Assembly: GCA_034520565.1 (NCBI GenBank) | Contig: JAXHNL010000002.1 | Location: 1,056,001 to 1,120,000 of the forward strand | Length of the DNA stretch: 64,000 bases | Direction of reading: 5' to 3' | From: Halodesulfurarchaeum sp. | GTDB taxonomy: Archaea > Halobacteriota > Halobacteria > Halobacteriales > Halobacteriaceae | Shown: positions 1 to 64,000 of the stretch, piece by piece | Layout: every line of letters starts with the position of its first letter | Position numbering within the stretch: position 1 is the stretch's first letter | The notes under the pieces: generated by a model | The model's input: the letters and a program-made list of their open reading frames with translations, nothing else | Database searches by the model: none | Told to the model about the DNA's origin: nothing | Made by a program: the position numbers and the translations under genes

Positions 1-281
1 GAGAGGCACCGCCACCGGATTCCCGGGGTGCAACTGACGAGCAGTTCGTCGACTCCTATCTGATTGCGGAGAACTTCGACGTGCTGGAGGAGGTCGAAGC
101 GATCGCCGATGACGTCGAGGCCAGTCCGGCCCAGGTCAGTCTCGCCTGGCTGCTCCATCACGAACAGGTCGTCGCCCCGATCGCCGGGGCCACGTCGATC
201 GAGCAACTCGAGGAGGACCTCCGGGCGACAGAGATCGCCCTCACCGACGACCAGTTCGAACGGATCGCGACCGCGAAGTGA
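1..281 (+). CDS. Aldo/keto reductase, C-terminal part (5' end outside the window)
   Basis: Frame open from position 3; SPAQVSLAWLL...PIAGATSIEQLEE...LTDDQFERI is the AKR C-terminal signature. Confidence 0.85.
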   Translation, partial: EAPPPDSRGATDEQFVDSYLIAENFDVLEEVEAIADDVEASPAQVSLAWLLHHEQVVAPIAGATSIEQLEEDLRATEIALTDDQFERIATAK

Positions 282-761
282 TCAGGTCCGCTCGAGGACC
301 GTTTCGTCGTACTGAGTCTCGCCGATCGTGGTCGTGTCGGTATCGACGTGTTCGAAGCCACGGGTCTCGTAGAACTCCTGCATGTGTGAGTTGGCCGCCA
401 GCGCGGTGGCGCGGATCCCTTCGCTCTCGGCCTCGAAGTCTGTCGCGATCGCCTCATAGAGGTCCTCCTCGATCCCGGCCTTCCGGTGGGCCGGATCGAC
501 GTGAAGGCGGAGGATCGTGCCCACCGGACCGGATCGATGGGCGTGCACGAATCCGATAATTTCGTCGTCTTTCTCGGCGACTCGAAGGTCAGTCCCCGGG
601 TTCGAGAGTTCCATTCGGACGACTGGATCGCTGTACCAGCGTTCGACTCCAGACTCGATCGTCTCCTCGTTCACTCGCCCCGCGTAATCCGTCCGCCAGG
701 CGGCCTCGGCCACGCGCCGGATTCCCTCGATGTCCTCCTCCGTGGCTTCACGGACGTTCAT
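282..761 (-). CDS. GNAT family N-acetyltransferase
   Basis: VREATEEDIEGI start, LHVDPAHRKAGI acetyl-CoA motif, N..MQEFYETRGF motif. Confidence 0.85.
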   Translation of the reverse strand: MNVREATEEDIEGIRRVAEAAWRTDYAGRVNEETIESGVERWYSDPVVRMELSNPGTDLRVAEKDDEIIGFVHAHRSGPVGTILRLHVDPAHRKAGIEEDLYEAIATDFEAESEGIRATALAANSHMQEFYETRGFEHVDTDTTTIGETQYDETVLERT

Positions 762-786
762 ACCCAGACCTTGATCGCCGATCGCC

Positions 787-1719
787 TTAGTCGTCCCGTC
801 CCAGCAACCGGCTGATACCGGCCAGTTCCCGGGCGATCGCCTCCCGCTTGATCAACCAGAAGCCGGCGAGGATGACCAGGAAGCCGGCCCCGGTTGCCGC
901 CGAGACTGACTCTCCAAGGACCATCCACCCGGTAAGTGCCGCCCAGATCGGGGCTGCATACGAGACGAGGTTGATTTCGACCGGTCCGAGGCGCTCGAGG
1001 AGGTCGAAGTAGATGAGAAAGCCGATCGCACTGGCGACGACCGAGAGGTAGAAAAGCGCCACCAGCCCCTCGAGACTCCAGGCGACCGAACCGACCCCTT
1101 CCCCCAGTAGCACACTGATCCCGTGAAGCATGATCGCGCCGATCACCATCGACCACGCCTCCATCGTCTCGACCGGCAGGCTCGCCTCGAAAGTCGTCGC
1201 GAGCACGCTCCCGAGGGCGAAACTCACTGCGGCCATGAAGACGAGAAACTCGCCGACCGTCGCGGTTTCCACGAGCGAGCCGAGATCCGGTTGGGCGATG
1301 ACGACGACCCCGAGGAGGCCGAGCCCGAGCCCGATGATTCCCAGCGGCGAGAGCGTCCGGCCCGGGAGCATGACCCGGGCGAAACCGGTCGTGAGTATCG
1401 GACTGAGGCTCACGACCACGGCGGCGACGGCACTCGTCGTCGACAGTTCGCCCACGAACAGGAATGCGTGATAGCCGGCGATCATGAACGCCCCGCCGAC
1501 GAGACTCAACACCCACTCGTCCCGGGTTTTCGGCCGCCAGCGGTCGACGGTCAGGATCGCGTACCCGAGCATCAACAGGCCTGCGAGGTCGTAGCGAAAG
1601 GCCGCAAAGAGCACCGGCGCTTCGGCAAACGTTTCGAGTCCGGCCTTGATCGCCATGAACGCCGTCCCCCAGATCGCCGAAAGGAAGAGCCACGACAGGA
1701 CGCTTCGAACTCGCGACAC
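787..1719 (-). CDS. DMT/EamA family transporter
   Basis: About 10 hydrophobic helices; IWGTAFMAIK and LAGLLML EamA-type motifs. Confidence 0.9.
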   Translation of the reverse strand: MSRVRSVLSWLFLSAIWGTAFMAIKAGLETFAEAPVLFAAFRYDLAGLLMLGYAILTVDRWRPKTRDEWVLSLVGGAFMIAGYHAFLFVGELSTTSAVAAVVVSLSPILTTGFARVMLPGRTLSPLGIIGLGLGLLGVVVIAQPDLGSLVETATVGEFLVFMAAVSFALGSVLATTFEASLPVETMEAWSMVIGAIMLHGISVLLGEGVGSVAWSLEGLVALFYLSVVASAIGFLIYFDLLERLGPVEINLVSYAAPIWAALTGWMVLGESVSAATGAGFLVILAGFWLIKREAIARELAGISRLLGRDD

Positions 1720-1745
1720 GGTTCAGGAGTGGTGGGTCGGCACTT

Positions 1746-2264
1746 TCAGCGTTCCGTCTCCTCGGCGAGCAAAGCGAGTTGCCCCGTCTCGTGGAGGTGG
1801 GTGAGGACGTCCTGGCGGGTGATGATCCCGTCGACGAATCCGTCCGTCGTCACCGGGACCCGGTTGACGTTCGGCTCACGGCGGGCGAGGATTTCGATGA
1901 CGGTGTCGATGTCCGTTTCGGGGGACACCGTAACGACGTCCTCGGTCATGACGCTGCTGACGGGATCCCCTGCACGCCTGGCGAGGTCGATTTCGATGTC
2001 CAGGTCCCCAAATGAGGCCTCGATCGCGTAATCGACCGGCTCGAGGAAGGGCGGCAACCCGACGGGTATCCAGAGCGTTCGATCCGACGGCTCGAAGATC
2101 TCGACGAGGTCTCGCTGGGTCACGATCCCGACGAGTCGCCCATCGTCGTCGACGACGGGGAAGCCGTTGAACGGCCGGCTCGACATCTTCCTGAGGACAT
2201 CGCCGACGGAATCGTCGTGCTGCACCGTTTCGACGTCGCCGGTCATCAACTCGCGGGCCTTCAT
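1746..2264 (-). CDS. CBS domain protein
   Basis: MKARELMTGDV...FPVVDDDGRLVGIVTQRD and a second CBS repeat VMTEDVVTVSPET...GIITRQD; start placed at ATG 2264 within the longer ORF. Confidence 0.9.
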   Translation of the reverse strand: MKARELMTGDVETVQHDDSVGDVLRKMSSRPFNGFPVVDDDGRLVGIVTQRDLVEIFEPSDRTLWIPVGLPPFLEPVDYAIEASFGDLDIEIDLARRAGDPVSSVMTEDVVTVSPETDIDTVIEILARREPNVNRVPVTTDGFVDGIITRQDVLTHLHETGQLALLAEETER

Positions 2265-2336
2265 ATCCCGGATTTGGGGCCCGTGGGTCATGAGTGTTGG
2301 CGAGAAATTTATGAGGGAACCCGGGCAAGTGGGCAT

Positions 2337-2954
2337 ATGGCCACGATGGGCCGGCCCCGACTCCGGGACCTCTTCGACGAGGCGCCGACGCCGCACATCG
2401 CCCACCCGCCCCACACCCACCGGCGGGACTATTACGTCGCGACGGACGGCTCCTTCGAGTCGACCGGGGCCGGCCTGGGCGTGATCATCGAAACCCCGAC
2501 CGGTCGGCGAATCAAGCGCCTCGCCGTCCCCGACGGCGCACCGGACAACAACGTCGCCGAGTACCGGGCCCTCCACCTCGGGCTCGACGCCCTTGCGGCC
2601 CGGATCAGCCATCCCGCGTCCGTCGGGATCCTCGTGGATCACGACGACCTCGCGAGCAACGTCAACGCCGCGGTCCTCGCCAGTCGCGACCGCGAGCTGG
2701 GCACGCTCGCGAAGGTGAACCACCCGCCAGGAACAGCCTCACACTGGCGGGGGATCCGGGCCCGGATCGCCGGGTTCGAGGCGGTCCGGGCCGCCGCCGT
2801 CTCCAGCGAGGAGAACCCGGCCCATCCCCTCGCGAACACCCCCGAAGCGTATGCGCACGTCAATCGCGCACCTACTGAAGCGTCGACCGAACCGGCCCGC
2901 CGCTCGGAGGGTGTGCCACCCCCCTCTCGTGCTGATCGCCACGCTGGCGATTGA
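2337..2954 (+). CDS. Ribonuclease HI-like protein
   Basis: YVATDGS..GAGLGVII, NNVAEYRAL and LVD motifs of the RNase HI fold. Confidence 0.75.
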   Translation: MATMGRPRLRDLFDEAPTPHIAHPPHTHRRDYYVATDGSFESTGAGLGVIIETPTGRRIKRLAVPDGAPDNNVAEYRALHLGLDALAARISHPASVGILVDHDDLASNVNAAVLASRDRELGTLAKVNHPPGTASHWRGIRARIAGFEAVRAAAVSSEENPAHPLANTPEAYAHVNRAPTEASTEPARRSEGVPPPSRADRHAGD

Positions 2955-2955
2955 G

Positions 2956-5221
2956 CTAGCTGGATTCCTCCTGGGCGTCGACGACGGCGACGGCTGCAAG
3001 GTTCACGATATCTTTGACGGAATCTCCCCGCTGGAGCACGTGGACCGGCTGGTCCATGCCGACGAGCATGGGGCCGGTCGCTTCTGCCTCGCCGAGTCTC
3101 TGGAGGATCTTGTAGCCGATGTTTCCCGCCTCGAGGTTGGGAAAGATCAGGACGTTTGCCGGCTCTTCGAGCGCCGAAAAGCCGTAGCTCCCGTTGAGCA
3201 TTTCCTCGACGAGGGCCGTATCAGCCTGCATCTCGCCGTCGACGGGGTAGTCGACGTCGCCGCGCTCCCTGAGGCGTCTCGCGGCCTCCCGGGGGATCCG
3301 GCTCGACTCGTCGTCGACGCTCCCGAAGTCCGAGTACGAGAGCAGGGCCACCCGCGGCTCGACGTTGAACTCGCGGGCCAGTGCGGCAGTGTGATGGGCG
3401 ATCTCTTCGAGACAGGCCGCTGATCGGGTCCTTGTTCACCGTCGCGTCGGCGATGAACACTACCCGGTTCTTGAACGTGAGCATGTAAACGCCGCCGGCG
3501 AACTGGGCGTCCGGAGCCGTCCCGATAACCTGCAGTGGCGGTCGGAGCGCCGACGGATAGTGATAGGTAAGACCCGAAAGCATGGCGTCGACCTCCCCGC
3601 GGTCGACGAGGACGCTCGCGAGGTAGTTCGGATCTTTCGTGACCAGATCCCGAGCCTCGTTCCGCGTCATGCCCTTGCGCTGGCGCAGGCCATAGAGGTG
3701 TTCGACCTGTTCGTCGAGGTCGGTCCGTTCCGGATCCAGGATCGTCGGTTCGAACTCCAGCCCCAGCTCGTCGATCCGCTGGGTGATGGTCTCGATTTCC
3801 CCGATGAGGACCGGCTCGGCGATTCCCTCGTCGGTCATCTGGTTTGCCGCACGGATGGTCTTCTCGTCGGCCCCTTCCGCGAGTGCGACCCGCTTCGGGT
3901 CGGCTTTGGCCTTGTTGTAGATGATCCGCATCATCTCGCGGGACTTGCCGAGTCGCGCCTCCAGATCTTCCCGATAGACGTCGAGATCGTCGATCTCGCG
4001 CCGTGCGACGCCAGTTTCCATCGCCGCCTCGGCAACGGCTGGGGCCACGTGGAGCAGTACCCGGGGGTCCAGTGGCTTCGGAATGACGTATTCCGGGCCG
4101 AACTGCAACGGTTGGTCGCCGTAGGCCTGGACGACTTCGTCGGGAACGTCTTCCCTGGCGAGTGCGGCGAGGGCTTCGGCCGCGGCGACTTTCATCGCCT
4201 CGTTGATCTGTGTCGCTCGAACGTCCAGGGCCCCGCGGAAGATGAAGGGGAATCCGAGGACGTTGTTGATCTGGTTCGGGAAGTCCGACCGGCCAGTCGC
4301 GGCGATGACCGTGTCCTCTCGGGCGGTCTTTGCATCCCGGTAGCCGATCTCGGGGTCGGGGTTGGCCATGGCGAAGACCATCGGATTGGCCGCCATCGAC
4401 CGGACCATCTCCGGGGAGACGATGTCGCCGACCGAGAGCCCGACGAAGACGTCCGCACCCGCCATCGCGTCGGCGAGGTCTCCCTCGGGAACGTCTCGGG
4501 CGAAGGCGGCCTTGTACTCGTTGAGTTCGCCCGCGTCGGCCCGCTCCTGGGTGATGATCCCCGTCGAGTCGACCATCGTGACGCTGTCCCGTGAGACACC
4601 CAGCGCGGTGTAAAAGCGGGCCGTCGCGATCGCACTCGCCCCGGCACCCGAGATCACGACCTTCAGGTCCGCAAGGTCCTTCCCGAGGATTTCACTCCCG
4701 TTCAGCAACCCGGCCCCGGTGATGATCGCAGTGCCGTGCTGATCGTCGTGGAAGACCGGGATGTCCATCCGTTCGCGAAGCCGCTCCTCGATCTCGAAAC
4801 ACTCCGGCGCCCGGATGTCCTCGAGGTTGATGCCGCCGAAGGTCGGCTCCATCGCGACGACACTTTCGACCATCGCGTCGGGGTCGGAGAGATCCAGTTC
4901 CACGTCGAAGACGTCAATATCGGCGAACCGTTTGAACAGCACTCCCTTCCCCTCCATCACCGGCTTCGCGGCGTCGGCACCGATGTTTCCCAACCCGAGG
5001 ACGGCGCTCCCGTTCGAGATCACCCCGACCAGGTTGCTCTTCGCGGTGTAGGTGTACGCGTCCGCTTCGTCTTCGGCGATTCGCAGACAGGGCGCTGCGA
5101 CCCCTGGGGAGTACGCCAGGCTCAGATCGCGTTGTGTATTCGTCGGCTTCGTGGTGGAGATGGACACCTTCCCGGGCGGATCCCGGGCGTGATAGTCCAG
5201 GGCGTCCTCGTCGAGTCCCAT
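2956..5221 (-). CDS. maeB: NADP-dependent malic enzyme (MaeB type, with PTA-like C-terminal domain); one frameshift near 3424
   Basis: [41 protein letters not shown] motifs; PTA domain continues in ORF 2956..3351 ([14 protein letters not shown]). Removing one base after NKDP restores [31 protein letters not shown]. Confidence 0.92.
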
Positions 5222-5317
5222 GAAACTAATTCCCACGCCCGGGGCCAAAAGTCTACCCGACGGGTTCGCGTTCCGACTTCGAGCAGTTTCCGGTGGTCCC
5301 GGCCGACACGCCCGTCC

Positions 5318-6796
5318 TCAGACGAAATCGCCGAGACCGGACTGGGCCTCGTCTTCCTCCTCCTCGGTTCGAGAATCATCTCCTTCGCCAGCAGCGGTTT
5401 CCGCCCCGTCGGACTCGCCTTTGTCACCTTCACCTGCTGGTGCCGCTGTGTCTTCGACGTCGACGGCCTCGGTCCGGGAACCGTGACTGCCCGCGAAGGC
5501 CCCGCCGGAGTGCTCGACGGCCGCACGTTCAACCTGCTCGGTGGCGTCTTCGACGATCGACTGGACTTTGTTCGTGTCCTCGCCACTCCCCGTGACGAAG
5601 GCGACGTGCGTGGCCTCGAGGTCGTAGGCCGCCGTCATCGCCACCGTCAGCTCCCGGTTCTTGCAGTGATGGGTCATCGCGGCGAGGTAGGGGAGGACAA
5701 CTCGCCGCGCCGTTCCCATGCTCATACCGCCGACTTCCGCGATCTTTCGAGCGACGTAATCGCGGGTCTCCCGGGTGCCACGGGACCGCCCGAGTTTCGA
5801 CCAGTAACTCGGCGGCCCGTAGCGGGTCCACCCGCCTTTCGTTCCCTCCCTGGCCGCGGCAACACCGGCGGTGACGTTGTCGGTCACGTATCGCCAGTAG
5901 CTGTAGTTCTGGCTCGAACGGACCCGCCCCAGCCAGCGGTCCCCGGTCGCGAGCGCGTCGTAGGCCCGGGCCAGTTCCGCACCCGCGTAGTCTTTCGGGA
6001 CGTTGTCCTCTACCCAGTTGATCAGGTCGTCCGGGGTCTCGTCCACGTCGTAGGACGTTTTCAGCGCTCCTTCGGCGTCTTCTTCCTTGAGTACCGCATC
6101 GAGGAAGGGAAAGATCCCCTCGGTGCGATCCCGATTGCCGGTCACCACGTCCTCGACTTCGAGCACCGAGGTCGTCTCCGCGAGCGCCTGCAGGTCGTTG
6201 ATCGCCGAGCGGAGGTCACCGTCGTTTTTCTCGGCGATGGCCTCGAGGGCGGCGTCGGCGTACTCGACACCCTCCCGCCGACAGATGTCCCGGAGGACTG
6301 GCAGAATCGATCGCTTCGAGACGTCGCGGAACTCGATGTCTCGACAGGCGTTCCGCAGGCCCCGTGACATCTCGTAGAACTCGTTTGCGATCAGCACGAC
6401 CGGCTGTGTCGCCGCCTTGACGAGACTCGTGATCGCTTTCGTTCCGCCGCGATCGACGGTCCCGTGGAGGTTGTCGGCCTCGTCGAGGATCACGAGTTTC
6501 CGGCCGCCGGAGCCCGCACTGAGCGTCCCGCTCCGGGCCGCCTCGCCGGCAACCTGCTCGACGATGTCCCCGGTCCGCTGGTCGCTCGCGTTGAGTTCGA
6601 TCACGTCCCATCCCCTGTCGGCGGCCAGGGCGTGGGCTGCCGAGGTCTTCCCGACCCCTGGAGATCCGTGGAGAATGACTGCCTCGCGGTGCTCCGGCCA
6701 CGTTTCAGCCCACTCCTCGAAGTCGTCCCGGGCCGCGTCGTTGCCGCGAACCTCCGCGAGCGTTTCGGGTCGATACCGCTCGGTCCAGTCCGCCAT
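5318..6796 (-). CDS. rfcL: Replication factor C large subunit
   Basis: WTERYRP, GSPGVGKT Walker A, IELNASD, ILDEAD, GDLRSAINDLQ, C-terminal PIP box QSGLGDF. Confidence 0.95.
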   Translation of the reverse strand: MADWTERYRPETLAEVRGNDAARDDFEEWAETWPEHREAVILHGSPGVGKTSAAHALAADRGWDVIELNASDQRTGDIVEQVAGEAARSGTLSAGSGGRKLVILDEADNLHGTVDRGGTKAITSLVKAATQPVVLIANEFYEMSRGLRNACRDIEFRDVSKRSILPVLRDICRREGVEYADAALEAIAEKNDGDLRSAINDLQALAETTSVLEVEDVVTGNRDRTEGIFPFLDAVLKEEDAEGALKTSYDVDETPDDLINWVEDNVPKDYAGAELARAYDALATGDRWLGRVRSSQNYSYWRYVTDNVTAGVAAAREGTKGGWTRYGPPSYWSKLGRSRGTRETRDYVARKIAEVGGMSMGTARRVVLPYLAAMTHHCKNRELTVAMTAAYDLEATHVAFVTGSGEDTNKVQSIVEDATEQVERAAVEHSGGAFAGSHGSRTEAVDVEDTAAPAGEGDKGESDGAETAAGEGDDSRTEEEEDEAQSGLGDFV

Positions 6797-6822
6797 TGAC
6801 GACTAGTTGCTGGCTCCCGCGT

Positions 6823-7521
6823 TTATTGATTCCGGGTCGGGGTTCCTCGACGGCGTGCCAAAAAGTACTGTTTCTCCCCGTCATCGGCGAGCGAATCCGG
6901 GACCGGTGCGGTCGATTCGAGCGCGAACCCGGCACGGTCGAGGGCCGCGCCGGTCTCCTCGGGCCCTGGATAGCTCCAGACCATCTCGACTCCGGAATCG
7001 AGCCAGTCCGGATTCCGACCCGCCCACTCCTCGGTTCCCGACGTAAAGAGGAGCCATCCCCCGGGTCGAAGCACCCGGGCCCACTCCTCGAAGACGGCCC
7101 GGTGTTCCTCCCGCGGGACGTGAATGATCGAATACAGTGCCACGACCGCATCCACGCTCGAGGCGGGAAGCGGGATAGCAGTCATTTCGCCCTGCAAGAG
7201 CGGCGTTTCGGGGGCCGTTTCGATCGCCAACCGGAGCTGCTCCCGAGAGATATCCAGTCCGATCGGATCGAATTCGTCCCCGTACCTGGTGAGGGCCGGC
7301 CTGCCGTCGCCACAGCCCACGTCGAGAACGCGAGCCCCCGGATCGAGTCGCGCCTCCAGGGCGTCCAGGAACGGCTTTCCGGCCGGCGAATCGGCGGCGG
7401 CGTTGGCGTACTCGTGGGCCAGCTCGTCGTAGGCGGCCCGAACCTCCTCGCGCATGGTGGGACTGACCGCCCCTTGCCCTATGGGCCTTCTGTCCGTGTC
7501 CTCGTCCTGTGCTCCGATCAC
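6823..7521 (-). CDS. Class I SAM-dependent methyltransferase
   Basis: VLDVGCGDG motif I, GLDIS, RVLRPGG; start either GTG 7521 (overlapping the upstream stop) or ATG 7455. Confidence 0.88.
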   Translation of the reverse strand: MIGAQDEDTDRRPIGQGAVSPTMREEVRAAYDELAHEYANAAADSPAGKPFLDALEARLDPGARVLDVGCGDGRPALTRYGDEFDPIGLDISREQLRLAIETAPETPLLQGEMTAIPLPASSVDAVVALYSIIHVPREEHRAVFEEWARVLRPGGWLLFTSGTEEWAGRNPDWLDSGVEMVWSYPGPEETGAALDRAGFALESTAPVPDSLADDGEKQYFLARRRGTPTRNQ

Positions 7522-8012
7522 CTGGAGTCGGACAGGTCCCGGGCCAACATTTCGCCCCAGTGCTCGAACTCGTGGCGTTCGTAGAAGGCTCTGGCCCGCT
7601 CGTTCGCCCGATCGACGTCGAGCAAGAGGCGGTCGAGGGGAAGGTCCTGGTCGCGGGCGACGTCGATAGCGGCCGAAACCAACTCGTCACCGACCCCCTC
7701 GCCACGGAACTCGGGCAGCACGTAGAGTTCGTTCAGCACGGCACCGTCCCAGATATGGGCCATCGCCTCCGGGAGGAGGAAGACATAGCCAACCATCGAT
7801 CCGTCTCGTTCGGCCAGCTGGACAGCCCGGGGCTCCTCGGCAACACAGCGGTCGACCCAGTCGAGATATGACTCACGGTAGGGCTCGTCGAGTTTCGTCT
7901 CGTAGCGCGATGCTTTCGCGTCGTCGCCGGTCCCCTCGCCCAGTCCTCGCTCGAAGCCCCGCTTGAGATCCCAGAGTACGGCGGTATCGCTTGCCTCGTA
8001 CGCTCGCACCAT
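7518..8012 (-). CDS. GNAT family N-acetyltransferase
   Basis: ELYVLPEFRGEGVG and NERARAFYERHEF motifs. Confidence 0.88.
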   Translation of the reverse strand: MVRAYEASDTAVLWDLKRGFERGLGEGTGDDAKASRYETKLDEPYRESYLDWVDRCVAEEPRAVQLAERDGSMVGYVFLLPEAMAHIWDGAVLNELYVLPEFRGEGVGDELVSAAIDVARDQDLPLDRLLLDVDRANERARAFYERHEFEHWGEMLARDLSDSR

Positions 8013-8116
8013 GCACTGCCTGGCGGCGCCAGCGGCGTGAGCGCTTCGCTTCCCTGTCGGGCGTGAATTCGTCGGTCGTCGATACCTTTTTCGGCAGATG
8101 GAGGCAACGACAGGGC

Positions 8117-8839
8117 ATGGACGACGATCCCCCTTTAGAACTCGCCGAGCGGATCGCGGGGGAGGTAACGCTGAGTGCCGAACCGGGTGGGACCTTGAAG
8201 AAGTGGCGAACGGACTTCGAGATCTCCCAGACGGACCTCGCCACCGAACTCGGGGTCTCGCCCTCGGTGGTTTCGGATTACGAGAGCGGGCGCCGCGAGA
8301 GCCCCGGAACTGATCTGGTCGCCCGTTTTGTGACTGCCCTCCTCGCCATCGACGTGCGTCGAGGGGGCGATCACGTCAGGCAGTTCGCCCGGGTCCTTTC
8401 GGCCGGGTTCGATAGCGACGTGGTACTCGACCTGCGGGAATACCCTCGGGCGGTGCCTCTCGAGTCGTTTTACGAGCGCATCGAGGCGACGGAAGTCGTC
8501 GCCGGCGGGCGGCCAACGATCAGCGGACACACGATCATCGACAGCATCCGCGCGATCGCCGAACTCCCCTCCGAGGAGTTCTATCGACTCTACGGCCAGT
8601 CCACGAATCGAGTGCTGGGATTCACCAACGTGACCCGGGGCGAATCGCCGCTCGTGGCCCTCCGGGTCGTGAACCCCAAGCCGAACGCGGTCCTCCTCTG
8701 TGGCCTTTCCGAGGCCGACCTCTGGGAACACGCCCCGGACCTGGCTCGACGGGACGGCGTCTCGCTCGCGGTGACGGAACTCGACGCGGAAGCCGTGCGC
8801 GCCAGACTCGCGGATTTTCCCGACGAAGAAACCTCGTGA
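8117..8839 (+). CDS. XRE-type HTH transcriptional regulator (conserved archaeal family)
   Basis: IAGEVTLS, LKKWRTDFEISQTDLATELGVSPSVVSDYESGRR HTH, FTNVTRGESPLVA. Confidence 0.88.
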   Translation: MDDDPPLELAERIAGEVTLSAEPGGTLKKWRTDFEISQTDLATELGVSPSVVSDYESGRRESPGTDLVARFVTALLAIDVRRGGDHVRQFARVLSAGFDSDVVLDLREYPRAVPLESFYERIEATEVVAGGRPTISGHTIIDSIRAIAELPSEEFYRLYGQSTNRVLGFTNVTRGESPLVALRVVNPKPNAVLLCGLSEADLWEHAPDLARRDGVSLAVTELDAEAVRARLADFPDEETS

Positions 8840-8869
8840 TCGTCGCTCCGTTTTCGATCGGCCTCTCGA

Positions 8870-10207
8870 CTACTCGATGTAGGTGTACTGGCGCTCGTTC
8901 ATCGGCCCCCACCCGTCGAAGACGAACTCGTCTTCGGGTTCAGTGAACGGTTCGAGGCCCTTTTCCTTGTCGTGGTTGTGCTGGTCGTGGACCAGCTCGT
9001 ATTCGTCGAAGGTGATGGGGCGACGGGCCTCGAGGCGCTCGTCGACGCGATCCCCGTCGATTTCCGCTTCCCAGCCCTCGACCACTCGCTCCTCGTGGAT
9101 CTCGGCCTGGGCTCCACTGCCGTAGGAACCGACGAGCAGCGTTTCCCCCGCCAGGTCGATGCCCTCGCGTTTGGCGTAGATCAGCGCGCTCAGGCGGGCG
9201 ATGTGGACGGAGCCGGTATACCAGTTCCCCACTCGGCTCGAAATGTCGAGGGTGGGCTCGATGACTCGTTCGTACCACTCGCGGTAGGTGTCAGTCTCCG
9301 CCAGCGCGTCCATGTACTCCTGGATGTCCTCGGCGAAATCCTCGCGGTCGTCGTACTCCTCGGGGCGGGGTTGCCGGCCGATTTGCTCGGCCAGTTCGTC
9401 CTCGATTTCGGTATCCCGGATCGTGTGGCGATACCCGAGGACTGCGGCCTTCCGAACCATGTTCGGGAACGGGGTGTGGAAGGGAATGAACCGGTAGTCC
9501 TCGGGGTGGCTGCGGCCGGTGACCGATTCGAAGTCCTCGAGGGCTTCGCGCATGCGTGCGAGATAAACCTGCATGGACCGCTTGCCGTCCACGCTGGGGA
9601 ACTGCTGGTTCGGCTTGAGGAAGTCCGTTTCGTCGACCGACCCGATGCCCTGTGCCGAGGAGATTTCGACGATCGCCGGGTCTTCGGTCACGTACATCGC
9701 GACCGCCCCGGCGCCCTGGGTCGCCTCGCCGGGGTCGCCACGCTCGTAGAGCGCGGTGTCGGTCGTGATGACGAGCGCCCCGCGCCCGCGGTGCCGGTCG
9801 GCGGCGATCCAGTTCACCGCGTCGTTCAGCGCCTGGGTGCCGGAGATGCAGGCGAACTTCCGCTCGCCCTTGTTGGCGTGGCGGAACTCGCCGTCGAGCA
9901 CCTGTTCGAGCGCGCCGGCGACGTAGGTCGAGACCGGCTTTGACTTGTCGAAAGCGCTCTCGGTCGCGACGTCGATCCGGCCCACGTCAGCGGGGTCGAT
10001 GTCCTTGCGTTCGATCAGGCGATAGGCCGCGTTCGCGGCCATCGTGACGATGTCTTCGTAGGCGTCGGGGAAGGAACTCTGGAAGAGGCCGAGTCCCTTC
10101 GTGTACTTCTCCGGGTCGTCGTCCATGACGGGCGCGAACTCCTCGGGGAGGTCGAGACTGAGTTTCCCCGTCCAGATCTCGATACCGTCGATGCCGACTG
10201 GTTTCAT
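8870..10207 (-). CDS. hmgB: Hydroxymethylglutaryl-CoA synthase
   Basis: EDIVTMAANAA, VATESAFDKSK, KFACISG catalytic Cys, EATQGAGAVA, FHTPF, GNWYTGS, GSYGSGA. Confidence 0.95.
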   Translation of the reverse strand: MKPVGIDGIEIWTGKLSLDLPEEFAPVMDDDPEKYTKGLGLFQSSFPDAYEDIVTMAANAAYRLIERKDIDPADVGRIDVATESAFDKSKPVSTYVAGALEQVLDGEFRHANKGERKFACISGTQALNDAVNWIAADRHRGRGALVITTDTALYERGDPGEATQGAGAVAMYVTEDPAIVEISSAQGIGSVDETDFLKPNQQFPSVDGKRSMQVYLARMREALEDFESVTGRSHPEDYRFIPFHTPFPNMVRKAAVLGYRHTIRDTEIEDELAEQIGRQPRPEEYDDREDFAEDIQEYMDALAETDTYREWYERVIEPTLDISSRVGNWYTGSVHIARLSALIYAKREGIDLAGETLLVGSYGSGAQAEIHEERVVEGWEAEIDGDRVDERLEARRPITFDEYELVHDQHNHDKEKGLEPFTEPEDEFVFDGWGPMNERQYTYIE

Positions 10208-10369
10208 GGGTTATTCGTGGTACTGCGGGTGGGCATATGGTACTGTCGATAGGGAGTTCGACGGATGACGAATAAGTAGTTGAGATTTTTATTAAGGCCG
10301 GTTACTACATAAAGAAAGCATCCTTACCGATTTTAGCCAATTTTCATTACATTGATGATTTAGTCGGGG

Positions 10370-12526
10370 CTATGGTGGGCCCCCTCCAACTCCAGATGTA
10401 TCCCCAATAGCTGGCTCCCCAATTACATTCACTGAAATTGGTTTGTAGTCGAGAGTCGCTGGTTGCCCTGCAGCAGTGAATTCCGCGTTTTCTACAAACA
10501 GATCTGCATTTCCTTGGAGGTCTGCACTAAGATCTGCCCAGGACGCAACAACATCAAGAGTTGACATATTCAGATTCATCGAACCAGATGAGTCAAGCCG
10601 AATGTTTACACCTCCAACATTAGCGCCTGATAGCAAGATATCTGCACCACTGAAAATTTCCACATCAGATCCACTTTCAACATTCGCGCCTGACAGCAAG
10701 GCATCTGCACCACTGGAAATTTCCACATTAGATCCTCCATCAGTAGCAACGATGCTTGCCCCATCCGAATTGAGTTGCTGTCCTGCGTCAATGGTAATGG
10801 GAGCGATAGATTGGATGTTTGCTGAATTTATATTCATTTCACTACCAGATATCAAGTTAATATCGCCACCTCCATCTGTGGTTTCTATTTCGGCGCCTTC
10901 AGCAGTCAATTGGCCCCCGGCGTCTATTGTGATTTCCGGAGCAGATTGGAGGGACGCCGAGTCAATGTTAATTGTGGCGGTAGCTGTTAAATCGATGGAT
11001 TGGCCCCCAGCCGTAGTCGTTTCCATGGCGAGCGCCATTCTCAGAACACAATATTCTCGGCATCGATATCAATACCGGTAAGCGCTCCATCTTCCATAAT
11101 TGCATCTTCTACAACTTCAAGGTGCCACCAATTGATACACCCTCTAGATCTGATACGGAATACGCTTCCTCTCCATTATCGTACACACCATTATCGTTTT
11201 CGTCAAAGTAAGCGACTACGTTTGATGGGAGTGGATCTCCAATATCACCCCCACCTCCATTATCCACCGCTGTCCCACCTTCCGCGATGAAATACATGCC
11301 CTGTTCACCGGTTTCGAATATGACGGTGAGGATCCACCAGTCATTTGGATTGGCGTTTTTATCGAAGTCAAACGTGACATCTGTTTGGCTATTTCCGGAA
11401 AATCTGATAGGCGGATCAAGGGTTTCGAAATTGTCCCCTATGTTCCATTCTACCACTCGGTTCGCCACGGGATCATTTATTCCAATAACTTTCTCCTTTT
11501 CGGCCCCTTGACTATCATAGAAATTAACTCGCCCTCGGAGACATTTATAGTATTACCTTGGTTTTGAAAGTCAATACCCAATCACCGTTCTGTATTTCTG
11601 CCTTTATCAATCGAACATCTCCTGGTGAAGCGGGATTGATTTCGTTATTTGCTGAACCACGTTCCCCAGATATTGGTGTTCCGTCCACTCCTATAGGCGC
11701 ATATTGCACATCCCACGTTCCATCCAGAACGAGTGTCAATTCGCCTGCCCCCTGCGTTAACCACAATGTCTTCGGGAGCCATCTGTCCGCTCAAGACGTC
11801 CTCCCACGTCGACTCTCTGAGGTCGGTCGGAACGGTCACGTTGACGTCGGTAAACTCCCGGCTCACCAGAATGCCGGGTTCCGGATCCAACGAAACACGT
11901 TCGACACCCTGTTCGGAATAGTTGCCCTGTATGGGGACGAGTGTGACCTCATTTGTCCCCTGTTCGTAGGTTCGAACGAGTGTCTGCCCCTTGTTCTGTA
12001 TCACGAGCCCACCGCCCTGGCCGGTTTCTGCGAAGTTCTTGTAGAGCAACCCGTGCTCGTGCCGGATGGGGGCGCCCGTGTCCAGCTCGTTGTAGTTCGG
12101 GGAGTAACTCAAAAACTGGATGTAGATCTCGTCCTCGCTGTTGATCCCCGGATACCGGGCCGCCATGTCGATCTCCGTCCCGTCCTGATAAGCGATCGAG
12201 ATGTTTCTACGCGGCCCCGTTTCCAGCCTCCCGGTCGCCGGTGGTGGATTGACGGCAATGAGTCGGGTTGGGTATCGGGTCCCGAGTTTCACGGTCGTCG
12301 ATTGGGTCTCGCCGTTCGTCCGGGCCTCGAAGATCGCACTCCGGGCGTCGGTCATGTCGTCGCTCACCGTCTGGTAGTGGTCGTACTCGACCTGCTCGTT
12401 CTGAATTGGGACCCAGAGGGCCTGATAGGTGGAGAGGAGGATGATCAGCATCGCAAATATCATGATAAATCCGATGACGGTGGAAACGGCCCGATCGTCA
12501 CCGGGAAGTTCGAAATGATCGCCCAT
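10370..12526 (-). CDS. Pilin-like (class III signal peptide) surface protein of about 720 aa, broken by several indels; AT-rich repetitive C-terminal region
   Basis: N-terminus DDRA/VSTVIGFIMIFAMLIILL is a prepilin-type cleavage site plus hydrophobic helix; LGTRYP.R motif. ORFs 11645..12526, 11545..11766, 11109..11468 and 10370..11038 join through single-base shifts, often at homopolymers. Intact gene with consensus errors versus true pseudogene cannot be decided from the sequence. Confidence 0.7.
10616..10741. repeat. Two tandem 63-bp coding repeats (21 aa, VEI(S/F)SGAD(A/I)LLSGANV)
   Basis: aacattagcgcctgatagcaagatatctgcaccactgaaaatttccacatcagatcc recurs 63 bp later as aacattcgcgcctgacagcaaggcatctgcaccactggaaatttccacattagatcc. 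Confidence 0.85.
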
Positions 12527-12597
12527 TGACTGAGACTTAGGTGTCCCCGGCTACTTATGCATGTGCTAGAATCAGCACGGTCACCGATCCGCCGAAC

Positions 12598-13176
12598 TCA
12601 ATCCTCTTCTTCGATCACTTCGGGATCGGCCAGGGCCTCCTGCAGCGAGTCGAGGCCGTTGACCCACTCGGTCACGAGGCCGTACTCGATCGCCTCGGTC
12701 ACCGAGATGTCGAGGCCCGCGCCGTCGATCAAGAGGGTGCCCGCTGCCGAGGCGTGCCCGAGAGCCGTATCGAGGTCATCCTCGGCTTCGGCCTCCGCGG
12801 CGTGGCGGATGTGCTTTTCGACTGTCCCCTTCCCGACCGGTCCCTCCGCCACGTACCGCTCCGCGCTGTAGAAGACACAGACGAGACTCGTCTGCACGCC
12901 GTCCACGAGCATGAGTGTGTCCTCGTTCTCGATCTCCGGGTCCGCGAGCACGACATCCCGGATCTCGACGATTTCGTCCATCGCCCGCTCGGCGTCGATG
13001 CTCCCGTCTTCGAGAGCGGTGAGGATCTTCGCCACGGCGATTGCCACGTCGTCCTGGAGGTTCAGGAGGAGGCGGGCGGAATCCTCGTCCTCCGGATCGA
13101 TCTCCTCCTCGCGTAGTCGGTCGAGCCAGTTCTCCCAGCGTTCCTCGGTGTAAAACTCGGCCTCGGGGTCGCTCAT
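12598..13176 (-). CDS. Conserved euryarchaeal acidic protein (DUF2150-like)
   Basis: FYTEERWENW N-terminal motif, LLLNLQDDVAIAV; acidic haloarchaeal composition. Confidence 0.75.
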   Translation of the reverse strand: MSDPEAEFYTEERWENWLDRLREEEIDPEDEDSARLLLNLQDDVAIAVAKILTALEDGSIDAERAMDEIVEIRDVVLADPEIENEDTLMLVDGVQTSLVCVFYSAERYVAEGPVGKGTVEKHIRHAAEAEAEDDLDTALGHASAAGTLLIDGAGLDISVTEAIEYGLVTEWVNGLDSLQEALADPEVIEEED

Positions 13177-13268
13177 ACCCGGACAGGTGAGTCCCCCGGA
13201 CTAAGGCCTTTCCTTCGTCCGCGATCGATAACGCAGGCGATTTCCCCCGGGAAACCGAAGACGCCCGT

Positions 13269-13907
13269 ATGAGCACCGGCAACGTGGCTTTCGAAATCGG
13301 CGATAGAATCTCCCTGCCGGCACCGAGAACGGAGGGGTCGGTCACCCTCGAATCGACGCTCGCGACCCGGCGGTCGAGACGCGAGCTGACCTTCGAACCG
13401 GTCGACAGAACTGCGGTCGGACAGCTCCTCTGGGCGGCCCAGGGACGAACCGACCCCGAAGGGAAACGCGCCGCGCCGAGCGCCGGGGCGACCTATCCCC
13501 TGATCGTCGACCTCGTGGTCGGTGAGGGAGGGGTTCCAGACCTCGCGGCCGGCGTTTACAGATACGATCCCGACGACCACGCCATCGAATATCGGTCCGT
13601 TGAACCGGTCCAGGCCGAACTTGAATCCGCGACGGGCGGCCAGGAGTACGTCAGCCGTGCGGCGATCGACGTCGTCATGGCCGGGATCGAAGAACGGACG
13701 GCCAGGGAGTACGGCGAGCGGGCGGGCGAGCTCTACGTCCCGATGGAGGCCGGCCACGCGGGCGAGAATCTCTTCTTGCAGGCGGAGGCGCTGGGACTGG
13801 CGTCGGTCCCCGTCGGTGGATTCGAGGACGCCGCCGTGGCCGCGGCGATGGGATACGAACGAGCGAGGCCGCTGGTCATGTACCCCGTCGGCGGCCGTCC
13901 CGACTGA
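13269..13907 (+). CDS. SagB/ThcOx-type nitroreductase family protein
   Basis: RRSRR, QLLWAAQG, RAAPSAGATYP, EAGHAGENLFLQAEALGL motifs. Confidence 0.9.
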   Translation: MSTGNVAFEIGDRISLPAPRTEGSVTLESTLATRRSRRELTFEPVDRTAVGQLLWAAQGRTDPEGKRAAPSAGATYPLIVDLVVGEGGVPDLAAGVYRYDPDDHAIEYRSVEPVQAELESATGGQEYVSRAAIDVVMAGIEERTAREYGERAGELYVPMEAGHAGENLFLQAEALGLASVPVGGFEDAAVAAAMGYERARPLVMYPVGGRPD

Positions 13908-13925
13908 TCGGGACCCGGTGTGGGA

Positions 13926-14771
13926 TCATCGGTCGATGGTTTCGCGGGTATCGATCCCGTAGATCCGACGCGGCGTCTCGACGTGAGCGGTCTCGACGGC
14001 TTCGTCATGGCCGTTTTCGAGGAGCCAGTCAACCCGACGCGGGACCGTTTTCGGGCCCATGACGGCCCCCGGACGGTCCGGGTCGTCGATGAAGTCGGTC
14101 TCCATGAGGAACGGCTTGTCCCGCTCGATGGCGGTTTCGAGGAACTCTCTCCGGCTCATGACGCTGGGGGTCACGCCCGCGAGTCGCCCGGTGCTGTAGT
14201 GTTTGACGACCCGCTCGGCCGGGAGCCCCGCGGATTCGGCCCACTCGCCGACCGTGGAGAGGTCCTCGGTCTCCTCGGTGTGTAACTGGAGGGCCACGTC
14301 CGCTGCTGTGGCCACCTCGATCGCGTGGCGAAGCACCGCGTTCGAGGCGTCCCAGACCGCCGGCTCGACGTCGTAGTGCGGGCGGCCGGATTTGATGGCC
14401 ACCGTGTCGCCAGCTGCAGCGTACTCCCCCGCAACATCGAGGCCAGCCTTCATGAGGTCCCGGGCCGCCGCCACGTCCATTCCGCGGTCATCCACGAGCC
14501 GAGAGATGAGCGCGGGATGAACCCCGAGGACCGGCCAGGCTGTGCCCGGGAGCACGGCGGAGGCGTCCTCGACGAGCGAGTGCGTCGCCTCGAAAACCCC
14601 CTCGAAGTCCGCCCCGGTTTCCACGTCGATCCCAAAATGCCAGGAGGGTTTGTTGACGACGAAAAGGTGGGTGCCCCCACTCCGGGCGAAGTCCCGGACG
14701 GCTTCGATCCCCTGACCGTCCCGGTCGAGGTGGAGATGGTTGTCGAGCACCGGCGTACCCAGATCGCGCAT
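13926..14771 (-). CDS. TatD-related metal-dependent hydrolase
   Basis: LDNHLHLD, GVHP, SGRPHY, LQLHTE, VVKHY, METDFIDD motifs. Confidence 0.88.
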   Translation of the reverse strand: MRDLGTPVLDNHLHLDRDGQGIEAVRDFARSGGTHLFVVNKPSWHFGIDVETGADFEGVFEATHSLVEDASAVLPGTAWPVLGVHPALISRLVDDRGMDVAAARDLMKAGLDVAGEYAAAGDTVAIKSGRPHYDVEPAVWDASNAVLRHAIEVATAADVALQLHTEETEDLSTVGEWAESAGLPAERVVKHYSTGRLAGVTPSVMSRREFLETAIERDKPFLMETDFIDDPDRPGAVMGPKTVPRRVDWLLENGHDEAVETAHVETPRRIYGIDTRETIDR

Positions 14772-14832
14772 GGATAGTCCTCGGTCGGAATCGGTGAAAA
14801 ACTCCCGGTTGGTCCACATCGCCGCGAACCGC

Positions 14833-15273
14833 TCACTCGAGGACGACTGCCTCGCCCGCGGCTCGGACGAGCGCGTCCGAGCGACCGTGTTCCCCCGGGG
14901 CAATCGCCACGGTGGCGATCCCGTTTCGGTTGGCCAGCTCCACGACCGGTTTGAAGTCGATATCTCGCGAGGCGATGGCGAGCACGTCGAGGTCGGCCTC
15001 GTAAACCGCGGCCGTCGCGTCGACGGCGAGTTTCACGTCCACGTCACCGCTCGTGACCCGGACGTCGAAGCCGTGGGCTTCGGCGGCCTGGATCAGCCCG
15101 GACGGGGCGTTTTCGTCGAGATACAGGCGGGTGAGTGCGAGTGTTCCCTGCTCCTCGGCGGCCGCTCTGAGATCCTGGAGGTCGACGTCGAACTCCTCGC
15201 GAAGGACGTTCGGTCCGTCCACGAAGAGGCCGACCCGCGTTTCGAACCCGAGCCGTCGGGAGAACCATCCCAT
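14833..15273 (-). CDS. NYN domain protein (PIN-like fold)
   Basis: FVDGPN, DVDVKLAVDA, SRDIDFKP acidic catalytic motifs. Confidence 0.88.
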   Translation of the reverse strand: MGWFSRRLGFETRVGLFVDGPNVLREEFDVDLQDLRAAAEEQGTLALTRLYLDENAPSGLIQAAEAHGFDVRVTSGDVDVKLAVDATAAVYEADLDVLAIASRDIDFKPVVELANRNGIATVAIAPGEHGRSDALVRAAGEAVVLE

Positions 15274-15414
15274 GGCCCGAGCCACGTGGCACCCAAATAA
15301 AGGCGTGCTGATCGGCACCGATATCGCGAAACCGCTCCACCGAACCCGTCCGATACCCCCCATTTTCACGCGGGTATAGGAAGGCATTAATTGCCGGCGA
15401 CTGTGGGTTTACCT

Positions 15415-16530
15415 ATGGCCCTGCGGACGCCACCGCTGCATGCGGTTCATGAGAAGCGAGGTGCGTCGTTCACCGATTTCGGCGGGTGGGAAATGCCGGT
15501 CGAGTTCGATTCGATCCACGAAGAACACGAAGCCGTGCGGACAGCCGCCGGGATCTTCGACGTCTCGCACATGGGGGAAATCACCGTCTCGGGGCCAGAT
15601 TCGACGGAACTGATGAACCGGCTAACGACGAACGACGTCGCGGCCCTGGAGCCGGGGGAAGCCCAGTACTCCGCGATCACGGACGAGGACGGGATCATTC
15701 TGGACGACACGGTCGTGTATCGACTCCCGACGTCCCTGCCCGAGGGCACGCCCGGTGCAGGTGCGGACTACCTCTTCATTCCGAACGCGGGCCACGACGC
15801 CCAGATGCACGAGCGATGGACGGCCCATCGCGAGAAGTGGGATCTGGACGCCGACGTGGAGAACCGGACCGACGACTACGGCATCGTGGCGGTCCAGGGT
15901 CCCGACGCCGAAGACCTGGTTGCGGAGGCGGCCGATGAAGCGGCCCGGGAGCTCGGTCGGTTCAGTGCCGCGGCGATGACCATTGCTGGGACGTCCTGCT
16001 GGGTCGCCAGAACCGGATACACGGGCGAGGACGGCTACGAGATCCTGGCGCCGATGGACGAACTCGAGACGGTCTGGGAAGCCTTCGAGGGCTGCCAACC
16101 CTGCGGGCTCGGAGCGCGAGACACCCTCCGGCTCGAGTACGGGTTGCTGCTCTCGGGCCAGGACTTCGATCCCGAGGAAACTCCCCGCACTCCCTACGAG
16201 GCAGGTATCGGGTTCACCGTTGCGCTCGACACCGACTTCGTGGGGCGGGATGCACTCGCCGCTCAACACGAGTCCGGGCCCGAACGGCAGTTCGTCGGCT
16301 TCGTCCTCGAGGAACGTGGCATTCCCCGCCACGGTTACGAGATCACGGACGCCGATGGGACCGATATCGGCGTGGTCACGAGTGGAACGATGAGTCCGAC
16401 GCTGACCGAGCCGATCGGGCTTGGATATGTTACCACGTCCCACGCCGAGGACGGTGAGACAGTATTTATATCGATCCGCGGCGAAGGCAAGGAAGCGACG
16501 ATCACCACACCACCATTCATCCACCAATGA
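15415..16530 (+). CDS. gcvT: Glycine cleavage system aminomethyltransferase T
   Basis: [37 protein letters not shown]; operon with H and P subunits. Confidence 0.96.
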
Positions 16531-16901
16531 GCTTCGACATACCCGACAACCTGTACTACACCGAATCGCACGAGTGGGTCGACCCCGAGACCGGCAAGAT
16601 CGGGATCACCGACTTCGCCCAGGACGAACTCGGCGACATCGTCTTCGTCGAGTTCCCGACCGTCGGCGACCACCTCGAGGCAGACGACGAACTCGGGGTC
16701 GTCGAGAGTATCAAGGCCGTCTCGGACATCTATTCGCCGGTCGGCGGCGAAGTCACCGACGTGAACGAGGCGCTCGAGGGCGAACCGGAGACGCTTAACG
16801 AGGACCCCTACGGTGACGGCTGGCTGGTCGAACTCGACCTCGACTCCACAGACGAGGTAGAGGCACTCCTCACACCGGACGAGTACGAATCCCAGCTGTA
16901 A
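16527..16901 (+). CDS. gcvH: Glycine cleavage system H protein
   Basis: [27 protein letters not shown] lipoyl-lysine motif, NEDPYGDGW. Confidence 0.96.
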
Positions 16902-18223
16902 TGTCCCAGAGCCCGTACGCGCCGAACACCGAGACGGACACGTCGGAGATGCTGGAGGCAGTCGGGGTATCAGACGTCGAGGAGCTGTTCGACATCCCGG
17001 ACGCGGTTCGATACGACGAGTCCTTCGACATCGAATCCCGCTCCGAGCCCGCAGTTCGGGCGATGGTCGGTGACATGCTCGCGGACAACGAGAACCTCAC
17101 GGAGTTCCTCGGCCGCGGCTATTACGACCATTATGTTCCGTCAGTCGTCGACCGCCTCTCGATGCGCTCCGAGTTCCTGACCTCCTACACGCAGTACCAG
17201 CCGGAGGTCACCCAGGGATTCCTGCAGGCGCTTTTCGAGTACCAGTCCATTCTGGTCGAACTCACCGGGCTGCCGATCGCGAACGCGTCGATGTACGACG
17301 CCGGGAGCGGGGTCGCAGAGGCCACACTCCTTTCTTCCCGGATCCGCGATACCGACGGGACCGTCGTGCTGGTCCCCGAGTACGTCAGGGAGGATCGGGT
17401 CAGCGTCCTCGAAAACTACGTGGCGGGCCACGACATCCAGATCGAGCGGTTCGGGACCGAGGACGGCACCGTCGACCTCGATTCCCTTAAGGCAACGATC
17501 GGCGAGGACACGCTGATGGTCTATGCGGAATCGCCGACGACCCGTGGCACCATCGAGGAGAACCTCGAACGGATCGGCGAACTCGCCCACGAGAACGACG
17601 CGATGTTCACCGTCGGGAGCGACCCGGTCGCGATGTCGCTGCTCGAAGCGCCCGGCGATATCGGCGCGGACGTCGTCGTCGGGGACGCGGTCCTTGGGCT
17701 TCCGAACGCCTACGGGATGGGTCTCGGCATCTTTGCCACCCGCGAGTCGTATCTCCGGCACGTTCCGGGTCGGCTCGTCGGCATCGGGGAAGACCAGGAT
17801 GGCAAGCGGGCCTACACGCTCACGCTCCAGACCCGGGAACAGCACATCCGTCGGGAGCGGGCGACGAGCAACATCTGTACGAACCAGGCGTGGGTCGCGC
17901 TGCGAACGGCCATTCACGCCGCACACCTGGGCCCGGACGGGCTCATCGAGTTGGCAAAACAGATGGTCGAACTCCCGCAGGAACTCGCCGATCGACTCGA
18001 CGAGTTGCCGGGGATCGAGGCCCCGGTCCACGACCGACACCACTTCCGTGACTTCGTCGCCCGGACGGAGGCCTCGGCCCCAGAGATCGCCGACGAACTG
18101 GAGTCGGCTGGCTTTGCCGTCCACGCGCTCGGCGAGGACGAACTCCAGTTCTCGGTGACCGAGACGAACGAACACGCCGTGGACGATCTCGTCGCGGCAA
18201 TCGAGGAGGTGGTGGCCGAATGA
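16901..18223 (+). CDS. gcvPA: Glycine dehydrogenase (decarboxylating) subunit 1
   Basis: [45 protein letters not shown]. Confidence 0.95.
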
Positions 18224-19647
18224 AACACTACGATCAGGCCACCTTCTTCGAGGACGACAGCGAGGTCTACGAGCGGCTGCTCTCCGAGAAGTTCGGCACG
18301 GAGGAGACCATCGAGGAGTCACCACTTCCGGACGACCTGACGCGGGACTCGCTCGAACTGCCGGCACCTGCCGAACCCGAGTTGTCCCGGCACTACGTTC
18401 GCCTCTCACAGCAGAACTACGCCATCGAAACCGGCCCCTATCCGCTCGGGTCCTGTACGATGAAGTACAACCCGCCGTTCACCGAGGACGTCGCGGCGGA
18501 CCCGAACGGCATGGTCCACCCGGACCGCTCGGGGGAGACGATCCAGGGGAACCTGGAAGTGCTCTACCAGCTGCAGGAGTACCTCGCGGAGATCGGGGGC
18601 ATGGACGCCGTCACCTTGCAACCGCCAGCCGGCGCGGCCGGCGAGTTCACCGGGAACCGGATCGCGGCGGCCTACCACGAGGCAAACGGCGAGGGCCACC
18701 GGAACGAAGTCGTCGTCCCGGACACGGCACACGGGACGAACCCCGCAAGCGCGGCGATGGCCGGGTACGACGTGGTCGAGATTCCGAGTGGTGATGACGG
18801 ACGCGTCGACCTCGAAGCCCTCGAGGCGGCGATCGGCGAGGATACCGCCCTGTTCATGCTCACGAACCCCAACACGCTGGGGCTCTTCGAGCGGGACATC
18901 GAGGCGATCGCCGAGATAGTCCACGAGGCGGGCGGGCTCGTTTATTACGACGGGGCGAATCTCAACGCGCTGCTCGGCCGGGCCCGACCGGGCGACATGG
19001 GCTATGACATCATGCACTACAACGTGCACAAGACCTTCGCCACCCCACACGGTGGCGGTGGTCCAGGAGCCGGTCCGGTCGGGGTCGTCTCCGAACTCGA
19101 GGAGTTCTTGCCGACCCCACAGGTCGAAAAGCGGGGCGAGGACTTCGAGCTCGTCGAACCAGCACAGTCGATCGGGAAAGTCCATGACTTCCAGGGCAAC
19201 TGGCTGGTGCTGATCAAGGCGATGGCCTACATCGCCCGCCTCGGCGAGGAGGGGCTCTGTGATACGAGTGCGAGTGCGGTGCTCAATGCCAACTATCTCG
19301 CCTCGCAGATCGACGTGGAGATCCCATTCGAGCCGTTCCATCACGAGTTCGTCGCGAGCGCGGGCGAAATCGACGCCTCGGACATGGCAAAACGGATGCT
19401 CGATTTCGGCGTCCATCCGCCGACGACCAAGTGGCCGGAGATCGTCTCACAGGCGTTGATGACCGAGCCGACCGAGGCCGAGAGCAGGCAGACACTCGAT
19501 CAACTCGCCGATGCGTTCAACGCCGCCTTCGCTGCCGAGTCGGACGAGCTTTCGAGTGCGCCCCACCGGACGACGGCACGGCGTATCGACCAGGCCGACG
19601 CCGCGAGGAACCCGCGGCTCTCCTGGCACGCACTCGGCGAGGAGTAG
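18220..19647 (+). CDS. gcvPB: Glycine dehydrogenase (decarboxylating) subunit 2
   Basis: [41 protein letters not shown]-lysine motif. Confidence 0.95.
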
Positions 19648-19830
19648 TTGGGCCCGCGCGCTACTCCTTCTCGCGCGTGAGACGGCACGTCCCAACCGCG
19701 CGCTGCTCCGATAGAATCTCGGCCTCGTGATTTTCCCCGGGCCTCGAGAGAAGTTCCGAACAGTCGGTGCTGCTTGCGAGCACCCGTGACGTCTCTCAGC
19801 GGTGGACCGAGAAAAACGCCACCGGACTAA

Positions 19831-19998
19831 TCAGGCCGTTGCCTTCGTCGAGTCGACGGACTCGCCGATCAGCACCATCTCGTACTCGCACTCCTTGCAC
19901 CACCACTTCGTCTTCTTTCCCAGGTGGACCTGTTCGCTCGCCATGAGCGAGAAGGTGCGCTCCTCGCCGCAACTCGGGCAGTAGTGTTCTTTCTCCAT
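19831..19998 (-). CDS. Small CPxCG-related zinc-finger protein (55 aa)
   Basis: MEKEHYCPSCG...WWCKECEY two-knuckle pattern typical of haloarchaeal micro zinc-finger proteins. Confidence 0.8.
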   Translation of the reverse strand: MEKEHYCPSCGEERTFSLMASEQVHLGKKTKWWCKECEYEMVLIGESVDSTKATA

Positions 19999-20099
19999 CG
20001 TATATGTCTCTGGGCGACCCTCCACATTGAAAATACTGGTTCGTCCCGGGGAGCGACCGGGTGCCGAACACATTTACCCGGCCAGTCCCTTTTTCGGGT

Positions 20100-20339
20100 A
20101 TGACGCTCACGTTGTACGCCCTCGACGGGTGTCCGGACTGCGAGCGGGTGATGGAAACCCTCGACGAACACGATCTCGAATACGACGTCCACTGGGTCGA
20201 AGCCGCGTTCTCCACACGCGACGTGGTCAAGGAGCTTAGCAACCAGCGTAGCGTTCCCGTCCTCGAGGACGACGAGCACTCGGTCGTCATGGCAAATGCC
20301 GACCGGATCATCGATTACATCGAGACCACGCTGGCATGA
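20100..20339 (+). CDS. Glutaredoxin-like protein
   Basis: LYALDGCPDC, SNQRSVPVL motifs. Confidence 0.88.
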   Translation: MTLTLYALDGCPDCERVMETLDEHDLEYDVHWVEAAFSTRDVVKELSNQRSVPVLEDDEHSVVMANADRIIDYIETTLA

Positions 20340-20866
20340 CGATCTACACCGGACGCGGAGACCAGGGCGAGACGGATCTCTTCGACGGCTCGCGAGTGTC
20401 CAAAACCGACGCCCGCGTCGTGGCGTATGGAACCGTCGACGAACTCAACGCTCTCGTCGGCGTGGTCCACCCCACCGGATATGAAGACATCGACGACCGC
20501 CTCGAGGCCATTCAAAACCACCTTCACGTGCTCCAGGCGGACCTCGCGAACCCCGAGACGGGTGGGGACCCGAGCATCGAGCAGTCACACGTCGAGTCCC
20601 TCGAGAACTGGATCGACGAGATGGACGCGGAGCTGGAGCCACAGACCGCGTTCATCCTCCCCGGCGGTGGGACCGCGGGAGCGAGGCTGCATCATGCCCG
20701 AACGGTCTGCCGGCGTGCCGAACGGCAGGTGCTGGCCCTGGCGGAGCGAGAGGCCGTCTCGGAGGCGGTCGTCGTGTATCTCAACCGGCTGTCCGATCTG
20801 CTGTATGTCACGGCGCGGTTAGCGAACAAGCGGGACGGCGTGCCGGAACAGCATCCGACGTATTGA
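20336..20866 (+). CDS. pduO: ATP:cob(I)alamin adenosyltransferase (PduO type)
   Basis: IYTGRGDQGET, AYGTVDELN, FILPGG, RTVCRRAER, YLNRLSD. Confidence 0.93.
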   Translation: MTIYTGRGDQGETDLFDGSRVSKTDARVVAYGTVDELNALVGVVHPTGYEDIDDRLEAIQNHLHVLQADLANPETGGDPSIEQSHVESLENWIDEMDAELEPQTAFILPGGGTAGARLHHARTVCRRAERQVLALAEREAVSEAVVVYLNRLSDLLYVTARLANKRDGVPEQHPTY

Positions 20867-20916
20867 GCGGCGAATCGGCAACGCTTAAGAGCGTCCTGTC
20901 ACTAGAGTCGTTCAGC

Positions 20917-20991
20917 GGGTCGGTGGTCTAGTCTGGCTATGACGGCTCCTTCACACGGAGCAGGCCGGCGGTTCGAATCCGCCTCGACCCA
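20917..20991 (+). tRNA. tRNA-Val (anticodon CAC)
   Basis: GGGTCGG/TCGACCC acceptor stem plus A, anticodon arm GCTCC-TTCACAC-GGAGC, T arm GGCGG-TTCGAAT-CCGCC; no encoded CCA. Confidence 0.95.
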
Positions 20992-21134
20992 TATTCGGCG
21001 ACTCTCACTTCGCAGCGACCAGCTCGCTGTGTCGCTGCGATGAGATCGCGGTCGTATATTGGTCAGCGGATTCGAGCCCTATCACGAGCGAGCTTGCGAG
21101 CGAAGTGATTTCGGTTCGAATCCGCCCCGACCCA
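20992..21134 (+). mobile_element. 143-bp ORF-less structured unit ending in a duplicate of the tRNA-Val 3' end
   Basis: cggttcgaatccgcc(t/c)cgaccca at 20969-20991 and 21112-21134; the first 89 nt match a unit at the tRNA-Leu locus (63171-63258, minus strand). Mobility is inferred. Confidence 0.75.
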
Positions 21135-21139
21135 TCTAC

Positions 21140-21350
21140 CGTTTGCTGCGCCTCGCTCACTACCGTTCGCTCGGCTTGCAAAAGCTGTCGCGCAGGAGCA
21201 GCTCCTGCTGGATGCCACGAAGCTTCGCTTCGTGAGCAGCCCAAAAGCCACCTCACCCCCTTCGGGGGTTCCTCGGCCCGAGCGCAGAGCGCTCGGTGAA
21301 TCGCGGCGCTCGGGTTCGCTGAACCGCTCGCGCCGCGAATGCGTTCAGCC
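21140..21350. repeat. Palindromic intergenic element with TTC/GAA-triloop hairpins
   Basis: tttgc...gcaaaagct, gcaggagc-a-gctcctgc, cacgaagc-ttc-gcttcgtg, ccaaaagccac, ccccc-ttc-ggggg; related element at 38231-38400. Right boundary approximate. Confidence 0.65.
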
Positions 21351-21426
21351 GATTTGGGTGTCGTTTGTGTCCCCTTCGCTGAGGGTCGGTCGTGCTCGGG
21401 AGTTTCGAATTGACCACTATTGCCGG

Positions 21427-23673
21427 CTACAACAACCGGTCCCGAAGCCGCTCGAAGAACCCACGCTTCTGGGCGCGCTCGGCGGAAATCATCGAGCAAT
21501 CGAGGTTCCTGACCAGACCGCTCACCGGCGATTCTCCCACCAGTTGGGAGAGCAATCCCCGTTCGCTCGCGCCCGAGATAACCAGTGATGCGTCCTCGGC
21601 TGCATCGACGATCGCCGGTTCGACGGGGCCGGTTTCGACGCGATGGGCTACGTCTTCGAGGTCGTGGTCGGAAGCCCATGCTTCGAGGAAGTCCCGTCCC
21701 TCCGTCGGTTCGTCGGCGACGTGCAGGAGCGTGATGTCCGAGTCGTACACCGAACGGAGATCCTTGGCGATCTCTGCGGAGAGGGCCGAATCCGGACCGC
21801 CCGCTGTTGGGACGAGGAGACTGGACGGATCGAACCCACGATCCTTGAAAACCAGGAAATCCGCGGGGAGTTCTCCGAATACCTCGTCCAGGGTTCCCTC
21901 GACCCGGCCGGTCGGGTGATGAGACTCCGGACCCCAGCCCATGACGACGAGGTCTGCGTCGTGTTCGCCGACCAGATCGAAGCCCTCCTGAATCGTCCGG
22001 TGGGAGAACACCGTCGCGGTCTCGACTGGGACGCCGAGTTCCTCGGCGTGGGTTTTGGCGGACTCGAGTAGCGATTCGGAGCGGTCACGCTCGGCGTCGA
22101 AGTGCTCGGCGGCATACTGGAGGGAAGTCTGTTCTGGGACCGAAATGATGTGGACCGCGTCGACGGTTCCGCCGCGTGCCTTTGCGATTGCCGCCGCGAG
22201 GGTGATGAGCTCCTGCTCGTGAGCCGGATTGGCGAGTGGCACCATCACCTTGAATTCCCCGCCCTCGGGATTCAGGCTCGTGGCCGCGGAGACGACCGAA
22301 TCGGGCATCTCCTCTTCCTGACTCGAGATGAAGTCCGAGAGGGCCCCTCGAACGGTGGTTCGTGACTGGGCGTAGGCGAAATACCAGGTGACCGCCCCGA
22401 GCACCAGGACGGCGCTGAATCCGACGACCTTCGGTTCGATGAAGACGATCAGCCCCAGCGACGTCAGCGCCCCCGCGATCGGGGTAAACGGATAGAGTGG
22501 CACGGTGTAGGAGGGATCGTAATCGGCCACGTTGGCCTCTCGGAACACGATCAAGCCGATGTTGAGCAGGGCATAAATGATCAGGTGGAGCACGCTTCCG
22601 AGGGTTGCGAGCAACTCGACGTTGCCGATCACGATGAACAGCAGGATGAGGCCCCCTGTAATCGCAATTGCCCGGTAGGGCGTGTTGAACCGGTAGTGAA
22701 CCTCGTTGAGCTTCGGGGAGATCAGCCGGTCACGGCCCATGGCGAAGTTGATGCGGGAGGAGGCGAGTATCGAGGCGTTCGCACTCGAGGCCGTGGCGAG
22801 CAACCCCCCGACCAGCAGGGCGATCGCGCCCGCCGGTCCGAGCAGCCGCCGACCGATCTCGACGACTGCGATGTTGCCAGCCAGCTGTTGTTCGGCGATG
22901 AACCCCGGCTCGACCGCCGCAGCCATCGTGATCAGGACGAGCGCGTAAATGACCGTGACGATGACGACGCTGCCGATGATGGCTCGCGGAAGGTTCCGAT
23001 CCGGGTTCTTGACTTCCTCGGCGACGCTGGTGATCTGGACGAAACCGAGGAATGAAACGAAGATGAGCCCCGTCGTCGTCAGCGTCGGGGTTAACCCTTT
23101 GCCTGCGGGCAGGTTTGCCGGGTCGGAACTGAACGCACCGACGACCGTAACCACGGCGAGGATACCCACGAGAATGGCGACGATCACGTTTTGAAGGGAG
23201 CCTGTTTCCCGCGCGCCGACGTAGTTGACCAGGACGAACAGGGTCGCACCGAAGAGGGCAAGGACTTTGACGACCGAGAGTGTGACCGGTCCAACGCCGA
23301 TCGCCCCGCCGAGCCCGAAAATCGTGCGGACGTACTCGCCGAACCCGACCATGTAAAACGCACTCGCGAATGCCAGCCCGAGCCAGTTCGCCCACCCGGC
23401 GATCGAGCCGAAAAGGGGGCCGAGGGCCCGGTTCACGTAGTAGTAAGCCCCGCCCGATCGTGGCATCGCTGTCCCGAGTTCGCTCGCGGAAAAGGCCGTC
23501 AAGATGGCTATTCCGCCGCCGATGACGAAAGACAGCACGGCGTGCCAGCCGGCCCGTTCGATGGCCGTGCCCGGCAGGACGAAAATGCCCGCGCCGATCA
23601 TCGTCCCGATACCGATCGTCAGTGCGGCCGCCAGCCCGAGGTCCTTCGAGAGTTCTGACTCGTGATGGCTCAT
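21427..23673 (-). CDS. APC-family amino acid permease fused to C-terminal UspA domains
   Basis: GTMIGAGIF, ELGTAMPRSGGAY, EEVKNP, about 12 TM helices, then VMVPLANP and LLVPTAGGP USP domains. Confidence 0.92.
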   Translation of the reverse strand: MSHHESELSKDLGLAAALTIGIGTMIGAGIFVLPGTAIERAGWHAVLSFVIGGGIAILTAFSASELGTAMPRSGGAYYYVNRALGPLFGSIAGWANWLGLAFASAFYMVGFGEYVRTIFGLGGAIGVGPVTLSVVKVLALFGATLFVLVNYVGARETGSLQNVIVAILVGILAVVTVVGAFSSDPANLPAGKGLTPTLTTTGLIFVSFLGFVQITSVAEEVKNPDRNLPRAIIGSVVIVTVIYALVLITMAAAVEPGFIAEQQLAGNIAVVEIGRRLLGPAGAIALLVGGLLATASSANASILASSRINFAMGRDRLISPKLNEVHYRFNTPYRAIAITGGLILLFIVIGNVELLATLGSVLHLIIYALLNIGLIVFREANVADYDPSYTVPLYPFTPIAGALTSLGLIVFIEPKVVGFSAVLVLGAVTWYFAYAQSRTTVRGALSDFISSQEEEMPDSVVSAATSLNPEGGEFKVMVPLANPAHEQELITLAAAIAKARGGTVDAVHIISVPEQTSLQYAAEHFDAERDRSESLLESAKTHAEELGVPVETATVFSHRTIQEGFDLVGEHDADLVVMGWGPESHHPTGRVEGTLDEVFGELPADFLVFKDRGFDPSSLLVPTAGGPDSALSAEIAKDLRSVYDSDITLLHVADEPTEGRDFLEAWASDHDLEDVAHRVETGPVEPAIVDAAEDASLVISGASERGLLSQLVGESPVSGLVRNLDCSMISAERAQKRGFFERLRDRLL

Positions 23674-23975
23674 CAGGTGAAGACGGGATTCGTTCGACCC
23701 CAGCGGGTGTTTTGCGCCGACGGAGACGACAGCCAGGTGCAGACGTGCTGGGTATTCGACGGTCGGATGGGTTTACTTCCGACAGCCAACGAATGTCCGA
23801 GGTAAACCGGCCGATCTGCGTCCATGTTCCCCCGTATCCGCTACTGTCCCTTAAGCGCAATCACTCCGGTCAGGGACGAGGTAATCGAGACTCGAACGGT
23901 CCCAGACGCATCGCCGCTCAAGAGACTGTTTGTGCCTCCAGTAGCTATTTGGGCGTGTTGGGAAACCGTACGGAC

Positions 23976-25262
23976 ATGGCCCTCCGCCGAAGAGATTTTC
24001 TCGCCCGAGCCGCCGGGCTTCTCGCGACGGCCAGTCTCACTGCGTTGGCCGGCTGTGCTTCTTCCTGTCCCGACAGCGGCCGCCCGACCGCTGAGGAGAC
24101 GGTTTCGATCGATTCGCCGCCAACTGGTCCCTTCGAACGGACGCCAACCGGTACGTGGCCGGCAGAAACTGGCAATTCGGCGAATACCGGGTATACACAG
24201 CGTTCACTTCCCGAATCCGGGCTCTCCGTCCGCTGGAGCACACAGCTCGACATCCCCACAGAAGACGGCGTCGGGGTCGTCGCCAGCACCCCCGTGGTCG
24301 GTTCCGAGCGAGCCTCCGTCGCCGATCCGGAGCGGGTCCACGCCGTCTCCCTTCGGACGGGCGAGACCGAATGGGAGAGCGAGCGGCTTCCGGTGACCCA
24401 AACCGAGCATTATGGAACGTATCGCCCGGAGACGATCGCACCGCGTGTCGGGCCCGAGGGTCGAATTCTCGTGGGGCTCGAATCCGGGCTTGCAGCTCTC
24501 GACCCGAACGATGGTTCCACGGTTTGGAACGTTGCTGGTCTCTCTGCGGTCGGCCCGCCGACGGTCGCCGGTGACCTGCTCGTCGCCCAGGGCGAACGGA
24601 CCGTCAGGGCGTTCGACCCGGACGGGACCGAACGGTGGGAGACGGAAATAACGCGGGACGCGACACGGCGGCAACCCACAGCCACGGGCGAGGTGGTGGT
24701 TCTCCGGACCGACACTGGACTCGAAGCTCTCGATCCCGCGACCGGCGAGACGCGTTGGTCGCGGCGTGTTCAGGCGGAGTCCCAGCCGGCCATCGACGAC
24801 GGAATCGTGTTCCTGGGGACAGACGAGGGGTTATTGGGACTCGACGCCACCGACGGCACCGACCGATTCGCGTATTCCCGGGGCGACTACATGGCCTTTC
24901 ACTCGCTGGTGGTTGCGCCCGAGACGGTCTACGTCGTCGAACAACCGCCGGAAGCGGGGGCATCGTCGTTCGCCCTTTCTCGAACCACTGACGGGGTGGA
25001 ACCGCGCTGGTGTTCGTCCATCGGTGACGGAAGCGTCACGGCGGCGACCGACCACCGGGCACTCGGGCGCTTCGAACTCGGGACTGGCCCGGGTGCCGCG
25101 CGGAGCGTCGCGAGCTTCACGGCCGACGCGGGCGCGGTCGACTGGGCAATCGAGGGCGGTTCGCGGTCGGACACCTGGCTCAACCCGCCGGCGCTCCTCG
25201 AGGGAGTCCTCGTCCTGACGACCCGCGGTGGTCGGGTCCTCGCCGTTTCGAGGGGTGACTGA
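23976..25262 (+). CDS. Tat-exported lipoprotein with PQQ-type beta-propeller repeats (BamB-like)
   Basis: LRRRDFL twin-arginine motif, LAGC lipobox, repeated A(L/F)D..(T/D)G...W motifs. Confidence 0.85.
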   Translation: MALRRRDFLARAAGLLATASLTALAGCASSCPDSGRPTAEETVSIDSPPTGPFERTPTGTWPAETGNSANTGYTQRSLPESGLSVRWSTQLDIPTEDGVGVVASTPVVGSERASVADPERVHAVSLRTGETEWESERLPVTQTEHYGTYRPETIAPRVGPEGRILVGLESGLAALDPNDGSTVWNVAGLSAVGPPTVAGDLLVAQGERTVRAFDPDGTERWETEITRDATRRQPTATGEVVVLRTDTGLEALDPATGETRWSRRVQAESQPAIDDGIVFLGTDEGLLGLDATDGTDRFAYSRGDYMAFHSLVVAPETVYVVEQPPEAGASSFALSRTTDGVEPRWCSSIGDGSVTAATDHRALGRFELGTGPGAARSVASFTADAGAVDWAIEGGSRSDTWLNPPALLEGVLVLTTRGGRVLAVSRGD

Positions 25263-25264
25263 CC

Positions 25265-25891
25265 GTGGTCGACCGCTGGCAAAACGTCGCCGGGGTATGC
25301 GCGCTCGTTGGCGGTGGGTTGGTCGTCGTCTCATCGATTCCGCCGGCATGGTACGGCGTCGAACCGACCGACTCCTACCTGTTCGACCCGGCGGTTTTCA
25401 GTCCACTCTGGACCGAACGGATGCTGATGCCGCTTTTGTCTCTCGGTGCACTGGTGGGCTTGCTCGTCGGGGTCGGAGCTCTCGTCTATCGGGACTGGTC
25501 AGTCTCCCGCACGCTCAGGGTGGGTGGCTCCCTCGCCGTACTGGGAGGAACGACACTGGCCGTCGGGCTGTATGGCCCGGAATTCGTCAGCCCGGCCGGT
25601 ACTCCTGTCGGACCGGTTGCGGGGATCGCCGGGTTTGCCCTCCTCGTTTGGGGTGGGCTCTTGCTCCTCGTTGGCGGGCCCCTGCTCGCGTATTCGTACC
25701 TCCGGGCCGGTCGCCGGTGGCTCGCCGGGACGATTCTTGGCGTCGTGCCGATGATGCTTCTCATCGGATCTCTCTTCCCCGGTGGTATTGCTGACCTCGG
25801 GAGTTCGATTCCGGCTTTCGTTCTCGGAGTCGTGATCGCCCGGGATCTCGTTTTACGGGAGCCGGCTGGGCGCGATATGGGAACTGTATAA
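25265..25891 (+). CDS. Hypothetical multi-pass membrane protein
   Basis: About six hydrophobic segments; starts 2 bp after the propeller gene. Confidence 0.7.
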   Translation: MVDRWQNVAGVCALVGGGLVVVSSIPPAWYGVEPTDSYLFDPAVFSPLWTERMLMPLLSLGALVGLLVGVGALVYRDWSVSRTLRVGGSLAVLGGTTLAVGLYGPEFVSPAGTPVGPVAGIAGFALLVWGGLLLLVGGPLLAYSYLRAGRRWLAGTILGVVPMMLLIGSLFPGGIADLGSSIPAFVLGVVIARDLVLREPAGRDMGTV

Positions 25892-25967
25892 CTTATGGGA
25901 ATGTGCTGACTAACCCTCCCAAAGGAATTATATACCCTTCTCATGTAGTATCGTTCGGGTGAATATA

Positions 25968-26198
25968 ATGGCTACCTACTACGACTACGTCCTCGGTTTC
26001 ATTCCCCTCGTTTTGCTCGGTATCGGTGGCGGCCTCCACGTTGCTGGCCTGCAGTTGCAGGTGGCACTGGCGACCAGTGGCCTCCTCGCAATCGGACTGA
26101 TGGGTCATGCCCTCTTCGTCAACAGTCCCGTGGACGGGGGCCACCAGCAATCCGCCGAACCGGTCGAGACCCAACCGTCGTACTCGATGTCCGACTGA
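25968..26198 (+). CDS. Small two-helix membrane protein
   Basis: YYDYVLGFIP...GHALFVNSP pattern seen in small haloarchaeal membrane proteins; TTATATA box at about 25928-25934. Confidence 0.7.
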   Translation: MATYYDYVLGFIPLVLLGIGGGLHVAGLQLQVALATSGLLAIGLMGHALFVNSPVDGGHQQSAEPVETQPSYSMSD

Positions 26199-26280
26199 CC
26201 ACCAGACGGTCGTTTTTCGGTTCCGTTCGGCGATCTCCCGTTCCCAGCCAGCTAAGTAACTGGGAGCCACCCACTCGATC

Positions 26281-27027
26281 ATGGCAACTGCCGTCGGCGT
26301 GGACTGGGCCGGAAACGGGTGGGTCGCCGCGAGTCTCGAGGATGGGGAGTGGTCCGTGGAGTTTTTCCCGACCGTTCTGAATCTCTGGCACGCCCACCGC
26401 GAGGCCGAGACGATTCTACTCGACATTCCGATCGGGCTCCGCGAGTCGGGGAAACGGGCCTGTGACCTGGCTGCGAAGTCGGCACTCGGTGGCAACCGAC
26501 AGGCGAGCGTCTTTCTCACGCCGACCCGTGAAGCGGTCTTCGCCCCGGACATCGAGACGGCCAAGGCTCGCCAGCAGCCGGCGGATTTCAGCGTGCAAAA
26601 CCAGGCCTGGGCGATCGTGCCCCGAATCCGGGAACTGGACGTGTTTCTCCGCGAATTCGAGGGGGAAGTCACCGAGGACCAGCTCCTCGAAGCCCATCCC
26701 GAACTGTGCTTTTCGGGGCTGAACGGCGGTGAGCCGATCGACGTTTCGAAAGGGACAGACGAAGGAAGGGAGGCCCGACTGGCCGTGCTCGAATCGGTTG
26801 ATCCGGCCCTCAGAGCCACCTTCGAGGAAGCTGTCGAGACCTTCACCCGTCCATCGTACGCGCCGACGATCGCCGCCTCGAAAACTGACGACATTCTCGA
26901 CGCACTCGTGCTGGCCGCGTCCGCCGCGCAGGGTGTCGAGAACCTCGAACGCCTCCCCGCCGATCCCGACCACGATCCAGTGCTCGATCGGCAGATAGAG
27001 ATCGTGTACGGTACGGTCCAGCGGTAG
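26281..27027 (+). CDS. DUF429 family predicted nuclease (RNase H-like fold)
   Basis: VGVDW, LDIPIGL, RACD, SVFLTP, EAHPELCF, DDILDA motifs. Confidence 0.85.
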   Translation: MATAVGVDWAGNGWVAASLEDGEWSVEFFPTVLNLWHAHREAETILLDIPIGLRESGKRACDLAAKSALGGNRQASVFLTPTREAVFAPDIETAKARQQPADFSVQNQAWAIVPRIRELDVFLREFEGEVTEDQLLEAHPELCFSGLNGGEPIDVSKGTDEGREARLAVLESVDPALRATFEEAVETFTRPSYAPTIAASKTDDILDALVLAASAAQGVENLERLPADPDHDPVLDRQIEIVYGTVQR

Positions 27028-27049
27028 TGATCTCGGTCCGGTCGGACCG

Positions 27050-27919
27050 TTAGTCCAGTTCGGCGACGAGCGACGCGACTTCTCCTGGCGTTTTCCCGAC
27101 CGGAACGCCGGCCGCTTCGAAGGCTTCGATCTTGCTTTCGGCCGTCCCCGTCCCGGACCCGGAGACGATCGCGCCCGCGTGACCCATTCGAGTCCCCTTG
27201 GGGGCGGTTCGACCGGCGACGAAACCGACAACGGGCGTGTCCATCTCCCGCTGGATAAAGGCAGCCGCTTCCTCCTCGTCCTCGCCGCCGATCTCCCCGA
27301 TCAGGACGACCGCTTCCGTGTCCGGATCGCGCTCGAAGTCGGTGAGCACCTCCTGAAACCCGGTGCCGACGATCGGATCGCCGCCGATCCCCACCGCAGT
27401 TGACTGCCCGAGCCCCTCGTTTGTCAGGTTCTCGACGATCTGGTAGGTCAGGGTCCCCGAGCGCGAAACGACCCCGACAGACCCGGGTTCGAAGACCTCG
27501 CCCGGCAGGATCCCGAGTTTGCTCACACCGGGGGTGATCACACCGGGACAGTTCGGACCGACCAATCGCGTTTCGACCTCCTGGAGCCGCTTGTACACCC
27601 GGGAAACGTCGTGAACGGGAATTCCCTCGGTAATCGCGACGACCAGATCGAGGTTCGCGTCGAGGGCCTCGAAGAGGGCGTCCGCGGCGAACGCGGGTGG
27701 AACGAACACCACCGACGCGTCCGCCCCCTCCTGCTCGACGGCTGCCTCGACCCGGTCGTAGACTGGAATCCCCGCCACCGTCTGGCCGCCCCGGCCCGGA
27801 ACGGCACCGGCGACGACGTTCGTCCCGTACTCGAGCATCTGCTCCGTGTGGAACTCACCCTGGGAGCCGGTGATCCCCTGGACGACCACTCGCGTGTCCG
27901 CGTCGACGAGAATACTCAT
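27050..27919 (-). CDS. sucD: Succinyl-CoA synthetase alpha subunit
   Basis: [33 protein letters not shown] phospho-His motif. Confidence 0.96.
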
Positions 27920-29058
27920 GTGTCTCCCCCCTGGGCCAGCTCGACGGCCCGATTGACGGCCGATTCGAAGGTCGACTCGGTGTGAACCGCGTCTGTCAGC
28001 TGTTCGCGGCCGGCAGCGGCGTTCGTCCCGGCGAGCCGGACGACGACGGGGACTGGCAACGACTCGTATTCGGCCACCGCGGCGTTGATCCCCGCGGCTA
28101 CCTCGTCGCCCCGGGTGATGCCCCCGAAGATGTTGATCAGGACCACCTCGACGTTCGGGTCGGCAAAGACCACGTCGAGGGCGGCTCCCACTCGTTCCTC
28201 GTCGGCCCCGCCGCCGACGTCGAGGAAGTTCGCCGGCGAGCCGCCGAAGTGATCGATGAGATCGAGCGTGGTCATGACCAGTCCGGCGCCGTTTCCGAGC
28301 ACGCCCACCGACCCGTCGAGGCGGACGTATTCGAACCCGGCCTCGTCTGCCCGCCGTTCGAGTTCGTCGCCGCCGGTCTCGGCGTCTATCCCGGCGAGTT
28401 CGGGCTGTCTGAAGAGTGCGTCGTCGTCGATGTTGAGAACGGCGTCGGCAGCCACCACCTCGCCTTCCTCGGTGACCATGAGTGGGTTGATTTCGGCGTC
28501 GGTCGCGTCTTTCTCCGCCCAGATCCGGTAGAGGGCCTGAAGGACCTCGGCAACGTCCCCAGCGACGTCGCCCTCGATTCCAGCGCGGGCGACCGCGTTT
28601 CGGGCCTGGTAGGGGTGCAGTCCGAAGGCGGGATCGACGTGGCTGCGGCCGATTGCCGTCGGCGTCTCGCTTGCCACGGACTCGATGTCGACGCCCCCCT
28701 TCGCGGAAGCCATGACGACCGGTTTGCGCTCGCCCCGGTCCATCGTGACCCCGAGATAGAGTTCCGTTTCGGCATCGACGGCCGCCTCGACGAGCAGCGT
28801 TTCCACGGGGTAGCCATCGATCTCCATGCCGAGGATCGAGTCGGCGGCCTCCCGAAGTTCGGCCTCGGTCTCGACGATGGCGATCCCGCCCGCTTTCCCC
28901 CGTCCTCCGACCGGAACCTGGGCCTTCACCGCGACCGGGTATCCGAGTTCGCCGGCCGCGCGCAGCGCCGATCGAACGTCCTCGACGACTGCCGAGGCGG
29001 GAGTTTGGATTCCCGCCGCGTCGAAGACCTCCTTCGCCCGAAACTCGTGCAGTCGCAT
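27916..29058 (-). CDS. sucC: Succinyl-CoA synthetase beta subunit
   Basis: [50 protein letters not shown]. Confidence 0.96.
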
Positions 29059-29171
29059 GCTCGGATCGGGGTGCGGAGCGCGCTTAAACCCACGGCATCC
29101 GGCTGAACGGGCTTTATATATCCGGCCGATCGGGCCCGACATTTATCGGGCTCGGGCCTCCAGGACGTGGC

Positions 29172-30155
29172 ATGCGAGCCGTTCGATACCACGAACACGG
29201 AGACTCCTCCGTTTTGGCCGTCGAGCCGATCGACCGCCCCGAACCACGGCGGGACGAGATCCTCGTCGAGGTCGGAGCCGCCGCTGTCAACCCCGTCGAT
29301 ACGTACTTTCGGACGGGCGAATATACCCCTGCAGGCCTCCCGATGATTCCGGGGGCTGACGTGGCTGGAACCGTCGCGGCTATCGGGCCAGCGGTGCAGA
29401 ACCTCGAAGTCGGGGATCGGGTGTTCGGAACCGGACTCGGGAACGATCGCCAGGGAACCTATGCGGAGTACGCCGTCGGCCCGGCCGATCACTTCGCTTC
29501 CCTCCCGGGTCCGGTTTCGTTTTCCGAGGAACTGCTGTCGCCCTGGTCGGTGTGACTGCCTGGCGCGCGCTGATCGATCACGCGGCACTCTCCCTCTCCG
29601 AAACAGCCCTCATCCACGGGGGGTCCGGGGGCGTTGGGCACGTCGCCGTCCAACTTGCCGCTGCCGCCGGGGCCGAGGTGATCGCGACAGCGAGACCGGA
29701 TACCCACGAGCGACTCAGTGATCTTGGTGCCGATCACACATTGGACTACCGTCGCGACGACCTCGCAGAGGCGGTAATCGATCGGGCTCGCCCCGACGTG
29801 ATCCTCGATCACCGAAGGAGCTGGAAGCGACTGGCTCCAGATCGAGCGCCGCTGGGCTTCGCGGCAGGTCGGGACCGGGTCGTCGGTAGATCGGCAAGCA
29901 CCGAGCCGCGCCGGCTTCGCCGAGCGCCCGCCGCCAGGGGCAAAGACCTCTTCGGCTGGTGCTGACGAGGATGTTCAAGACGCCGCCACGCCACGCGGCC
30001 ATCCTTTCCCGAGCTCGGGAACGCTCCTGGAGAACGGGCGAAGTCGCCGGCCGGCGAGCAACTGGACACGGACGTACGATCTCGAGGCGGCTCCCGCGGC
30101 ACAGCGAGCGGTCCTGGATGACCAGTTCCTCGGCAAGCTGGTCGTCGAACCGTGA
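29172..30155 (+). CDS. NADPH:quinone reductase (MDR family), broken by an indel near 29529 and a garbled stretch at about 29810-30070
   Basis: VNPVDTYFRTG, PGADVAG, GTYAEY, TAWRAL, IHGGSGGVG; C-terminus RTYDLEAAPAAQRAVLDDQFLGKLVVEP* ends at 30155 in another frame. Confidence 0.82.
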
Positions 30156-30187
30156 GTATATCCACGTCACGCGCGATTCCTTTTCGT

Positions 30188-30897
30188 ATGGACGCAACAA
30201 CTTCGACTTCACCGACGGCGTGGCACTGGTGACGGGTGTTTCGGGGAGTCTGGGAAGCCACGTCGCGGCCGCGTTCCTCGAGGCCGGCGCCACGGTGGCC
30301 GGGACGTCTCGGAGCCCACCGAATGAAGGCGAGGCAGCCGTCTCGGCGTCGGACATCCACTTTTACGAGGCGGATCTCACCGACGAGGCCGCCGTCGCGA
30401 ATCTCGTCGACGCGGTCCTCGCGAATCACGGTCGGATCGACTATCTGCTGAACGTCGCCGGGACCTGGGCCGGCGGCGATTCGATCGAGGAGACGGACCT
30501 CGAAACGTTCGAACACGTCTTCGACGTCAATCTCAAGACCGCCTTCCTCGCGTCGAAACACGCACTCCCGCACATCGCGGAAACCGAAGGTGCCATCGTC
30601 AACGTGAGCGCGAAAGCGTCTCTTTCCGGTGGCGTGGGCGACGGCCCCTACCGCGCCTCGAAAGCGGGCGTCCGCCTCTTGACCGAAACCATCGCCGAGG
30701 AGCAGGCCGGAACCGTGCGGGCCAACGCGGTCATGCCGAGTGTGATCGATACGCCGGCCAACCGGGACATGATTCCAAACGGCGACGTCGAGAAGTGGGT
30801 CGACCCACAGGACATCGCGCTGACGATGCTGTCGCTGTGTAGCGACGCGACGGTAGCGACGAGTGGGGCGGCCGTTCCCGTGTTCGGCGAACTGTAA
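30188..30897 (+). CDS. Short-chain dehydrogenase/reductase (SDR)
   Basis: ALVTGVSGSLG, LLNVAG, YRASK catalytic motif, PSVIDTP; the nearest ATG (30188) is out of frame, suggesting an indel just after the start. Confidence 0.88.
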
Positions 30898-31403
30898 CCC
30901 GGAACCTGCTCGTAACCGCTCTGCCGGACCGGTGACCTCCCGGCGGGTTCCTCGGACCCGCCCTCTGCAGCTCCCTGGACCGTCATTACCGGGGCCGACG
31001 CGGAGCGAACGACCCGCTCGGCGACGCTTCCCAGGAGGAGTCGATCCAGCCCGCCGCGGCCGTGGGTTCCCATGACGATGAGGTCGGCGTCGATCTCGTC
31101 TGCGTACTCGACGATCTGCTGGCTCGGCCGCCCCTCCAACCGGACGAGTTCCACGGGCACGTCGCGGAGGGCCGCCGCGTCATCGACCATCTCGAGTGCC
31201 TGTTCGCCCTCGCGTTCGAGGGCCGCGGAAACACCCTCCCAGGACCCTTCGGTCGGCACGCCGGAGAAACTCGCAATGTTGACCACGTAGACGCCGTAAA
31301 TCGTGGCTCCCTGGGACGCAGCGAGCTCGACGGCGTGATCGATCGCCTGTTGGCTCGAGGCCGACCCGTCCGTCGGGACGACGATCCGCTCATAGAGACT
31401 CAT
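30648..31403 (-). CDS. Universal stress protein (UspA); true 3' end uncertain, domain ends near 30980
   Basis: YERIVVPTDGS, DLIVMGTHGRGG...LLGSVAERVVR; as given the ORF runs 250 bp into the convergent SDR gene. Confidence 0.85.
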   Translation of the reverse strand: MSLYERIVVPTDGSASSQQAIDHAVELAASQGATIYGVYVVNIASFSGVPTEGSWEGVSAALEREGEQALEMVDDAAALRDVPVELVRLEGRPSQQIVEYADEIDADLIVMGTHGRGGLDRLLLGSVAERVVRSASAPVMTVQGAAEGGSEEPAGRSPVRQSGYEQVPGYSSPNTGTAAPLVATVASLHSDSIVSAMSCGSTHFSTSPFGIMSRLAGVSITLGMTALARTVPACSSAMVSVKRRTPAFEAR

Positions 31404-31429
31404 TACCACGAAATGGGCCCGCTCGCCCC

Positions 31430-32456
31430 TTAACTGTTCCCGGGGAGGTGGACCCGTTCGACGTCGGCCACGCCGGCCCGCCTGAGGCGACGGCCACGGA
31501 TCGGGTCATGATACCCGGCGAGGTTGTCCGTGTCGCCGTCGAGGACGACCAGCCTGGCTGGTTCGCCTTCCGCGATACTGCCGCCCGGGCGGTTGGCCAC
31601 CGTCGCACCGGCTCGGGTCGCCATCTCGAGGACGGTCGGCGCGTCGACGTCACAGCACTTCGCGAGAAACTCCATTTCCCGAAACATCGAGGGACTGTTG
31701 AGCATCACGTTGTCCGTCCCGAGCGCGACGGTCGTGTACTCCAGGAGTTCCGAGACCGGCGGGAGACCCACTCCGGTGACGAGATTCGACCGGGGAGAGA
31801 CGACGATGGGGATTTCCAGGTCCGCGACCCGTTCGAGGTGCTCCCGTTCGGCGTGGACCATGTGGACGAGGTGGTCCGGTTCGAGGTCCAGCGCGGCGTC
31901 GATATCCGACCTGTCCTGCTCGCCGGCGTGAATGGCAAAGGGCTTCCGAGCGTCGGCGGCGGCCGCTCGCGCCGCGTTGAAGTCGCCGTCGTTGGTGCCG
32001 CTGGCCCCGTATCCGTCTGCCACTTCCAGCACGGCTGGGTCCTCTCGACCGAACGCCAGGGCCTCGAGGTCGAGACCGCCGGCCGCCCGCCGGAGCACCT
32101 GCGACTCCGTCGACCCTCCTTCTTGGAAATCGACGGCTGCTCGGTTCTGCTTGTTCCATGAAGGTGAGCGAGCGTTCCATTGCCGCGACCTGCTCCTCGA
32201 CGCTCGCCTCGGAAAGGAGCCGGTGTTTGAGGCCATCGGGTGGCGCGACGAGTGCTTCGAGGTCGAGGCCCCGACCGGCCTCCTTGGCGATCGAGTCGCC
32301 GACGTGGGTGTGGGCGTTGACGAACGCCGGAAACACGATGTTCTCGCTTTCGACCGCGGTTTCTTCGACGGCGGTGATCGTTTCGTCTTCGATTACAACC
32401 CGGCCCTCGATCGGGACGAATTCCGGGCCGACGAGGATCTGCCCCTCGAGGATCAT
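31430..32456 (-). CDS. Amidohydrolase family protein (deaminase-like), indels at about 32100-32155
   Basis: PAFVNAHTHVGD in one frame; IHAGE, LVHMVH, SPRSN, LGTDN in another. Confidence 0.85.
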
Positions 32457-33703
32457 CGCGTCCCACCTCGGAAGTCTGCTAGTGACGTATACCGGCCCGG
32501 CGAATCCGTTTCCGCGATGCGCCCATTCTCGATGTCGAGCCCCAGAATGGCCGCTGCAGCCTGTCCCACGGCCTCGCTCAGTTCCGCCGGCGCGTAGACG
32601 CCAAGTCGCCACTGTTCGAGCTGGACCCGCTCGAGGGCCCTGACCAGCGTCGATTGGTCAGTGAGTTCCCGGATCTCGCCGTTGACGGTCACTTTCGTCG
32701 TCGATTCTTGCATGGTCGGTGGGCCCTGGACGTCGAGTAACACCTCGTCGATGGCGACACCGGCTCGGTCGGCGATTTCGGCCTCCGTTTCCCGCACCGC
32801 CTCCGGTTCGGCCTCGAGGAGGGACGAGGCCCGGTTCTCCCCGACGTCGCCGTACTCGGCCCAGATGGCCCGTTTGTACAATCGCCGGTCGGCGAGCCGC
32901 CGGGCGAGCGGGGCCGCCCCGTCGACGTCCCTGAGTGCGACCCGAAACGCGGGATCGTCCATCCGGGCCACCTCGCCTGCGGTCGCCGCCCCGGACTCGA
33001 GCAGTCGAAACGTTGCCCGCTGAAGCATCGCTTTGCTGATCCGGGCGACGTGGTGATTGTACACGGTCGGGTTCATCAGCGCCCGGGCAACGAGCAGGCT
33101 TTCTGCGGTCTGGACGTTTCCCTCGGCCAGCGCCAGATCGCCGTCGACGAAGCGGAGCGCACGGAGCAGCCGCTCGACGTCGATCGTCCCGTATGGCACC
33201 CCGGTGTGATGGGCGTCTCGCACGAGGTAGTCCATTCGGTCGACGTCGAGTTCGTCGGCGAGAAGCTGCCCCAGCTGCTCCTCGCCCGCGATGAGCCCCG
33301 CAACTCGATCGGGGTCGACGCCGTGGTCCTCGAGGACCGACGCGATCTCGCCGTCCTCGATCAGGTGGGCAACGTCGTCGTGATACCGGTTCGTCCGGAC
33401 GGAGAGCAGCTCCTCGATGGTGTGGCTCAGTGGGGCGTGCCCGACGTCGTGGAGCAGGGCCGCAGCCCGGACGGTTCGGGCATCCAGCCCGCGGATTTCC
33501 AGGTTTTCGAGTGCCCTGGTGGCGAGTGCGTACACCCCGAGGCTGTGCTCGAAGCGGGTATGGTTCGCGGAGGGGTAGACGAGCGAGGCGGTCCCCAGCT
33601 GACTCACCCGCCTGAGCCGCTGGACCGGCGGCGTGTCGAGGAGGGCGGCCCCGACGCCCTCGACCTCGATGTGGTCGTGGACGCTGTCCTTGATGGTGAT
33701 CAT
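32453..33703 (-). CDS. HD-domain phosphohydrolase (dNTPase/SAMHD1-like family)
   Basis: [41 protein letters not shown]. Confidence 0.92.
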
Positions 33704-33827
33704 TACGAACGAGTTCGTCGGGTTCGCACAAAAACGTCGGGTTCCCCCGGGCTCCAGTCGGTTGTGCGGCACGGATTCGGCGGTCGCCTGCACAAGGGTT
33801 TACTCCGGGGCCGGCCTTCGGGCGTGT

Positions 33828-34817
33828 ATGCCGACGTTTCTCGCCGGCGGGACCGGGACCCCGAAACTCCTCTGGGGGACCGATCCGGTCTTTCCCCCCG
33901 AGACGGTCACCGTGGTCGCCAACACCGGCGACGACGTCGAAATCGGCGGCCTGTTCGTCTGTCCCGATCTCGATTCGGTGCTCTACGGCCGGAGCGACCG
34001 CCTCGACCGGGAGCGCTGGTGGGGCCAGGCCGGAGACACGTCGAACACCCACGACGAGCTGCTGGCCCTCACAGCGCAAATCGATCGCCCGTCGGAACCC
34101 CGGTATCTCCCGGAAGCGGCCCAGACCGTAGGCCGAGACATCGCTCGCTGGCGACGCTTCTCGGCGATCCCGGAATTCCTCCATCTCGGCGACCGGGACC
34201 GGGCCGTCCACCGCTTCCGGACGAGCCTGCTCGAGGAGGGCCTGTCCCTCACTGCCGTCACTCGCCGACTCGGGGAGGCCTTCGACCTTACCGTCGACCT
34301 CGTTCCGATGAGCGATGACCCCGTGGCGAGCATTATCCACACCCCCGACGGGCCGATGCACTTCCAGGAGTTCTGGGTGGCCCACGACGGTGAACCGACC
34401 GTCGACCGTGTCGAATTCCGTGGCGCAGCCCGGGCCAGCCCTTCGGCAGCCGCGCTTGACGCGTTGCAGAACCCGGTCGTCATCGGCCCGGCCAACCCCA
34501 TCACGAGCATCGGACCGATGTTGTGCCTGGACGGCGTTCGGGAGGCCCTCCAGGAGACGACCGTCGTCGCGGTCTCTCCCTTCATCGAAGACCGGGTATT
34601 CTCGGGACCGGCAGCGAAACTCATGCGAGCCGAAGGCTATGCGGCCTCGACCGCAGGGGTCGCGGAGGCCCTTCCGTTCGTCGACGTCTTCGTCCTCGAT
34701 TCGGCCGACGGGACCGATTTGCACGTGCCGACGGTCAGGACTGACACGGCGATCGAGACCGAGGGAGATGCGACCCGGGTCGCAAGAGCCCTCGACCGCG
34801 CCCTCGAGGTGGCGTGA
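33828..34817 (+). CDS. cofD: 2-phospho-L-lactate transferase (F420 biosynthesis)
   Basis: [42 protein letters not shown] motifs. Confidence 0.93.
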
Positions 34818-35554
34818 TGTTCCAGCCACGGCTCGCGCTGGCGAGCCTGAGCGGCGAATCGGACGCCCAGTGGGCAATCGACGCCGAGCAGTGGGCCGGT
34901 ATGGCCCTCCTGGGCGGACTCGCCCTCGATGCGGAAACGCGGGATGCGGCGCGACGGATGGTGGCAAACCGGGATCGGTCGGAGTTTTTGCCCCAGGACC
35001 CCTTCGCGTTCATGGCGGACCAGCTTGGGCGACTGGCCGAGCACGACGTGAAAGCCGGGTTCAACGTCAGGGCGGCCGGGACAGATCCGATTCGTCGAGC
35101 GGCCGAAATCTGTACCGGTCTCGACGCAGTCCTGGAGATCAACGCCCACTGTCGGCAGCAAGAGATGACCGGCCTCGGGGCTGGACAGTCGTTGCTCCGT
35201 GAGCCAGCGAGACTCGCCGAGCAGGTCCGGATCGCGGCCGAAGCGGGTGCGACCGTGAGCGTCAAGGTCCGGGCCGAGGTTCCGGACGTCGATTTACCGG
35301 CCGTCTGTCGGGTCCTCGACTCGGCGGGGACCGATATCATTCACGTCGACGCGATGGATTCCGAATCGATCGTCGGGGAGATCGTCGAAGGGACCGACGC
35401 CTTCGTGATCGCCAACAACGGGGTTCGAGATCGGGAAACGGTCCGTGAGTATCTGGAGTACGGGGCAGACGCGGTCAGCGTGGGACGCCCGAGCGACGAT
35501 CCGCGGGTGCTAAAGCGCGTCCACGAGGCGGTGAGGGACTGGGAACTCGACTGA
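34817..35554 (+). CDS. Dihydrouridine-synthase-like FMN TIM-barrel protein
   Basis: LASLSG, EINAHCRQ, SVKVR, HVDAM, IANNGV, GADAVSVGR; coupled to cofD by a TGATG overlap. Confidence 0.8.
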   Translation: MFQPRLALASLSGESDAQWAIDAEQWAGMALLGGLALDAETRDAARRMVANRDRSEFLPQDPFAFMADQLGRLAEHDVKAGFNVRAAGTDPIRRAAEICTGLDAVLEINAHCRQQEMTGLGAGQSLLREPARLAEQVRIAAEAGATVSVKVRAEVPDVDLPAVCRVLDSAGTDIIHVDAMDSESIVGEIVEGTDAFVIANNGVRDRETVREYLEYGADAVSVGRPSDDPRVLKRVHEAVRDWELD

Positions 35555-35657
35555 CCGGCAAGCACTCGACTGACTTCCGGGATCCGGCTTTGCGAACGCT
35601 ACCCAGGCCTCGAGCCGGAACGAATGGTTTTAACACGACCGGCCGGTACACCCGTCC

Positions 35658-35837
35658 ATGGCCATCAAGCCCGACTACGTCAAGAAGACCGGGAAGATCC
35701 TCATGGAGCGCTATCCGCAGGCGTTCCAGGCGGAGAACTTCGAGCACAACAAGGAAAGTGTCACTGAACTGACGAACATCGAATCGAAGGGCGTCCGCAA
35801 CCGGATCGCCGGCTACGTGACACACAAGCTCAACTGA
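35658..35837 (+). CDS. rps17e: 30S ribosomal protein S17e (59 aa, absent from the ORF track)
   Basis: Manual translation MAIKPDYVKKTGKILMERYPQAFQAENFEHNKESVTELTNIESKGVRNRIAGYVTHKLN; SKxxRNRIAGYVT is the S17e signature. Confidence 0.95.
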   Translation: MAIKPDYVKKTGKILMERYPQAFQAENFEHNKESVTELTNIESKGVRNRIAGYVTHKLN

Positions 35838-35954
35838 TCCGCTCGGATCCCGGCCCGAGGGGGTTTTGACGCGTTTTGCAACCCGGTTAGCGCTCACCCA
35901 GCCACAACAGCCGCTTATCAGAAGGGCTTAGGGCGCGCATCTCGAATCCCGGCT

Positions 35955-36986
35955 ATGATTCAGGTCGGCATTCTCGGCGCCACGGGCGCCGTCGGACAGC
36001 GTTTCGTTCAGCTCCTCACGGATCACCCCGAATTCGAGATTCGAGCCCTGACAGCCAGTGCGGACAGCGCCGGCGATCCCTACCGATCGGCCGCCAAGTG
36101 GCGTGTCGACACGCCGATTCCGGCGTCCGTTGCCGACCGAACCGTCACCCGGACCGCTCCCGACGCGATCCCGGACGACGTGGACCTGCTGTTTTCCTCG
36201 CTTCCCTCGGGCGTCGCCGCCGAGGTCGAATCGGACTTCCTCGAGGCCGGCTACGTGGTCTCCTCGAACTCCTCGAACGAACGGGAGGCCGAGGACGTCC
36301 CGCTCGTCATCCCGGAGGTCAACCCGGAGCACCTCTCGCTGCTCGACACCCAGCAGGATCGTCGCGGCTGGGACGGGGCCCTGGTCAAGAACCCGAACTG
36401 CTCGACGATCACGATGGTCCCGCCGCTTGCCGCCCTCGCTCAGTTCGACATCGAACGGGTGCACGTCGCGACCCTCCAGGCCGTCTCGGGGGCCGGCTAC
36501 TCCGGGGTCTCCTCGATGGACATCATCGACAACGCGATCCCGCACATCGGCGGCGAAGAGGAGAAGATGGAACACGAGTCCCGGAAACTGCTCGGAAGCT
36601 ACGAGGACGGGGACATCGAGTGGCACGGGGCCGAAGTGACCGCCTCGTGTAACCGCATTCCGACGATCGACGGCCACCTCGAGAACGTCTTCGTCGAGTT
36701 CGGCACCGATCCGACCGTGGCGGAGATCGAGTCGGCGTTCGAGTCGGCCGAATCTGCGGACCTTCCCTCCGCGCCGGACCCGCTCATCGAGGTCTTCTCG
36801 GAGCCGGATCGCCCCCAGCCCCGCCTCGATCGCATGGTCGGGGGCGGGATGGGGATCGCCGTCGGCGGGATTCAGGAGACCGCCACCGGCATCCAGTTCA
36901 ACGCCCTCGCGCACAACACGATCCGCGGGGCCGCGGGCGCGAGTATTTTGAACGGGGAGTTGTTGGCCGCAGAAGGGTGGCTGTAG
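35955..36986 (+). CDS. asd: Aspartate-semialdehyde dehydrogenase
   Basis: GILGATGAVGQ, PEVN, NPNCST, QAVSGAG, HNTIRGAAG. Confidence 0.96.
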   Translation: MIQVGILGATGAVGQRFVQLLTDHPEFEIRALTASADSAGDPYRSAAKWRVDTPIPASVADRTVTRTAPDAIPDDVDLLFSSLPSGVAAEVESDFLEAGYVVSSNSSNEREAEDVPLVIPEVNPEHLSLLDTQQDRRGWDGALVKNPNCSTITMVPPLAALAQFDIERVHVATLQAVSGAGYSGVSSMDIIDNAIPHIGGEEEKMEHESRKLLGSYEDGDIEWHGAEVTASCNRIPTIDGHLENVFVEFGTDPTVAEIESAFESAESADLPSAPDPLIEVFSEPDRPQPRLDRMVGGGMGIAVGGIQETATGIQFNALAHNTIRGAAGASILNGELLAAEGWL

Positions 36987-37032
36987 GCACGATATTCGCT
37001 CGATCTGCCCGTATCGAATCGACCCCGAAGCC

Positions 37033-37992
37033 TTACTGCACTTGGTTTTCGAGGTCTTCGAAGGATCCTGTTTCCCGCGCTCGATCGAAGTTCTCGGCGA
37101 GGATGTCCGCCCGGCGCTCCCAGTAGTTCGGCGTGAAGCCCGCGTGATGTGGCGTCAGGAGGACGTTGTCCATCCCCCAGAGGACGTGATCCTGGGGTAG
37201 TGGCTCGGGATCGGTCACGTCGAGTACGGCGCCGCGGATGCCGTTTTTCTGCAGTTCGGAGACGAGTGCCTCGGTCTCGACGATCGGACCGCGGGCGATG
37301 TTTACGAGCACCGCCTCAGGAAGCATCGTCGACAGGGCCTCGGCATCGATGAGCCCTGCCGTGGTGTCCGTGAGCGGGGTGGCGACCACGACGTACTCGC
37401 TTCGGGCCAGGGCATCGTCGAAGGATTCGCCCTCGAGCCCGCCGATCTCGTCTGCCTTCCCGCCTTTTTCGGGGCTGTAGCGGAGGCCGATCGTGTGCAC
37501 GCCGAAGGGTTCGAGCCGGTCGAGGACGGCCTGCCCGATGGCACCCATTCCCAGGACCGTGACCGTGCTCCCCTGCAGTTCGTGCGTCTCGAAGGACCGC
37601 CACTCCCGACGCTCCTTCTGCCGCCACGCCCGCGGAAAGCCCCGTGCGAACGCGAGGATGCCGCCGAGAACGTACTCGGCGATGTTCGGGCCGTGGACGC
37701 CCGATCCGTTGGTGACCCGAATGCCCCGGTCCGCGAGTGCCTCGAGTGGAAGGTGCTCGGTCCCGGAATACGTGCAGGCGAACAGCTCGAGGGCGGGTGC
37801 GTTCTCGAGATCCTCGGGGTCGATGTTCGTCCCGGCCGCGACCGTCGCCGAAGCGAGTAGCTTACGCTCCTCGGCCGGTGTTCGTGCGACCCGGATTTCG
37901 GCGTCGGGCAGTCGGGATTTGATGGCGTCCGCGTACCCCTCGGCGTCGAGTCCCTGGAGTTGCTGTCTGAGGACGGCGATGTCGACAGTCAC
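37033..37992 (-). CDS. D-2-hydroxyacid dehydrogenase
   Basis: VLGMGAIG, PLTDTT, VNIARG, LDVTDPEPLP, LTPH. Confidence 0.92.
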   Translation of the reverse strand: MTVDIAVLRQQLQGLDAEGYADAIKSRLPDAEIRVARTPAEERKLLASATVAAGTNIDPEDLENAPALELFACTYSGTEHLPLEALADRGIRVTNGSGVHGPNIAEYVLGGILAFARGFPRAWRQKERREWRSFETHELQGSTVTVLGMGAIGQAVLDRLEPFGVHTIGLRYSPEKGGKADEIGGLEGESFDDALARSEYVVVATPLTDTTAGLIDAEALSTMLPEAVLVNIARGPIVETEALVSELQKNGIRGAVLDVTDPEPLPQDHVLWGMDNVLLTPHHAGFTPNYWERRADILAENFDRARETGSFEDLENQVQ

Positions 37993-38068
37993 GGCTCCTC
38001 GTACGACGAGGACGATTATGAAACCCGGTTTTCCGCGGACAGCCTTTTGGGCACTCCCGGCCTAATTC

Positions 38069-38228
38069 CTGTTGCGTGCCGCAGTCCCCACCCGAGCCCG
38101 CCCATCAGGGCGCGATGACCGGTGGAGAACCCCGGCACGCGATAGACACGCCCGGCACGAGGGTTACCCGGCCGACGCGGCACGCCGCCAGGGATGACGT
38201 CGGGAGTTAGTGTTCCGGGCGAACACGT
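38069..38228 (+). ncRNA. Double-hairpin box H/ACA pseudouridylation guide RNA
   Basis: Hairpin 1 basal stem ctgttgcgtgccg/cggcacgcgatag then ACA (38146-48); hairpin 2 gcccgg/ccgggc then ACA (38223-25). Each has CCGA...GATGA K-turn boxes. The hairpin 2 pocket GAGGGTTA/AGTTA is complementary to 23S helix 69 (recalled as UAACUAUGACCCUC). Confidence 0.8.
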
Positions 38229-38230
38229 AC

Positions 38231-38400
38231 CTTTTACTGCGCTCGTTCGCGTCGCTCACTCGCTGGTAAAAGCTACGCCAAAAGCACTCCTCTCTCCAGC
38301 GCGCCTTCGGCGCTTAGTCGCTCGTCGGCCTCGCGCTCACGTTCGTTCGCGTGAGTGGACCGGCGACCGACCGGGTCCTTCGGACCACTCGGTCGCCGGA
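38231..38400. repeat. Palindromic intergenic element with TTC/GAA-triloop hairpins
   Basis: ttttac...gtaaaagct, ccaaaagcac, gcgcc-ttc-ggcgc, ccggcgaccga..ggtcc-ttc-ggacc..tcggtcgccgg; same layout as 21140-21350. Confidence 0.65.
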
Positions 38401-38528
38401 TGCTCGGCCTGTCGCTTGTTCACTTCCACCGAGCCTCCCACGCTCTCGGGAACGCACGGTCGCTGGATGTTCGAATGGTGGCCGTGATTTGCCGCCCACC
38501 CCCTCGTGAACTCACAAGCCCAGCCTTC

Positions 38529-39766
38529 TCAATCACCGAAGAGGTCCGTCTCGTACTCCTCGCTCGTGTCCCTGACCAGCCGGCCGCGTCCGTCGTGGGC
38601 CGACAGGTCTCCCTCCTGGAGGGCGTCGTTTGCCGCTTCGATCGTCTCGGGAGTCACTTTCTCGGTGACCTCGAACTCCTCGACGGGATTGATAACCCCC
38701 CAGACGGCCCCGGTTGCGTGTAGAATCACGGCCACGGGCGTCAACAGGAGCAGGACCGGCCAGAGAAGCGGGTGTTTCCGGTAGGTAACCGCGCTGAAAA
38801 GCGTGTACACGAACAGGATTCCCAGGAGCCCCGTCGAGATGAGTCCGTACAGTTCGATTCCCGGGGCGCTTCCGGGGAGGAGAAACGAGGCGACGATCAG
38901 GAGCGGGACGAAGGGCGAAAAGGCCCAGGCGACTACCCGGGTCAGGTACAGCGGTCGGTAGTGCAGGGGAAGCAGGTGATCGTCCCCAATGGTCCCGGAC
39001 ATCCAGCGTCGGCGCTGTTTGAGAATCGATTTGACCGAGGGCGGGGCCTGATTGCGGAACCTGGCGTTTACGAGCTGGAAGTCGAGGTCATAGGCGTCGG
39101 CGGCCCGCCAGATCAGGTTCGTGTCTTCCGTGATCGTGGCGACGTTCCACCCGAGTTCTTCCTCGATCTCGCGACGAATGGCAAAGCCCCCGCCCCACGC
39201 GTAGAGCGGGTACCGGAGGCGGTGAAATCCCAGCTGCTCGAACTGGTACCCGGTCCGGAAGATCTCGGCGAGGTAGGTCAGCCGTGAGCCGGTGTAGATC
39301 GGCTTTTCGGTGAACTGGACGAAATCGGCGTCCGGAAGGCCGGTGAGATCGGTGACGATCGTGTCCTCGTCGAGATAGAGCACGTACGCTTTCTCACACG
39401 CGACGTTTCGCCGGGCCCACTCGACCGCCCGACCCTTGTTCGTCGCCTCGCACTCGAAGGCCTCGGGAACAACGTGGACGGTCGCCCCCTCGACGGCGAT
39501 CTCTCGCTCGGCGATCACGCGCACGTCGTCGATCCCGTCCGGAAGTGCGTCGACGGTCGACTGGACGACCCGCTCGGCGTCGATGGTGAGGACACGTACC
39601 TGGATCTCATCGAGCCCCACTCCTCCCGGTCGTCGGGTCGCCACCCTCTGGAGAGCAGGAACGTTTCGAGGAGCCACCAGATCGATGAAAACCCATAGAC
39701 CGCCAGTGCCGCCCAGAGGAAGAGGGCGATAACGGTCTGGGGCGTCGTAATCGCTGCCACACCCAC
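38529..39766 (-). CDS. Membrane glycosyltransferase family 2, frameshift in a G run at about 39616
   Basis: NKGRA, YLDED (DxD), TEDT, QRRRW motifs and C-terminal TM helices; adding one G (EEWG-LDEIQV) joins the N-terminal TM helix. Confidence 0.85.
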
Positions 39767-39806
39767 TATCAGCGATTTCGGCAAAAAAACAGTTGGGGAT
39801 CTAGAA

Positions 39807-40406
39807 TCAGATGCCCAGCCACTCGTCGGAGCGAATCTCGTATCCCTCCTCCCGACAGAAGTCTGCGGCCCGTCGACGGACGTCCCTCGACCCCGGCAAC
39901 TCCCCGTTCTCGTGGAGTTCCTCGATGATCCACTCCCGGACGACTGCGATGCCCTGATCCTCGTCGACTGCGTCGATTGCCTCCAGTTCGAGGAACGTCT
40001 TCTCGTAGGTCTCCCGCTTTGATCCTCCCAAATCTGCCCGCCGGAACCCTTCGGATTCCTCGATGATTCGTTTGATCGCCTTGGCGACCGTCGGGCGCTC
40101 GATTTGGGTCCGGACCCGCGTCGGATCCGCAAAGGTCTCCGCCTCGGTCGCCGGGAGGAGTTCGGCGACGCTGTAGGTTTCCTCGATGCCGTCGAGTTTC
40201 TGATGCCCCATTTCCGAGACGATTTCCGTTCCCGTGGCGGGGAATGCGAGTTCCTCGAGTTGGGTTTCGAAACGGGCGAGTTCTCCCTCGTCGAAGACCG
40301 GCTCGAGTTCGTCCATCCGCTCCAGTTCCGCGGCCATCGCCCGCTCGCGCTGGCGTCGATCCGCGTTTCTGGCCTGCTTCTCGCGGCCCCGTTTGTCGTC
40401 GGGCAT
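39807..40406 (-). CDS. Conserved haloarchaeal hypothetical protein (DUF5789-like N-terminal part)
   Basis: MPDDKRGREKQA start, LEELAFPATGTEIV motif; acidic composition. Confidence 0.7.
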   Translation of the reverse strand: MPDDKRGREKQARNADRRQRERAMAAELERMDELEPVFDEGELARFETQLEELAFPATGTEIVSEMGHQKLDGIEETYSVAELLPATEAETFADPTRVRTQIERPTVAKAIKRIIEESEGFRRADLGGSKRETYEKTFLELEAIDAVDEDQGIAVVREWIIEELHENGELPGSRDVRRRAADFCREEGYEIRSDEWLGI

Positions 40407-40482
40407 AGGCGGTCATTGGGGCTCCGGGAGGATAGACCTATGGGAGGCGGTTCCGAGTCCTGCGCCCGCGGAGGTGAACACG

Positions 40483-40818
40483 TTACAGGACCAGCCACCG
40501 GAGTACCCACAGCGATCCCATGCCGGCGACGAGCGTGTAGAGGACGTTTTCCGTCCGCCACGCGACGGTCGCCGCGGCACCGCCGGCGAGCAGTTTGTCG
40601 AGTTCCGGATTGCCACTCGCGCCCACCGTCACGAAGGCGGGAAACACCAGTCCGGCGAGGACCGCCGCCGGAACGTATCGCAACAGGGTCCGGATGCGGG
40701 GCGGGATCTCGTCGACCCGACTGAAAACCGCGATGAACGAGACCCGGATGGCGAAGGTGAGCAGGCCGATGGCGACGATCGCGACCCAGATCAGTGTGGG
40801 GGCGTAACTCGTCGTCAT
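40483..40818 (-). CDS. azlD: AzlD family branched-chain amino acid export protein
   Basis: TFAIRVSF, LRYVPAAVLAGL; ATGA-coupled to azlC. Confidence 0.88.
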   Translation of the reverse strand: MTTSYAPTLIWVAIVAIGLLTFAIRVSFIAVFSRVDEIPPRIRTLLRYVPAAVLAGLVFPAFVTVGASGNPELDKLLAGGAAATVAWRTENVLYTLVAGMGSLWVLRWLVL

Positions 40819-41492
40819 GCCATCACCCGTTCGGCCGTGGCCCCGGCCACGATGCCAAGCGTCGCACCAACCGGAAGCCCGAGATTGAGCGGCAAGCCGG
40901 TCCCGAGCACGGCGCCGGTCCCGCCGACTGCGGCAGCGACGAGCGTCGTCCGGTCCTCGACGGCCGGGACCAGCAACGCGAGAAAGACGAGCGGGACGGT
41001 GAATTCGAGCCCCCACGCGGGGGGCACGCTCGCCCCGAGGACGACGCCGGCGACGGTCGTGAGTTGCCAGACGATCCAGATCGGCGCGGCCACGCCCAAA
41101 TAGTACGATCGGCGGTCGACCGGCTCTGCCATTTCGAAGCGGGCGATCGAGAGCGCGTAGGCCTGATCGGTGAGGACGTAGGCGAGCCCGGCCTTCCACT
41201 TCGCGGCGAAGTCCCGGAAGTGCGGGGCGATCGAAGCCGAGTACATGAGCATCCGGAGGTTGATGACAGCAGCGGTGACGATGACGACGACCAGCGGGGC
41301 GTCGGTTCTGATGAGTTCGAGGGCGGCCAACTGTGCCGCGCCCGCGAAGACGATCACGGACATTCCAACTGCGAGGACGAGATCGAGGCCGGCGTTGGCT
41401 GCGGCGACCCCGGTGACGAGGCCGAACGGGGCGATTCCGAGGAGCAACGGGGCGACGTCCCTGACGCCGCGACGGAGGGCTGCAGCGTGCAT
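40815..41492 (-). CDS. azlC: AzlC family permease
   Basis: MSVIVFAGAAQ, NLRMLMYS, LTDQAYA motifs. Confidence 0.9.
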   Translation of the reverse strand: MHAAALRRGVRDVAPLLLGIAPFGLVTGVAAANAGLDLVLAVGMSVIVFAGAAQLAALELIRTDAPLVVVIVTAAVINLRMLMYSASIAPHFRDFAAKWKAGLAYVLTDQAYALSIARFEMAEPVDRRSYYLGVAAPIWIVWQLTTVAGVVLGASVPPAWGLEFTVPLVFLALLVPAVEDRTTLVAAAVGGTGAVLGTGLPLNLGLPVGATLGIVAGATAERVMA

Positions 41493-41630
41493 TCGGTGGT
41501 GTCCGCAGGGAATCAGTCGGCGCAGTTAAAAACGCTGATCCGCTGGTCGGGATTCCCGGCCCGCTGTTCCGGTTCAATTTCGGTTTGATGCTCCAACAGA
41601 CATTGATACGTGTGGCTCCTCTTTTCGTGT

Positions 41631-42956
41631 ATGCATCGCCGTCGCCTCCTCGCACTCTCCGGTGCGCTCCTCGCTGGCGCGCTCGCCGGTTGTTCGGCCC
41701 CGGCTCCCCGCTCCATGGACCGATCTCCCGGGCCACGGGCCGAGCCCGACGTTGAAGCCGACACTCTCGACAGTCTCGTCGCCGACGCGAACACCTTCTC
41801 GACGGCCCTGTATCACGAGACCACCGCGGATTCGCCGACCGAGAACGCCATCGTTTCGCCCCTCAGCGTGACCACAACGCTCGCGATGGCCTTCGCGGGG
41901 GCCGGCGGGGAGACCAGGTCCCAGATGCGGGAGGCCCTTGAATACTCCCTGAACGACGAGTCGCTTCATCCGGCGTTCAACGCACTACAGCGCGAACTGA
42001 ACGACCGCGCTGCGGAAATAGAGGATCTCCCCTCTGGATACGAGGCGGGGGACGACCCGGTCCCGTTCGAACTCTCCCTCGTCAACGCCGTGTGGGGCCA
42101 ATCCGGGTTTCCGTTCGAGGAGGCATACCTCGAAGTGCTCGCGGATCACTACGGCGGTGGCCTTCGGGAGGTCGACTACAGGGCCGACCCGGAACGGGTC
42201 CGTCGGACCATCAACGACTGGGTGGCCGGACAGACAGCAGGCCGGATCGACGAGTTACTTCCACAGGGCACACTCGACACGCTCACGCGACTGGTCTTGA
42301 CCAACGCCGTGTACTTCAAGGCGAACTGGCACGAGCCATTCGACCCCGAGGACACCCGGCAGGCTCCCTTTAGGCCGCTTCAGGGATCGCCAACGGAGGT
42401 GCCGATGATGACCACAACGGATCCGGCACCCTACGCGGCGGTCGACGGGACACAGGCCGTCGAACTCCCGTACCTCGGTGGAGACGTGTCGATGCTCGTT
42501 CTGCTTCCGCCCCCGGGGGAGTTCGAGTCCGTCGAGGCGAGGCTGGATTCCGTGCTTTACTCGACCGTCGCCGAGGCCCTCGAACCACGGGAGGGCTCGA
42601 TCGCGATCCCGAAATTCGAGTTCGGCGCCGGGTACAAACTGAAACCGGCCCTCGAGACGCTGGGGATGCCCGAGGCGTTCGATCCGCAGGCAGCTGACTT
42701 CTCGGGAATGGCCGACATCGAGGGCACCGGGGAACGTCTCTTCATCGACGACGTGTACCACGACACCTACATCGGGGTCGACGAGACCGGAACGGAAGCT
42801 GCAGCGGCGACCGGGGCCGTGATCGGGTATACGTCTGCACCGGCTGACCCCTTCGAGTTCGTTGCGGATCGCCCGTTCCTGTTTGCCATCCGGGATCGGC
42901 CGACCGGCGCGATCCTCTTTCTGGGGCGAGTCGTCGACGCCGGGGCGGCCCAGTAA
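41631..42956 (+). CDS. Serpin, Tat-exported lipoprotein
   Basis: HRRRLL twin-arginine motif plus LAGC lipobox; NAIVSPLS, INDWV, NAVYFKANW, hinge ETGTEAAAAT, FVADRPFLF, ILFLGRV. Confidence 0.93.
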   Translation: MHRRRLLALSGALLAGALAGCSAPAPRSMDRSPGPRAEPDVEADTLDSLVADANTFSTALYHETTADSPTENAIVSPLSVTTTLAMAFAGAGGETRSQMREALEYSLNDESLHPAFNALQRELNDRAAEIEDLPSGYEAGDDPVPFELSLVNAVWGQSGFPFEEAYLEVLADHYGGGLREVDYRADPERVRRTINDWVAGQTAGRIDELLPQGTLDTLTRLVLTNAVYFKANWHEPFDPEDTRQAPFRPLQGSPTEVPMMTTTDPAPYAAVDGTQAVELPYLGGDVSMLVLLPPPGEFESVEARLDSVLYSTVAEALEPREGSIAIPKFEFGAGYKLKPALETLGMPEAFDPQAADFSGMADIEGTGERLFIDDVYHDTYIGVDETGTEAAAATGAVIGYTSAPADPFEFVADRPFLFAIRDRPTGAILFLGRVVDAGAAQ

Positions 42957-43010
42957 CGGCGACACAGGGAGCCGGAACGCTTAGGGAAATCCTCCGGCTA
43001 GAGGGAGCCA

Positions 43011-43553
43011 ATGCGTCTGTTCCGGCCGAGTACCCTCCTCGGCATCGCGAGGGAAACCCTGGAGTTCACCCTCGAGGCCTGCGAGGAGACCCATCCGAAC
43101 GAGTACATGGGCTTTCTCCGGGCCGAGGACGCCGACAAACTCGGCCTCGACCGGACCGGACAGGTGATCACGGACGTGCTGGTGATCCCGGGGACGAAGT
43201 CCAATCCGGTGAGCGCCACCGTTCGTTCGCACATGAAGCCCAACGACATGCGCTCGGTCGGTTCGGTCCACTCCCATCCGAACGGTGCGCTCCGGCCAAG
43301 CGACGCCGATCTCGCCACGTTCGGTCAGGGACAGGTACACATCATCGTCGGCGCACCGTACGGCTGGGGGGACTGGAAGGCCTTCGACAACCAGGGCAAC
43401 CAGACCACACTCGACGTGCTCGACGTCGAACTCCCTGAGCACCACTTCTTCGATTTCACGCAGGACGATATCGACGCCGAACTGGCCGCGGAGGGTCGCC
43501 TCGATGGGGACGAGGAGGACACAGCCGATACGGACTCCGGCTGGTTCTTCTGA
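43011..43553 (+). CDS. JAMM/MPN+ (Mov34) metalloprotease
   Basis: HPNE catalytic Glu and HSHPNG...PSDAD JAMM motif. Confidence 0.9.
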   Translation: MRLFRPSTLLGIARETLEFTLEACEETHPNEYMGFLRAEDADKLGLDRTGQVITDVLVIPGTKSNPVSATVRSHMKPNDMRSVGSVHSHPNGALRPSDADLATFGQGQVHIIVGAPYGWGDWKAFDNQGNQTTLDVLDVELPEHHFFDFTQDDIDAELAAEGRLDGDEEDTADTDSGWFF

Positions 43554-43581
43554 CGGTGCCGAAATCGACGGCGAACCTCGG

Positions 43582-43773
43582 TTACTGTCCGCTCGGTTTG
43601 GGCTCGAACCCGGTCGTTACCGGCATCACGCTGATGCCACCGTCCGGGGAGGCGACGACCAGACAGTTCCCGCCCCGTTCGAGTTTGCTTTCCTCGAAAA
43701 CCGCGTCATCGAGTTCGATCCGCCCGTCGGCGTCGATCGAGTGAACGCCGACCATGGTCCGCTCGGTAGTCAT
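43582..43773 (-). CDS. Small hypothetical protein (possibly AbrB-like)
   Basis: 63-aa acidic ORF filling the gap between genes; SIDADGRIEL resembles an AbrB/MraZ start. Weak. Confidence 0.45.
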   Translation of the reverse strand: MTTERTMVGVHSIDADGRIELDDAVFEESKLERGGNCLVVASPDGGISVMPVTTGFEPKPSGQ

Positions 43774-43834
43774 GACAGGAGATTGGTCCGGAGACGTAAC
43801 TGAATACCGGATCTGGCGTGGCGTTCTGATCACA

Positions 43835-45295
43835 TCACCCGAGGTGGACGAGGGCGATGTCCGTGTCGATCCCGTCGAGGTTCCTGAACGTCGGCGGGGA
43901 GCGGATCCGCGACGTGACCGATCGATCGCTGCTGGACCCGATGAAGACCACGTCGTAGTACGCTCCGTTTCGCTCGAGGAATTCGCCGACAGGGCCGGTG
44001 GCGACTCTGGTTTCGATGTCAGACTCGAAGGAGTCGACTAACTCAGTCAGCATGGTCTCGGCTTCGCGCCGCCGCTCGCGTTCCTCGACGGTGTGGGCCA
44101 CGCTCACGCGCTCGGGGGTCGCTGCGATCCGGGTGGCGAAGTCGATCATCGCGTGGGCGGTCGGGCCCGGTCCTCGAACCAGCACGAGGACGCGACTCCA
44201 GCTCGTCGCCAGGTCCGTGGGGTGGAAGGCGATGGTGTCCACGTCGCCCCCGAAGAGCCCCACGAGGTACGGCGTCGGGTTCGCGAGTTCGCCCCTGTGG
44301 CTGGTGACTATCAGGTCACAGGCAAGGGTGTGGGCCGCTTCGATCGTCGTCCGGGGGTTTTCGGGGTCGCCGGGTTCGACCGCGATCTCGGTCGGGACGT
44401 CGACGGTTTCCCCGATCGCGGCTTTGACGCGCTCGAGCAGCCCGATATCGGGGGTTTCCGACCAGGGACCGACGACCTGCAGCCCTGCTGCTCCCTCGGT
44501 CTGTGCGTCTGTGGGGGCGGTTTTCGGGTCGGTTGGCGGTCCGAAAACGGGCTCGGGTAACGGCTCGTGGGGCGAGGCCCGGTAGAGCACGACCCGTCCC
44601 GCCTCGTGGGCCGCCGCGAGGAGCGCTCCGAAGAGGGCCGTCTCCTCGTCGGTGGGAAGCCCCCGAACCGGAACGAGCACCCGATCGTCCCTGGCGGTCG
44701 TCCGGTAGAGGAACTCGGCCCGCTGTTCGTAGACGTGCTCGTACCAGAGGAGGAAGACCCCGGCGACGATCGCACTGGACACGGCGATGGCGATGACGTA
44801 CGCGACGTTCGTGCCGGCCAAAAGCGCGAGCAGTGCGGCCGAAAACGCCGTCGGCACTTCGAGGTCGAGTGCCCAGGTGAGTACCGCCGTGAGGGCGATC
44901 GCCAGTGCGGTGGCACCGGCGTGGACCTCCATGTAGCCCGGTGGCACCGAGTACCAGAACGCAGTCAGGAACTCGAGGGCCGCCCACCCTGAAAACGCTC
45001 CGAGGGTCATCCCGCCGACGAACCGCTTCGGGTCGGCATACTGGCTTTCCGGATCTGCAAAGAGCGTGTACGTGCCGGCGGCGAGAGGCGGGTAAATGAC
45101 GAAGGGGAGGACGTCGATCGCGTTCGAGAGCCAGGTGAGCCCGGCCAGGATGACCGGCACCACGAAGACGATCATCAGGTGGAGGAGCCGCTCCGTGCTC
45201 GAAATCCGGTGATGAAGCGTTTCTACCACGTGGTACTTCCCGGCCAGCAGGAACCGTTCGATGGAGCCCCGGACGTCCCCTCCTCCCCGACTCAT
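43835..45295 (-). CDS. HPP-family membrane protein with C-terminal USP-like domains
   Basis: YPPLAAGTYTLF, about five TM helices, then RVLVPV and RVLVLV USP-like strands. Confidence 0.8.
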   Translation of the reverse strand: MSRGGGDVRGSIERFLLAGKYHVVETLHHRISSTERLLHLMIVFVVPVILAGLTWLSNAIDVLPFVIYPPLAAGTYTLFADPESQYADPKRFVGGMTLGAFSGWAALEFLTAFWYSVPPGYMEVHAGATALAIALTAVLTWALDLEVPTAFSAALLALLAGTNVAYVIAIAVSSAIVAGVFLLWYEHVYEQRAEFLYRTTARDDRVLVPVRGLPTDEETALFGALLAAAHEAGRVVLYRASPHEPLPEPVFGPPTDPKTAPTDAQTEGAAGLQVVGPWSETPDIGLLERVKAAIGETVDVPTEIAVEPGDPENPRTTIEAAHTLACDLIVTSHRGELANPTPYLVGLFGGDVDTIAFHPTDLATSWSRVLVLVRGPGPTAHAMIDFATRIAATPERVSVAHTVEERERRREAETMLTELVDSFESDIETRVATGPVGEFLERNGAYYDVVFIGSSSDRSVTSRIRSPPTFRNLDGIDTDIALVHLG

Positions 45296-45481
45296 ATCAC
45301 TCGGTCTGACCGAAACCTGTTGAACGCTCCGATCGGCGGTGACGGCCCAAACGGACCCGGCAATCGTCCTCAGGGCCCGATGGAAACCCCATCTCTCGAA
45401 CAGGGACCATATAAGCGATGGGCTCCTATGACCACTCGATTGCTCCGAGGCCCAGCACCGACCTCGGGGGAACGGGTACAC

Positions 45482-46048
45482 ATGACTGGTCAGGTATTCC
45501 GACTCTCCGCGTCGTTCGAACTCCCGCTCGAGGATCTCGAGGCATACCTCGAGGACCCGGATCTCCCCCCGGAGATCGAGTCTCTCGAGCGGACGAGACG
45601 AAACAACATCTTGCTTATCAAGGCCGTCGCCGCCGGGGACGGGGTGGGCAAGTACACACCGACGGCCCAACTGAAGGCGAGTATCGAGGAAAAACGCGTC
45701 TACGAGGAGGAGCCCCCACGGGGACGTCGCTGGAATTCCCTCGACGAAGACGAAGAGATCCCGAGTGAACTCGTCACGATGGCGAACTTCAGCGGCGATC
45801 GCGAGGCGGTCCTACAGAACACCGCCTTGCAGTACGAGATGTTTACGGTCCTCACCGACATCGCGCTCCTCGACACCGAGGGCTCGCTCACGGCGATCAC
45901 CGCCTTCGACGGCTCTCTCGAGCCCCTCAAAATCGTCGACGGCGAACCGACGCCCGCGACCGTCGAAGTCGTTGAAGAACCGGTCGAAGCGGGCGAGGGC
46001 GAGGACGGTGGCGTCGACTGGCGGGAGAACCCCTACATTTCCGAGTAG
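45482..46048 (+). CDS. Conserved haloarchaeal hypothetical protein
   Basis: Highly acidic 188-aa ORF with typical codon usage (KYTPTAQLKA, VLQNTALQYEMF). Confidence 0.75.
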   Translation: MTGQVFRLSASFELPLEDLEAYLEDPDLPPEIESLERTRRNNILLIKAVAAGDGVGKYTPTAQLKASIEEKRVYEEEPPRGRRWNSLDEDEEIPSELVTMANFSGDREAVLQNTALQYEMFTVLTDIALLDTEGSLTAITAFDGSLEPLKIVDGEPTPATVEVVEEPVEAGEGEDGGVDWRENPYISE

Positions 46049-46151
46049 CGGGTGCTTCGACCCGGTTTCTGGCGGCCGGTCCCCACTCCAGTGTGAGAGA
46101 CGTCAGCGCGTGATGCCAATCGTTTTCCTTCCCGGCGACGGACCCTGCAGT

Positions 46152-47432
46152 ATGCAACTGTCGCCACTCGGGATTGCCGAGTTGGACACGGAGCGACGCC
46201 GGGCGATTCTCGAACGGGACGCCGGGGTCGAGTCGGAGCGGGAAACCGTCCGGGAGATCATCGAACAGGTCCGGACCGACGGGGACGCCGCGATCCGGGA
46301 ATTGAGCCGTCGTTTCGACGGCGTGGACCTCGATTCGATCGAGATCACCGATCGGATCGCCGGGGCAGCCGAGGCCGTCGACCGGGACGTTCGGTCCGCG
46401 ATCGAGACGGCTGCGTCGAACATCCGGACGTTCCACCGCGAACAGGTTCCGACCGACTGGCGGGCCGACTTCGACGGACGTGAGCTGGGGCGTCGGTTCC
46501 GCCCACTCGACCGCGTCGGCATCTACGCCCCGGGGGGTACCGCAGCGTATCCGTCGAGTGTGCTGATGGGGGTCATTCCGGCCAAAGTGGCGGGCGTCGA
46601 CGAAGTGGCCGTCGCGACCCCGCCGGCCGAGGAATTGCACCCGGCCACACTCGCGGCCCTCGAGGTCGCCGGTGCTGACGCCGTCTACCAGATCGGTGGA
46701 GCCCAGGCGATCGCGGCGCTGGCCTACGGGACCGAAAGTGTCGCCCCTGTCCAGAAGATCGCCGGGCCCGGGAATCGCTTCGTGACGGCAGCCAAAGCCG
46801 AAGTTCAGGGCGACGTCGCGATCGACTTCCTCGCGGGCCCGAGCGAACTGCTCGCGATCGCGGACCACACTGCCGATCCGACTGCGGTGGCCGCGGACAT
46901 GCTCGCACAGGCCGAACACGATCCCGATTCCCCGGTGGTCGCCGTCGCGACGAGCGAGGGAATCGCCGAATCGATTCGAGACGCCGTCGAGGTGCAACTT
47001 CCGGAGCGCGACCGTGCAGAAACGATCGAGGCCGCTCTCTCGGGGTCCCAGTCGGCGATCCTCGTCGCGGCGTCGATGGACGAAGCCACCACGTTCGCGG
47101 AGGCCTACGCCGCCGAGCACCTCTCGATTCAGACGGCCGACGACGAGGCCGTACTCGCGGAAATCGACAGTGCGGGCTCGGTGTTCCTCGGCCCTGACAC
47201 GCCGGTCGCCGCCGGCGACTACGCGACTGGCACGAACCACGTCCTGCCGACCGGGGGCCAGGCCAAGCTGGTCGGCGGGCTCTCGGTCGACACCTTCCTG
47301 CGGGCGACGACGGTCCAGCGATTGGATCAGGAGTCTCTCGCGGAACTGGGGGAGACGGTCATGACGCTCGCGGCGACGGAGGGGCTCGACGCCCACGAAG
47401 AAAGCGTGGCCGTTCGGCTCGAGAAGGACTGA
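46152..47432 (+). CDS. hisD: Histidinol dehydrogenase
   Basis: GIYAPGG.AAYPSS, GGAQAIAALAYG, GPGNRFV, AGPSE, QAEHD, AEHL, GDYATGTNHVLPT. Confidence 0.96.
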   Translation: MQLSPLGIAELDTERRRAILERDAGVESERETVREIIEQVRTDGDAAIRELSRRFDGVDLDSIEITDRIAGAAEAVDRDVRSAIETAASNIRTFHREQVPTDWRADFDGRELGRRFRPLDRVGIYAPGGTAAYPSSVLMGVIPAKVAGVDEVAVATPPAEELHPATLAALEVAGADAVYQIGGAQAIAALAYGTESVAPVQKIAGPGNRFVTAAKAEVQGDVAIDFLAGPSELLAIADHTADPTAVAADMLAQAEHDPDSPVVAVATSEGIAESIRDAVEVQLPERDRAETIEAALSGSQSAILVAASMDEATTFAEAYAAEHLSIQTADDEAVLAEIDSAGSVFLGPDTPVAAGDYATGTNHVLPTGGQAKLVGGLSVDTFLRATTVQRLDQESLAELGETVMTLAATEGLDAHEESVAVRLEKD

Positions 47433-47464
47433 GCTCGAAAGAACCGGGAACCGTTCGGAACCGA

Positions 47465-47674
47465 TCAGGCGGTTGGCTCTTCGAGTTCGAAGGCGACCTC
47501 CAGTTCGACCTGGTACTGGCGGGTTTCGACGGACGCGATTTCGACGCCCATCTCGAGTACTTCCGCCCACATGACGTTGTCGAGGGTCATTTCGGCCCGA
47601 TCGACGGCGTTGTCGGCGGCTGCTTCGAAGCTCTCCTCGCTCGTTCCGGTCAGCGTGATTTTCTTGTACACCAT
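47465..47674 (-). CDS. Dodecin (flavin-binding)
   Basis: [16 protein letters not shown]...A..RA..TL...W.EV...YQV.L.VAF pattern. Confidence 0.92.
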
Positions 47675-47706
47675 CGAACCGACCTACGGAGGCGGCCCCG
47701 ATAAAA

Positions 47707-48375
47707 CTACGCGCCGTCTCGGCGGCGCGTCTCGAGCCGTCGCCCGATCGCCCGCGTGACGGGTTCGATACGCGCCGTTCCGAGGCCCGCGACGATGACT
47801 GCGCCCACGGTATTGAACACGAGGTCCAGCATCGTGTCGCCGACGCCGTACTGGGTGAGTACCGGTTCCGCACCGAGCAATAACGACAGTTCGGCGAGTA
47901 CGAACTCGGCGACCTCCCAGACGACGCCGAAGGCGACCACCAGCACGATGATGAACGTAAACTGGACCGTCGGTGGGAGTTCGATTTCTCTGGTGTGGGC
48001 CTGGAGGGCTCGTACGGTCGCATAGCCTGCCCCGGCGACGAGCGAGGAGGACAGCGCGTGCGTGAGGTGGTCCCACCACCCGATGGCCTGGTAGAAACTC
48101 ATGTCCATCCACGGCAACCCGATGGTCCCGAAGGCATGGAGGAAAACCGCAGCGGTGATCCAGAGCGTGAGCCCGGCGTCCATGGGGATTTCGAAGTCCC
48201 GTTCGAGGACGGCAGGGAGTGCGGTAATCGCCAGTCCGAACCCCGAGTTCACCATGATGCCGACGTCGGTTTCGTAGAAGCCCACGAACAGGAACCCGAC
48301 GAGGGAGAGCTGCATGAGGCGGCTGAGTTGGGTCTGTCGCTGGCGGCTAATCGAAAGTCGTTCCCGGGGTTTCAT
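47707..48375 (-). CDS. Membrane protein with WWDHLTH and WEVAE motifs
   Basis: Hydrophobic helices with LH, DHxxH, WEVAEF and DTMLD putative metal ligands. Confidence 0.75.
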   Translation of the reverse strand: MKPRERLSISRQRQTQLSRLMQLSLVGFLFVGFYETDVGIMVNSGFGLAITALPAVLERDFEIPMDAGLTLWITAAVFLHAFGTIGLPWMDMSFYQAIGWWDHLTHALSSSLVAGAGYATVRALQAHTREIELPPTVQFTFIIVLVVAFGVVWEVAEFVLAELSLLLGAEPVLTQYGVGDTMLDLVFNTVGAVIVAGLGTARIEPVTRAIGRRLETRRRDGA

Positions 48376-49016
48376 TCGATGGCCTCCGCCACTGCCGGCG
48401 GCAATCTGTTGCGGCCGGCGGCCAGTCGGCGGAAGTACAGGGCGAAGATCACGCCGGCAAGCAGGCCGCCGACCGTCGCGGCCACGAAGTCCCACATCAG
48501 CGCCTCGAGTGCCACTGCCTCGACGGCGGGTGAAACGGGCAGCGGACTCGGGTAGATCAGCGTCGTCCCGAGCAACACGTCCGAGACCCACCGGAGCACC
48601 GCCCAGATTCCCGCCGTGGCCATCGTCGTAACGACGACGAAGACCACGGCGAACCAGGTCGTCATTCGGACCCGCGTAAAGACCTCGAGGTCGACCGCGA
48701 TGACGAGTGCGACCGCCGAAACGCCGAGATACGCGGCGACGTCGGCAATCATTCCGCCAAGCAACCCCCTTGCGAACAGTGGCACGATTCCGAGAGCGAG
48801 CACTTCCCAGGGCAACATCACCCGTGGGTCTTTGAACACCAGCGGCGGGATCGCACCGAGCGCGACGACCGTGAGGGAGACCACTACCCAGACCCAGTCC
48901 CCGTCGAGTGCACTCTCGGCACCCACGAGGGCGAGCGCGAGCAGGAACCCCCAGCCCAGTATCGCGTTGAGGTGAGTGTTTCCCATCAGCGTGGCGAGTT
49001 CACCCGACCGTTCCAT
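48372..49016 (-). CDS. Hypothetical membrane protein, coupled to the downstream gene
   Basis: About six TM helices, MLPWEVL and LMWDFV motifs; ATGA overlap. Confidence 0.72.
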   Translation of the reverse strand: MERSGELATLMGNTHLNAILGWGFLLALALVGAESALDGDWVWVVVSLTVVALGAIPPLVFKDPRVMLPWEVLALGIVPLFARGLLGGMIADVAAYLGVSAVALVIAVDLEVFTRVRMTTWFAVVFVVVTTMATAGIWAVLRWVSDVLLGTTLIYPSPLPVSPAVEAVALEALMWDFVAATVGGLLAGVIFALYFRRLAAGRNRLPPAVAEAIE

Positions 49017-49081
49017 TGTCGAGGGTTCGTGGGGACGGGTTAGGAAAGTGTCGCCTGAGAACGGCTTCTGGTTCGGCGCCG

Positions 49082-49987
49082 TTACAAGGCTACAATCAGG
49101 TAGGCAACGGCGTACCCGATCCCTGCCAGCGTGACGGCGGCGAGGCCAGTCGTGATCCACGAGAGTGGAGCCCGTCGGTCCCGCGGGATCAGGCCGATGG
49201 CCCCCATCGTGAGGGCGCCGAAGACGAACTGGTAGGACTCCCCGAGTGTGGGCGCCGGTATCAGGAAAATCGCGAAGGCGAACGTCGCCCCAACTGCCGC
49301 GTGCGGTTTGATCTGGGCTGCCAGGGACCGGTCGTGGAGTCTACTGAGGGTATAGAGACCCAGCCAGATCGCCCCGATTTCGAGGAAGAAGGCCGCGAGG
49401 AGGTGAAGGGTCGGATCGGCAGCCAACACGATCCGGCCGGTAAACACCTCCAGTCCCGCCGGGTAAAGAAGCCACGGCGGGTCCCCAGTCACGAGGTCGC
49501 CGAAGGGGTGGGTGAACAGGCCGATGCCGGCGGCCAGGCCAGCCACCTGCCAGCCGACCGGAAGCCGCCCCGCGAGAAAACCCAGTCCCACCGCTCCGAG
49601 AACGAACGGAGCGACGACGACCAGCTTTCCGGTCGAGATGGCGACGAGAACACTTCCCGTGGCCAGCGCGACTCCGAGGCCGACGGAGCGTCGATGGCCC
49701 CCGGCAGCAACGAGCCCGATGACACCGGCGATCGGACCGGCAACGAGGAGCGAGTGCGTGACCGACCGATGAGCCGCCGCTCCGTCCCAGAACGCCTCGA
49801 CGGGAACGAGGCCGGATCCGGATCCGGCGACAAGGCCCGGAAGTGCCACGAGCATGTCAAGATCGGGAAGCGTCGCCGCGACCGCAGCGATCACTGCCAG
49901 CGAAACTGCCCGCTCGCGGGACCAGCCCAGCGAGTGACCGGCCAGCCCCACGATGGCGAACGCGAGCGCGGCGTGGCCCACGAACAT
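49082..49987 (-). CDS. Membrane-bound metal-dependent hydrolase (YdjM-like)
   Basis: GHA, LPDLD, HRSVTHSL, THPFGD motifs. Confidence 0.85.
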   Translation of the reverse strand: MFVGHAALAFAIVGLAGHSLGWSRERAVSLAVIAAVAATLPDLDMLVALPGLVAGSGSGLVPVEAFWDGAAAHRSVTHSLLVAGPIAGVIGLVAAGGHRRSVGLGVALATGSVLVAISTGKLVVVAPFVLGAVGLGFLAGRLPVGWQVAGLAAGIGLFTHPFGDLVTGDPPWLLYPAGLEVFTGRIVLAADPTLHLLAAFFLEIGAIWLGLYTLSRLHDRSLAAQIKPHAAVGATFAFAIFLIPAPTLGESYQFVFGALTMGAIGLIPRDRRAPLSWITTGLAAVTLAGIGYAVAYLIVAL

Positions 49988-50097
49988 AGCTCGGCTATGC
50001 GCCCGACCCGAATAAATTCATCACCTCCCACTCGTCCGTGCTCGAAAACGTCGAGACCGCTCGACGGCTGGCGGTTCTCGGGAACGACCGGACCCAT

Positions 50098-50949
50098 TCA
50101 CAGCGGCGTTTCGCCCTGCTCGGTCACCAGCGAATCCACGAATCGAGTCGGGGTCGCGTCGTAGGCCGGATTCCCGACCTCGAAACCATCCGGCGGCTCG
50201 CGGATGACCTCGCTCGGTGGCCGGAAGTCGTTCTCGAAGCGGAAGCCGCCGTCGACCACCTTGGCGCTCGATCCGGCGACGGTCACCGGGACGTCCTGGT
50301 CGGCCGCCGTCACGGCGATGGGATAGGTGCCGACCCGGTTGTACAGGACGTCCTCGACGATGCAGTCCATGCCGATCAGTACCTGGTCGACGTCGGTGAG
50401 GTAGTGCCCGGCCGCACTGTCGACGATCAGCGTCGTCTCGATCCGGTCGATGGCCCCGAGCACGCGGGCGGTTTTCCGACCGAGGTGGCGGGGTCGCGCT
50501 TCAGTGACGAACACCTCCAGGTGGGCCCCGTCTCGGGCGGCGGCCTCGAGTGCTTCGAGCACGGTGGAGGAGTAATCGTGGGTCAGTATCGTCATCCCGT
50601 TCCCGATCCGGTCGGCGGCCGCCTCCGCCGCCCGGTGTTTCGCCGTCTCGATCGTCGAGACGACCTCCTCGATCGCCCCTTCGGTGCGGGCTTTGGCGGC
50701 GTCGATGGACTCGGGATCGGCCTCTCGAACGGTCTCGACGATCTCCCGCTGGGTCGTGACCAGCGAGGCGTGTGAGGGATTGGCCCGCCGCAGGGCCGAA
50801 CTGTTGTGTTCGAGTTCGCGGAGATACTCCTCGACGCTTGGGTACTCCCGGTCCAAGAGCTCTTTGAGGGCGTTGGCGGCGTTAGCCGCGACGACCGAGG
50901 AGCTGTGGGTCCGCATCGACCGGATTTCCTCGGCGGTCTCGTCGATCAT
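50098..50949 (-). CDS. eIF-2B alpha/beta/delta family protein
   Basis: LTHDYSSTV, VTEARP, IGMDC, NRVGTY, NPAYDATP. Confidence 0.9.
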   Translation of the reverse strand: MIDETAEEIRSMRTHSSSVVAANAANALKELLDREYPSVEEYLRELEHNSSALRRANPSHASLVTTQREIVETVREADPESIDAAKARTEGAIEEVVSTIETAKHRAAEAAADRIGNGMTILTHDYSSTVLEALEAAARDGAHLEVFVTEARPRHLGRKTARVLGAIDRIETTLIVDSAAGHYLTDVDQVLIGMDCIVEDVLYNRVGTYPIAVTAADQDVPVTVAGSSAKVVDGGFRFENDFRPPSEVIREPPDGFEVGNPAYDATPTRFVDSLVTEQGETPL

Positions 50950-50993
50950 ACGACCACTCCATGCCGACCGGCCAAAAAGGTCCCTGCTCGGGC

Positions 50994-52455
50994 CTACCCC
51001 TTGATGTTCAGGACGGGGAAGGTGCGAACGACCGGATCACCGATGCCCAGCTCCTTCGAGACGCGGACGACCTCGTCGACGTCCTTGTAGACGCCGGGTG
51101 CCTCTTCGGCGATCGTCGCGCCGCTCTGGGCCCGGACGTAGATCTGGCTCTCGGATTCGAGGGCCTCCTGGACGTCTTCGCCCCAGAACTCCTGTTTGGC
51201 CTGCGTGCGACTCATCAGTCGGCCGGCCCCGTGGGCCGTCGAGCCGAAGGACCGTTCCATGGACGCCTCGCCGCCCCGAAGGACGTAACTTCCGGACCCC
51301 ATCGATCCGGGGATGATGACCGGCTGGCCGACGTCTCGGTATTGCGCGGGGACTTCGGGATGGCCCGGTGGGAAGGCTCTGGTGGCGCCTTTCCGGTGGA
51401 CGTAGACGTCACGCTTGGCTCCCTCGATCTCGTGGGTCTCCTTCTTGCCGATGTTGTGGGCGACGTCGTAGAGCAGTTCCATCCCCAGATCCTGCCAGTC
51501 CGCCTCGAAGACGTCGGCGAAGACCTGTCTGCGTCTGGTAGGCGATCAACTGGCGGTTGACCCACGCGAAGTTGATCGCGGCGTTCATGGCCGCGTAGTA
51601 CTCCTCGGCGAGCGGGCTCCCGGCGGGTGCGGCCGCGAGTTCCCGGTCCGGGAGCGATTCGAGCAGGTCGGCGTGCTCCTGTTCGATCTTCCGGAGATAA
51701 TCCGTACAGACCTGGTGGCCGAGTCCCCGGGAGCCACAGTGGATGAGAACGACCAGTTGTCCCTCCCGTAAGTCGTACGCGTCGGCGACCTGCTCGTCGA
51801 AGACGTCCGTTACCTCTTGGACCTCAAGGAAGTGATTGCCGCTCCCGAGACTCCCGATCTGCTTGCGACCGCGATCCTTGGCCTCCTGGGAGACCGCACT
51901 CGGATCGGCCTCCTCGCGGAAGCCGTTGTCCTCGCAGTGTTCGAGATCAGACTCGACGGCATAGCCCACATCGAGCGCCCATTGCATTCCACGATCGAGG
52001 ATCTCCTCGATCGTCGCTGAGGTCCCCTGGACGACCCCGCCCGCTCCGAGGCCGGAGGGGATGGTCTCGAAGAGCGCGTCGACGAGTTCTTCCTCCTTGC
52101 CCGTGATGTCCTCGCGGGTGAGGTTCGTCCGGAGCATTCGGACGCCGCAATTGATGTCATAGCCGATCGCTCCGGGACTGATGACGCCGTCCTCGGCGTC
52201 GATGGCCGCGACGCCACCGACCGGGAAGCCATAGCCCTGGTGGGCGTCCGGCATGGCGATGGCCGGTTCGTAGATCCCGGGCAGGTGGGTGACGTTTCGC
52301 AGCTGTTCGAGGGTCTTGTCCTCGGCGATCTCTTCGAGCAGCGCCTCGCTGGCGTAGACGCGAGCCCGGACGTTCATGTCGTCCGCCCGAGGAATCTCCC
52401 AGGTGAGCGGGGCGACTCGCTCGAGGGTGATGTCACCGGCTTCGAAAGTCGTCAT
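50994..52455 (-). CDS. rtcB: RNA-splicing ligase RtcB, one extra base near 51530
   Basis: MPDAHQGYGFPVG, GYDINCG, GSLGSGNHF, IHCGSRG; second frame DVAHN, HRKGAT, PGSMG, HGAGR, EEAPGVYK. Confidence 0.94.
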
Positions 52456-52522
52456 GGGAGAACTAACGGGACCGACCTACAAAGGCTTGGCCAGTCGCCG
52501 TTGAAAGGCGATCGGGCCCCGG

Positions 52523-52996
52523 TCAGACGTCGACGACGACGTAGGCGTACCACTCCCCGTTCCGATCCTCGAGTACCATCTCGGAGTACGTGATCGCCTT
52601 GACCTCCCGGGCGGCGACGTCGGCCAGTGGGACCCCGCGGGCCGTCCCTTCGACGACCCACTCCGAGCCGACTTCCCGGACCGTCACTCTGTTCTCGACC
52701 GGGAGCACGTTCTCGACGTCCCGGACGTAAATGAGCCGGTCGAGATAATCGAACAGCGTCGCGGAGAGGCTTTCGGCCCGGACTGTCACCTCGAGTGGGT
52801 CCCCGTGGTCCGGGATCTCGTCGAGATGGGCCGATGCAAGCCCGTCGGCGACCGCCCCGAAGACGCCATCGAGTGTGGGTGCGGTCGCCTCGATGGCCAC
52901 GTCGGCGGTGTGGGATTTGAGTTCGAAGCGGGTCGATCGGGGCGCCAGTCCCGACTCTCGATCCGCATCCCCGTCATGCTCCGACCCGTCGTTCAT
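52523..52996 (-). CDS. Archease (RtcB cofactor)
   Basis: HTADV, EVKAITY, terminal VVDV; adjacent to rtcB. Confidence 0.92.
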   Translation of the reverse strand: MNDGSEHDGDADRESGLAPRSTRFELKSHTADVAIEATAPTLDGVFGAVADGLASAHLDEIPDHGDPLEVTVRAESLSATLFDYLDRLIYVRDVENVLPVENRVTVREVGSEWVVEGTARGVPLADVAAREVKAITYSEMVLEDRNGEWYAYVVVDV

Positions 52997-53053
52997 ACGA
53001 GTACTTCCGTGGTGGCGGTGGTATTATGTTTCGGGACTGGATACTCACGGGTA

Positions 53054-53530
53054 GTGAGTGTCACCCTCGAACGCCGGACGATCCCGCCCGGGGAGGACGA
53101 CCACCTCCAGGAGGCCTGGGATCTGAAAGAGCACATCCGGGACTCGGAGGAACTCCTCAAACAGCGCTGGGGGTTTTTCGCGGACGCCTACCGGAAGGCG
53201 ACCGTTCATGCCTACTTTGACGACGAGACGCTCGTCGGTTTCGCGGCGGCCCGCGGTGACGGCTACATCCTCTTCCTCGGCATCCATCCCGATTACCGGG
53301 GCCGCGGACTGGGCGAACGGCTCATCGCGGCCATCGCCGAGAACTCGAATGGCGTCTCGTGTCACGCACGTGTGAGCAATCAGAACGCCCTCGCCTTCTA
53401 CGACCACCTCGGCTTCGAGACCGTCAGACGGATCGAGGACTACTACGAGGACGGCGTGGACGCATACTACCTCCGGCTCGGGGACAGCGACCGGCTGATC
53501 GAGCGACTGACTGAACTGTTGGGTCGATAG
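53054..53530 (+). CDS. GNAT acetyltransferase (RimI-like)
   Basis: IHPDYRGRGLG, NQNALAFYDHLGF, YYEDGVDAY; GTG start inferred. Confidence 0.88.
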   Translation: MSVTLERRTIPPGEDDHLQEAWDLKEHIRDSEELLKQRWGFFADAYRKATVHAYFDDETLVGFAAARGDGYILFLGIHPDYRGRGLGERLIAAIAENSNGVSCHARVSNQNALAFYDHLGFETVRRIEDYYEDGVDAYYLRLGDSDRLIERLTELLGR

Positions 53531-53595
53531 TTTCCCGGGACGTGGACGAACCGGGGACGAAACCTCTTATACGGGGCGGGACTACGGATCTGGCA

Positions 53596-54771
53596 ATGGA
53601 GGAGCGCACGCGGTCGTACCTCCGGGGGCGGTTCCGTGACTTCTATCGCCGGAATTCGCCGGTCGAACCCCCGGACGCCACGGCCCGCGAGTGGGGGTAC
53701 ATCCCCTGGAAGGGCGGGTCGGGGACGACGATGATCCGTCACCGGTCGGTCCACGACCTGGGTTCGCTCGACGCGTTTCTCGAGCGCGAGCGCCCCCGCC
53801 ACGTCTACTTTTCTGCGGGTCGGTACGAGGATCCGAGCGCCCGGTCGATGGACGGGAAAGGCTGGCTGGGGTCGGACCTGGTCTTCGACCTCGATGCCGA
53901 TCACCTCCCCGAGGTGAACCCACAGGACGACTCCTACGCGGAGATGCTCGCAGCGTGCAAGGACGCCCTCCTGCGACTGCTCGACCTGCTCGAACGGGAC
54001 TTCGGGTTCGAGGACCTCTCGATCACGTTCTCCGGCGGCCGGGGGTATCACGTCCACGTCAGGGACCCGTCGATCCAGTCTCTCGATCGGGAACAGCGCC
54101 GCGAGGTCGTCGAGTACGTCCGGGGAAGCGGGCTCTCCCTCGAGTCGCTGCTCACCGAGGAGCCCGTGGCCGGGATGGGCCGGAAAACACCGACTGCCCG
54201 CCGCTCGCTACCCACGAGTGGGGGATGGGGTCGTCGTGTGGTCTCCCGGGTCCAGGCACTGACCGAGGAACTGCTCGAACTGGACGAGGAACAGGCTATC
54301 GACCGACTCACCGACTTCGCCGGCGTCGGCGAGACGAAAGCCGCGGCGGTCCTGTCAGTGGTCAAACGAAACACCGACGCCGTCATGGCCGGGAACGTGG
54401 ACGTCCATCCGGCCTTTCTCCCGGTGGTTCGCGCGATGGTCGAGAAAACCGTGGAAACCGACGCCTCGGCGATCGACGAACCGGTCACGACGGACACCCA
54501 TCGACTGATCCGACTCCCGGGATCGTTGCACGGGGGGAGTGGTCTGCGGGTCGTCCCGCTCGATCGGGCGGACGTGGCGGACTTCGATCCACTGAGCGAG
54601 GCGATCCCCGAGACCTTCCGGGGACACGAGATCGAGGTTGAAGTGACGGAACCCCGAACGGTCGAACTCGACGGGGAAAGCCTTAGTGTGCGCCCGGGCT
54701 ACCACGAACTACCTGAATACGCGGGCATCTACCTGATGGCCCGCGGATGGGCCGAGAAGGCCCAGGAGTAA
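53596..54771 (+). CDS. priS: DNA primase small (catalytic) subunit
   Basis: REWG, DLVFDLDAD, FSGGRGYHV, IDEPVTTD.HRLIRLPGSLH. Confidence 0.95.
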   Translation: MEERTRSYLRGRFRDFYRRNSPVEPPDATAREWGYIPWKGGSGTTMIRHRSVHDLGSLDAFLERERPRHVYFSAGRYEDPSARSMDGKGWLGSDLVFDLDADHLPEVNPQDDSYAEMLAACKDALLRLLDLLERDFGFEDLSITFSGGRGYHVHVRDPSIQSLDREQRREVVEYVRGSGLSLESLLTEEPVAGMGRKTPTARRSLPTSGGWGRRVVSRVQALTEELLELDEEQAIDRLTDFAGVGETKAAAVLSVVKRNTDAVMAGNVDVHPAFLPVVRAMVEKTVETDASAIDEPVTTDTHRLIRLPGSLHGGSGLRVVPLDRADVADFDPLSEAIPETFRGHEIEVEVTEPRTVELDGESLSVRPGYHELPEYAGIYLMARGWAEKAQE

Positions 54772-54773
54772 TC

Positions 54774-55532
54774 ATGGATCTATCGGAGCTACGCCGGGTA
54801 CAACGAAAGGAGCGATCGACCGACAGCCTCCAGGAGCTCCGGGAATCCTTCTACGCCGATGTCGCCGAATACGTCCAGTCGCTGCGCGAGGAGCGATCCG
54901 CGGCCGCTGCGGAAGCCGAAGACCCGTTCCGGTCCACGAAGGTGACTGACCTCTCGAAGGAAATCGAGACGGCAGAACACATCGCCGAGGCGGTCTATCA
55001 GCGCCGGATCGGGAAACTGGTCGACGAGGCCAGTCTCTCGGCGACGGGATCCGGCGGGGTGAAATCGGGCCTCACCGCCGAAGAGCAGGACCTGTACGAC
55101 GATCTCGTCGCTCGCATCGAGGAGAACATGGCCGACGTCCTCGATCAGTTCGCGGGAGGACGCCCCTCGGGTGACGGGAGCGAGGACGATCCGACAGGTT
55201 CTCGATCGATGGCGCAATCGTTCGGTTCCGGATCGACCGAGACGGCCGATGACACCGCGACCGAGACGGAATCCGATTCGAACGGGGGGTCGAACCCCGC
55301 AGACGTGATGGGTCCAGACATCGAGAACGACGAGGGGCCAGACGAGTCCGGGCAAACAGCGGACACGGGGGACGACGTCGACCGGACGACGGTCAGGATG
55401 ACGACCGACGTGGGCGAAATTTTCGGCGTCGATGCCGAGTCCTATGACCTCCAGCGCGACGACATCGTCGACCTGCCGACGGAAAACGCCGACCCGCTAC
55501 TCGACCGGGACGCCGCAGAGCGGATCGACTGA
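54774..55532 (+). CDS. ginS: DNA replication factor GINS
   Basis: LQELRESFY, RRIGKLV, LTAEE, C-terminal B domain (GVD...YDL...DIVDLP..NA); follows priS as in other haloarchaea. Confidence 0.85.
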   Translation: MDLSELRRVQRKERSTDSLQELRESFYADVAEYVQSLREERSAAAAEAEDPFRSTKVTDLSKEIETAEHIAEAVYQRRIGKLVDEASLSATGSGGVKSGLTAEEQDLYDDLVARIEENMADVLDQFAGGRPSGDGSEDDPTGSRSMAQSFGSGSTETADDTATETESDSNGGSNPADVMGPDIENDEGPDESGQTADTGDDVDRTTVRMTTDVGEIFGVDAESYDLQRDDIVDLPTENADPLLDRDAAERID

Positions 55533-55569
55533 AGTACGGAGACTCGGCGTGGAAAAAAACGTCGCGTCG

Positions 55570-57858
55570 CTACTGGAACGTCCGACCGAACTTCTCGTCG
55601 GTCGCCCCCTCGGGGTCCTGCCGGGCCGTATCGAAGTGCTCCTCGAGTTCCTCATAGCGGCGTTTGACCTCCTCGTCGATCGACGGGGAAACTTCCCTGA
55701 GGGCGTGCTCGAAGTGCTCGGCGGTCACACGAACGTTTCCGGCACTCTCGGTGGCTTCTGCTGGATCGACGCTGTTGATGAACTCCCTGGTCGCCTGCAT
55801 GGTTGCCTCGCGACAGACGGCCTCGATGTCCGCACCGACGTAGTTCTCGGTCCGTGCGGCGAGGTCGTCGAGGTCCACGCTGTCGGCCAGGGGTTTGTGC
55901 TCGGTGTGGACCTCGAAGATGGCACGCCGTGCCTCCTCGTCGGGAATCGGGACGTGGATGTGCCGGTCGAGTCGACCGGGCCGGATCAGGGCGTCGTCGA
56001 TCAGGTCCGGACGGTTCGTCGTGGCGATGACGACGACGTCCTCGAGGGATTCGATGCCGTCGAGTTCGCTCAACAGCTGTGAGACGACCCGTTCGCCGAC
56101 GCCGGAGTCGCCCATCTGGCGGCCCCGTTTGCCGGCGATCGCGTCGATCTCGTCGAAGAAGATCACGGCCGGCGCGTTCTGGCGGGCTTTCTCGAAGATC
56201 TCACGCACGCCTTTCTCGCTTTCCCCGACGTACTTGTTGAGGAGTTCGGGTCCCTTCACCGAGATGAAGTTGTTCTTGGCCTCGTTGGCCACGGCCTTCG
56301 CGAGCAGCGTCTTCCCGGTTCCCGGCGGGCCGTAGAGCAGGATGCCGCGGGGCGATTCGAGGTCCATCTGCTTGAAGACCTCCGGGAACTCGAGGGGCCA
56401 CTGAACGGTCTCGCGGAGCCGCTCTTTCGTCTCCTCGAGTCCGCCGACGTTTTCCCAGGTGACGTCCGGGATCTCGACGAAGACCTCCCGGAGTCCGGAG
56501 GGGGTGATCCCCTTCATGGCATCCCTGAAGTCGTCGTCGAGAACGGTGAGATCCTCCAGAATCTCGGCGTCGATCTCGTCGGCCTCGAGATCGATCTGCG
56601 GGCGGATGCGCCGCAGCGCGTTCATGGCGGCTTCTTTCGCGAGTTGCTCGATGTCGGCGCCCACGTAGCCGTGGGTGTTCTCCGCGTACTCGTCGATGTC
56701 GATGGCATCGGCGAGGGGCATCCCGCGGGTGTGAACCTGGAAGATCTCCTTTCGACCCTCCCGGTCCGGCACGCCGACTTCGATCTCCCGGTCGAACCGC
56801 CCGCCGCGTCGAAGCGCCGGATCAATGGCGTCGACGCGGTTCGAGGCCGCAATGACGACCACGTCGCCCCGTTCTTCGAGCCCGTCCATAAGCGAGAGCA
56901 GTTGGGCGACGACTCGCCGTTCGACGTCCCCTGAAGTCTCTCCGCGCTTCGGAGCGATCGAGTCGATCTCGTCGATGAAGATCACCGCCGGGGCCTGCTC
57001 CTCGGCCTCTTCGAAGACTTCCCGGAGCTGTTCCTCGCTCTCGCCGTAGTACTTCGACATGATCTCCGGCCCGGAGATCGTCTGGAAGTGGGCGTCGATC
57101 TCGCTCGCGACTGCCTTGGCGATGAGCGTCTTTCCCGTCCCGGGCGGGCCGTGCAGGAGCACCCCTTTGGGGGGTTCGATGCCGAGTTGCTGGAAGAGTT
57201 CGGGGTGGCGCATCGGCAGTTCGATCATCTCCCGGACCTGCTCGAGTTCGTCGTCGAGGCCGCCGATGTCCTCGTAGGTGATCGACGGGGTTTGCGTCTC
57301 CGGTTGTCCGGTGCCGACCCCGATCTCTTCGGCCGGTTTTTCGCTGACGTGGATCTCCGTGGAATCGGTCACCACGACGGTTCCGTCAGGCTCGGTGTCC
57401 GCGATTTTCAGCGGGATCTGCTGGCCGGAGACCGCCGCCATCCCACCGAGACCGAGCGAGACGTGGACGGTTTGTCCGGTCGTGACCGGGCGGCCCGAGA
57501 GCTTCTCGCGGATCATCGGTTCGACGTTCCCGCGAATCCGCAGGTTCTGTGGCAGTGCGATCGTCACCGACGTGGCCGGTTTGATGTCCGCCTTGGTGAT
57601 CACCACGCGGTCCTCGATGCCGACGTTTGCCTCCTGGCGGAGTCGTCCGTCGATGCGGATCACGCTCCCGCCCTCGTCCTCCGGATAACCCGGCCAGACC
57701 CGCGCGACGGCTCGACCCTGATTGGGTCCCTCGATGACGATGTAATCGCCGTTCTCGAGGTCCAGCTCCTCCATCGCCCGTCTGTCGATTGCCGCCAGTC
57801 CCCGTCCCGCGTGCTTCTGTTTGAGGGGTTTGACGACGAGTTTGAGCCGTTCGCTCAT
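55570..57858 (-). CDS. cdc48: CDC48/p97-family AAA+ ATPase
   Basis: N domain plus two AAA modules (GPPGTGKT twice, [23 protein letters not shown]). Confidence 0.95.
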
Positions 57859-58106
57859 GCTTCGTTCACCTCGATAGTGAGGACGCCGTTCGTGATAAAC
57901 GTGTTCGCGACCCCGCTTTCCGGAAGGTCCATCTCGAACTGTGAGGTCCGCTCACCGTTCTCCAAGACCACGATCGCGACGTCTTCGAGGACGTCGACCG
58001 TGGCGTCTCGAGCTCCTGCTCCGAGGTCGGCGACGATTCGCATTCCGCTTTCGGTCCTCTCCCGGAAGACCGGGACGTCCGACATTCGTGTCGCATTCGT
58101 GTCCAT
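57855..58106 (-). CDS. Small Hsp20-like protein upstream of cdc48
   Basis: IVADLG, NGVLTI alpha-crystallin-like end; ATGA-coupled to cdc48; TTTTATAT box on the minus strand about 30 bp upstream. Confidence 0.72.
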
Positions 58107-58232
58107 GTTACTAACTCCGAGTAATCCATTCATCTATATAAAACTGTTGCTATCAAACCCACGGAAGGCGACAGGGTTGGAATTAGTAGTGGGGTTGTGA
58201 TTCGGCTCGTGAACCCCTCCTGTGTCTCCCCG

Positions 58233-59010
58233 CTACTCTCGAGGGAATTCGCCACGCTCGACCGCCGCTCGATATGTTTCGACCGCGTTCCGCATTTCGC
58301 CGGCCACGTCCCCGAACTGCTTGGCGAATGGTGGTGGGTTCCGATCGGTCAAACCGAGCACGTCAGCCAGCACCAGCACCTGCCCGTCGGTAGCCGGTCC
58401 GGCGCCGATTCCGACGGTTGGGACGTCGAGGGCCTCCGTGACGGCTGTCCCGACGGACGCGGGAACGTGTTCGACGACGACCGCGAAGGCACCCGCCTTC
58501 TGGTGGTCGACAGCGATTCGTTCGATTTCGGCCGCTTCCTCCGGGGTGGTGCCTGCCTTCCCCAGCCCGCCTTCTTGATGGGTGTGTTGTGGTCGCGTAC
58601 CCACGTGAGCCATCACCGGAATTCCCATCTCGGTCAGCCGCTCGGTGAGTGTGACGGTATGGGGACCGCTCTCCAGTTTGACGGCGTCGGCGCCTGCCTC
58701 CTTGATCATTCGCCCGCAGTTCTGGATACTCGCTCCGGTCTCCCCTCCGTAGGAGAGGAACGGCATGTCGGCGACGACCGGGACGTCCTCCGTCGCCCGG
58801 ACGACGGCAGCGGTGTGACTCTCCATCTCCTCGAGTGTGACCGGGATCGTTGAATCGTATCCGCAGAATCGAGTTGCCGAGACTGTCGCCGACGAGAATC
58901 ACGTCGATTCCGCTTTGCTCGACGACTCGGGCCGTCGGGGCGTCGTAGGCGGTGAGCATCGTGAGTGGTCGCTCACCGGGCCAGTTCCGCAGGTCCGCTA
59001 CGGTGGACAT
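58233..59010 (-). CDS. panB: 3-methyl-2-oxobutanoate hydroxymethyltransferase, one extra base near 58863
   Basis: [14 protein letters not shown] in one frame; VADMPF, AVKLE, MAHVG, IGAG...DGQVLV in the next. Confidence 0.93.
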
Positions 59011-59047
59011 ACCGCTCACTCCGGGCCGGACCCGCTTAAAAACACGC

Positions 59048-59241
59048 TCACTCGAGCCGGGACAACGCGTCCGCGACGTCGAATGACTCGGTCCGTTCTT
59101 TGCCTTCCTCGCCCCGTTCGACGTCCTCCTGCTCCTCGTCGATTTCGACGTCCGGTCCGCCGTCGTCGGTGTACTCGCTGTGGACGCCCCAGGGCATCAG
59201 CGCCACCTCGGCGAGTCAGGTGTTCCGTTCTGTTCGTACAT
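59048..59241 (-). CDS. Small acidic hypothetical protein (about 64 aa), probable single-base deletion near 59209
   Basis: Manual translation [11 protein letters not shown]|[53 protein letters not shown]. Confidence 0.5.
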
Positions 59242-59262
59242 GCCCGTTCCTTCGCGAGGGGG

Positions 59263-60459
59263 TTATATTCCGCTTTCGGCCAGTTCGGCGAGGAAGTCTC
59301 GAACGGTTTCGGTCGAGGCATCGAGACCACCGCCCTGTGCGAAGGTGGGGCCACCTCCTCCACCGCCACCGAACTCCTCGGTGACCGCTTTTATGATCTC
59401 GCTGGCGTCGACCGAGCCGTCCGTCGCGACGACCACGAACGGGCGTCCGTCCCCGCCAGTTACAGCGATGACCGGTGTCTCCTCTTCGAGAAGCTCCTGG
59501 GCCTGCTCGCCTACTTCGTTGGCGTCGTACCCGTCGAGGACGCCGATTTGCCAGTCGCCGATGGTTTCCATGGCCCGCAACTCGTCGGCGAGCGCGGCGG
59601 TTTTGAACGACTCGAGTTCGCTTTCGAGTGTGTCGACTTCCGACTGGAGGCGCCTGACCTCCGCCGGCAGATCTTCGACCTGCGTGCCGATTTCCGCGGC
59701 GGCACGCCTGAGCGCGCTTTCCTCGATGGCCCGCCGTTCGATACCCGACGGCCCGACCGCGAATTCGACCCGCGTCAGCCCCTCGCCCGGGTTCGAGCGG
59801 TCGAGCACCGTGACTGGCCCGACCTCCCGCGTGTTCGAGACGTGGGTCCCCCCGCAGGCTCCGACGTCCCATCCGTCCACGGTCACGACTCGGACGGTGT
59901 CAGCGTCGGCCATGACGCCCTCCTCGGTGGCGGTGTTAAAGGCGATGTCATCGAGTTCGAGGGCCTCCTCCCGGGGCAATTCCTCCCAGGTAACCTCGCG
60001 TGAGTCCCAGATCGCCCGGTTGGTCTGCCGCTCGAGTTCGACGAGCAGGTCGTCGTCGACGTCCGTCGAGGTCTCGAAGTCCACGCGGACCTTTTCGTCT
60101 GCAATGTCGAAGCCTCCATAGCCGATGTTCTCGAACACACGACGCCCGGCCCCGTAGAGGACGTGACTGGCAGTGTGGGCTCGCATCGCGTAGGTGCGGA
60201 AGTCCCGGTCGATGACTGCCCCGATCGTCTCATCTATCTCGAAAGCGGGCTCGGCATCCAGGGTATGGATCACCTCGCCGTTTCTGGACTGTACGTCAGT
60301 GACCGGGATCCCCTCGATCGTCCCGCGATCAGCCGGTTGCCCACCGCCTTCCGGGTAGAAATAGGTCCCGGAGAGCCGGACGTCCGTGCCCTCGATTGCC
60401 TCGACGGTCGCTTCGAATTGCGTGATGTAGGGTTCATTCGGGCCTCGTGAGCCTGCCAT
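59263..60459 (-). CDS. Free-standing alanyl-tRNA editing protein (AlaX with C-terminal DHHA1 domain)
   Basis: FYPEGGGQPADRG, HTASH, CGGTH zinc motifs, GGGGGG..FAQGG; no aminoacylation domain. Confidence 0.88.
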   Translation of the reverse strand: MAGSRGPNEPYITQFEATVEAIEGTDVRLSGTYFYPEGGGQPADRGTIEGIPVTDVQSRNGEVIHTLDAEPAFEIDETIGAVIDRDFRTYAMRAHTASHVLYGAGRRVFENIGYGGFDIADEKVRVDFETSTDVDDDLLVELERQTNRAIWDSREVTWEELPREEALELDDIAFNTATEEGVMADADTVRVVTVDGWDVGACGGTHVSNTREVGPVTVLDRSNPGEGLTRVEFAVGPSGIERRAIEESALRRAAAEIGTQVEDLPAEVRRLQSEVDTLESELESFKTAALADELRAMETIGDWQIGVLDGYDANEVGEQAQELLEEETPVIAVTGGDGRPFVVVATDGSVDASEIIKAVTEEFGGGGGGGPTFAQGGGLDASTETVRDFLAELAESGI

Positions 60460-60506
60460 TACAGTGGCGAAGCCGACGATTCGTAAAAAACGGGTCGGTC
60501 GCCGAT

Positions 60507-61019
60507 TCACTCCTCGATCAGGTCCACGTCCAGCTCGGTCTCAAGTGCGCGGATCACCGAACCGCCAACCGAGGCCGAGGTCGCCCGCCCCTGTTCGACG
60601 GCGAGGAGATCGTTTTCGTCGATGCCGAGTTCGGCCGCGAGTTCCTCGCGCTGGTATCCCGCATCTTGTCGGGCCGCGAGAGCGCGTTCGCCGTAATCGG
60701 CGACGAGATAGGGGAGCCGGTCGGCCTCGTAGTCGGTCCCCTCCTTCTCCCAGTGGGTGGAATCCCCGGAGACGGCGTCCAAGGCCTTCGCCGTGTTCCG
60801 GGCGGCCCGCTTTCCTCGCGGTTCTCGGCCGTCAGCTCCACCGCCGCCGGAACTCGATCCCCGGCCCGTCCCTTCACCGAGGGACGAACAGTCCGAACAG
60901 ACCGAGAGCGTGGCCCCCTCCACGGTCACCCGCTCGAGGTCGTCGGTGGCGGTCCCGCAGAGTTCACAGGTCCCGCCTTCGCCACCGCGGTCAGTGCCGC
61001 CGGTGGAATATTTCGCCAT
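60507..61019 (-). CDS. Archaeal multiprotein bridging factor 1 family (Zn ribbon + HTH)
   Basis: CELCG...VCSDC, LVADYG, QREELAAELG HTH. Confidence 0.88.
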   Translation of the reverse strand: MAKYSTGGTDRGGEGGTCELCGTATDDLERVTVEGATLSVCSDCSSLGEGTGRGSSSGGGGADGREPRGKRAARNTAKALDAVSGDSTHWEKEGTDYEADRLPYLVADYGERALAARQDAGYQREELAAELGIDENDLLAVEQGRATSASVGGSVIRALETELDVDLIEE

Positions 61020-61064
61020 ACTCCCCCGTATAGGGCCTGTCCATTTCAATAACCCGCTTGGGAG

Positions 61065-62927
61065 CTACTCGCCGCCGCTCCCGTCAGTCGCAAACTCGAA
61101 TCCCGTCGAAGTGTTCCCGGCGGTCATCTCCCGTGTCGTCGACGGCCCGTCATCGGCGTCTCTGGCTCCGGCCTCGAACTCGAAATCGCCCGCGACGGCC
61201 GTCGTTTTCGAATTCGACCGGGACCGGCGGTCCGCCCTCCCTCCGGCTGCGGCCCGCACTTCGAACTGCGAGAGCTTCGCTTCCAGGCTCTCGGCGTTCT
61301 CGGCCAGGTTGCTCGTGTTCTTTGCCACCTCGTTGAGCGTCGCGGCTTGCTCCTCAGCCGCGGCGGCGACCGTCTGGGATTCGGCCGCAGTCTGGTCGCT
61401 GATCGCCGCGATGTCCTCGATCATGGCCACGACGTCCTGCATCGACTCGGCCTGTTCGGCAGTCGCGTCGTTGACCTCCTCGATGGAGGTGTTGATCTCC
61501 GAGACGTTCTCGGCCATTTCCTCGAAGGCATCCGTCGCGGTTTCGACGGTGTCGGCTCCGATTTCGACCCGCTCGTCCATCTCCTTGATCTCTTTGACGG
61601 TCTGTTCGGACTGCTCCTGCACTTCGGTGATCAGGGCCTCGATCTCCTCGGCGGACTCCTTGGTCTCCTGGGCCAGGGACTTGACCTCCTCGGCGACGAC
61701 GGCAAAGCCATCGCCGCTCGCGTCGGCCCGGGCCGCCTCGATGCCGGCGTTGAGCGCGAGGATGTTCGTCTGGTCGGCGATGTCGAGGATGACGTCGGTG
61801 ATGTTGCCGATCTCTTCGAGGGTCTCGTTGAGTTCGCCCACGGCCGCGGTCACCGACGCACTCCGCTCCCGGAGCGTCTCCATCTCGGTTTCGGCCTTTT
61901 CGGCGGCGTCACGGCCAGCTTCGCCCACCTCAGCGGTCTGGTTGGTGAGCTGGGCGACGTTGTCCGAGGAGGCGGTGATCTCCTGGATCGTCGCCGAGAG
62001 GTTCTCGGACTCGTTCGAGGCCTCGTCCAGGCGGCGGCTCTCTTGATCGACACCGGCGGAGATCTCCTGGACGGACTCGCTGATGTCCTCGCTCGCGTTT
62101 TTGACCTCGGCGGCGTTGGTCTCAACGCCCTTGCTCTCATCGGCGACCTCCTCGGCGAACGAGATGAGATCTTGCATCATCTCCTCCCACTCGTCCAGGG
62201 TCTCGTTCAGCGACTGTCCGACCGCGGCCATGGCTTCGTGGTCAGTGTTCGTGTCCAGTCGCTGGGTGAGATCTCCGTCGCCGATTCTGGCGATGGTCCG
62301 CCGGTAGGACTCGGCGGTGTCGGTCAATTCGGCGTTCCGGCGCTCGATGGTCTCCCGTTCTGCCTGAAGGTCCTCGATCCGCTGTTCGAGGTTCTCCTCC
62401 ATCTGGCTCAGTGCCGTTCCGAAGCTTCCCGGTACGTCCTCGTTCAGGACCTCCGCGTCGAATTTCTCGTTGCTCAGGGCGTCTGCCTGCGAACTGACCG
62501 TTTCGAGGGAGGCGTTCATTCGGTCGAACGCGCGAACGAGGTCGCCGATCTCGTCGCGCTGTTCGGTTTCGGGAACCGTCTCGTCGAGTTCGCCCTCGGC
62601 GATCGACTCGGCGACCGTCTTCATCTCCTGAATCGGCGTGACGAAATCACGTTTGAGAATCAGGATGGTGTTCAACAGTGCGCCGACGGCCAGGACGAAC
62701 ACGACGCCGAAGACGGCCATTTCGGCCGTCGAGAATACCTCCCGGAACGTCTGGAATCCCAACAGCGCGACCCCGAGCACGAAGATCGAGACGATGGCCC
62801 CGAACTGGAGGAGCGTCGCCATCAGCATCTTGCGCTCGACGGTCTTTGTCACGCCGAGGGCGTCCATGACGCCCCAGAGCAGCCGTTCGTAGTGCCCCAT
62901 CAAACCGCGGGTTTTCTCTGTGGGCAT
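61065..62927 (-). CDS. Methyl-accepting chemotaxis transducer (2 TM, HAMP domains, no large external sensor)
   Basis: Two adjacent TM helices, [37 protein letters not shown]...[13 protein letters not shown] signalling hairpin. Confidence 0.93.
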
Positions 62928-63001
62928 GGTAGCGATATGGCTGAGTTGTCTCTATCCTTCACTAAAACCCTATGGGTTGGTTTTTCAATATTGATAACTC
63001 C

Positions 63002-63406
63002 TGGGACCGATTCGAACGGGTTATGCTGTGACTGTCGCGCAGTTACTCGCAAGCGTCTCGCTTGATTCGCGGTTTCACCGCTCATCTTTTCCGAGACGCT
63101 TAACCCGCGAGCGTCTCGCTGCTCACGGGACCGGATTCGAACCGGAGGAAATCTCCCTTCGGTCATTTCCAGGGCTCGAATCCGGTGACGATTTACGATC
63201 GCGATCTCATCGCAGCGACACAGCAAGCTGGTCGCTGCGAAGTGAGAGTCGCTGAAAATGCGTGGGACCGGATTCGAACTTCTGTCACTTCGCTCCCGGT
63301 GGTCGCTTCGTTCCAACGTTCGAATCCGGTGACCGCATCCACACCGTCCATCACACGTCTCGCCCCACAGCAAGCTGGGGGCTCGACGGTGTGAGTGAAA
63401 GCGGAA
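63002..63406 (-). repeat. Tandem array of three 124-148 bp ORF-less units, each ending in a copy of the tRNA-Leu 3' end
   Basis: (tgcgt)gggaccggattcgaac on the plus strand at 63407-27 (the tRNA), 63259-79, 63127-42 and, degenerate, 63003-17. Confidence 0.85.
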
Positions 63407-63491
<85 letters not shown>

Positions 63492-63577
63492 GAAACGGAC
63501 GCAGCCGAGGATTGCCACCCGCCAAGTAAAAGCCCTTCTATTCGCCCGCTTTTGGGGTAAAATCTCCCGGCCGTCTC

Positions 63578-64000
63578 CTACTCGAGGACCGGGGCCGTGA
63601 CGTCCCGATCGGTGTCCTCGCCCTCGATGTCGTAGGGGTACTCGCCCGTGACACAGCCCATGCAAAGGTCCTCCCGCTCGGTGTCGATGGCTGCTGCAAC
63701 GGCATCGGGTGAGAGGTAGGCCAGACTGTCGGCGCCGATGGCCTCCTCGACCGCCTCGACGTCCTGGCCCGCGGCGATCAACTCCTCGCGTGAGGCCATG
63801 TCGATGCCCATGTAACACGGCGCGGTGATCGGCGGCGCGCCGATTCGGACGTGGACGGACTCCGCACCTGCCTCCCGGAGGAGGTCCACGAGCTGGCGCG
63901 AGGTGGTTCCCCGAACGATGCTGTCGTCGATGAGCGTCACGGTGCGGTTCTCGACCGTGCTCCGGATCGGATTGAGCTTGAGCCTGACCGCGCGCTCGCG
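63578..64000 (-). CDS. purF: Amidophosphoribosyltransferase, C-terminal part (5' end outside the window)
   Basis: LIDDSIVRGTT PRPP motif, PCYMGIDM, ADSLAYLS, CMGCVTGEYP. Confidence 0.95.
   Translation of the reverse strand, partial: RERAVRLKLNPIRSTVENRTVTLIDDSIVRGTTSRQLVDLLREAGAESVHVRIGAPPITAPCYMGIDMASREELIAAGQDVEAVEEAIGADSLAYLSPDAVAAAIDTEREDLCMGCVTGEYPYDIEGEDTDRDVTAPVLE

What the first reader, a model, noticed from the sequence alone, without database searches (positions are those of the whole stretch)
20969..21134. The same ~140-bp element sits at the 3' ends of two different tRNAs, with an internal antisense T-arm that matches each host tRNA
Seen: 20992-21080 (after tRNA-Val) and 63171-63258 on the minus strand (after a tRNA-Leu 3'-end copy) align at 81 of 89 positions by hand. 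Both begin right after the discriminator base, and both units end with a duplicate of their own tRNA's 3' segment starting at the T-loop. Each has an internal reverse complement of the T-arm: GCGGATTCGAGCC against Val GGTTCGAATCCGC, and ACCGGATTCGAGCC against Leu GGTTCGAATCCGGT. One of the few differences between the copies falls exactly where the two tRNAs differ. Known: tyrosine integrases that cross over in tRNA T-loops leave such 3' duplications, but they normally flank kb-sized islands with an integrase; none is here. Inference: a non-autonomous tRNA-targeting mini-element whose internal segment may act as a re-programmable guide or recombination site, or as a hairpin that masks the duplicate T-arm in the pre-tRNA. 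This is my best candidate for an undescribed system.
Basis: partly seen in the sequence, partly recalled or inferred. Interest (0 to 1): 0.85.

Follow-up and report, generated by a model that had tools for sequence, protein, structure and literature searches.

The report
Hairpin cassettes stacked behind haloarchaeal tRNAs
Behind about half of this salt-loving archaeon's tRNA genes, and in nearly all its relatives, sit stacks of small non-coding hairpin units that each carry a forward and a backward copy of that tRNA's tail, an apparently undescribed element.

Summary
tRNA-Val(CAC) (20917-20991) is followed by one 143-nt unit. tRNA-Leu(GAG) (63491-63407, minus) is followed by two units and a decayed third.

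Each unit has four parts:
- an X hairpin;
- T', an inverted copy of tRNA positions ~52-73;
- a Y hairpin;
- T, a direct copy of positions 52-73.

In this genome I found 30 such units behind 19 tRNAs, plus others displaced by integrase islands. A covariance model of T'-Y-T hit 149 of 151 Halobacteria genomes and 0 of 130 genomes from other families of the phylum. 28 of the 30 best loci lie directly after a tRNA.

T' co-varies with the host T-arm, including unusual T-loops. The Y core is almost identical across genera and across different tRNAs. Units next to the tRNA are the best preserved. Close relatives differ in which units they carry. No unit encodes a protein. Y1 transposase and reverse transcriptase were not found in this genome, and Rfam gave no match.

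Best reading (about 40%): these are non-autonomous integrative cassettes that use the tRNA T-loop-to-3'-end segment as an attachment site, with a folded hairpin site like integron attC or CTX-phi attP. The mechanism is inferred, not shown. The main rival is a structured tRNA-trailer RNA with a host function. My literature searches found no description of the units.

The parts
20917..20991 (+). tRNA-Val(CAC), host gene of the first array
   Evidence: ARAGORN; Rfam tRNA, 58 bits
20992..21134 (+). One complete unit (143 nt): X - T' - Y - T
   Evidence: Sequence; fold with z = -5.8; 97.9% identical copy behind tRNA-Val(GAC); covariance model R1 hit at 21061-21137, 60.7 bits
20998..21049 (+). X hairpin, type X1, loop CAGCTCGCTGT
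   Evidence: Folds; coordinates; 92% identical to the X of Leu unit 2
21059..21078 (+). T': inverted, partly decayed copy of tRNA positions 52-73 (TTGGTCAGCGGATTCGAGCC)
   Evidence: Alignment to the reverse complement of the tRNA 3' end, 17 of 22; pairs with 21113-21126 in the fold
21079..21112 (+). Y hairpin with lower stem ATCAC/GTGAT
   Evidence: Fold; lower-stem covariation in alignment A1
21113..21134 (+). T: direct duplicate of tRNA positions 52-73 (C66, as in relatives' tRNA-Val)
   Evidence: Regex and sequence
63407..63491 (-). tRNA-Leu(GAG), host gene of the second array
   Evidence: ARAGORN; Rfam
63259..63406 (-). Leu unit 1 (148 nt): X 63347-63400, T' 63318-63337, Y 63281-63317, T 63259-63280
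   Evidence: R1 hit, 59.6 bits; 82% identical to tRNA-Val(GAC) unit 1
63123..63258 (-).
   Evidence: R1 hit, 62.2 bits
62999..63122 (-). Decayed third unit without T'. It is built from other small hairpins and ends in the remnant GTTCGAATCGGTCCCAGGA (62999-63017)

Best explanation
The units are members of a Halobacteria-wide family of non-coding, non-autonomous integrative cassettes. Their attachment site is the tRNA segment from the T-loop to the discriminator (positions ~52-73).

A cassette consists of that segment, an X hairpin, an inverted copy of the segment (T') and a conserved Y hairpin. Insertion at a tRNA gene leaves the gene intact and leaves a second copy of the segment behind the cassette. 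Cassettes therefore pile up head to tail, with the newest next to the tRNA.

On the tRNA-sense strand, T' pairs with the direct copy and closes a long hairpin around Y. I infer that this folded site is what a trans-acting recombinase recognises, as with integron attC sites or the folded attP of CTX-phi. The most likely enzyme is a tyrosine recombinase from the host or from the integrase islands that use the same tRNA ends.

Shown: anatomy, strict tRNA linkage, co-variation, polarity of decay, turnover between relatives, class-wide spread, and absence of any own enzyme.
Inferred: the recombination chemistry, the single-stranded intermediate and the enzyme.
For: 1. Strict placement. All 32 sense-strand R1 hits in the genome lie in tRNA 3' flanks, or in flanks displaced by islands (checked). 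28 of the 30 best class-wide loci have a same-strand tRNA directly upstream. Of the 65 Y-core matches with an upstream tRNA in named genomes, 49 lie within 150 nt of it.

2. The duplicate starts at position 51-54 and runs to position 73, the extent expected for T-loop-type attachment sites.

3. Tandem arrays have polarity. In 24 arrays with two or more units, the proximal duplicate is better kept in 9, worse in 0 and equal in 15. T' matches the tRNA better in the proximal unit in 16 arrays against 6.

4. Turnover between relatives. At tRNA-Val(GAC) this genome has units u1+u2, G011 has only u2, and G001 has a different proximal unit plus u2. The downstream flank is the same in all three.

5. 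Modularity. X1 is shared by Val and Leu units while Y differs. T'-Y is shared by Leu(GAG) and Leu(TAG) units while X differs. The Y core is nearly identical at different tRNAs while T' and T differ.

6. A folded, strand-specific structure. T'.T co-varies and so does the lower Y stem. The sense strand is more stable than the antisense in 26 of 30 units. In the two helices there are 36 G.U cells against 20 A.C cells.

7. Two-allele case in L049. T' matches the tRNA's present 3' end at 20 of 20 positions, while the duplicate keeps the allele seen in other genera. At least one copy therefore came from elsewhere, which argues against a simple target-site duplication.

8. Occasional cargo between the tRNA and T'-Y-T: a Fic/DOC ORF here and an NTP_transf_2 ORF in a Halorubrum locus.

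9. Tyrosine recombinases are the only recombinase class I detected in the genome. Their islands use the same tRNA ends and interleave with the units.
Against: - No excised circle, empty-site read or integrase-dependent movement was seen.
- No full-length element carrying an integrase between X and T'-Y-T was found.
- The integrase islands here share only a 13-nt core (positions 61-73), not the 22-nt segment.
- A crossover inside the T-loop would replace the tRNA's 3' end with the cassette's. Each cassette lineage would then have to be tRNA-specific, yet the same Y subtypes occur at many different tRNAs. This needs extra recombination or gene conversion.
- The test of whether T' goes with the upstream or the downstream copy was indecisive: 12 upstream, 14 downstream, 10 equal.
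- No copy was found in the phage collection, and only a 30-nt match in the plasmids.
- Near-universal presence and the very conserved Y core could equally mean a host function.
- A 140-bp double-stranded circle is a poor recombination substrate, so a single-stranded form has to be assumed.
Confidence: 0.4

Rival explanations
1. Host-function RNA. The units are structured modules of the tRNA precursor's 3' trailer and are co-transcribed from the tRNA promoter. The T'-Y-T hairpin imitates the acceptor/T-arm minihelix of its tRNA, or alternatively pairs with the tRNA's own 3' half. It would serve as a processing signal, a back-up terminator or a folding/maturation control. Copy number would change by unequal recombination between the T repeats. 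Y would be kept uniform by selection and gene conversion.
For: - Structure is specific to the tRNA-sense strand, with co-variation.
- Units start at the first trailer base, and most begin with only 2-4 T. Runs of five T tend to follow the arrays.
- T' is an inverted copy of the whole 52-73 segment. It reaches the acceptor complement in 22 of 52 proximal units, so the hairpin base mimics the acceptor stem plus T-stem.
- In L049, T' follows the tRNA's own evolved allele rather than the duplicate.
- The family is class-wide: 149 of 151 genomes.
- In Haloferax volcanii a stable ~60-nt 3' trailer of pre-tRNA-His was detected by northern blot (PMC3495736, passage read). Two RNA 3' ends were mapped after a tRNA-Pro gene (PMC7237163, passage read).
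Against: - Presence is patchy. About half of this genome's tRNAs lack units, and different tRNAs carry them in relatives, so units are dispensable for any given tRNA.
- Composition turns over fast within a genus.
- The acceptor part of T' is usually decayed; pairing fades beyond position 65.
- There is no Rfam family.
- I have no expression data for these units themselves.
Confidence: 0.28
2. IS200/IS605-type palindrome-associated element (PATE). X and Y would be the subterminal hairpins bound by a Y1 HUH transposase. T' would be the guide that base-pairs with the cleavage sites, namely the tRNA 3' end on the left and the unit's own 3' end on the right. The unit would move as single-stranded DNA and insert exactly after a sequence that mirrors its guide.
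For: - Two subterminal hairpins share a tip motif (GA-NN-GNA-NN-GA).
- There are no terminal inverted repeats: 5.97 of 14 against 6.04 in controls.
- Insertion is exactly after the discriminator, and the structure is strand-specific.
- PATEs related to IS605 are described in Haloquadratum (PMC3119063, passages read).
- A guide that must match both flanking copies would explain why T' tracks both.
Against: - Pfam Y1_Tnp gave no match in this genome, which is 81% complete.
- Y1_Tnp was absent from 49 of 151 class genomes, while units are in 149 of 151. The two genomes without units do have Y1_Tnp.
- The duplicate follows the present host better than T' does, for example at tRNA-Leu(TAG). That is not expected if the right end travels with the element.
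- No autonomous relative was found.
Confidence: 0.1
3. Passive scars. The units would be leftovers of repeated integration, excision and internal deletion of larger integrase elements at tRNA genes, with no activity or function of their own.
For: - Integrase islands and their 13-nt attR cores lie in the same arrays.
- Other small modules end in shorter copies of the tRNA end: 13 nt, or 7 nt (GGTCCCA at tRNA-Pro).
- Distal units decay.
Against: - Scars would not keep co-varying helices.
- They would not keep a Y core identical across many genera.
- They would not show a uniform size (median 135 nt in 82 units).
- They would not carry an inverted copy matched to each host tRNA.
- No parent element with these ends was found in phages or plasmids.
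Confidence: 0.08

Closest known systems
Integron gene cassettes with attC sites (recalled knowledge; no call compared sequences)
   Same: Small promoter-less cassettes stacked head to tail at one fixed site, with the newest next to it. Each ends in an imperfect inverted repeat that must fold as a single-strand hairpin, and structure is conserved more than sequence. Most cassettes here are empty, but some carry one small gene (Fic, nucleotidyltransferase).
   Different: The anchor is a tRNA gene, a different one for each array, not an attI next to an intI gene. No IntI-like gene sits beside the arrays. The inverted repeat is a copy of the host tRNA's own 3' segment. The terminal hairpin (Y) is conserved rather than variable. 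Recombination is not demonstrated.
CTX-phi and other Xer-exploiting integrative elements (IMEX) (recalled)
   Same: These elements have no integrase. Two inverted copies of the host site, separated by a spacer of tens of bases, fold in single-stranded DNA into a mimic of the duplex host site. Integration regenerates the host site and allows tandem arrays.
   Different: The host site here is a tRNA T-arm/3' end, not dif. The elements are ~140 nt with no genes. No single-stranded replicon is known. Whether XerA or any host enzyme acts on them is untested.
Integrase islands and integrase-less att-flanked elements at tRNA genes (SNJ2-type integrases: PMC5861418, passages read; CIME-type accretion: recalled)
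   Same: They are flanked by direct repeats of the tRNA 3' part, accrete in tandem at tRNA ends and are interleaved with integrase-bearing islands in this genome. SNJ2-type integrases fall into tRNA-specific subgroups.
   Different: The islands here share only 13 nt (positions 61-73) with the tRNA, not 22. They have no inverted copy and no X or Y hairpins. The units are 70-230 nt and class-wide.
Palindrome-associated transposable elements (PATEs) of Haloquadratum, derived from IS605-type elements (PMC3119063, passages read)
   Same: Short and non-coding, with no terminal inverted repeats and with palindromes near both ends, in haloarchaea.
   Different: PATEs are dispersed, not tRNA-anchored, and carry no copy of a target gene segment. 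Unit presence does not depend on a Y1 transposase.
tRNA-like processing signals (t-elements, mascRNA-type; recalled) and stable tRNA 3' trailers in Haloferax volcanii (PMC3495736, passage read)
   Same: Both lie in the tRNA transcript's trailer. The hairpin base imitates the acceptor stem plus T-stem of a tRNA and ends at a discriminator-like base.
   Different: The T-loop is paired instead of open. The acceptor part is often decayed. Units are repeated in tandem and vary between strains. Processing has not been tested.

Membership tests
Integrative element using a tyrosine integrase (tRNA T-loop class) | Direct repeats of the tRNA 3' segment bound the element, and the tRNA stays intact | tested here: met
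   Duplicate of positions ~52-73 at the end of 82 units in 52 arrays, found by regex with up to 4 errors
Integrative element using a tyrosine integrase (tRNA T-loop class) | The element encodes its integrase | tested here: not met
   Units are 68-233 nt and non-coding. The PF00589 matches in the genome lie in separate islands or elsewhere.
Integrative element using a tyrosine integrase (tRNA T-loop class) | Excised circular form or empty site observed | tested here: inconclusive
   Only metagenome contigs were available. Joints that skip one or two units had sides of 21-24 letters, below the tool's own reliability mark.
Integron cassette / attC | Imperfect inverted repeat folding into a strand-specific hairpin at the cassette's 3' end | tested here: met
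   T'-Y-T hairpin with co-variation. The sense strand is more stable in 26 of 30 units.
Integron cassette / attC | IntI integrase gene with attI and a promoter next to the array | tested here: not met
   The arrays start at tRNA genes. Neither window array has a PF00589 match nearby.
IS200/IS605-derived PATE | Subterminal hairpins and no terminal inverted repeats | tested here: met
   Folds. Terminal complementarity is 5.97 of 14 against 6.04 in mismatched controls.
IS200/IS605-derived PATE | A Y1 HUH transposase present to mobilise it | tested here: not met
   0 matches in this genome. 49 of 151 class genomes lack it, while 149 of 151 have units.
MITE | Terminal inverted repeats related to a transposon, plus a short target duplication | tested here: not met
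   No terminal inverted repeats. The repeat is a 22-nt gene segment, and in L049 its two copies are different alleles.
Casposon-derived element | Terminal inverted repeats, 14-15-bp target duplication, Cas1-type integrase | tested here: not met
   No terminal inverted repeats. The duplicate is 20-22 nt. The only Cas1 match is a single locus far from the arrays. The defining features themselves are recalled, not taken from a call.
Retroelement (SINE-like, tRNA-derived) | Reverse transcriptase available; a copy of a tRNA body | tested here: not met
   No RVT_1 match in the genome. Only positions 52-73 are copied, once inverted.
Any Rfam RNA family | Match to a curated covariance model | tested here: not met
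   Only the tRNAs match, at E up to 1 in 20000-22500 and at gathering score in the whole window.
CRISPR array | Identical short repeats separated by unique spacers | tested here: not met
   The segments between the T repeats are homologous structured units, not unique spacers.

The most novel reading that the evidence does not exclude
The inverted copy T' may be a base-pairing address. A cassette could then be inserted after any tRNA gene whose 3' segment it mirrors. The enzyme would be a conserved host recombinase acting on a folded single-stranded site, an archaeal counterpart of integrons or IMEX in which every tRNA gene can serve as attI. The address might be rewritten from the target during or soon after insertion, which would explain why the same Y core sits between different, host-matched T' and T copies. 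That would be an enzyme-less, tRNA-programmed insertion system of a kind not described.
Probability: 0.2. Interest if true: 0.9.

Novelty: new variant of a known kind. Interest (0 to 1): 0.75.

Why it matters
If the units are mobile, they form a very abundant non-autonomous element family: tens of copies per genome, in nearly every haloarchaeon sampled. They would show a new way of using tRNA genes as landing sites, with a folded site that copies its target. They would also provide ready-made decoy attachment sites that shape where viruses and islands integrate.

If they are functional trailer RNAs, they reveal an unrecognised layer of tRNA gene organisation in a model archaeal class.

Either way they matter for annotation. 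tRNA flanks, attachment-site calls and island boundaries in Halobacteria are riddled with them. They are directly testable in Haloferax volcanii and Halobacterium salinarum, whose genera carry the Y core.

Tried and rejected
Searches for a known RNA family. Rfam gave nothing at E up to 1 (20000-22500) or at gathering score (whole window) except the tRNAs.

Phage and plasmid collections. Searched with a well-conserved unit: no phage match, and one 30-nt plasmid match.

Sequencing runs. No RNA holder was listed, so expression of these units could not be examined. Laying contigs of four metagenome runs on 62400-64000 gave joints skipping 256 nt (63150 to 63407) and 126 nt (63279 to 63406). These would correspond to arrays without two units or one unit. 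Their sides were only 21-24 letters and may come from other organisms or from the repeat itself, so I draw nothing from them.

Guide versus hairpin. I asked whether T' matches the upstream or the downstream copy where the two differ. The result was 12 against 14, with 10 equal, which is indecisive. By eye, most differences at positions 54-73 favoured the upstream copy, but decay of the distal copy confounds this.

Target-site duplication by a staggered cut. I consider it unlikely because of the two-allele cases L049 and L058, but it is not excluded for other units.

Other ideas considered and dropped:
- K-turn, box C/D, BHB and hammerhead readings of Y were checked by eye only and dropped. No tool test was run beyond Rfam.
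- The origin hairpin of Rep-Arvir/SNJ2 lies next to orf19-like genes, not next to tRNAs (PMC13107129; section 25 read in full, other passages seen). Its motif sequence is not printed in the text, and its Supplementary Table S3 was not visible.
- The hairpin-tip motif GA-NN-GNA-NN-GA, when a flanking stem of at least 4 bp is required, occurs 154 times against 43 in reversed-sequence controls. 38 of the 154 lie within 1 kb downstream of a tRNA. It is therefore a wider feature of the genome's intergenic hairpins, not specific to the units.

Literature. Eight paper queries (plus the terms after correction) and passages from eight papers found no description of these units. Supplements were closed. 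The SNJ2 Table S5 (att cores) and Haloquadratum Table S9 might bear on attachment-site comparisons.

Full report
**What is in the window.** ARAGORN finds two tRNA genes: tRNA-Val(CAC) at 20917-20991 (+) and tRNA-Leu(GAG) at 63407-63491 (-). Rfam confirms both and finds nothing else.

Directly after the discriminator of tRNA-Val lies a 143-nt segment (20992-21134). It ends in a copy of tRNA positions 52-73.

Behind tRNA-Leu lie two complete units (63406-63259 and 63258-63123) and a decayed third (63122-62999). The quoted antisense segments are present as stated.

**Anatomy.** Every unit folds the same way:
- one or more X hairpins starting within a few bases of the tRNA end;
- T', an inverted copy of the tRNA 3' segment;
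- a Y hairpin;
- T, a direct copy of positions ~52-73.

T' pairs with T, so T'-Y-T is one long hairpin.

The Val unit folds at -72.5 kcal/mol as sense RNA (z = -5.8). The antisense strand gives -65.8 kcal/mol (z = -4.5) and sense DNA gives z = -5.2. The sense strand is the more stable in 26 of 30 units.

T' is not only an antisense T-arm. It aligns with the reverse complement of the whole 52-73 segment: 21 of 22 at tRNA-Gly(GCC), 21 of 23 at tRNA-Cys and 20 of 20 in locus L049. It is usually decayed in the acceptor part. In 22 of 52 proximal units the alignment still reaches the acceptor complement.

The left and right termini are not inverted repeats: 5.97 of 14 complementary positions against 6.04 in mismatched controls.

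**Genome-wide picture.** The window lies in a 1.86-Mb, two-contig assembly that is 81% complete.
- ARAGORN predicts 44 tRNAs. By eye, at least four of these are false calls inside coding sequence.
- 20 of the 44 have a copy of their last 17 nt within 1.5 kb downstream.
- A looser search defines 30 units behind 19 tRNAs.
- Further units follow tRNA-Met and tRNA-Ile.
- An intron-containing tRNA-Arg(TCT), missed by ARAGORN, and tRNA-Pro(CGG) have their units displaced by integrated islands.

**Co-variation.** In an alignment of 26 T'-Y-T hairpins, the T'.T helix has 77% of cells paired and a covariation score of 0.231, against 0.160 for shuffles (0 of 500 reach it).
- At position 63 the pairs are GC 11 and CG 9.
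- At T-loop position 57 they are UA 13 and CG 8.
- Pairing fades beyond position 65.

The five-pair lower stem of Y has double changes in all five pairs (covariation 0.500 against 0.212; 0 of 500). In these two helices there are 36 G.U cells against 20 A.C cells. This is a moderate bias toward the tRNA-sense strand.

**Distribution.** I built a covariance model (R1) from the 26 hairpins.
- Own genome: 39 hits, of which 32 are sense-strand hairpins and 7 are antisense shadows. All lie in tRNA 3' flanks or displaced flanks.
- Class sample: 149 of 151 genomes and 56 of 57 genera have hits.
- Best loci: 28 of 30 have a same-strand tRNA directly upstream.
- Phylum sample: hits occur only in five families of the halobacterial order (19 of 20 such genomes, plus this one). 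None occur in 130 genomes of 20 other families. This also serves as a negative control showing that tRNA genes alone do not trigger the model.
- Named genomes: an exact IUPAC pattern for the Y core occurs in Halorubrum, Haloferax, Halobacterium, Haloarcula, Natrinema, Halosimplex, Halanaeroarchaeum, Halodesulfurarchaeum and many more.
- In the 80 loci returned there were 84 matches. 65 have an upstream same-strand tRNA in the locus: 49 within 150 nt, 15 at 150-500 nt and 1 at 1826 nt. 12 have no T-loop-like sequence after Y. 7 have no predicted tRNA in the 92-6135 nt of upstream sequence held.
- In two complete genomes of the same genus, 10 of 11 hits I could not place from the lists proved to follow tRNAs. 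One followed an island's attR core.

**Tracking of the host tRNA.** Across genera T' follows unusual T-loops:

| tRNA | T-loop | T' |
|---|---|---|
| Gly(CCC) | TTCAATT | GGGAATTGAGCC |
| Lys(TTT) | TTCAAGT | GGGACTTGAACC |
| Val(TAC) | TTCAACT or TTCGACT | GGGAGTTGAGCC or GGAGTCGAGCC |
| His | TTCAATCTCGC | GCGAGATTGAA |

Tracking is imperfect. The tRNA-Leu(TAG) units carry the Leu(GAG)-type CGGATTCGAGCC.

**Modularity.** Similar units at different tRNAs share modules, not wholes.
- X1 is 92% identical between the Val and Leu(GAG) units, while their Y parts are unrelated.
- T'-Y is 90-97% identical between Leu(GAG) unit 2 and the Leu(TAG) units, while their X parts are unrelated.
- The Y core is almost identical at Gly, Ile, Glu, Val, Asp, Leu and Arg genes in different genera, while T' and T differ.

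The junctions fall in the conserved T-loop letters on both sides of Y.

**Polarity and turnover.** At tRNA-Val(GAC) the downstream flank is the same in all three genomes compared. This genome has units u1+u2, G011 has only u2, and G001 has a different proximal unit followed by u2. Further genomes of the genus have other proximal units.

In 24 arrays with two or more units, the proximal duplicate has fewer errors than the distal one in 9 arrays, more in 0, and the same number in 15. T' matches the tRNA better in the proximal unit in 16 arrays and worse in 6. New or best-maintained units therefore sit next to the tRNA.

**A two-allele case.** In L049 the tRNA-Arg(TCT) gene has an allele with three compensated pair changes (A7-T66, T50-A64, G49-C65). 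T' matches this allele at 20 of 20 positions. The duplicate keeps the allele found in other genera. L058 shows the reverse arrangement with a mixed T'.

A simple staggered-cut duplication does not explain two different natural alleles in one unit. Overall the test of T' against the upstream or the downstream copy was indecisive: 12, 14 and 10.

**Neighbours.** Tyrosine-recombinase islands use the same tRNA ends, but with only a 13-nt core (positions 61-73).
- tRNA-Arg(TCT) is followed in order by a 9-kb island with its integrase at the far end, attR, a unit, T, a 4.5-kb island with an integrase, attR, a second unit and T.
- tRNA-Pro(CGG) is followed by a 20-kb island, then attR and a unit.
- At tRNA-Arg(TCG) the unit is proximal, and an 8-kb segment ending in a 13-nt repeat is distal.

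The gene next to attR, with its stop about 30 nt before the core, matches what is described for SNJ2-type integrases with tRNA-specific subgroups (PMC5861418, passages read).

Two units enclose cargo:
- a 400-aa Fic/DOC protein behind tRNA-Gly(GCC) in this genome;
- a nucleotidyltransferase-domain ORF, with a neighbour that has no Pfam match, behind tRNA-Ala(GGC) in a Halorubrum locus.

**Candidate enzymes.** In this genome Pfam Y1_Tnp and RVT_1 give no match. Phage_integrase gives four loci and Cas1 gives one locus.

Across the class sample, Y1_Tnp is present in 102 of 151 genomes and the units in 149 of 151. Genomes without Y1_Tnp still have 15-27 model hits, and the two genomes without hits do have Y1_Tnp. 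The units therefore do not depend on that transposase.

**Interpretation.** The units are real, structured, strand-specific, strictly tRNA-anchored, fast-changing and class-wide. I put most weight (0.4) on non-autonomous integrative cassettes. These would recombine at the T segment and present a folded T'-Y-T site, by analogy with integron attC and CTX-phi attP.

This reading fits:
- the extent of the duplicate;
- the tandem polarity;
- the module junctions in the T-loop;
- the two-allele case;
- the cargo cases;
- the lack of any own enzyme.

Its weak points are these:
- No intermediate has been seen.
- No parent element or enzyme has been identified.
- A T-loop crossover should swap tRNA 3' ends, so lineages must be tRNA-specific, with Y homogenised by recombination.

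The main rival (0.28) is a trailer RNA with a host function. It is supported by:
- the position of the units in the transcript;
- the minihelix mimicry;
- near-universality;
- published stable tRNA trailers in Haloferax volcanii (PMC3495736; PMC7237163).

It is weakened by patchy presence and fast turnover.

An IS200/IS605-type guide mechanism (0.1) is attractive in form but lacks its enzyme. Passive scars (0.08) do not explain the co-variation or the conserved Y. The readings are not exclusive: a mobile cassette may also be transcribed.

**Novelty.** Rfam has no such family. Searches of the paper library and passages from reviews and genome papers on haloarchaeal mobile elements, integrases, small RNAs and termination did not turn up a description. 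Supplements were closed, and subscription journals are largely not covered, so an earlier description cannot be excluded.

Noticed in passing
window 21135-21330 (+); also after the tRNA-Val(GAC) array at G000:C2:~1042450-1042658: Another repeat family follows the arrays (ccgtttgctgcg ... ctcacccccttcgggg ... gagcgctcggtga). It is shared with the tRNA-Val loci of G011 and G001. Related CCACTTTTT...TCGTCGGGT... modules, with a run of five T, follow the Pro(TGG), Cys and Phe arrays here and occur in other genera (L054, L058). They may hold the real terminator.
   Followed up: partly
genome-wide; in the window e.g. the tips of X and Y at 21093-21103: Hairpin tips of the form GA-NN-(3-4 nt)-NN-GA (GCGAAGC type), with compensatory changes in the 2-bp mini-stem, recur in X, in Y and in other intergenic hairpins. 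There are 154 with a flanking stem of at least 4 bp, against 43 in reversed-sequence controls. 38 lie within 1 kb downstream of a tRNA.
   Followed up: partly
window 63018-63122 (-); also G000:C2:1214000-1214300 and 1599034-1599090: A different small module recurs in decayed units and in front of some X hairpins: a GCGAGAC...GTCTCG hairpin, then ATTTTG, then a GCGAGCGGTGAAACCGCGAGC hairpin.
   Followed up: no
window 20982 (position 66 of tRNA-Val(CAC)): The gene has T66, giving G7.U66. Its downstream duplicate and the tRNA-Val(CAC) genes of six relatives have C66.
   Followed up: partly
G000:C2:516870-530630: tRNA-Arg(TCT) has an intron and was missed by ARAGORN. It is followed by two integrase islands in tandem, each ending in a 13-nt attR core and a hairpin unit.
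   Followed up: partly
G000:C2:902279-903965 (-): A 1.7-kb 'long unit' behind tRNA-Gly(GCC) encloses a 400-aa Fic/DOC protein with an HTH tail. It ends in a decayed T'-Y-T.
   Followed up: yes
L072 (G001) and L079 (G010), tRNA-Pro(TGG): Other small modules end in only the last 7-8 nt of the tRNA (GGTCCCA). Their order relative to the hairpin unit differs between two genomes of the genus.
   Followed up: no
L038, L042, L053 (tRNA-Gly(TCC) arrays); G000:C2:71170-71245: Some units end in a 13-nt core preceded by GCGGGAG. They carry the tip motif on the opposite strand. They may be inverted modules or remains of integrase attachment sites.
   Followed up: no
G000:C2:72076, 216975, 574211, 1121758: These four ARAGORN 'tRNA' calls have no T-loop and look like coding sequence. 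They are probably false positives.
   Followed up: no
window 62400-64000: Metagenome contigs from two studies show joints that would remove one or two Leu units (63279 to 63406 and 63150 to 63407). The sides are only 21-24 letters.
   Followed up: partly
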